From the NCBI GenBank assembly GCA_024704765.1, contig JAKMXF010000076.1:1-32415 (forward strand): DNA of 32,415 nucleotides, given 5' to 3'. This DNA is from Oopsacas minuta. Taxonomy: Eukaryota; Animalia; Porifera. This document shows positions 1-32,415 of this stretch, one piece after another. Position numbers and translations under genes: made by a program. Under the pieces are notes generated by a model. The model saw only the letters and a program-made list of their open reading frames with translations. It was not told where the DNA came from and searched no databases. Positions within the stretch are counted from its first letter, which is position 1. The number at the start of each line of letters is the position of its first letter.

Positions 1-516
1 GTTCAGTTCTCCTGGAGCTTTCTTGTTTGATTTCTTACAGCAGTAAGCAGTAGGCAGCTGTTTAGCCTTGTAGTCAGGTACAACAGGCTTCACTTGAGGA
101 GGGAAGGTGCGGGTGGGAGATATGTTAGTCTGACTGTTAAGCATAATACTCCCTAGCTGTTCTATGTCAGTCTCGAATTGATCGTTCCATTCAAGTGTAA
201 TACTACTGTCTGTCTCAGCTGTTAGCTCTGTTATCTTCTTATTGATTAATGATATAACTCCATCTAGAGTGTCTTTCAGTTCGTTATCTGTTAATGTATC
301 TGAATTCATTGATTTATTTGTATTCAAAGTCTCGACTAATTTATTCATTTTCTGAGTTTTGTTATTATAATCTTTCTCGATTTGATCAATACGAGAGAGG
401 AGGATACTCTCTCTGAGTTGTAGAGCTTCATGCGACCTCTTGAAGCAGTCTCTAATCTTACTTCTACTATCTTTTACTTGTTCGATAAAGTTTATTTTCA
501 CTTCTACGCTAGCCAT
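1..516 (-). CDS. Coiled-coil + NHL-repeat protein, paralogue C1 (3' part lies beyond the window start)
   Basis: Manual translation from ATG at 516: MASVEVKINFIEQVKDSRSKIRDCFKRSHEAL...QLPTAYCCKKSNKKAPGELN (172 codons, open to position 1). Nearly identical to the N-terminus of the 2548..3819 gene. Not in the ORF track. Confidence 0.93.
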   Translation of the reverse strand, partial: MASVEVKINFIEQVKDSRSKIRDCFKRSHEALQLRESILLSRIDQIEKDYNNKTQKMNKLVETLNTNKSMNSDTLTDNELKDTLDGVISLINKKITELTAETDSSITLEWNDQFETDIEQLGSIMLNSQTNISPTRTFPPQVKPVVPDYKAKQLPTAYCCKKSNKKAPGELN

Positions 517-1766
517 TTCTTTGTCTGCCGAATTTATTATTTTAGAATACAATTATATTATATATTTATTTGTGATTTGAATAGACATAAGCATACAAAT
601 TATGTCCCAGAGTATTAGCTAATATAGTAATAATAATCAATTAGTATAGGATATCAAATTCCCCCAACGAATAATACAGACGTACTCCCTCAGGAAACAA
701 AAACTTACTAACAGAGTATGCGAGTTCTCTTGTTTGATTTATTCGAAATACTATTTAGGGATCGATGATCTACTCGGAGATATCTCAATAATCTACAATT
801 GTTGAGATACTCCGAGGGGCACCCTTATATCATCCCAATCAGTGGGACGAAAGGTAGTAAATTAGCGGAACTTTTGGAGTTTCCTATTTCGCCTAATCCC
901 CAAAAAGAATGGTCCCGAATGGACTCTATTTCAGTCCCTCATGGATGCTCTCAGTACTTTTCGATACCTCCCATATTGATAACCCATTTACAGAACGGAC
1001 AAGTTTTGCTTGTGAAAAATGGATATTCTAATATAATATTTAAAGTTTTAACTCAATTTGCCTTGAAAATCGATTTATGGTTTAAGTTTTGGAGAAATAA
1101 TAAAGGTAGCGAGCAAATTCCAGAACGTAAGGCAGAACACATCAGCAAGTAAATTCTTTGAACTTGGTTTGATTCTTAGCAATTTCAGGATAGGACGAAC
1201 AAATAATTACAGAATATTAGGTCGCTTCAATTGGTATTAAATCAGTTACAAATATTTAATACTTCTATCCCGATATTAGGAAATTCGAGTGAGTACATCT
1301 ATGTGAGGAAAGTAAAATTACTGAGCACACGCGTACTAGTTGAATAGAGCAAATAGGTTAAACTTCCATTTGACCATGAGGTCCCTGATTGCGCCATCAG
1401 GCCGACCAAGTTGGACACTAATCCAAGGCATAATTCTAATCCTCACTTCTAATCGTGTAGTAAAGGGCGTGCCGAAATTCCGAGACGTGACGTTTGGTAA
1501 CCTCCCAAATTCATCATCCAAAGTGTATAACTAATTACCTATAAGCTTTATGTATTCTGTGCAATCCCTGCTAGGATATTTTTCGAATTATGCAGTCAGA
1601 TAGCTCTTATTGTTGTAATTTGGAATTTAGCGAAAAATTGACGAAGGGAAAATTGATTATTTGAATGTATATTTGGCTATTATCATTCTCGCATGTGGAT
1701 AGACTTATTAAATAGCTCTCCTGTTAATGCAGACTCCGGATAAAGCGGACAAATATGCAAATATCG

Positions 1767-1804
1767 CCGTCCGTTGGTGTTCGTATTAACGAGGTTCTAC
1801 TGTA
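1767..1804 (-). mobile_element. Terminal fragment of a Tc1/mariner-pogo-like MITE (second copy at 27055..27092)
   Basis: ccgtccgttggtgttcgtattaacgaggttctactgta matches 27055..27092 at 32/38 positions. The reverse complement begins TACAGTAGAACCTCG, a TA+CAGT terminus typical of pogo/Tigger-type ends. Family assignment is inference. Confidence 0.6.
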
Positions 1805-2156
1805 GCAAGTAAACCGTTAGGAAAACATCACCACGGAATTTTGCCTACTTCGGGTTCGGGTCGGGTTCTGAAAAGTGGGCCCGATTCCAACTCTGAACTT
1901 CATACTCGTCAAATATTTCGTAATTAGTACATTTTGTATTATTGTTGATATCTCAATCTACGCTGAGTACTCGAGGGGTACTTTGTAATATATCGAGAAT
2001 TTTCATCATTCTGATCGAGAATATTATATGGACCACCTTTCAGCTGGATAACTACCTCCCTCTAGCCAAGAAAAGCTTATTATGAGATCGAAAATTCGAA
2101 AGGGAAGTTTCTAGGCGGAATTTTTCTAAAATTCTAAAATGGATACAAAATTGACA

Positions 2157-2160
<4 letters not shown>

Positions 2161-2212
<52 letters not shown>
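2161..2212. repeat. (GATT)13 microsatellite
   Basis: 13 perfect GATT units read directly from the sequence. Confidence 0.98.
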
Positions 2213-2547
2213 ACCAGCGAAGTGAAATGTCATAACAAATTCATAGTAACTGTTTTTCTGTACTATTCTGTGACTTACAAAGCTAAATGTGCAATAAACA
2301 CAACAACGAATTTAAATTTTTCAAGAAAACTTATCCGTTCGTTTCGTGAATTAGGCATCTTGAGCTTAGATATAACAGGAGTTGACTGTAATTATTTCGT
2401 TGGGAATTTGATATCCTTACAAGTTGATTATTATTACTATATTAGCTAATACTCTGAGACCCAAATTGTATGCTTATGTGTATTCAAATTACTAATAAAT
2501 ATATAATATAATTGTATTCTAAAATAATAAATTCGACAGACAAAGAA

Positions 2548-3819
2548 ATGGCTAGCGTAGAAGTGAAAATAAACTTTATCGAACAAGTAAAAGATAGTAG
2601 AAGTAAGATTAGAGACTGCTTCAAGAGGTCGCATGAAGCTCTACAACTCAGAGAGAGTATCCTCCTCTCTCGTATTGATCAAATAGAGAAAGATTATAAT
2701 AACAAAACTCAGAAAATGAATAAATTAGTCGAGACTTTGAATACAAATAAATCAATGAATTCAGATACATTAACAGATAACGAACTGAAAGACACTCTAG
2801 ATGGAGTTATATCATTAATCAATAAGAAGATAACAGAACTAACAGCTGAGACAGACAGTAGTATTACACTTGAATGGAACAATCAATTCGATGCTGACAT
2901 AGAACAGCTAGGGAGTATTATGCTTAACGGTCAGACTAACAAACCTCAAACTCGCACCTTCCCTCCTCAAGTGAAGCCTGTTGTACCTAACTACAAGGCT
3001 AAACAGCTGCCTACTGCTTACTACTGTAAGAAATCTACCGACAAGAAAGCTCCAGGAGAATTGAACCGTCCCAGAGGTATAGCAATACATTACCAAACTG
3101 GAAATATTTACATAGCGGATTGTTACAACAATTGTGTACAAGTATTTAGCAGTAACGGAGACTATCTCTTCATGTTCAGTGAGAAGATGAACAACCCAAT
3201 AGGTATCTGTATATCTCAGAATAAAGTGTTTGTTACACAATACAATGGTCATTGCATTAATAAGTACGAGCTAGAAGGGAAACTAATCAAGAGTGTTGGC
3301 AGTTATGGGGATGGAGAAGCTCAGTTCTCCTTTCCATACGGACTAGATGTCTCTGATAGAAATAGCAATGTGTATGTATGTGATTTTTATAATAACAGAG
3401 TTCAAATCTTAACTCAAGAACTCAAGTTCCATTCCATGCTAGGAATAGACTTGTTTAGGTATCCACGTGACGTTAAGGTTACAAGAGACAGAGTATTGGT
3501 GCTAGATCGGAATGATCCGTGTATGTTTGTGTTCAATTCAGATCACGTTCTAACCAACAGACTAATAACTAAAGGTGATGGCAAACAAACAAACAATCCA
3601 ATCCGTTTCGACATAGACAGAGATTATAACATCATTATGAGTGACAACAATAATCACTGTGTATACATGTTCAATGAGGAGGGAGAACAGATACACAAGT
3701 TTGGGAAGGAAGGTCAGGGTATCGGGGAGTTCGATTGTCCATATGGAATAGCATTAGACAACACAGGACACATTATAGTTGTGTGTGAGAAGAAAACTAA
3801 TTGTCTACAATTCTTCTAA
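2548..3819 (+). CDS. Coiled-coil + NHL-repeat (six-bladed beta-propeller, TRIM-NHL-like C-terminus without RING/B-box) protein, paralogue C2, 423 aa, intronless
   Basis: First in-frame ATG is 2548 (the track start at 2512 is a TTG). NHL-type motifs: GELNRPRGIAI, IYIADCYNNCVQVF, GEAQFSFPYGLDV, GQGIGEFDCPYGIALD. The N-terminal ~110 aa look helical/coiled-coil. Confidence 0.93.
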   Translation: MASVEVKINFIEQVKDSRSKIRDCFKRSHEALQLRESILLSRIDQIEKDYNNKTQKMNKLVETLNTNKSMNSDTLTDNELKDTLDGVISLINKKITELTAETDSSITLEWNNQFDADIEQLGSIMLNGQTNKPQTRTFPPQVKPVVPNYKAKQLPTAYYCKKSTDKKAPGELNRPRGIAIHYQTGNIYIADCYNNCVQVFSSNGDYLFMFSEKMNNPIGICISQNKVFVTQYNGHCINKYELEGKLIKSVGSYGDGEAQFSFPYGLDVSDRNSNVYVCDFYNNRVQILTQELKFHSMLGIDLFRYPRDVKVTRDRVLVLDRNDPCMFVFNSDHVLTNRLITKGDGKQTNNPIRFDIDRDYNIIMSDNNNHCVYMFNEEGEQIHKFGKEGQGIGEFDCPYGIALDNTGHIIVVCEKKTNCLQFF

Positions 3820-3908
3820 CTGACTTTATTTATATAATTAGAGATTTGTGCCATTAGGGAAAAGATATAGAAGATATGTTAGTTTGATTGTTCATTATTT
3901 TCAATCAT

Positions 3909-4019
3909 TTATGATTTTGTCCAGCTGGGTAATTTCTTTGGTTCTTTTCAGGATCAAACTACCTAATCTCTAGTATTCTTTTGAATTTACATAGTTAGGT
4001 GTGAAAATTTAATTTTCAC
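3909..4019. repeat. Dispersed degenerate repeat; segments recur inverted at 17649..17711 and 31217..31265
   Basis: 3961..4019 acctaatctctagtattcttttgaatttacatagttaggtgtgaaaatttaattttcac aligns with the reverse complement of 17649..17711 (acctaatctccagcatgcttttgaattttacattttgaaaggtgtgaaaatttgattaatcac). The reverse complement of 3909..3953 (tcctgaaaagaaccaaagaaatt...aaatcataa) aligns with 31217..31265 (tcctggcaaagaaccaaataat...aaatcataa). Confidence 0.65.
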
Positions 4020-4356
4020 GAAAAAAGTGTGAAACATTCACTTTGTAAATATTCATACCCGAGGTGCAAACCCCTGACCCGGGATGTATATGTGTGCCCA
4101 TTTTCACTGCTAGATTTCGCACTATCGTTCGGACGTCGTACATCGTCCATTCCATTAAGTCACCTCCTGTAGGAGCTGCACTAACATGAGGGACACTGCT
4201 CCTCACAGTTACCGCCCTGTTTACACGTTGGAACAGGTTAAATTTATACAAGTTCCGCATGCTGATTCGGCGGATTTACGTGTTTATAGCCGACAATTAC
4301 TTATTTAATTATGAATTTTCATTTCTAACTAGCTATACTGCTATAGTATTATACAT

Positions 4357-7300
4357 ATGTCTGAGACTAACTCCACTCCAGTAGACACCTTTCAGACACC
4401 AAAGTACGAGTACTCTAGTCTCGTGAGTTCCCCAGCCTCTCACAAACTATCTCCCACCTTTCTATCCTTCCACCATTCATTCGGTTATGACCTACTTCGA
4501 CGTTGTAACTTATACGTCATAGATCCAGACACAGTAATGTATATCAGTGGTAACCTGGTTCACTTCCTAACTCTAAGTACCGGAGAGTTGTCCTATCTTC
4601 GGTCAGCTAGTGGTCATGGTTTAGGGGCACTAGCAGTGCATCCGTCCAAGCAGTTTATAGCTGTAGCGGAGAAAGGAGTGATGCCTGTCATAAACATATT
4701 CACATATCCCGGTCTAAGATTAGATCGTGTACTCAGAGGAGGTACAGAGACAGCTTATGCTCATTTGACCTTCTCTCCTGGTGATGGATTCAAGATAGCA
4801 TCTGTTGGAGGGAGTCCTGATTTTATGCTTACTGTATGGGACTGGAGACATGAAGCTATTGTACTCAGGACTAAAGCATTCTCTCAGGATATTTTCAGGT
4901 GCATGCGGATTTTGTGGGTTTGTGGTGGTTCAGACCTATTTTTACATATTTTGAAATTGTACGCAGATATTTCCATATATGGAACAATGCCATAGGTTGA
5001 TACGATATTCTTGTATATCCATAAACACTACAATTCATAATTCTCCCAAATTCGGTTACATTATTGTATGGAACTTTACTGTAATTACCATATTATTTCT
5101 AATAATACCCTCCCTGGGATAATATAATTTACCGGCTATTATTCGAGGTAATACAGTATTTGAATATCTTTCATATTTTATAAATACCAAAAATTCTCAT
5201 TATATCCGACTTGTTTTACCTGAGTTTCTTATTTTTCTAGAGTATCCTTCTCACCAGAGAATGAAGGTATTCTAACCTCCAGTGGAATAGGGCATATCAG
5301 ATTCTGGAAGATGGCTTTTACCTTCACAGGCTTGAAGCTACAAGGAGATATCGGTAAGTTCGGTAAGAGAGAGATTTCTGACGTCAGCGGGTATGCTGAA
5401 TTTCCAGATGGTAAAGTACTTAGTGGATCTGAATGGGGGAACTTGTTACTATGGGAGGGTGACTTAGTGAAAGTAGAGTTATGCCGCAAGAACCAGAAAC
5501 CCTGTCACGTCGGTAACATTGAGTTCGTGTTCCTCGACGAAGGAGAAATTATAACCGGAGGAGCCGATGGTATTATTCGTATTTGGGATTTCGAAGAGAT
5601 CGATCAGGCTGATGTCATTGATGATAATGATTTGATTGAGATAATACCGTTACAGGAGGTTAAGCTAGCTACACGTACAGGAGCAAGTGTTAAGCATCTA
5701 GCCAAGCTAAACGATCCAGACACACCCACTTACTGGGTGGTACAAGATAACAAAGGGTCGATATGGCGAGTAGATCTACAAGTAAGCCACACACACAAAC
5801 CACCTGAACGTCTATATACATTCCATTCAGGATCTATCACTGGCCTAGCTGTAAGCCTGAATTCACTACATGCTGTTACATGTGGATTGGATGGGAGAGT
5901 TAGATTGTATGATATAGAGGCTAAGAAATTTCTAGGTAGAACTACATTCAATATGGCAGCTACTTGTGTTGCTTGGTTGCCGTTATGGTTTGATGCTTTT
6001 GGCCTGTCTGTAATAGCTGGATTTTGTGATGGGATTATTCGATTATTGCATATAACTGGTGAAGACGGTCAGTCGCCGTTATCTACTGATAAAATTGAAG
6101 ATGATTCGAGTTTCACTTTGAAGCAAGTTCTAAAACCTCATTCAAAACCTGTGACTGCTATTCTACTTGGAGATAATTGTTCTAATCTTAACCTCGTGAC
6201 GTCGGCAGATGATAGCATTTTCTTTATGCTACAGAAAGATCAAAGTGCGAAAAGGGACACATTCATTCCGCTCGGATTTATGTCCATAGAGCATCCGGTT
6301 GTTAATCTCGCCTGGGCCCCGAGTAATACGAAAGACAAATTCACAGTATTGGCTTCGCTTAACAACGCATCTGTTCTTCTAATAACAATACCATCAAAAG
6401 GAGAATTCGACATAAGTACGAGCTATAAGCTGGAAGGAGTATTGCATCAAATATTCAGGTTTAAGAGTGTCAAATATGAAATTTTGAAGGCAGCAAGGGA
6501 TATAGAGCTAGAAGCTGAGAAGGCTAAAAAGTTGAAACAGGTAGAAGAGGATGGTCCCCCATCCACGACTTCTCTTACTCCTGAGGACGAACAGGAGATT
6601 GATCCTTATGCGGATTTACCAGCACCTCCAGAGATTCCCTCTCCCATACTACATGCGTTCTACCATGGACATTCTAACAATTTCTGGCTATGTATGGACT
6701 CATATGATTCAGAATATCTATACGAGTGCTGGATCAGCCCAGATGGCCCAGATCCTGATGGGGATCGTCCCCTTAAGGTCCTCCCAGTACCCAAAATATT
6801 CGGTGCAATCCAGCCAATCACTACCCTTAACTATACACAAAACAAAGAGTATATTATAATTGGTACTAGCAATGGACAGATACAAATCCATAAGGTTAAT
6901 ATTAACGGTAATTTATCACTGGATCAATTCTGGGCTATACCTATGAGTGACCCTGATGCAAAAGTTACACGCGTTTGTACTACGTATAATGATCAGTATA
7001 TTCTAGCTACTTCAGAAGACGGGAATTTCTTCTCGTTTAAAGTTGAGGAAAGACAATTGACCAGTGCGTCACAATATGAAATTTCTAATACAGCTGATAT
7101 AGATATATCAGCTGCTAAGGATATAGAAGATCCTAAACATTATTCCTTGGAAGAAGCCAGGCAGCGTGCAGAGAATGACAGGAAGTTGAAATTAGCTGAA
7201 GAACAAAAGAAACAAGTTATAGCACAAGTAAACAAACTCCGCAAACAGTTTAAACAATTTCAATCACGAAACAATAGTCTACCATCTCATATACAATTAG

Positions 7301-9897
7301 GAGAAGAAGAATTTATAATGGACAAACAGGCAGTAGAAGATTTCAATACTCAAACAATTGAGAGTTTAAAAATGGTAGAATTACAGCAACAATGGCTCCG
7401 TGAGAAATACATTATCGGATATGACAAGCTATATAACAGGTATAAGGCACAATTACAATCAGATACTATTATAGTGTATAGTTTCACGTCAGATGACGTT
7501 ATGACGCGTACATTACGTTGTTTGAAGCGCACGGATAGAGACAATGAGCTTTTGAATGAGGTCAGATCACAGACAAGTGAATCGTTCCGTTACAGTAGTA
7601 GAATGCTACCTAGCTCGAATCAACATGTGTATAATGAAAAGTCTGTTATACCATTAGCTTCTAGGAAAATATCCATAAAAACGGATGTTAGTGTTGATAA
7701 GCAGGGTAAGGGAGAATCACTTCGTTTACAGAGAAAGCAACGGTCTCAAGAATGGGCTCAATTAATCGCAGAAAAACCACAAGATAACTATCAACATCCT
7801 GATGATATAGTCCTGCTACATGATGCTGAAACAAATATGGGAGATTTCAAACTCAAAACTTCATCTGATTACACAGTTCCTGAAGACTTGAGAATGAACG
7901 CATCGAAGAAAAGAATACAGCTTGTGTTATTGAGGCAAGAAATACAATACCGTTCTGAGTTGTTTAATGAGAAAGTTATAGAGTTAAGAAATGAGAAAGT
8001 TGCGATAATTGACAGGTTCACTGTGTGTCTGGAAAGGTTAAAAGAAATCCAGTTGTCCTTACCGAAAGAGGATCAACTCTCTCTTCCTATAATTCCCCAC
8101 TTAAGGCCGGAAGAAGTACCAGAAAAGTCTTTAGAATTCAATGAGAAAGATTTGTTACATTTTGAGAAAAATTATCAAAAAAAGTTGGAGGCCAGAGCCA
8201 AGGCAAAACAGGGTGGAGAGGAACTCGGCGGATTCGGAGGGTTTGGTACCGCGGCACCCATAGACCAACCGGATGACGTAGATTCGTCTTCTGAGGCTCA
8301 AAGTAGCATTAGGGGTTCCCTCACTGACCTAGGGGACCCTGAAGACCTTGATGGTAAGAAATATCCCAAAAGTAAAGCTGAACAATCCTTACGTTATGAA
8401 ATGTTAACACGGCTAAAATATGAACGTGATTCACTACTCAGAGAGATTGAAACTGCGAAAAAGGCATTTGACGTGAAAGTTCGTTATCTTTCAAATTACA
8501 AAATTATTCTAGATTCGCAGATTAAACTCTCAGATTTGAGACATGTACTTTTGTTTGAAGAATATTTACTTTTGAAAGATTTTGAAAAGCGTGAACAGAA
8601 TTTTATAAGTAAACTGAAAGGCAAACAAAAAGATAGACAAGACATGCAAACTAAACTGAACACACTCAAAGAACAAACCGAAACGAAACAAATTTCAATA
8701 CATCATGGCCTTGAAAATCTTAAAGAATTGGAAGAGGAATTTCAGAGAGAAATCGCGAATAATAAATTCGCAGATTTCCTCCTCCGTGTGTTCAAGAAGA
8801 AGATAAAACGCGTGAAACAAGTTGAGAAGAAGGAAGAAGGGGAGAGTTCAGACGAGGAATCCGATTCAGATTTAGAATCAGATATTTCGAGTGATGAAGG
8901 TTCAGAAGCTTATAAAGAAAAGGCGTTTGACGATACCACATGCCCCCAGGGGTGTCAAGTGGCACTGTTTGACAAAGCCTGTGAACTAAGAGAATCTAGA
9001 ATGGATTTGGAAGAACAATTGAGTGAAGATAAGAAGTCACTCGAACTGTTGAAAAAAGATTCAGAGAATTCTGTTAAAAAAGCTAGAGTTATGGATAATG
9101 CTGTCAAAAACGCGAAATCTGATCTTGAAAATTTTCAGCTAGAAAAGCAGCATCGACTTAATGAACTAGAAGTGTTGGTTTTATTGCGAATTTCGCAGAT
9201 TTTGGTTGGAAAACCAAATTCAGATCCCCCACCAAATCTCAAGAACACTCTCGTTTTCTCTGAAAGCAACCTGAATCGTCTCAACATGCGAGCGGGCGAG
9301 ATCAGAGAAGAACAACTTGATCTCCGCCGGCAGAGAAAAGACCTTGAAGCTAAAAAGCAACGATTATCAAATGACAAGAAAACTATGGTTACAAAAGTAC
9401 AAGAACTTGAGAGCCAAGTTGACGAGATTATGATGCTGAAGTTTGGCCGTAAAGTCGATCTCGAATTCTTTGATCCAGTTGAACCTTCTAAAAATGTATT
9501 AGAAATGCGTGAACAAATTGGTAATTTCGAAAAGCAAGCGAGACAAGAGTTGATTGTGAGACAGGAAGAGATCGATTTGAAGAAACAAGAACTTGATGAA
9601 GTGCTACAACTCAACACACGTAGACTCCGTACTCTAACTCAGCTAATGGGAAAGATGAGTGAATATGAAAGCAAGCTAGAGATTGGAGAGAAGCAACTCG
9701 GGTCTGAATTCCAAAGTCCAGAATCTCATCTGACGTCAGATAATGCTGAGTTATCAAATTTAGTTAAAATGCAAGCTGTACAAATCGAGGGATTGAATCA
9801 TGAGATTCGTATTTTGTCTTTGAAGACCGGTCATGTACCTCCCCCTAGGCCCCCTCCGGTTCCCTCCCCTCTTTTTATGAAACAGACTCCAACATGA
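4357..9897 (+). CDS. CFAP44: Cilia- and flagella-associated protein 44 (WD40 repeats + long coiled coil), join(4357..4898,5241..9897), 1732 aa
   Basis: Recognisable CFAP44/WDR52 motifs: SFGYDLLRRCNL, VWDWRHEAIVLRTKAFSQD, GHIRFWKMAFTFTGLKLQGDIGKFG, SGSEWGNLLLWEG, DIEDPKHYSLEEA, GDFKLKTSSDYTVP. A GT..AG intron at 4899..5240 (phase 2) restores the frame DIFR-VSFSPENEG. Total 5199 nt, divisible by 3. Confidence 0.95.
5086..5158. mobile_element. 73-bp MITE-like element with terminal inverted repeats in the CFAP44 intron
   Basis: Left end taccatattatttctaataataccc versus reverse complement of right end tactgtattacctcgaataatagcc: 19/25 identical. TA at both ends (Tc1/mariner-like, inference). Confidence 0.6.
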
Positions 9898-10260
9898 TAC
9901 GTCACTATATAAATATATTCTACTCTATAATCCTCTCAACAGTATTATACTCGAATTCTGTTAACTTTAATTAGTAAACACAGCGAGATTATTAGTCATT
10001 TACATAGATTAAGGATCTCTTTGCAGAATACAGAAATCAGACCTGCATTCAAGGTTTCTATGTTTATTTTCCCGATTTCAACCTTTTCAGTAGCAGCGTA
10101 TCGTTACTAAAAGTGATGGAATATTTGATCTTTTATTGATTTGTTTTAGGCCGAATACACTCGTTTTTTCCCTGAAAAATATTCCCGTTCTGCACGAACA
10201 TTAAGCCGAGTACTTACTAACTGAGTTATACTCAAATACAATTAGCATTTGAGAGAATCA

Positions 10261-13200
10261 ATGCAACTTCATTTCGTGAAGTCTCTAATGTCAGCAGGAG
10301 ATTCTCCTTGTAAGATAACTGCTATATGTTGTTCACCTAACAACTTAAAGATAGCAGTAGTTACAGCAGACAGGGTAGTGTATCTATATGATGAGATAGG
10401 AGAGCGGAGAGATAAGTTTGCTACCAAGCCTGCTGATCCTTCTCTAGGCAAGAAGCATTATCAGGTTATTTTTAGAGGCTGTTCAAAGGAATTACTATAT
10501 GCGGATGAGATAATTCCTCAAATTGCATCAGTATGTAACCGTTAAACCTATATAGAGACGCTTGAAAGTCAATATTTTTTCTGCGGAATACAAACTTGTT
10601 TTTACTTATACCGATTCTAGAATAAAGGCTGTCATTTCCGAACACAATTCATTCGTGTCCATCTTTACATGATAATATATATTCTACAGGTGAAAGGGTT
10701 AGGATTTTCTCCTGACAGCACTAAGCTAGCAGTAGGACAGACAGACAATATAATATTTGTATACAGAATAGGAGAGCAGTGGGGAGAGAAGAAAGTAATC
10801 TGTAATAAGTTCATACAACAGAGTGCTATAACGTGTCTTGTATGGCCACATGAACAGTCTCATTTTGTATTTGGCACTGCTGAAGGAAAGGTAAATTAAT
10901 ATTTGGATTATCCCTCATTTTACTGTAGATCTGTGGAATAAGAAAATTCATTCGCCCAACTTGGGTTGAGCTTCGTTATAACGGGAGATGACTATTACTA
11001 AAAAGTTTCAGAGATAATGTTACACTGAAATTACGTCCAATATTTCCTATGCTTCTCTCTGATTGTATATATTAACTATATCCTACATATACTTATACAG
11101 GTTCGTCTCGCAAATGTGAGAGCTAACAAGAGTCACACTCTATTCGCTACAGAGTCATACGTAGTATCTCTAGCTAGCAGCCCATCAGGTAAATCTATAG
11201 TATCAGGACATGCTGACAATTCTATAGTACACTATTCACTGGAGGCAGGGGAGGGGGCTATAGGAGCACAGGGACAATTGTGTAGACATTCATGCCCCCC
11301 GTATGCTCTGGCCTGGGTAGGTCAAGCTATTATAGCAGCTGGGAATGACAAGCATGTGAGTTTTTACAGCGAAGAGGGTAAGCTTATTCAGAATATGGAT
11401 CATTCTATTGATACAGAAGAGAAGGAGTTTACTGTAGCAGCTGGAGCTCCAGGAGGGCAAGCTGTAGCTATTGGAAGCTTTGATAGGATTAGGGTAAGGC
11501 AATATACGTAACATAAACAGCTGTTCTCAACCTTGAGTCTGCAGAATCTCAAAATGTTTTGCAGTCTATGGAGGCGTCCACGGGTGAATGGTTGGGAACC
11601 GCTGATATATGGGATAACATAGATACTGGTAGGTAACTTAACTTCCATATACGGAAATTCACTATATTATTGAATAATTATTCTGAGAAAGCCCATACTT
11701 ATACGAATCCTTCATTTACAAGTACAGTATTACCTCCACAAACGGGGTGACAGGGACGCCGAAAATGCTACCGCATTTCTGGCAAATTCCAGTTTGTAGA
11801 GGTTCATTTTTGTGGGAATATGAACTCGTTCTATTCATCTTTCACTCCGTTTGCAGGAATTTGCCAATATAAGTATGTACATTGGAAAGGGAGTGGAATA
11901 ATTGGTAACTTGCTTGCAATGTGTTTCTGTGCTTCCTTCACTCCGTAAATGAACCCTAGCAAACTATTCTGAGATACTCAGGTCAGCAACTAATCTCAGA
12001 TTCTCTCCCCCAGGTATACTCATGGTCTCCTAAAAATTGTCACTGGGATGAGACAGGAGGAATAGATATAGCTAATCTCTATACAGTTACGTCACTAGCC
12101 TGGAAGAAAGATGGTAGCAAGCTTATAGTTGGCGGGCTGTGTGGATCAGCTGATATGTTTGATTGCTGTCTTAGACGTAGTGTGTATAAACAAAAGTTTG
12201 AAATGACTTATGTAGGTCTTAGTCAGGTTATTGTTAAGAATTTAACTTCTGGAGCTAGAGTTATACTCAAATCTCATTATGGATATGAAATTGAACAGGT
12301 ATTATTGTTTGATTATTGAAGCGTTCCCGTTGTATCGAGGCTATAGGAACCGCGATAATTATGTGTATGCTAATTTTTGACGGTTTGGGACCTTATTCAT
12401 GCAACTTCAGACTTAGATATAAGCGTGTATATAGATATATCCGTATTTCGATAGACTGTATTATCCTTATTTCTCTCTCTCTCTCCTCCAGGTAAAGATA
12501 ATGGGGAATGATCGCTACCTTGTTGCTCACACATCAGATACCCTCCTATTAGGAGACCTGACTACCTGCAGACTGAGTGAGGTAGCATGGGGTGAATCAG
12601 GAGGTAATGAGAAGTTCTACTTTGAGACAGAATCTGCTTGTATGATATTCAACGTAGGAGAATTAACACTAGTGGAATATGGAACTAATGAAGTGTTAGG
12701 TTCTGTTAGAACAGAGTTTATTAATCCACATTTAGTGTCTCTCAGGATTAATGAGAGAAGGTATTTGATACATAAAATGCATAACGATCGTAATGAATTG
12801 GGGCAATCCCTGGCACACCGGTTGTGGAGGTTACAGTGTGTACACGTATATTGCATGTAGATTGCGGAATACAGATTCAATAAAGAAGATAGCCTATCTC
12901 CTTGATGCTAAGACAATATCAGTATGCGATCTATCTGATAATTACAATCAAAATACACACACACATGAGAACCGTATTGACTGGCTAGAACTCAATGAAA
13001 CATGTCGTAAACTTCTATTCAGAGATAAGAAAATGAGATTACATTTATTAGACTTAGAAACGAACAAAAGAACATCACTCTTAGAGTATTGTAGCTATGT
13101 ACAGTGGGTACCTCAGAGTGATGTGGTTGTAGCTCAGGGTAGAGGGTCTCTGTGTGTTTGGTATAATATAGATTCTCCTGAGAGACAAACTACCTTTGCT

Positions 13201-16200
13201 ATGAAAGGAGATATCATTGAGTTGGAAAGGATGGATGGAAGAACAGAGGTATTTTTTAGGGAGAAATTTTGAAATAAATCATGTGATAATCACCAATCTC
13301 TTCATTAACATAGCATATTGTCTAGGTTGTTGTTCAGAGTGGAGTAGACACAGTATCATATACACTAGACGAAGGCTTAATAGAATTCGGTACAGCTATA
13401 GATGATGGAGACTATGGAAGAGCAGTAATGTTCTTAGAATCTTTAGAATTGTCTCCAGAGACAGAAGGAATGTGGCAAACACTAGCAACCCGAGCACTTG
13501 AGGAAAGTGAAGTATTAGTTGCGGCAAGGAGCTTCGCAGCTGTAGGGAATATGTCCAAAAGTTTATATCTTCAAAAGACAATATCTTTGATTGAGAAAGA
13601 AACTGATTCTTTTATAGTAATGCCTGCAGATGTAGCTCAGCATTGGATATGTAAAGCCAGATTAGCAGCACTTAATGGAGATCTGAGGAGAGCTGAGATG
13701 ATTTATTTGGAACAAGGGAAAGTACAGAACGCTATGGAGGTATACGGAATATTTTGTATATAGTATAGTAGAAGTTTTGAAATACAGCGGAACCCCTCAA
13801 GGGTGCAAACTCAGTGGCAGTCCTAGGGGGGGGGGGGGCAAGCAAACGGAACATTTGCCCTGGGTTTGAAATCGGAGTTCGGGCTGTGGGTATGTTAGAT
13901 CCTGGGACCGCAGAACTGGAGGAAAGTATAGTGAAAACCTTGCCATTTTCGTTCATTCTATCGGTCTCAGAATATATTTAATTCTCAATACTTCTGTAGT
14001 TATATCAGATACTACACATGTGGGAAGAAGCACTACGTGTAGCTAGAGATAACAACCTACCAGATTTATCTACACTGAAAGATGGATTTCTTAAACATCT
14101 AATTGAGACCGGACAGGAACAGAGAGCAGCAGCTCTGAAGGAGAAAGAAGGAGAATTCTCAGAAGCAATTAATCTATACATGCGAGCTGGTTTACCCACT
14201 AAGGCTTGTTCTATTCTACTACAGCATTCTACACTTATTCATCAGAATGAAATTATGGAGAGGATCGCGTCTGCTCTAATTAAGGGGGGACTATATGAGA
14301 AAGCTGGGGAGTTATTTGAGAAGGTAGGTTATATTGGATAGCATATTTATATACTAGAACTACCAAATACTACCAAATTATAATGTCCTATCTTAGGTGA
14401 GTATGTTTGCTCGTGCCTTAGAGAACTATAGGAAAGGCAGGGCATACCGTAAAGCAGTAGAATTAGCTCGTCAGATGTTCTCGAATGACGTAGTTATGCT
14501 AGAAGAGGAATGGGCAGCTTATCTTAGAGATAAGAAACAATTTGATTCTGCCATCAACCATTTCATAGAAGCCGGCTCGTTGAGCTCAGCAGCTGAATGC
14601 GCTATTTCAGCTAAACAATGGAATAAAGCTACTCAAATAATTGATACACTAGAAGGTGACGTAGCTCTGAAGTTCTACAAACAATTAGCAGACTATTATA
14701 TGAGTGTTAAGCAGTATGAGCTAGCTGAGAAGTATTTTGATAAATCTGGTCTAACTAGGAGCGCTGTTAATATGTATACTGATGCTGGTATGTGGGAGGC
14801 TGCTCATAAACTAGCATTGAGGTAGTTATACATTAGTTACAGATATGTATATGTGGTATTTTGAACCGCTCTTCCGTATATATAGATGCATGTCTGGAGA
14901 AGAGGTAGAAATACTGTATGCTAATCAAGCTAAAGATTTTGAAGTGAAGGGTCGTTTGAAGGAAGCAGAGAGAATATACATTATGATAGAAGATCCTGAT
15001 AAAGCTATAGCTATGTATAAGAAACATAGACAGTATGATAACATGATCAGACTCATTGGAGTGTACTATAAGGTACAATTAATATTATCCAAAGGTTACC
15101 AGCAATTGAGATTTCTCAAATATTATTCGAAGGTTTTTTGGAATCCTGGAAATATTTCTATTTTTACAGTATTTCTGGATATTTTCGGGTATAATATGGA
15201 GAATAACAGAAAAAATACTGAAAATCCAGTGATTTGGCAATGTAAATCCCGAGAAATTTGTAAAATTGGTTGACCGCTAAGACAGGGGCGGTCACTGGAT
15301 CTAGCATAGCCGGACAACGAATTTAAACCCATGAAAATACCCCGTTTGCTCCTCTGAGGATCACCACTGGCTACAACCGCTATGAATGTATTGATTATGA
15401 TCGTACAGCGCGAAAATGTACTTACCTTATATGGTCAAACAAGTTAATTACAGTTCCACTTGTAATTATAATGTGTTATAGGATCTATTGAATGACTCAC
15501 ACATACGCGTAGCTAAAGAACTTGAATCAGAAGGAAGCTACAAAGAATCAGAGCAGCATTATCTATCAGCTAAAGATTGGAAGTCCGTATGTCATATGTA
15601 CCGTAATCAGGATATGTGGGAGGATGCGTACAGGGTAGCAAAGACCCATGGAGGTCTTGGTCCAGCTAAACAGGTCGCTATACCATGGGCTAAACACCTG
15701 GGAGGTGAATCAGCGGTTAAGCTGTTGAATAAACTCAATATGTTAGAAGAGTCTATTGATTATGCAGCTGAACATTCTGCTTTTGATTTTGCATTTGAGA
15801 TAGCAGGTAGTGCTGTTAAGTCTAAACTACCTGAATTACATCTCAAGTATGCTATGCATCTAGAAGATGAGGGAAAGTAAGTTACTTAACAGATTACCGT
15901 CTATGCTTTACGAGCGTAATGAATCAGAACACTATATTTTAGAGTTACTTTTTCCTCCAATTCTACCAAAATTTTCCACATTTTTGCTCTTTTTTGATCT
16001 TCGAAAATTCAAAATACATTTTTGGCACTACTACGTTTTACCCAATTCCCACAAAAACCCGAAATTTTACACTTTTGGATATTCACAATATGTATTCACC
16101 AAATGTATTCACGTAAATTTCCAAATTACAGATACTCAGAAGCAGAGGAGAGCTTCATTAAGGCCTCCCGTCCAAAGGAAGCTGTGTTAATGTACGTACA

Positions 16201-19200
16201 CACTCACCAATGGGAAGATGCACAACGGGTAGCAGAGCTACACGACCCAGCCTCTCTCAAAGATGTTCTCATAGGTCAAGCTAAGTTTAGTTTTGAAGAG
16301 AAGAACTTCCAGCAAGGAGAAGCTTATCTACTAAGAGCACAGAGGCCTGATTTAATAGTTAGTATATACTTAGAGAGTGAACAATGGCATGATGCTATGC
16401 GTGTAGCAAGAGAGTATGTGCCTCAGATGTTGGATGACGTCAAGGAGAAGATGTTGTCTAGGAGTTCTGGGAGTGCGAGAGATCTCCTGGAGCAGGCTAA
16501 GAGATGGGAACAGGCTGGTGATCCTGGGAGAGCTGTTGAGGTAGAATTAACTCATTTAATATAGAATTTATTGACACTATAGACTATACAAAAGTACTTT
16601 CATATGTATACGCATGCTTTTCTTGCTCGAGGCGTTAAGTTGCATCTAATCTCAAGTTTGTAGCTCTTCCTAGTTCTGTAATCACGTGCTAATGTTTTGT
16701 GATATGACTTACCTTTAGATATATCTCCAATTGAATAGAGAGATAATAGATGATGCAGAGCTACTGACATCAGCCTGGTGTAAAGCAGCAGAGCTAGCTA
16801 TTAAATTTATACCCACTAGAGCTCCTACAATGGTACTAGAGATTACTGATAGACTCACTGAGGTTAGGAAGTATATGGAAGCTGCTGAGATACTGCTAGA
16901 GGTAATTATGTGATTACATTAATGGTGATAATAGCATACCTACTACCCTCAATGGTTGTGTGGACAGTGCAAGAAGTTGCCCATGTCTCCAGGGATCGGA
17001 TTCACTCCATATTTTCAGTGATTTGTATGCGTTAGGTGATCCATAGACATTATTTCAGAGCTAGATACAATACCTACTAGAGCAGTGGTTCCCATCCTTT
17101 CACCCGTAGACCCCCAGTGCCATTTTAACACTTCTTTGGATCCCTCTCATAGACTTCAATACAAATTTTGAGATCCCATGGACCACCCTGCTGTCAAGCG
17201 TAGACCACAAATATTTACCAGTTATACATCTTGACTCGTATAAATTCAGACCTATCTTACCAATCTGTATCTTACCAGGTTAATCTTACAAAAGATGCTC
17301 TAGACCTCTTGATGTCTGGAGAACACTGGGAGAAAGCACGTCAAGTAGTTACAGACAGAGCTCCTCATCTTAGAGAGTATGTAGAGTCTGCTTACACACA
17401 GAAGGTTAGAGATAGACAACAACCGGATGAAATTGTTAATGTAGATGTGTCAGCTGCTTTAGAGTTGTATGCTGATTCCAATAAATGGGAGAAATGTCTA
17501 CAGGTTAGAATATATTATACATATGTTTTCCGTAGACTCTATTCTGCGAAATCTAGCGGCCAGCGATCCGATCAACTTGAAAATTGGTACATATATACAT
17601 TTTGAGGTGTAGATTTGCGCGTGCGTATTAACTAAGGTGAATATTTATGTGATTAATCAAATTTTCACACCTTTCAAAATGTAAAATTCAAAAGCATGCT
17701 GGAGATTAGGTTTGAATATCTTGTCAAGGGTAATTGTGTAGATAGCATCCGATTTTGAGATTTTTAGAGCATGAATTGACAAATACCAAATTTCTCATAT
17801 TATTAATCACATTTCACATATTGACATATATTTCAAAATAATGCTAGAATTTTCATTTTAACAGCTAGCAGGAGTGAATTGGTATGGGAATTCTAAATTC
17901 GATATTTTCAACTTGATATCTCCATGATTGATCATATTTTTCAGACCTTCTAGTTTATAATTCAAAATGTTGTATATTTCCATCTTTAGGTTGCAGAGAG
18001 CACTAAGAACGAGCAACTCTTAAACAAATACATAGCACGTTATGCTGCTATCCTAATTAAGGACGGTAACATGCTACAAGCATTAAGATTGTATAAGAAG
18101 TACGGAGCTCCTCCTACACCACAGAACTTTAATATTTACAAGAGAATAGCTCTAGATCTGTTATCTCAGCCTTTCACTGGATTAGCTCTATTCTCTTCTT
18201 ATTCTGAGCTTAGAGATATGTTATATGATTTGATTATCGGTTTTAGGGTAAGTATGTATTCTGTATTAACTAGAAGAGAAGTACGCTAGTGGGCTAATAG
18301 TTAGGGAATCGCTGATTTAATGTACGCATTATTCCGCTAGTGTAATTACTTTCGTATTATTAATAGAAAGCTTCACTTGACGAGACAGAAGACTGTCAGC
18401 TATTCAATAAGCTCCTCTTTATAACTCACTGGCATTGTATCAGATCAGCATGTCATCCTCACAAACAGCTGAGTGCTTTATCAGCTAAAATATCAGTATC
18501 ACTACTACGCTATACAGATCTATTACCAGCTGATAAATGCTTCTATGAAGCAGGTTGTGCAGCTAAAGAACAAGGATGGGGAGGAATGGCATTTGTGTTT
18601 TTGAATAGGTTCTTAGATCTGTGTGATGCTATTGATGAACAGAATTTGGATGGATTAGATCATTCGGATTTCTTAGATACTGATATTCCGTTTGAAATAC
18701 CGCTACCCGCTACTTGTACTATACCAGAGGTTAAGAGGGAGGAAGCTAAAGAGTGGGTACTTACAGTGTCTGTTGATCAAGTGAGTTATGTTTGTAAACG
18801 GTATTATTGTATTTTTGTAAACTGATAATGGTCAATGAATTCGTTTTCGAGGAAGAAGTCCAATTTTGTGGAATTCTGTCGAACAACTCCTTGGTATCAC
18901 GATACTGACAATATATTGTCTCTTCGTTACAATGTAACCTCCACAAATTGGAATTTTTCGGGGAAACGGGGTAGCTTTTATCGGCATAGCTTGCACTTCG
19001 TTTGTGTAGGTTACACTATAATAACATATCATATAAATTCTTATAGAGTGTAGAACAGAGCTTACCTAAAGACTTCCGTGGAGTATTCCTCGCATCTCTC
19101 ACTTCCCCTACACAAGCTAAACCAGCAATCCCCTGTATAATAACAGGCTATCCTGCTATTAAAGATATAGTAAAATTCAAATACGGTAACCATTCAGGGA

Positions 19201-19310
19201 GTAAGGAGGATTGGAATGTATTTATTCTCGGTACAAAACAAACACACAGTGCTGAATGCAATAGCATTGTTCATTTTATTACTTCATGGTGTGGCACACC
19301 TGTTAAATGA
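10261..19310 (+). CDS. IFT172: Intraflagellar transport protein 172, 17 exons, 1745 aa
   Basis: join(10261..10464,10690..10890,11101..11493,12014..12298,12492..12760,12861..13248,13326..13739,14000..14323,14397..14821,14886..15072,15482..15876,16132..16540,16719..16901,17279..17503,17990..18247,18367..18780,19047..19310). All introns are GT-AG and phase-compatible; total 5238 nt. Motifs [72 protein letters not shown]. Exons 4 and 17 are missing from the ORF track. Confidence 0.96.
11518..11604. mobile_element. 87-bp hAT-like MITE in IFT172 intron 3
   Basis: TIRs cagctgttctcaacc / ggttgggaaccgctg (reverse complement cagcggttcccaacc), resembling Charlie-type hAT ends. No 8-bp target-site duplication is retained. 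Confidence 0.6.
12323..12460 (+). mobile_element. Degenerate copy of the MITE family also at 20514..20640 and 27569..27675 (IFT172 intron 4)
   Basis: Shares the 17-mer tttgacggtttgggacc with the 27569..27675 copy, shares a ggaaccgc segment with the 20514..20640 copy (reverse strand), and ends in ...gactgta. Confidence 0.55.
17083..17207 (+). mobile_element. hAT-like MITE fragment in IFT172 intron 13, homologous to 26377..26527
   Basis: Starts cagtggttcccat. Core 17158..17207 aatacaaattttgagatcccatggaccaccctgctgtcaagcgtagacca aligns with 26434..26482 aatacaaattttgagatcctatggactccctggtgtcgcccgtagacca. Confidence 0.65.
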
Positions 19311-20098
19311 ATTATACGAGCTATGTGTTATCTATCCTCCTACCATATATCTGTTTATCAAGATTAGTTATTTGTGCTGTGTGGTATTTATTATTATTTT
19401 CGCCATTCGAAGCTATAACTTAGATAGAGTAGAACTTGACTATTTCTTTCCTATTCAGTTCTATGCAATCCTAATTCAGATAAGACGAACCATTTTCCGA
19501 TGGATGGTTCTTATAACCGGTGTTCTTAGCTGTGTAGGTTAATACATGGATCTCTGCTCTTTAGTTATTCATGACTAATATTAACGAGAGCGAACTAAAT
19601 TGCAGAACAACTAGGTTGAGGCAGAACTTGCATTCAACTCTACAGAAAAAAGATATAGAGATAGTTCCCCCTTCCGATCCCATTTCCCATTATTACTTAT
19701 AGATAGCCCCAGTCCATTATGTGGCGTTGTATACATGTTCCAAAGTATCAGTAATGGTACTATAGATCTCTAGTAGTTCTAGAGTCTAGACATATAACGT
19801 AGGCCTTTGGACGAAGCTCGAATCTGAAATGACCAACGTGACAAATAGTCAAAACTGAATTATTGATTTTTTAATAAGTAAAAACAGTTCGATTGAAGAC
19901 AACATTAAATAACCGGAATAATGCCCGGTATTGTTTCCCCCATGGCCGCATGGGATATATAACTCTATACAGAAATTATTAGCGGTTTCTAGCAACACAG
20001 AACGCTGACTACTGAGTCACTGACTATAAATCATTTGCATTAAGTAACAGCAACCAGTAATTGTATCAACTAATTAGCTCTCAACACTATACTATTCT

Positions 20099-23000
20099 AT
20101 GGCCTTACTGAGTGGCAAGCTTACGCCAATGAAACTTGATTTCTCAGATGATGCCAATGACATACCCGGGGGAGAAGATCTTGACCTCTTAACACCTGAC
20201 AACTCCTTCCTACACCTATCCCCTAGTATACTAACCCCCAATACGTCAGGTGATTTCCCTCTGTCCGCATCTACACTAGGCTCTTTTGCGGGTAATGATA
20301 GAAAAAATAGGATTAGTAGAAGGAGATCTAGCGTTATAGGAAGCTGTCTTACTCCTCCTCCTAAGCATAGACGGACTTCTAGACAGCTTAAGAATGATTC
20401 TCAATCTTCTATTCATGATACAGAGAAAGGTATTACGTGTATATGTATAATTGCTAGTCATAGTTTTCATGCTAACTTTAGCGTACTAAAATATTTACTC
20501 CTAAAAATTATGATACAGTCAACTCAAGTCTTATATTGTACAAATATGGTCCCAAAAAGTCAAAGTAGCAAAATTTCATTGGTCATACCCGAGTAAGTAT
20601 TGCGGTTCCTTAAGCTTCGATGTAACGGGAGTTGATTGTGTGTTGTGTATAACTCTATGTATCCATGTCTTCTGATATGAACTATGTATATACTCTATGC
20701 TGTTTTGCAAACTGATAGAATTTTATACGTGCATATTCATTAGAAAGTTTATTTCTGTATTAATGAGAACTTATCTATCCTAGATATAGAAACCCCAGAC
20801 GAATCTCCTATCCCCAGCACCACAACACTAGGTACACCCCCTTCTTCCTCTCAGAAACTAGGTACAGACATGTGTCAGCTGTGTCTCTTTGAACAACCAC
20901 AAACACCTAACACTTTACTGAAGAAAGCTCAAGAGAAACAGGAGAGTAGCAGTAGTGGTAGTCAGAGTTGTAGCAGTGATAATCAGCTGTTTACAACTCC
21001 TGTTAGTTATAATAATAGTTTCTCACAAGAAGAAGTGGACATTTCTTTTGATAAATTTCCTTCAAGGTATTTACAAACAGAATATTCGAGTACTTCTCTG
21101 GATTCTCATTTTTACTTTTGAGTTTCTTGTAAATTTATTGGGTAATTCATTGAGTTTTTTACAAGAAATTTGCAAACGCAATTTTACGAATCTACACATT
21201 TACAAATGTTCCATATTTTAGTACCTTCAGATCTAAATCACGTAGCAGACTACAGACTGCATTCACTGACTCTAGAGTAATACACCGCCGTCCTTCAGCG
21301 CGTAACATCAATCCATTTACTCCAGACCCGGTCGCTTACTCACGGAAACACAGTTCCTCTCTCCAACCCAGTCTCCATCAACTAAGTTCTCACAGAGAAA
21401 AAGATAGCACAAAGACGATAGAAGCTGGAGTAAGTGAAATGACAGAGGAGAGAGGTGAACGGAGAGATTCCAATTCTAATTCAGGTTCTAAACCTAAGAA
21501 ACTGGTACTTAGAGATAGCAATATCTCCAGATATAAACAGGAGTTCCACGAGGAGGCTCTTATTGGTCAGGGAGAGTTCAGTTCTGTTTATAAAGTAAGT
21601 TTATTTATTTTTGTTATTTAATCCGTGAAGCAACTCGTTAATAAACACAAACACTGATAAATGGCCCGATTGAATATAGAGCTCTGAATGCTATGCTAAC
21701 ACTGTTTTTTTAAGAATTTGGTTAAGAACTGAAAACGAATATTTCAATATTCTAAACACCTTTTCGGTCTGGGCATAGAGATAACCGAAGTTCGAATTAT
21801 TATTCAACTTCAGAGTTGTTACTAGAGCTGAGGAGTTTTGTCCTAGATTGCTACATACAATTCCCCCAGCAACCCCATGCTGAATCATTCATGTCACTAA
21901 AATAGGTTGCTGGAGCATGGAGGGCACCTAGCAAGCCTAGGTTACTGGATTATCCCTGTAGTCGCTTGTTAGAACCTTTGCACTTACTACATGTATTATA
22001 ACTTATATTTTCGCGTTGCATTTGCAACTTATTACAGTGAATTATTTCGGAAATAATCACATTATTTGCATTATATTTGCCTAAGGATGTCAGTGCTATC
22101 TGTAAATGAACAGAATACATCATATTCCACAAGTTACACATTGATACATGATATAACATATCTTTACAGCATCACATAAAGTTACATTATAAATTGTTCT
22201 AGAATATTCCAGTAGTCAGTTTCTGTTCTTATGACTTCTATTCAAACCTAAAATAGCATTGAGTTTACTGCAAAGAATATTCTAGATTTGAATATACACA
22301 ATAACTAATGTTCTAGAATATTCTAAATGTTCAATGCAAACCTACAGCAGATTTCAGGTTTATATAAATAATGTTAAACTTCGGAAAATTATTATAAAAC
22401 AAAATCTTCATATATTATCACGTTTACTATAACATGGCAGCCGCTATTGGTATTGATCTAGGCACCACCTATTCATGTGTGGGTATCTTCCAGCATGGGA
22501 AAGTAGAAATTATCGCTAATGACCAAGGAAATAGGACAACACCCAGTTATGTCGCATTCAATGACACAGAACGTCTGATCGGAGACTCCGCTAAGAATCA
22601 GGTTGCGATGAACCCTTCCAACACTGTCTTCGACGCTAAACGTCTTATTGGACGTCGTTTTGATGACCCTATCGTGCAGTCCGACATGAAATTCTGGCCG
22701 TTTTCCGTCGTAAACGAGGGTGGCCGTCCTAAAATCCAAGTTGAGTACAAAGGTGAAGTTAAGAAGTTCTTCGCTGAAGAGATCTCCAGCATGGTTCTCC
22801 TGAAGATGAAAGAAACTGCGGAGGCTTATCTCGGGAAAACAATCTCAGATGCAGTTGTTACCGTCCCTGCATACTTCAATGATGCTCAGAGACAAGCTAC
22901 CAAGGATGCCGGTGTAATATCAGGTCTCAATGTAATGAGGATTATCAATGAACCTACCGCAGCAGCTATCGCATACGGTCTTGACAAGAAAACAGGTGGA

Positions 23001-26000
23001 GAGAGACACGTGCTTATCTTCGATTTAGGTGGAGGAACCTTCGATGTGTCGGTCCTAGCAATTGATGAAGGAATCTTTGAAGTCAAGAGTACCGCTGGTG
23101 ACACACATTTGGGAGGAGAAGACTTTGACAACAGGATGGTTAGTCATTTCGTGGCTGAATTCAAGCGTAAAAACAAGAAAGATCTCAGCAGCAACAAACG
23201 AGCTCTCCGTCGTCTCAGGACTGCATGTGAACGCGCCAAACGTACTCTATCTCACAGCGCACAGGCTAACATTGAAATCGATACACTATTCGATGGGACT
23301 GACTTTTACACTACTATTACTCGTGCACGATTTGAAGAACTGAACCAGGATCTTTTCCGTGGAACACTCGAACCAGTTGAGAAATCACTTCGTGACGCAA
23401 AACTCGGCAAAGGCGAAATCCATGAGATCGTGTTGGTCGGGGGTTCCACTCGCATTCCAAGGATCCAAAAGCTTCTCCAAGAGTTCTTCAATGGAAAGGA
23501 ACTGAATAGGAGTATCAATCCTGATGAGGCCGTGGCATACGGAGCAGCAGTACAAGCAGCTATACTAAAGGGAGATACTAGTGAAGTTGTGCAGGATGTG
23601 CTTCTTATCGACGTAGCTCCTCTCTCACTTGGTATAGAAACAGCTGGAGGCGTGATGACTAACCTTATCAAGCGTAACACCACAATCCCTACCAAACAGC
23701 AAAACACATTCACTACATACTCTGATAACCAGCCAGCTGTAACTATTCAGGTGTATGAGGGAGAACGTGCAATGACGAGGGACAATAACTTACTCGGCAA
23801 ATTCGATCTGACTGGAATTCCGCCAGCACCAAGAGGAGTACCACAAATAGAGGTTACATTTGACGTAGACTCCAATGGTATCATGAATGTCAGCGCTGTT
23901 GACAAGAGCACGAATAAGATGGAGAAGATCACCATTAAGAACGATAAGAGCCGACTTTCTGAGGCTGATATCAAACGCATGGTTGATGAAGCTGAGAAGT
24001 TCAAGCATGAGGATGATGAACAACGTGAACGAATTGGTGCAAAGAACGGTCTAGAGAGCTATGCATTCCAAGCAAAAAGTACTGTCGAGGACGATAAAGT
24101 CAAGGATAAAATCACTGAAGAGGATAAGCAAGCTGTGCTTAACATCGTGAAGGAGACTGTAACCTGGCTTGACTCTAACCAAACCGCTACAAAAGAGGAG
24201 TTCGAAGGTAAACAGAAGGAAGTTGAGAAAGTATGTCAGCCTGTTATGATGAAACTCTACCAAGCTGGTGGTGAAGGTGGTATGCCAGGAATGCCCGGAA
24301 TGCCCGGAGGAATGCCTGGAGGAATGCCTGGTGGTATGGGTGGAATGCCAGGTGGCATGGGAGGCATGGGAGGTATGCCCCCGCAAGGAGGTGGAGACAC
24401 TAATATCGATCAAGTAGATTAAGTAGGAAGTCCTAACCCATCAGTAATGATGTTTCTTACATTAGCATAGATTTGCCCTCTATTCTGTTAGGAAATAGCT
24501 CTTATTGTTATTGTATTCTTGATCTTTTAGTTATTAAATTCTATTAATAGTAACAACTCAATTTATATCGGCGGGGGTGAAATGATAAATTTTAGGATCA
24601 TTGATTAATAGAAGTTGGGAGAGTTCTTATATAGTTATTACATAAATACTAAATACAGGTCTTAACTTATCTGGATCGTGGCTGCAAAAACGCTAAATTT
24701 GAACCTTATTAGTAAGCTTGCGTTCACATGAACAGTGAATACTGCTTTTGCAAGAGTACAGTATATGCCGGATATAAGAACACTAGCTCGATTAACCGAA
24801 TCTTTTGTATTGAACTCCATTGATTTTTGCTGGTAATAAGAACACGCCTCGCCGGATATAATAACGTTATTTGCTATCCATAAAAGTGTTCTTATAACCG
24901 GCATCCATTGTATACAGATTTATGCCTGTATGACGTCATGTTCTTAGGCGATAAGAAATTAGTAATATAAATGCTTGCCTATTTATAGTTGCAGCCATTA
25001 ATATAATTATGACCTGTTGGACTCATTTATTACATATTTTTGCTGCCATAAAGGACTAATATACTGACGTGTATACATGGAATAAATGATAATTTTAAGT
25101 GAATATATTTTCTAAAATATTATCTTCATCTTTGAATTCAGTATCGAATTCTAATTTCTTAATCTCCATCCCATTTTCCTTGTGAATCAGAGTTCTCTCT
25201 TGGTGTTTATTCTCCTGCTGGCATACTCCCATTTCCAATAGTCTTATTTCATTTGTTATCGCAAGTTCTAATACTTTAATTCGTTCACAATTCAAATTCA
25301 TTTTAATGTTAGCCTCTTCTACAAGAAATTTGAGATACTTTTCTTCCACTAGGATACTCCCATCTCTTCCAATTGGTACTTCTAGTCCCTGAGTGCTTCT
25401 CACTGCTAGCATTATCTTCTTACCAATTGAGAGGCCAGAATTCCTATAACCACATCCAACAGCTACCTGCAAAAAATATATACTGTTACATTTGTATATA
25501 CGTATTATTTGTACGGGTTGTTCGTGTGGTATGTGTATAGGTTATAGCTATTTGAAAAGTGGAAGCAGTTTTTCAGGGCTTCCCGTAAGTTAATAGTAGT
25601 ACGCTAAACATCCATAAACGGGGTACCATTTTTCAGCGTGGAAGTTACACTGCACACTCACTGACCATTTCGCCAGTCTTGTATGAGTCTATATGAGTGT
25701 TTGTCAAAAGCCATTATTCATTTGAAACATAAATTCGATATTTATGAGACAGGATTTTTGAGAAATATATTTTCTATTATTCTGTCGTCTCTGTACTCTA
25801 TTTCACTCACCTTCATAAGTGCTTTTGAACACTCAATATTTGCACAACACACGTGAAGTATTAGAGGTTCGAACTTTAATGTAATAACATTACATACAAT
25901 CGTAACCTCCCTCTTCAATGCTACAATTACGTCATCAATATTACATTCCTTATGTGATGTGTATATCCACTTACAGTTGTGTTTAATGCCAGCTGACTTT

Positions 26001-28153
26001 TCTGAGTATAATATTATTCTACCGGAACATGAACTAGTTGTGTAGAAGAACAGAGATGTGTTAATCACATCTATTAGTGATAGTATTGGTATGTCAATAC
26101 TGCCTTTCTTGCTACGATCTATCTGTCTTAATGTTTGTTGTTTGTTGTTAAGGAAATCCTTTGGTATGTTGTACTCTGGCATTCTTTTTGCCATTCTAAA
26201 TATACTAAATTATTTAAGTTGCTTTTCGTTTAATGAGACAATAATTTCTCATTTTTTATTACCATTTAAAAGTAACCCCATGGGATATACTTCTTAATTT
26301 TAATATTTGACCCCTTGGGCTTGAGGGGGCAATTATTTATAAGCGCTTCTCCTCAATAATCCAACCTTTTTTACCCCTGTGGGTTCCCAATACCAATTTC
26401 ACCACATTCTGTGGACCCCCTCCCATTGACTGCAATACAAATTTTGAGATCCTATGGACTCCCTGGTGTCGCCCGTAGACCATGTGGACCACCAAGCGGT
26501 CCATATATCCCAGGTTATGAACCGCTGATCTAATCTATACTCCTAAATTACTAAATAAAGAATTCTGGTGTCATAGAATGATTGGGGTCTATTTATCATA
26601 TAATCTACTCAATAGGTAATAAACAGATTAGATGGCCTTACATATGCTCTGAAGAAGAGCTCCAGACCAGTAGCAGGTTCTGTTGATGAACAAGCTGCTA
26701 TGAGGGAGGTATATGCTCACGCTGTGTTAGGAGTACATCCACATATTGTTAGGTATTATTCTGCGTGGGCAGAGGAAGATCATATGTTGATTCAGAATGA
26801 GCATTGTGATGGAGGGAGTCTCTCTAATAAGATTGTGGAAAATCAACAACAAGGTTAGTTAGTCAATGTTTTGGAAATGCAAGAGAGTTGAATTTTTTCG
26901 AAATTTTAAATAGTCAATTCTCTGAATCTGTTCCTAACTCATGGCCAAATAGAAGAGCTCGCAACGGCCCTATCCCGGCCCAATTCATATCTTCTCCGAG
27001 CTGACGACCAGAAGCCAGGACTCGAACCCGTTTCGGACATGCGACCTTTATCGACCGTCCGTTGGTTTTCGTGTTACCGTGATTCCACTGTAGCCCGAAA
27101 TCTCTACCAGGAATTATGAAGAAATAATCTGTAATTATATTCCATATATATAGGCGGAATATTCTCAGAGAGTGAACTGAAAGACATCTTATTCCAAGTA
27201 TCAAAAGGGTTAGAGTATATACACTCAATGGGGCTAGTACATTTAGACATGAAGCCTGGTAATGTGTTTATATCCTACGGGCATTCAAGATATTCTGGGG
27301 TCTCACGAAGCTCTGAGGATTCGTCTCAATCAGGAGACAGCAACGAGAGGACAGATCTCTGCACGAATACTCTTGCAGAAGAGGCAGGGATATCTCGCAT
27401 GTCTCCATTTGGTAGTAAACTTAGGCCTACGTATAAGATAGGAGATATGGGACATGTAACTTCTGCTAAGAAACCGCATAAGGTTGAGGAAGGTGATGTC
27501 AGATATCTAGCTTTAGAAATATTGCAAGAGAAATATCAGTAAGTGAGATACTATGAGATAATTATAATTACAGATAACTCCTGCTATATCGAAGCTCAAG
27601 GGACAGCTACTTTGACGGTTTGGGACCATATTTGTACACTTTCACAACTCGATATAAGTACTTGTGAAAGTCTGTTATTGACTAACTTAATACATTCTAC
27701 CCAATTTATAGACACATAAAGAAAGCAGATATATTCTCTCTGGGTTTGACGATATTCGAGGCGGGAGGTGGTGGCCCTCTCCCCAAAAACGGACAAGAAT
27801 GGCATAGAACACGAAACAACAAGTTAGGCAAGCTAGAACGCTACTCAGCTGACCTAAATAACCTGATCCATGAAATGGTGAACTCTGACCCCACCAACCG
27901 TCCGAGCTCAAAGGAATTAGTCGAACATCCGATCCTCTGTCCTACAGAAGAATTATCCGTCGCACAGCTGAGAAGAGAACTCAATGAGGAAAAACTTAAG
28001 AACGAGGTACTACTTAAAAAGCTTGAAGAAGCAACACGTAAATGTAGTTCCCAACCTTCTACAAAATCAGTTGATTCGATTCGTGTACCTGGACGCACGA
28101 AATTTCATCGCAGTAAAAGTTTCACAGAATTTCCATCTTTCCCATTGAACTAA
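20099..28153 (+). CDS. WEE1: Wee1-like protein kinase, 6 exons, ~683 aa
   Basis: join(20099..20429,20784..21066,21222..21594,26616..26853,27154..27538,27712..28153), 2052 nt in frame (an alternative in-frame acceptor at 21231 is possible). Wee-family motifs: [31 protein letters not shown]|[75 protein letters not shown], and a C-terminal coiled coil. Exon 4 is absent from the ORF track. Confidence 0.94.
20514..20640. mobile_element. ~125-bp Tc1/mariner-like MITE in WEE1 intron 1
   Basis: TIRs (ta)cagtcaactc at 20516..20525 and gagttgattg at 20629..20638 (9/10 match). The reverse complement contains gctactttgactttttgggaccatatttgtaca, matching the 27569..27675 copy. Confidence 0.65.
22196..22324 (+). 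promoter_or_regulatory. Three heat-shock elements (inverted nGAAn arrays) upstream of HSP70
   Basis: gTTCtaGAAtaTTCc at 22196..22210 (perfect), aGAAtaTTCtaGAtt at 22274..22288 (one mismatch), gTTCtaGAAtaTTCt at 22310..22324 (perfect). Matches the established HSF-binding consensus. Confidence 0.88.
22361..22368 (+). promoter_or_regulatory. TATA box of HSP70
   Basis: TATATAAA 37 bp downstream of the last HSE and 65 bp upstream of the ATG. Confidence 0.75.
22434..24422 (+). CDS. HSP70: Cytosolic-type heat shock protein 70, 662 aa, intronless, nested in WEE1 intron 3
   Basis: HSP70 signatures [22 protein letters not shown] and [14 protein letters not shown]; cytosolic RARFEEL motif; GGMP repeats; no signal peptide; C-terminus is ...TNIDQVD. 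Confidence 0.98.
25095..26194 (-). CDS. TYW3: tRNA wybutosine-synthesizing protein 3, complement(join(25095..25466,25811..26194)), 251 aa, nested antisense in WEE1 intron 3
   Basis: TYW3 motifs [50 protein letters not shown]. Donor AAG|gtgagt (intron starts 25810) and acceptor ttttttgcag|GTA (exon starts 25466), phase 0. Confidence 0.92.
26377..26527 (+). mobile_element. hAT-like MITE between the TYW3 start and WEE1 exon 4
   Basis: Degenerate left end ctgtgggttcccaa; right end ggttatgaaccgctg, like the 11604 terminus; internal homology to 17083..17207. Confidence 0.65.
27055..27092 (-). mobile_element. Second copy of the pogo-like terminal fragment (WEE1 intron 4)
   Basis: 32/38 identity with 1767..1804. 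Confidence 0.6.
27569..27675 (+). mobile_element. MITE copy in WEE1 intron 5 (family of 20514..20640)
   Basis: tacagataactcctgctatatcgaagctcaagggac...gctactttgacggtttgggaccatatttgtaca aligns with the reverse complement of the 20514..20640 copy. Confidence 0.62.
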
Positions 28154-28910
28154 AACAATCGAACTATAGTTTTGTACCAAAATGATCAATCTTACAGAAT
28201 ATCACCTTCAAATCTTGAACAGAATAATATTTGATTATTTTTACTCACGTAATTATCAGAGAACTATAATTCGCAAAGTGGATAGATAACTAGCATTTGT
28301 TGATCAGAAAATCAATATTATATTGAAAATGATTTTAATAACAGCACTACAGACTGTGTTGATTTTGATTCTACTTTTCTTAAGGTTTTCCTCGAATTAT
28401 TTCGCAGAATATGCTAAGAGCTCAATAGTTAAGGTGGGTAGAGTACTGGAATGGCGGAAAGTTGGTCCATAGGAATTTGGTCGCCGGGAAATCCCACACC
28501 AATAAAGCGAGGAGTGACTCAAAATTATCTAGAACAACGACGAATTTTCCCCACTACCATATTTCCTTCAATCAAAGTATCGATCTTCGAAGTACCCTAT
28601 TATCTACCAGTGGGGAAGTCTTAGGTAAAATCTAGAAACTCTAATATGTGTTTACGTTAATAATAGAACTAGTTTAGCTCGTTTAAGCCATATGCTTTAG
28701 CCTAAAAGGTTTATGGGATAAATCCCCGGATAATCGATAATCGTATTTAGGCTTTGGAATTTGTGTTTTTGTGAGAAATAAAAATTCCGGAAAAAACGTG
28801 AAATTTGTATTTTTTTGCGAATTTTCTGTACGTATCCAGACAATAGCACTTTATTATTGAAATATGATTAATTAATAATTAGTATTCCACATTACATTAG
28901 TACATACAAT

Positions 28911-29169
28911 ATGTCAGGATATTCTGCCAAGATGTCAGAAATGCATTTAGAGAAAGCGAAGAGAGTTGCAGAGTCACTTTTCTCAACAGGTAGTAATTTT
29001 TGTAATTTCATACGTACCATATTTATGTATGTTTGTTTACTTTTAGATAAACCAAAGGAGAAAAAAAGAAAATCCCGTTGGGGAGATGAGAGTCAGAAAG
29101 TTATAATTCCAGGCCTACCCACCATTCTTCCAGCAAACATGAGCGAGGAGCAAAATCAGCTTTACCTCA
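28911..29169 (+). CDS. SF1: Splicing factor 1 (branchpoint-binding protein), first two exons only: join(28911..28989,29047..29169,...)
   Basis: KEKKRKSRWGDESQKVIIPGLPTILPANMSEEQNQLYL matches the SF1 N-terminus (U2AF-ligand motif KRKxSRW followed by IPGxPTxxP). The 57-bp intron 1 has no stop, so the track ORF reads through it. Phase-1 donor A|gttagt at 29170. No exon 3 found in the window. Confidence 0.85.
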
Positions 29170-29329
29170 GTTAGTATATCATATTTTCCTAGTTACATAG
29201 CCAATGAAAACTATTTAGGATAATACGTAAGATAATTGTATGCAATTTTCAAATAAAATGCAATTGAATAGAAAAAGTATATTGTAAACCAGTTACTAAT
29301 TAACAGACTATTTTACTATGAAAGATCGT

Positions 29330-30601
29330 TCAAAAGAATTGTAGACAATTAGTTTTCTTATGACACACAACTATAATGTGTCCTGTGTTGTCTAGTGCTA
29401 TTCCAAATGGGTAACTGAACTCCCCGATACCCTGACCTGTTTTCCCAAACTTGTGTATCTGTTCTCCCTCCTCATTGAATACGTACACACAGTGATTACT
29501 GTTGTCACTCATAATGATGTTATTGTCTCTGTCTATGTCGAAACAGTTTGGATTGTTTGTTTGTTTGCCAACACCTCTAGTTATTAGTCTGTTGGTTAGA
29601 ACGTGATCTGAATTGAACACAAACATACACGGATCACTCCCATTTAGCACCAGTACTCTGTCTCTTGTAACCCTAACGTCACGTGGATACGTAAACAAGT
29701 CTATTCCTAGCATGGAATGGAACTTGAGTTCTTGAGTTAAGATTTGAACTCTATGATTATTACAATCACATACGTACACATTGCTATTTCTATCAGAGAC
29801 ATCTAGGCCACGTGGACTGTTGAACTGAGCTTCTCCATTCCCTTCACTACCAACACTCTTGATTAGTTTCCCTTCTAGCTCGTACTTATTAATGCAATTA
29901 CCAAAATATTGTGTAACAAACACTTTATTTTGAAATATACAGATACCATCTGGTTTGTTCATCTTCTCACTGAACATGAAGAGATAGTCTCCGTTACTTG
30001 TAAATACTTGTACACGATGGTTAAACATATCAGCTATGTAAATATTTCCAGTTTGGTAATGTACTGCTATACCTCTGGGGCAGTTCAGTTCTCCTGGAGC
30101 TTTCTTGTTTGTAGATTTCTTACAGCAGTAAGCAATAGGCAACTGTTTAGCCTTGTAGTTAGGTACAACTGGCTTCACTTGGGGAGGAAATGTCCGGGAG
30201 GGAGATATGTTAGTCTGACTGTTAAGCTTAATACTCCCTAGCTGTTCTATATCAGCTTCGAATTGATTGTTCCATTCAAACTCAATACTACTGTCTGTAT
30301 CAGCTGTTAGTTCTGTTATCTTCTTGTCAATAGCTGATTGAATTATTTGATGAACGTCAGTGAGTTTATTTGCGGAGAATATCTCTGCAGTGTGTGTTAT
30401 TTCTTTATTCAAAGTCTCTAGCAATTTATTCACTTCCTGATTTTTGTTATTATAATCTTTCTCTATTTGATCAATACGAGAGAGGAGGATACTCTCTCTG
30501 AGTTGTAGAGCTTCATGTGACCTCTTGAAGCAGTCTCGAATCTTACTTCTACCCTTTTTTACTTGTTCGATAAAGTTTCTGTTCACTGATACGCTAGCCA
30601 T
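29330..30601 (-). CDS. Coiled-coil + NHL-repeat protein, paralogue C3, 423 aa, intronless
   Basis: Complete ORF MASVSVNRNF...KTNCLQFF, colinear with C2; 37 differences in the 254-aa NHL region (manual count). Confidence 0.94.
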   Translation of the reverse strand: MASVSVNRNFIEQVKKGRSKIRDCFKRSHEALQLRESILLSRIDQIEKDYNNKNQEVNKLLETLNKEITHTAEIFSANKLTDVHQIIQSAIDKKITELTADTDSSIEFEWNNQFEADIEQLGSIKLNSQTNISPSRTFPPQVKPVVPNYKAKQLPIAYCCKKSTNKKAPGELNCPRGIAVHYQTGNIYIADMFNHRVQVFTSNGDYLFMFSEKMNKPDGICIFQNKVFVTQYFGNCINKYELEGKLIKSVGSEGNGEAQFNSPRGLDVSDRNSNVYVCDCNNHRVQILTQELKFHSMLGIDLFTYPRDVRVTRDRVLVLNGSDPCMFVFNSDHVLTNRLITRGVGKQTNNPNCFDIDRDNNIIMSDNSNHCVYVFNEEGEQIHKFGKTGQGIGEFSYPFGIALDNTGHIIVVCHKKTNCLQFF

Positions 30602-30880
30602 TTTGTATATTTCACTTTTGCTTAGCTTTGAAAACTTTACTATCTATACCCCTATATAAGAGCTCAAATATCATATAACAGCCTACAGGAATTTATTGCA
30701 TTATTTTGTGGTGTATAAATAAGCTATCTTATCTTTTTGAATAAATTTTCTACGAGGAGCTTCGCTTCGTGCCTCGATGTTTTGTAAGGACGAATATTTA
30801 CACGCGACTTCAAGTAGCGAAATTCGAAAAACAGAGTGCTCGATTACCCCGGTATAACCGTTGAAACTAAGCTCTGCAAC

Positions 30881-30970
30881 TACAGCCGAAACCAGTTTAT
30901 TCTTACTTATTGGTGTTTTATTGCTAAATTTCCTGCAAACGAATAATAAGAAAAACCGGTTTCGACTGTA
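30881..30970. mobile_element. 90-bp MITE with TA-terminated inverted repeats between NHL C3 and C4
   Basis: Left tacagccgaaaccagtttattctta versus reverse complement of right end tacagtcgaaaccggtttttctta; TA at both ends as in Tc1/mariner-pogo elements. Confidence 0.75.
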
Positions 30971-31356
30971 TTCAGAAATTTGTTGACTTTATATTCATAA
31001 AAACAACAAATAATTCATATGTGTGAAAATTGGATTCAGCATAGTCTATATATTTGTCAATTTATATTGAATTCTGTTTACTTTCTTGGTAAACAAGATA
31101 AATATGTTCTATAACACATAATACTTAGAATTAAGCAATGAATAATTCTAAGAATTGGGATATAGAAATTTAATAACTAGAGCCCCTGTTGGTATATATT
31201 TGAAATTTTCTTGCTCTCCTGGCAAAGAACCAAATAATATCTTTCGGCGGGATATTAAATCATAAGATATATAGTAACCACATAATCCCTATAGGCTCTT
31301 ATATAGGGGTATAGATAGTAAAGTTTTCAAAGCCAAGCAAAAGTGAAATATACAAA

Positions 31357-32415
31357 ATGGCTAGCGTATCAGTGAACAGAAACTTCATCGAACAAGTAAA
31401 AGAGGGCAGAAGTAAGATTCGAGACTGCTTCAAGAGGTCACATGAAGCTCTACAACTCAGAGAGAGCATCCTCCTCTCTCGTATTGATGAAATCGAGAAA
31501 GATTATAATAACAAAAATCAGGAAGTGAATAAATTGCTAGAGACTTTGAATAAAGAAATAACACACACTGCAGAGACATTCTCCGCAAATAAACTCACTG
31601 ACGTTCAACAAATAATTCAATCAGCTATTAACAAGAAGATAACAGAACTAACAGTTGATACAGACAGTAGTATTGAGTTTGAATGGAACAATCAATTCGA
31701 GACTGACATAAAACAGCTAGGGAGTATTAAGCTTAACAGTCATACTAACATATCTCCCACCCAAACCTTCCCTCCTCAAGTGAAGCCTGTTGTACCTGAC
31801 TACAAGGCTAAACAGCTGCCTACTGCTTACTGCTGTAAAAATTCACACAAGAACGCTCCAGGAGAACTGAGCCGTCCCAAAGGTATAGCAATACATTACC
31901 AAACTGGAGACATATACATAGCGGATTATTGCAACGATCGTGTACAAGTATTTAGCTGTAACGGAGACTATCTCTTCATGTTCAGTGAGAAGATGAACAA
32001 TCCAGTAGGTATCTGTATATCTCAGAATAAAGTGTTTGTTACACAATCGTATGATAATTGCATTAATAAGTACGAGCTAGAAGGGAAACTAATCAAGAGT
32101 GTTGGCAGTAAAGGGAATGGAGAAGCTCAGTTCAACAGTCCACGTGGCCTAGATGTCTCTGATAGAAATAGCAATGTGTACGTATGTGATTGTTATAATT
32201 ACCGAGTTCAAATCTTAACTCAAGAACTCAAGTTCCATTCCATGCTAGGAATAGACTTGTTTAAGCATCCATGTGACGTTAAGGTTACAAGAGACAGAGT
32301 ATTGGTGCTAGATAAGAGTGATCCGTGTATGTTTGTGTTCAATTCAGATCACGTTCTAACCAACAGACTGATAACTAAAGGTGATGGCAAACAAACAAAC
32401 AGTCCATTCTGTTTC
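31357..32415 (+). CDS. Coiled-coil + NHL-repeat protein, paralogue C4 (3' end lies beyond the window)
   Basis: ATG at 31357, open for 353 codons to the window end: MASVSVNRNFIEQVKEGRSK...GELSRPKGIAIHYQTGDIYIADYCNDRVQVF...GKQTNSPFCF. Not in the ORF track because there is no stop. Confidence 0.94.
   Translation, partial: MASVSVNRNFIEQVKEGRSKIRDCFKRSHEALQLRESILLSRIDEIEKDYNNKNQEVNKLLETLNKEITHTAETFSANKLTDVQQIIQSAINKKITELTVDTDSSIEFEWNNQFETDIKQLGSIKLNSHTNISPTQTFPPQVKPVVPDYKAKQLPTAYCCKNSHKNAPGELSRPKGIAIHYQTGDIYIADYCNDRVQVFSCNGDYLFMFSEKMNNPVGICISQNKVFVTQSYDNCINKYELEGKLIKSVGSKGNGEAQFNSPRGLDVSDRNSNVYVCDCYNYRVQILTQELKFHSMLGIDLFKHPCDVKVTRDRVLVLDKSDPCMFVFNSDHVLTNRLITKGDGKQTNSPFCF

Follow-up and report, generated by a model that had tools for sequence, protein, structure and literature searches.

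Diversifying selection at fixed loop positions in a family of NHL propeller genes of the glass sponge Oopsacas minuta

Gene copies, family and predicted fold

The window, i.e. the whole stretch of 32,415 nucleotides analysed here, belongs to the glass sponge Oopsacas minuta (contig JAKMXF010000076.1) and contains four intronless paralogues (C1–C4) of a 423-aa protein. Two of them are complete, namely: C2 (2548..3819, + strand; intronless, 423 codons and a stop), which begins 12 codons past an in-frame stop and is defined by its ORF and translation, a Pfam NHL match and an AlphaFold2 model; and C3 (29330..30601, − strand; 423 codons and a stop), which is defined by its ORF and translation and a Pfam NHL match, and whose propeller lies at 29330..30100. 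The other two were recognized from their translations and are cut by the window. C1 (1..516, − strand) comprises the first 172 codons, which cover the N-terminal helices as far as the beginning of the propeller, and is 76% identical to C3 over residues 1–173 (tblastn), while C4 (31357..32415, + strand) is 87% identical to C3 (tblastn) and is interrupted at codon 353, in blade 5. Both contig ends fall within NHL copies.

A repeat search found a head-to-head inverted repeat at each pair. The C1/C2 repeat (20..3044) has arms at 20–646 and 2418–3044 that are 96% complementary and span ~130 bp 5′ of each ATG together with the N-terminal halves of the genes. The C3/C4 repeat (29540..32415) has 5′ arms at 30114–30663 and 31295–31844 (95% complementary) and propeller arms at 29540–30118 and 31837–32415 (91% complementary). 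In addition, blastn and a MAFFT identity profile show that the segment 1850..5415 (+ strand) is duplicated, its second copy (locus L010) being located at the end of another contig, JAKMXF010000111.1.

By similarity, C1–C4 are members of a large germline family in O. minuta. A second, related assembly adds ~100 proteins to the at least 23 that are on record for the O. minuta genome; a protein search returned 797 proteins at E ≤ 1e-3, the best matches being O. minuta proteins of 414–423 aa. The family copies are scattered among unrelated housekeeping genes, which are animal genes on host contigs. Read depth over the coding region, taken from four sequencing runs, is a sum over paralogues and hence confounded by copy number. 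Our literature search found no paper describing a hypervariable NHL family in O. minuta.

Both complete proteins match the Pfam NHL family (PF01436) far above the cut-off of 20 bits (C2: E = 4.7e-26, 89.9 bits; C3: E = 2.1e-24, 84.7 bits), and a profile search of the PDB matched the TRIM2 NHL domain (E = 5e-40). The AlphaFold2 model of C2 consists of helices at residues 10–74, 78–99 and 113–121, a low-confidence linker (119–166) and a six-bladed NHL propeller (168–423) with a pLDDT of about 90–96 and 24 strands, including one at 156–158 ahead of blade 1. Its six four-stranded blades are closed by an N-terminal strand and superpose on solved NHL domains: Foldseek matched TRIM71/LIN-41, Thin, TRIM2/3 and Brat (TM about 0.8–0.87, rmsd 2.1–2.6 Å), with TRIM71 at TM 0.86 and 2.3 Å. 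The two long helices (10–74 and 78–99) are modelled at a pLDDT of about 66–84 and are coiled-coil-like; as candidate counterparts of the TRIM antiparallel dimerisation module, they gave no family match. This helical part probably dimerises.

No RING or B-box was matched by Pfam in C2 or C3, and the homology between paralogues ends at the ATG. Furthermore, RING, caspase, death-fold, TIR and NACHT effector domains are absent by Pfam from these proteins and the relatives scanned, NACHT/NB-ARC likewise has no match in C2, C3 or the scanned relatives, and no effector fusion emerged when longer or more distantly related proteins were scanned with Pfam. A hydrophobic N-terminus or membrane segment was found in none of 120 proteins. 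A sequence-only reading of this locus had noted that signal peptide, RING and B-box are missing; the Pfam results for C2 and C3 and the hydrophobicity check of the 120 proteins confirm this and show that membrane segments are missing as well. The O. minuta proteins are probably cytosolic. The pI of the whole propeller domain is about 6.2 (range 4.9–8.1). An RNA binder would be expected to be strongly basic, and this mildly acidic value may be a weak hint against RNA binding through a basic patch.

Hypervariable positions in the propeller

We surveyed variability across 120 homologues from two independent assemblies, with sites picked by entropy on an independent set of 97 proteins. There are ~26 hypervariable sites, two spots per blade, which make up 10% of the domain. 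The pairwise difference rate is 76% at these sites and 14% in the rest of the domain, in agreement with the original description of loop positions that vary in each blade on a near-invariant framework. Among the 120 homologues, 119 have a unique signature at the hypervariable sites, while indels are almost nil and loop lengths are constant. The pattern is far beyond chance. In C2, the 26 hypervariable codons lie in the propeller (3049..3816, + strand; given as 3055..3819 in the sequence-only reading) and start at 3067, 3121, 3124, 3193, 3199, 3241, 3244, 3304, 3328, 3331, 3337, 3385, 3388, 3394, 3457, 3460, 3466, 3508, 3595, 3601, 3646, 3649, 3733, 3736, 3742 and 3787; they were assigned from the entropy on the 97 independent proteins, M2a posteriors and their loop positions.

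The comparison of the window's own copies, from which hypervariability had first been proposed, can be reproduced. The C2/C3/C4 triplets given as examples are present as written (ADCYNNC/ADMFNHR/ADYCNDR, TQYNGH/TQYFGN/TQSYDN and QFSFPY/QFNSPR/QFNSPR, and likewise CDFYNN/CDCNNH/CDCYNY, LFRYPR/LFTYPR/LFKHPC and QTNNPIR/QTNNPNC/QTNSPFC). A recount also returned 37 residue differences between the NHL parts of C2 and C3, as well as 28 non-synonymous and 7 synonymous codon differences between C2 and C4, over 187 codons rather than 185. Against an estimate of about 26 of the 37 differences in the two motif classes, 21 are at the 26 sites, 28 are in D-A or B-C loops or at those sites, and 2 are in the opposite loops.

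When placed on the AlphaFold2 model, 26 of 26 sites occupy D-A positions (among them the one that follows the conserved Pro) or B-C loop positions. Assigned strictly by loop, 22 are in the D-A and B-C loops and 4 are the second residue of strand A. None of the 50 residues in the A-B and C-D loops is variable (p = 4.8e-5). In the model, the hypervariable sites share one face, an assignment made from secondary-structure topology rather than measured solvent exposure. The comparison with published RNA-contact residues likewise relies on topology, since the HMMER alignments to TRIM2, Thin and TRIM71 are blade-shifted and out of register. By this topology, the variable residues are clustered as the sequence-only reading had predicted, and not scattered, and the varying face is the one opposite the entry of the N-terminal linker. 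In LIN-41, the RNA-binding ‘upper’ surface is the face opposite the linker entry (PMC5908797).

The residue composition at the sites resembles that of a binding site: Tyr accounts for 16.6% of residues (4.8-fold enriched), Trp for 3% (vs. 0), and Arg and His are enriched 2-fold; Pro is absent, while Lys, Glu, Gln, Trp and Met are present.

We considered whether collapsed or chimeric paralogues, together with sequencing errors, could mimic hypervariability. The contig ends inside NHL copies and repeated genes are difficult to assemble, but two independent assemblies, with 120 proteins between them, show variation at the same 26 sites, reading frames are intact, and errors would neither concentrate in two loop classes nor avoid silent positions. 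We regard such an artefact as practically negligible.

Selection and gene conversion

Site models were fitted to 20 coding sequences using our own likelihood code, which matches the iqtree M0 lnL exactly. The lnL values are −5271.2 (M1a), −5118.1 (M2a), −5298.8 (M7), −5271.3 (M8a) and −5128.4 (M8). A site class with omega above 1, which had been set beforehand as the test of the proposal, is recovered by M2a (omega 6.25 at 9.2% of sites; 2dlnL = 306 vs. M1a), by M8 (omega 5.9 at 10.3% of sites; 2dlnL = 341 vs. M7 and 286 vs. M8a) and in every blade: all six reject M1a on their own trees and recover the same sites, with omega 3.2–7.3. In a GY94 partition analysis, omega is 3.57 for the hypervariable sites, 0.51 for the framework and 0.52 for the N-terminal part, and the tree length is 31.8 vs. 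2.5. For 21 sites taken from the independent 97-protein set, omega is 3.6 relative to their own synonymous rate, and omega = 1 is rejected (2dlnL = 19.9, p = 8e-6). In 8 disjoint closest pairs, compared tree-free, the hypervariable codons show 48 non-synonymous and 5 synonymous changes, and the framework 179 and 123 (Fisher p = 4e-6); 73% of the hypervariable codons differ in closest pairs at a framework divergence of 5–9%. Site models assume a single tree, which recombination violates, and the per-blade and tree-free tests mitigate this problem but do not remove it. Replacement at the variable positions thus outpaces change at silent sites several-fold. Whole-domain dN/dS (NG86) is only 0.6–0.8, so the signal of selection becomes visible only with the sites separated.

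Synonymous divergence at the hypervariable codons is itself about 2–2.5 times that of the framework (pS 0.375–0.42 vs. 0.13–0.14), and the best joint fit of pS and pN gives a true dS of about 0.4. Saturation accounts for only part of this rise, since the framework dS combined with an omega of 6–10 predicts a pS of just 0.20–0.25. This raised divergence, along with the finding that two or more bases have changed in 57% of the hypervariable codons that differ, is what would be seen if the 26 codons were hypermutable, or subject to templated mutagenesis like that of diversity-generating retroelements (DGR), with the variability neutral. Such targeted mutation in place of selection is nevertheless very improbable. 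The omega of 3.6 was obtained against the sites' own synonymous rate, codons 1–3 positions away have no comparable rise (pS 0.18, 0.15 and 0.09), and the residues are biased to Tyr, Trp, Arg and His and exclude Pro. In addition, changes are distributed over codon positions 1, 2 and 3 as 92:80:70, and those involving adenine make up 58% at the sites vs. 56% in the framework; the adenine-specific, third-position-sparing signature of DGR-like mutagenesis was thus not observed, and this mechanism was rejected.

For the median pair of copies, homology stops at the ATG and at the stop codon. The duplicated segment gives a direct example: between C2 and L010, the flanks are 94–100% identical, while the coding region is 65–94% identical per 150-bp block. 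Identical flanks around a diverged coding region indicate that the family is shuffled by gene conversion. For this pair, the framework has a pS of 0.10 and the N-terminal part one of 0.30. Across the family, the nearest paralogue changes along the gene, four-gamete incompatibility rises from 20% at ≤ 10 nt to 46% at 121–300 nt, and PHI is significant over the entire CDS (p = 0.001). Inside the propeller framework, PHI is non-significant (p = 0.77; third positions likewise, window of 30 informative sites) because linkage decays within about 100 nt. The copies are fine-scale mosaics, a feature that the sequence-only reading did not describe, and they swap short tracts by gene conversion that stays within the coding region. 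Retroposition or a mobile cassette is not favoured: a subgroup has about 165 bp in common downstream of the stop codon, with no poly(A) tract seen. At sampled loci, about one copy in four is truncated or stop-bearing, which points to birth-and-death turnover.

Propeller loops are usually the least constrained parts of the fold, and the scaffold is homogenised by gene conversion; relaxed constraint alone, with surface loops drifting and conversion homogenising the remainder, might therefore be proposed. Drift, however, gives omega ≤ 1, against the 3.2–7.3 observed in every blade, and none of the 50 loop residues on the opposite face is variable. Relaxed loops would gain indels, whereas loop lengths are fixed here, and conversion tracts of about 100 nt would wipe out the interleaved variable codons if selection did not retain them. 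We consider relaxed constraint alone highly improbable.

A candidate repertoire of intracellular binders

We think it likely that the O. minuta NHL family is an inherited repertoire of intracellular binders, with a constant scaffold, one variable ligand face and a diversity maintained by selection. The variable face would be the ligand-binding one and correspond to the RNA-binding face of LIN-41 and Brat, and each paralogue would offer a different binding specificity. Tract exchange keeps the scaffold uniform and reshuffles the variable patches. The most likely targets would be fast-changing ones, such as viral, microbial or selfish-element proteins or nucleic acids, or non-self cytoplasm. An immune or anti-viral role, which the sequence-only reading had itself put forward with reserve, would be a hypothesis.

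The closest known relatives of the fold are the TRIM-NHL proteins (TRIM71/LIN-41, TRIM2, TRIM3, Thin/TRIM32, Brat and Mei-P26), which share with the O. minuta family a helical region followed by an NHL propeller of six blades that an N-terminal outer strand closes, at about 23–29% identity and a TM of up to 0.87. Their ligand, RNA, binds opposite the N-terminal entry (PMC5908797, PMC9070667), on the face that corresponds by topology to the varying one in O. minuta. The family could thus consist of endogenous post-transcriptional regulators whose variable face binds RNA and whose paralogues split cellular RNA targets, as in LIN-41, Brat and Mei-P26, with no role in non-self recognition. This would fit the nearest solved folds, which are RNA-binding NHL domains, the coincidence with the RNA-binding face of LIN-41 and the evolutionary plasticity of NHL RNA specificity (PMC5908797), and the enrichment of Tyr and Arg suits nucleic-acid contacts. 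We find it unlikely, however, since stable targets predict purifying selection, whereas omega is 3–7 even between the closest pairs; it also sits poorly with the 119 unique signatures among 120, a propeller that is not basic, and a turnover that leaves about a quarter of sampled copies broken. The TRIM-NHL proteins differ further in being single-copy, conserved developmental regulators, whereas the O. minuta family numbers dozens to hundreds, lacks the RING, B-box and filamin domain, is mildly acidic overall in its propeller, and has omega well above 1 on the putative binding face.

A more specific form of the binder repertoire, which we hold to be possible but doubtful, is a system by which a syncytial animal recognises parasites, or self and non-self, inside its cells; it would be built on the NHL propeller, diversified by gene conversion limited to coding regions with truncated copies as donors, and convergent with the fungal HET-E/D WD40 incompatibility receptors and with cassette-copying systems (VLR, chicken Ig). 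In the HET-E/HET-D (HNWD) NOD-like receptors of Podospora anserina, concerted evolution keeps the WD40 propeller uniform, while a few hypervariable positions per repeat are under diversifying selection and form an interaction surface (PMC12222747, PMC4986451). Both systems combine a β-propeller of uniform scaffold with hypervariable surface sites, both belong to syncytial organisms, and the O. minuta proteins, like the fungal ones, are probably intracellular. They differ in the fold family (WD40 vs. NHL) and in the unit of exchange: the fungus shuffles repeats within and between genes, whereas in O. minuta whole genes exchange tracts and the six blades are unlike each other. The fungal NACHT/NB-ARC or HET effector is also absent from the O. 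minuta proteins, and a ligand (HET-C) is known for the fungal system.

Two other groups of receptors offer partial parallels. Fish finTRIM and primate TRIM5alpha are intracellular antiviral proteins from multigene expansions, in which a coiled coil and a RING/B-box effector are joined to a C-terminal B30.2/SPRY sensor with diversifying surface loops. The O. minuta family resembles them in its predicted coiled-coil-like part, its C-terminal domain with diversifying surface loops, its expansion and its predicted intracellular location, but has an NHL propeller in place of B30.2 and no RING/B-box. In lamprey VLR and the leucine-rich repeats of plant NLR, a constant repeat framework carries hypervariable positions fixed per repeat on one binding surface, with gene conversion or cassette copying as the source of diversity. 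These features recur in the O. minuta family, where the variable face is the putative binding surface, but the LRR is a solenoid rather than a propeller, and VLR are assembled somatically, whereas nothing suggests somatic change in the O. minuta family.

LRR, Ig, B30.2 and WD40 scaffolds are all known to carry diversified recognition repertoires. Our literature search found no report of one on an NHL propeller or in glass sponges, and no paper combining NHL, propeller and diversifying selection; both hexactinellid genome papers leave NHL unmentioned. If the variable face binds fast-evolving targets, the family would be a candidate for a recognition repertoire acting inside the cells of a syncytial animal that branched off very early, and, should the self/non-self reading be true, it could rank among the earliest-branching cases in animals of germline receptors forming a hypervariable repertoire. 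The NHL face would then be a binding surface that is evolvable in nature, a single rigid scaffold presenting hundreds of natural variants, useful for studies of specificity and as a binder framework, and the genes would provide a clean case of gene conversion and diversifying selection acting on interleaved codons of one gene. Finally, NHL repeats are also present in a sponge context in the ‘eukaryotic-like proteins’ of sponge symbionts, but these belong to bacteria or archaea, whereas the O. minuta genes are on contigs of the host, with animal housekeeping genes around them.

Paralogue copies and their hypervariable sites

The window is an entire contig, and its best protein matches all come from the glass sponge Oopsacas minuta (GCA_024704765.1). 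Within its 32,415 bases, it carries four intronless paralogues of one gene, namely: C1 (1..516, minus strand), which leaves the window at its start and retains the first 172 codons only; C2 (2548..3819, plus strand) and C3 (29330..30601, minus strand), which are complete; and C4 (31357..32415, plus strand), which leaves the window at its end, at codon 353. C1/C2 and C3/C4 are each arranged as a head-to-head inverted pair, with 95-96% complementarity between the 5′ halves. The genes separating the two pairs are unrelated to the NHL family: a WD40/EML/CFAP43-like gene (4357-9897, plus strand) of two long ORFs, which encodes WD40/EML-like beta-propellers and, after them, a CFAP43-type coiled coil, and a complete, intronless HSP70 gene of 662 aa (22434-24422, plus strand; Pfam E = 7e-256).

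Four public runs from one sample, with the run type unrecorded, cover the window. A contig from one of them, X2, skips 4897-5238 of the WD40 gene (4896->5239, GT..AG ends), which supports an intron at this position; this run therefore contains RNA. Summed read depth rises far higher over the C2 coding region than over its flanks, but as contigs from many paralogues stack there, it shows neither expression nor copy number of C2.

The hypervariability described in the sequence-only reading is real and strong. Each of its motif triplets is present in the sequence, and recounting gives the same 37 propeller residue differences between C2 and C3, and the same 28 non-synonymous and 7 synonymous codon differences between C2 and C4. 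Column entropy was computed over the 120 best homologues, 97 of which are contributed by a second assembly (ENA ERZ25071281; L002, a 1.2 Mb contig). It delimits two hypervariable patches in each blade, one around the conserved Pro immediately ahead of strand A, and the other comprising the two or three residues behind the Asp or Gln at the end of strand B. Over all pairs, the difference rate is 76% at the 26 variable sites vs. 14% at the other 230 propeller residues. The site signatures are unique in 119 of the 120 homologues, and indels are nearly absent from the propeller domain. Tyr makes up 16.6% of residues at the variable sites (4.8-fold enriched), Trp 3% (vs. none), Arg and His are about 2-fold enriched, and Pro is absent from these sites. 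A make-up rich in Tyr, Trp, Arg and His is typical of binding hot spots.

Diversifying selection at the variable sites

Ten loci around homologues elsewhere yielded 20 distinct coding sequences, of which O. minuta supplies 17 and ENA ERZ25071281 the other 3. To keep the site set non-circular, we defined it from the 97 proteins of the second assembly only, in which 21 sites reach an entropy of 2 bits or more. With GY94 on a fixed tree, these sites have an omega of 3.57, compared with 0.51 for the propeller framework and 0.52 for the N-terminal part, and tree length is 31.8 vs. 2.5 substitutions per codon at the 21 sites and in the framework, respectively. With a synonymous rate of their own, the 21 sites reject omega = 1 (2dlnL = 19.9, p = 8e-6).

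The PAML site models were re-implemented by pruning likelihood, and the iqtree M0 likelihood was matched to the third decimal. The log-likelihoods are -5271.16 (M1a), -5118.05 (M2a), -5298.75 (M7), -5271.32 (M8a) and -5128.43 (M8), with 9.2% of sites at omega 6.25 under M2a and 10.3% at omega 5.86 under M8; the M7 vs. M8 comparison proposed earlier thus finds a class with omega > 1. Posterior probability exceeds 0.95 at 19 sites, 15 of which belong to the 21 independently defined ones, and exceeds 0.5 at 4 further sites. When the propeller is written at a 43-residue period, the selected sites fall into two columns.

Recombination can inflate site-model tests. As a check, M1a and M2a were compared for each blade on its own tree; M1a is rejected in all six blades (p from 5e-4 to 1e-16, omega 3.2-7.3) and the same sites are recovered. 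For a tree-free check, we took eight closest pairs that share no member and are 91-95% identical in framework nucleotides. Between these, 73% of hypervariable codons differ, and the single-base codon differences are split 48:5 between replacement and silent at hypervariable codons vs. 179:123 in the framework (Fisher p = 4e-6). Together, the site models, the independent site set and the per-blade and tree-free tests support the earlier proposal of diversifying selection.

Protein fold and the variable face

A full-length copy has 423 residues. The only Pfam matches of the paralogue proteins are to NHL repeats and related six-bladed propeller models; RING and B-box have no match, as had been claimed. 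The N-terminus is hydrophilic and none of the 120 homologues has a sufficiently hydrophobic 19-residue window for a membrane segment, so the proteins should be cytosolic, as proposed earlier, or nuclear. In an AlphaFold2 model built from 54 homologues, residues 10-74 and 78-99 form long helices and 119-166 a linker of low confidence; the propeller has 24 strands (pLDDT about 90-96), with blade 6 closed by strand 156-158. The top PDB profile match is the TRIM2 NHL domain (E = 5e-40), followed by Thin, TRIM3, TRIM71 and Brat, and Foldseek matches TRIM71/LIN-41 (TM 0.86, rmsd 2.3 A). Remoter proteins (27-39% identity; L010 686-1882, P0168, P0198, P0204 and P0206), equal in length and architecture, occur in O. 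minuta and other assemblies; thus, the helical-plus-NHL design predates the hypervariable subfamily.

With strands taken from the model, 22 of the 26 variable sites lie in the loops joining strands D-A or B-C, and the other 4 are the second residue of strand A, right after the conserved Pro. The A-B and C-D loops, 50 residues in total, contain no variable site (loops only, p = 4.8e-5). The D-A and B-C turns of a four-stranded meander necessarily share one blade end. The predicted fold thereby places all 26 sites on one propeller face, by topology rather than measured coordinates, in line with the clustering anticipated from the sequence. In the model, the N-terminal strand serves as outer strand D of blade 6 and is followed by a D-A loop, so the variable face would lie across the propeller from where the N-terminal linker enters. 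Zebrafish LIN-41, whose first strand likewise completes blade 6, is described as binding RNA through its 'upper' surface, on the side away from the filamin domain that precedes the propeller (PMC5908797); in Brat and Mei-P26, too, RNA is bound at the top surface (PMC9070667, PMC8421216).

The data support a diversified putative binding face under diversifying selection. We infer a ligand-binding function for the propeller family, with protein or RNA as candidate ligand classes and an immune or self/non-self role as a possible function. Literature searches found no publication on Oopsacas minuta and NHL together, nor one joining NHL, propeller and diversifying selection; matches for Hexactinellida and NHL deal with symbiont proteins. 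The O. minuta genome paper does not mention TRIM or propellers, nor the Aphrocallistes vastus genome paper NHL or propellers. Among described systems, the nearest in principle is the WD40 sensor of the Podospora HET-D/E receptors, in which concerted evolution keeps the scaffold uniform and the hypervariable, selected sites lie on the interaction surface (PMC12222747, PMC4986451).

Gene conversion, silent divergence and family turnover

In the median pair of paralogues, the limits of homology coincide to a few bases with the ATG and the stop codon. Direct evidence of coding-region overwriting comes from window 1850..5415, which is duplicated at 9229-12705 of L010, the end of another contig (JAKMXF010000111.1). 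Identity is 94-100% in the flanks and at the start of the WD40 gene, but only 65-94% per 150-bp block in the NHL coding region. The pair has a silent divergence (pS) of 0.10 for the framework and 0.30 for the N-terminal part, values well in excess of the roughly 3% by which the flanks diverge; the coding region was therefore overwritten from other copies after the duplication.

The nearest paralogue of C2, C3 and C4 changes repeatedly along the gene, and four-gamete incompatibility between informative non-hypervariable sites rises from 20% at up to 10 nt to 46% at 121-300 nt, then plateaus. PHI is significant when computed on the complete coding sequence (p = 0.001); its lack of significance inside the propeller, where a wide window was used, fits very short tracts. 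With tracts about 100 nt long, the interleaved variable codons would be homogenised too, so their persistence argues further for selection. At the centre of the N-terminal helices, residues about 54-97 (2707-2838 in C2) occur as a few discrete types reshuffled among copies, with C1 and C2 of the type of the L003 copy, and C3 and C4 of that of an L004 copy. M2a on the N-terminal part gives omega 3.4 at 8% of sites (2dlnL = 58) and flags sites 59-90, but because this region is strongly recombinant, positive selection there is tentative.

At the variable codons (3067-3789 in C2, and their counterparts in all copies), pS is 0.375-0.42 vs. 0.13-0.14 in the framework, about 2-2.5 times the framework value, and it is hardly raised in codons one, two and three positions away (0.18, 0.15 and 0.09). 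Saturation does not fully account for this, since omega of 6-10 with the framework dS predicts a pS of only 0.20-0.25; the best joint fit has omega about 3.6 and dS about 0.4. An older coalescence than that of the homogenised scaffold could be the cause, as could multi-nucleotide changes or a locally higher mutation rate; the substitution spectrum excludes a DGR-like process.

Of 23 O. minuta proteins, 22 group in a clade (support 0.99) that contains no protein of the second assembly, a pattern that either concerted evolution or lineage-specific expansion would predict. Identity is 71% between the two sets and 78% within each, and the copies cluster apart; the genome of the second assembly therefore has an expansion of its own, which is probably larger.

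In the sampled loci, about one family copy in four is truncated, frameshifted or stop-bearing (L005 17532-18800, L007 1-729, L003 1917-2804, L005 4700-5599 and L002 2-597), a sign of birth-and-death turnover; these may serve as pseudogene donors for conversion. In one subgroup (copies in L001, L004, L006 and L009), about 165 bp past the stop codon are shared, ending near ...CATAAAAATAGGTTAAGA, after which two flank types follow. No poly(A) tract was seen in the 3′ flanks of these copies, and their duplication unit is the coding region plus a short UTR-like tail.

Follow-up and report, generated by a model that had tools for sequence, protein, structure and literature searches.

The window, a stretch of 32,415 nucleotides of the sponge Oopsacas minuta, carries a gene that, judged by its sequence, codes for a WEE1-family kinase, and the third intron of this gene holds two further genes, an HSP70 on the same strand and a TYW3 on the opposite one. 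Both guests lie wholly between the end of WEE1 exon 3 at 21594 and the start of exon 4 at 26616. The features are the following, with evidence in brackets:

20099..20429, plus strand: WEE1 coding exon 1, ATG at 20099, donor gt at 20430 in phase 1 (frame and GT/AG reading)
20784..21066, plus strand: WEE1 coding exon 2 (frame and GT/AG reading; tblastn against related loci)
21222..21594, plus strand: WEE1 coding exon 3, with the NINPFTP motif, the kinase-domain start and the Gly-rich loop, ending in ..GEFSSVYK
21595..26615, plus strand: WEE1 intron 3, 5,021 bases, phase 0, gtaagt..aatag
22197..22323, plus strand: upstream region of HSP70 in which one predicted three-unit heat-shock element, TTCTAGAATATTC, occurs twice, at 22197 and 22311 (pattern scan)
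22301..26268, no strand: block present a second time, in decayed form, on contig C320, with nucleotide identity of about 96% within genes (blastn and alignment)
22434..24422, plus strand (that of WEE1): HSP70, intronless, 662 amino acids, ATTAAA at 24533 (Pfam PF00012)
24755..24915, no strand: short dispersed repeat, flanked by the HSP70 and TYW3 3' ends (genome-wide, a first look gave 62 candidates, of which 40 were scored)
25095..25466, minus strand: TYW3 exon 2, stop codon 25095-25097 (PF02676 positions 134-210; boundary from a joint in run X4)
25467..25810, minus strand: TYW3 intron, 344 bases, GT..AG (joint in a contig of run X4)
25811..26194, minus strand: TYW3 exon 1, ATG at 26194 (PF02676 positions 2-135)
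26269..28822, no strand: segment without counterpart on C320, comprising a repeat, WEE1 exons 4-6 and the 3' flank (alignment)
26360..26535, no strand: short dispersed repeat, flanked by the TYW3 start and the exon 4 acceptor (193 first-look candidates genome-wide)
26616..26853, plus strand: WEE1 coding exon 4, beginning VINRLDG, with the catalytic-lysine strand (..YALKK..)
27154..27538, plus strand: WEE1 coding exon 5, with the catalytic loop (PDB search and a loose end in run X4)
27712..28153, plus strand: WEE1 coding exon 6, including the stop codon (frame reading and PDB search)

The six coding exons of WEE1 add up to 2,052 nt in the frame reading, a multiple of three that corresponds to 683 codons and a stop, and canonical GT/AG dinucleotides stand at every exon boundary on the plus strand. 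The initial annotation had claimed that the kinase domain is split between 21594 and 26616 by a 5,021-base intron in phase 0, and the base-level reading agrees: the donor reads TTT TAT AAA followed by gtaagt, with 21594 as the final base of exon 3, the acceptor reads ctcaatag followed by GTA ATA AAC, with 26616 as the first base of exon 4, and both boundaries are in phase 0. A small correction concerns exon 4, whose end lies at 26853 in phase 1 rather than where the open frame stops. The other WEE1 introns measure 354, 155, 300 and 173 bases, and with a published genome-wide mean of 341 bases in O. minuta (PMC10280926), intron 3 is about 15 times the norm.

Protein searches for WEE1 were run exon by exon, including phmmer against the PDB. 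The tail of exon 3 aligns with residues 6-29 of human WEE1 (5v5y_A) and the second residue of exon 4 with residue 31, which places the start of exon 4 at residue 30, and because residues 29 and 30 are adjacent the join is exact; the earlier statement that the Gly-rich loop meets the lysine strand with no residues lost thus holds. Exons 3-6 cover 2z2w_A in order (3-25, 26-102, 107-202 and 204-280), and the best PDB match is WEE1 for each of them, with E-values of 0.036 for the short exon 3, 1e-33 for exon 4, 2.6e-21 for exon 5 and 1.9e-14 for exon 6, Myt1 being weaker in the same searches (1e-6 to 1e-4). The lysine of YALKK is kept, the catalytic loop aligns with human HMDIKPSN, and IGDMGH with human IGDLGH. 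The gene thus appears to be a WEE1-family kinase, nearer to WEE1 than to Myt1 or other kinases. Like human WEE1/WEE2 (1x8b, 5v5y, 5vdk), it has colinear kinase exons, the catalytic lysine, the HxD loop and D-x-G, but unlike these, the sponge protein has about 40 inserted residues that separate its catalytic loop from the GDMGH motif, and its long N-terminal part is peculiar to these sponges.

That the intronic HSP70 is complete and on the WEE1 strand, as initially proposed, is confirmed by a full-length match to PF00012 (positions 1-599 of 599, E 7.4e-256, 22434-24419 on the plus strand). The protein is 79-81% identical to named animal HSC70/HSP70 proteins, ends in ..IDQVD where EEVD is the usual form, and had no record in an exact-protein look-up; a predicted TATAAA lies upstream at 22361 (pattern scan). 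The antisense gene, too, is what it had been taken for, a two-exon TYW3 spanning nearly the whole Pfam profile: the minus-strand ORF pieces 26194-25742 and 25472-25095 cover positions 2-135 and 134-210 of the 211 in PF02676, with E-values of 3e-29 and 4e-15, and only about 420 bases separate the start of the gene from the exon 4 acceptor of WEE1. No matches came from Rfam and tRNA scans of intron 3. An AATAAA lies at 21640 in this intron.

The arrangement was compared with that of eight related loci in six further assemblies, which, to judge from synteny and a shared NHL family, belong to glass sponges. The order in all eight is IFT122, WEE1 exons 1-3, HSP70 on the plus strand, TYW3 on the minus strand and WEE1 exon 4, and SF1 is also present in all seven loci that reach so far. 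In 8/8 related loci the sequence reads ..GEFSSVYK, gt..ag, VINRLDGL.., with GT and AG placed at one and the same codon, and the intron measures between 4,129 and 11,749 bases. WEE1 exon 1 is 70-81% identical in every related locus that reaches it (tblastn), the HSP70 orthologues inside the same intron are 88-95% identical, and those of TYW3, in the same position, 59-77%. Exon 4 has 94-100% amino acid identity at a nucleotide identity of 76-86%, its dN against the relatives is 0-0.04 with dS saturated, and dN/dS of exon 3 is 0.035-0.07, so that purifying selection acts on both halves of WEE1. Since the layout and the splice sites have persisted through a divergence that saturates synonymous sites, the nest is old, and it was in place before at least seven sampled species diverged; the initial proposal was to date the insertion by synteny in related species, but the nest is no recent insertion that could be so dated, being kept in eight related loci. 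The HSP70 paralogues L025-L027 of other assemblies stand in other contexts and are uninformative on WEE1. In the demosponge Dysidea avara, the closest HSP70, the orthology of which is uncertain, stands by itself, flanked by a kinesin gene and a BTB-Kelch gene, a weak hint that the nest is confined to glass sponges.

A recent origin would have to be sought in the second locus on C320, where the HSP70-TYW3 pair occurs as a unit that directly abuts an SF1/NHL block, and from which a copy of the cassette could have entered intron 3 of WEE1 within the lineage of O. minuta. This is very improbable, as the pair is already within WEE1 in every other sampled species, and on C320 HSP70 and TYW3 have in-frame stops, with HSP70, TYW3 and SF1 all bearing stops or truncations. 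These defects, and a divergence of about 4% within genes as compared with saturated synonymous sites between species, mark C320 as the derived copy. The positions that correspond to 26268 and 28823 are neighbouring bases on C320. The C320 copy is a later partial duplicate of the WEE1 locus that has lost the 2.55-kb WEE1 part and is now decaying, an example of how nested blocks are copied and then lose the fragments of the host gene. Variant letters over HSP70 were also considered as alleles or editing and rejected, all but one of them matching the C320 paralogue.

Four read runs were compared over 21300-27290, with their joints and best-supported loose ends listed. One run, X4, is RNA-like, with contigs heavy on exons and thin on introns. 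Over HSP70 its contigs are very heavy and confined to about 22300-24500, giving no transcript ends or strands. The TYW3 splice is found in an X4 contig as a joint 25464>25809 ('cut +2') with ends CT..AC, equal to the intron 25467-25810, and for the splice between WEE1 exons 4 and 5, a loose end at 27152 bears the last letters of exon 4. HSP70 and TYW3 are expressed as transcripts of their own. Among the joints and best-supported loose ends listed for the four runs there is no 21594>26616 joint, so that splicing of exon 3 to exon 4 is what we infer, with indirect support from the RNA-like contigs that keep to exons, the splice of exon 4 to exon 5, and the GT/AG sites and reading frames conserved in the eight relatives, and a word search with exon 3 returned genomic ORF pieces only and no transcript-derived protein. 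A joint 21482>26391 was discarded as a repeat or chance chain, its shorter side having 20 letters and landing in a dispersed repeat.

The missing junction, together with an RNA-like contig that is unspliced across 21571 to 22429, would also fit a WEE1 that is split or half-dead, with exons 1-3 and exons 4-6 expressed apart as two genes. This is very unlikely to be the case, as neither half would give a working kinase, with the Gly loop encoded by exon 3 but the catalytic lysine and the catalytic loop by exons 4-5, and exon 4 does not come with its own start codon context. Moreover, strong purifying selection acts on each of the two halves, all relatives keep the GT and AG, and no second WEE1 copy was found in the genome: the exon 3 and exon 4 peptides have one match each in the 61.46-Mb, 365-scaffold genome, at this locus, in line with the initial view that the two halves form one locus.

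It could also be argued that the 32-kb scaffold (C76) is chimeric, with the HSP70-TYW3 block wrongly placed between the halves of WEE1. The scaffold is short and terminates in a repeated NHL family, a block that is 90-96% similar exists on C320, and the short-read contigs are broken in the repeat at 26411-26462, where depth is 10-100x that of the surroundings and loose ends accumulate, so that local continuity rests on the PacBio/Illumina assembly and the agreement of the relatives. Raised depth and loose ends at 24754-24914 likewise result from the dispersed repeat between the guests. However, contigs of the DNA runs span 21300-21864, 21534-22170, 22043-22536 and 26432-26976 and thereby link exon 3 to the start of HSP70, and the intron to exon 4, reads of the C320 copy could be told apart at all variant sites but one, and the order is identical in the eight loci of the six other assemblies, where some of the contigs bearing the nest are 0.35-1.2 Mb long. 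With this shared layout a misassembly is very unlikely.

It is thus very probable that this is a genuine and old nested-gene locus, with one WEE1 gene that carries a same-strand HSP70 and an antisense TYW3 in intron 3. The RNA polymerase transcribing WEE1 would cross both HSP70 and TYW3, and ordinary GT-AG splicing would then remove the whole 5,021-base insert. HSP70 would be a unit with its own predicted heat-shock elements, TATA box and ATTAAA signal, and by the logic of the layout WEE1 transcription should read through the HSP70 poly(A) signal and meet oncoming TYW3 transcription. One may further imagine that selection keeps the nest for a coupling of stress to the cell cycle, in which the HSP70 promoter, firing within the intron under heat shock, or use of the HSP70 poly(A) site by WEE1 pre-mRNA would lower or truncate WEE1 transcripts. 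This is very improbable; if true, it would make the level of the G2/M brake responsive to proteotoxic stress, and convergent TYW3 transcription beside the exon 4 acceptor would form a second layer of control. The locus has deeply conserved same-strand and antisense guests in one intron of an essential cell-cycle gene and could lend itself to testing transcriptional interference in an animal from an early branch.

Nested genes have been surveyed in humans, and according to PMC3192792 about 63% of them are antisense (cited there), so that the initial remark that same-strand nesting is the rarer case applies only mildly, and about 41% have a single exon (that paper and surveys cited there). The WEE1 locus resembles human and Drosophila nests in that intronic guests have their own promoter and poly(A) site, with HSP70 being single-exon, and in that the host transcript comes to include the poly(A) signal of a guest on its own strand. 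Intron retention, exonisation and cryptic polyadenylation have been shown experimentally in human cells (PMC3192792), while at the WEE1 locus they are a possibility only.

Nesting in glass sponges is already known to be abundant, and the WEE1 locus adds one more case. In the sections of PMC10282587 consulted, 2,432 nested genes (12.4%) are reported for Aphrocallistes vastus, 'many of which are conserved', only 83 are recognised in the O. minuta gene set, extensive microsynteny is described between the two species, and glassin is nested in another gene in both; no mention of a WEE1 host with HSP70 and TYW3 guests was found in these sections. The main value of the locus lies in annotation, also with respect to a paper that discusses missing core genes: for the published O. 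minuta gene set, RNA-seq mapping allowed introns of up to 5,000 bases (PMC10280926), 21 bases below the length of WEE1 intron 3, so that this set may contain a split or truncated WEE1. From what these sections describe, automatic annotation tends to overlook nested genes of glass sponges, and likewise the WEE1 nest, which resembles them in having a complete, often single-exon guest in a host intron, conserved within a microsynteny block. Unlike the glass-sponge nests cited there, the WEE1 intron has two guests on opposite strands. In one relative (locus L032), a third gene, PSS, joins HSP70 and TYW3 in the intron.

One WEE1 gene with HSP70 (same strand) and TYW3 (antisense) nested in its third intron (21595-26615, plus strand) is the supported reading of this locus. 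Its six exons total 2,052 nt (683 codons and the stop), and their positions, like those of the guests and other elements of the intron, are as follows.

Features of the WEE1 locus (WEE1 exons from reading frame and GT/AG sites)
20099-20429, plus strand: WEE1 exon 1
20784-21066, plus strand: WEE1 exon 2
21222-21594, plus strand: WEE1 exon 3
22197 and 22311: two identical three-unit heat-shock elements of HSP70 (sequence pattern)
22361: TATAAA of HSP70 (sequence pattern)
22434-24419, plus strand: HSP70
24533: ATTAAA of HSP70 (sequence pattern)
about 24755-24915: short dispersed repeat in WEE1 intron 3
26194-25811 and 25466-25095, minus strand: TYW3 exons (Pfam and spliced contig)
about 26360-26535: short dispersed repeat in WEE1 intron 3
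26616-26853, plus strand: WEE1 exon 4
27154-27538, plus strand: WEE1 exon 5
27712-28153, plus strand: WEE1 exon 6

On the plus strand, exon 3 is read to end with base 21594 (TTT TAT AAA, then gtaagt) and exon 4 to begin with base 26616 (ctcaatag, then GTA ATA AAC). In a search of solved structures, the tail of exon 3 matches residues 6-29 of the human WEE1 chain 5v5y_A, and residue 2 of exon 4 is the partner of its residue 31. Adjacent residues are therefore encoded and nothing is lost, which, together with the boundary sequences, bears out the claim of the initial annotation that the halves join at exactly these coordinates with nothing missing. Protein comparisons were run exon by exon, and the best structure match of exons 3-6 was always WEE1, with Myt1 far behind; human WEE1 (2z2w_A) is tiled by these exons at 3-25, 26-102, 107-202 and 204-280. 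The guests are likewise inside the intron as had been proposed, as Pfam matches cover profile positions 1-599 of 599 for the complete HSP70 and jointly 2-210 of 211 for the two minus-strand TYW3 pieces. Rfam and tRNA scans of the intron found no Rfam families or tRNAs. The nested HSP70 ends in TNIDQVD (24380-24422); the canonical cytosolic co-chaperone-binding tail is EEVD.

The same arrangement is found in relatives, which were reached via the closest HSP70 and TYW3 proteins and then via their contigs. The order IFT122, WEE1 exons 1-3, HSP70 on the same strand, antisense TYW3 and WEE1 exon 4 recurs at eight loci in six other ENA assemblies, so the synteny check that had been proposed finds the nest there as well, and in all eight the splice sites fall at the same codon (GEFSSVYK, then gt; ag, then VINRLDGL). 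Exons 5 and 6 were each detected in six of the eight loci, with exon 4 partial and exon 5 undetected in L023, the sequence of L024 stopping early within exon 5, and, in L032, neither exon 5 nor 6 found in the 5.7 kb that follow exon 4; SF1 comes next in all seven loci that reach that far. The related introns measure 4,129 to 5,184 bases except in the most divergent relative, L032 (L032:5699-17688, ena:ERZ20067936:ptg000087l), where the intron has 11,749 bases and a phosphatidylserine-synthase gene as third guest. Judging from synteny and shared NHL/DUF5128 genes, the relatives are presumably glass sponges. The nearest HSP70 of the demosponge Dysidea avara, whose orthology is uncertain, is not nested and has no adjoining TYW3. 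At another related locus, L029 (L029:584-8155, ena:ERZ25071281:ctg49538), exon 6 is present three times and, like several SF1 5' pieces, alternates with NHL genes, in a flank that seems liable to duplicate in tandem.

Between the window and the related loci, the exon 4 protein is 94-100% identical but the DNA only 76-86%, with dN of 0-0.04 and saturated dS, and exon 3 has a dN/dS of 0.035-0.07. On these comparisons, selection keeps both WEE1 halves, and the nest is older than a deep split among the sampled species.

The possibility that the WEE1 halves belong to different loci did not hold, as the peptide of exon 3 and that of exon 4 have one match apiece in the O. minuta assembly (61,460,524 bases, 365 contigs searched), both at this locus. 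That of a misassembled region is likewise disfavoured. The stretch is covered by four sequencing runs of one study. Two of them, X1 and X2, are DNA-like with evenly spread depth, and their contigs bridge 21300-21864, 21534-22170, 22043-22536 and 26432-26976, so exon 3 is continuous with the beginning of HSP70, as is the intron with exon 4; the contigs are interrupted within the repeat at 26411-26462. The order common to the related loci is the stronger argument, and with the bridging contigs it makes a misassembly of this scaffold (C76, whose full length is the window) very unlikely. Contigs of three runs fit rightwards from 24540 but have 149 mismatched letters to the left of it; the copy on contig C320 aligns across this point without a break, so this would be a variant or a further copy. 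At 21369 in exon 3 the scaffold has C, both DNA-like runs have T and the RNA-like run has both letters, possibly an assembly error or a polymorphism. Run X3 has zero depth at 21500-22099 and covers the HSP70 region (22500-24300) at high depth with C320-type (pseudogene) contigs only.

The fourth run, X4, has the behaviour of RNA: contig coverage is extreme on HSP70, high on WEE1 exons 3, 4 and 5 and low in intron parts, and adapter letters occur among its loose ends. Illumina RNA-seq was part of the O. minuta study (PMC10280926). In one X4 contig the bases 25467-25810 are left out, with GT..AG borders on the minus strand, which confirms the 344-base TYW3 intron. Another, which begins at 27152, has the final 16 letters of exon 4 ahead of it, and this is the exon 4/exon 5 splice. 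Among the joints and loose ends listed for the four runs there is none from exon 3 to exon 4, and a word search with exon 3 matched genomic ORF pieces only, so we infer this key junction. One X4 contig is unspliced across 21571-22429; a contig over two genes does not establish a single transcript, and it carries no weight. In the published work, transcript reads were mapped using TopHat with -I 5000 (PMC10280926), and as the 5,021-base intron lies just above this limit, those gene models must have been built without guidance from the junction.

Nested genes are of a known kind, and the WEE1 nest is thus a further case of an arrangement already reported: for the glass sponge Aphrocallistes vastus, PMC10282587 gives 2,432 nested genes (12.4%), "many of which are conserved", treats about 10% nested exonic bases as normal across animal phyla, and puts the low number in O. 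minuta, 83, down to how that genome was annotated. Human nested genes are about 63% antisense and 41% single-exon (cited in PMC3192792), and host genes can undergo intron retention, exonisation and cryptic polyadenylation because of the genes nested in them, as PMC3192792 shows. From the gene arrangement, interference among HSP70, TYW3 and WEE1 is possible.

A second HSP70 and TYW3, each with in-frame stops, lie on contig C320 of the same assembly, where G000:C320:274782-283421 (places L018, L019 and L021) is the counterpart of window 22301-26268 and 28823-32415. Identity to 22301-26268 is about 96% within genes, the 2.55-kb segment 26269-28822 with WEE1 exons 4-6 is cleanly missing, and the counterpart of 28823-31982 (SF1 5' exons and the NHL pair) resumes one base later. 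Stops or truncations affect HSP70, TYW3 and SF1 there, including stops in the SF1 helix-hairpin exon. Since the WEE1-nested order is common to all relatives, the C320 copy is rejected as donor of the HSP70-TYW3 pair; it is a recent partial duplicate of this locus, now decaying, that has shed its useless WEE1 piece. Reads over HSP70 and TYW3 show variant letters that, with one exception, agree with the C320 copy. An intact SF1 helix-hairpin exon is found at a single place in the genome, about 1 kb into contig C120 (G000:C120:1060-1224); the SF1 place compared with it is window 28911-29171. C120 is probably the continuation of scaffold C76, whose end falls within an NHL repeat, which makes a truncated SF1 improbable.
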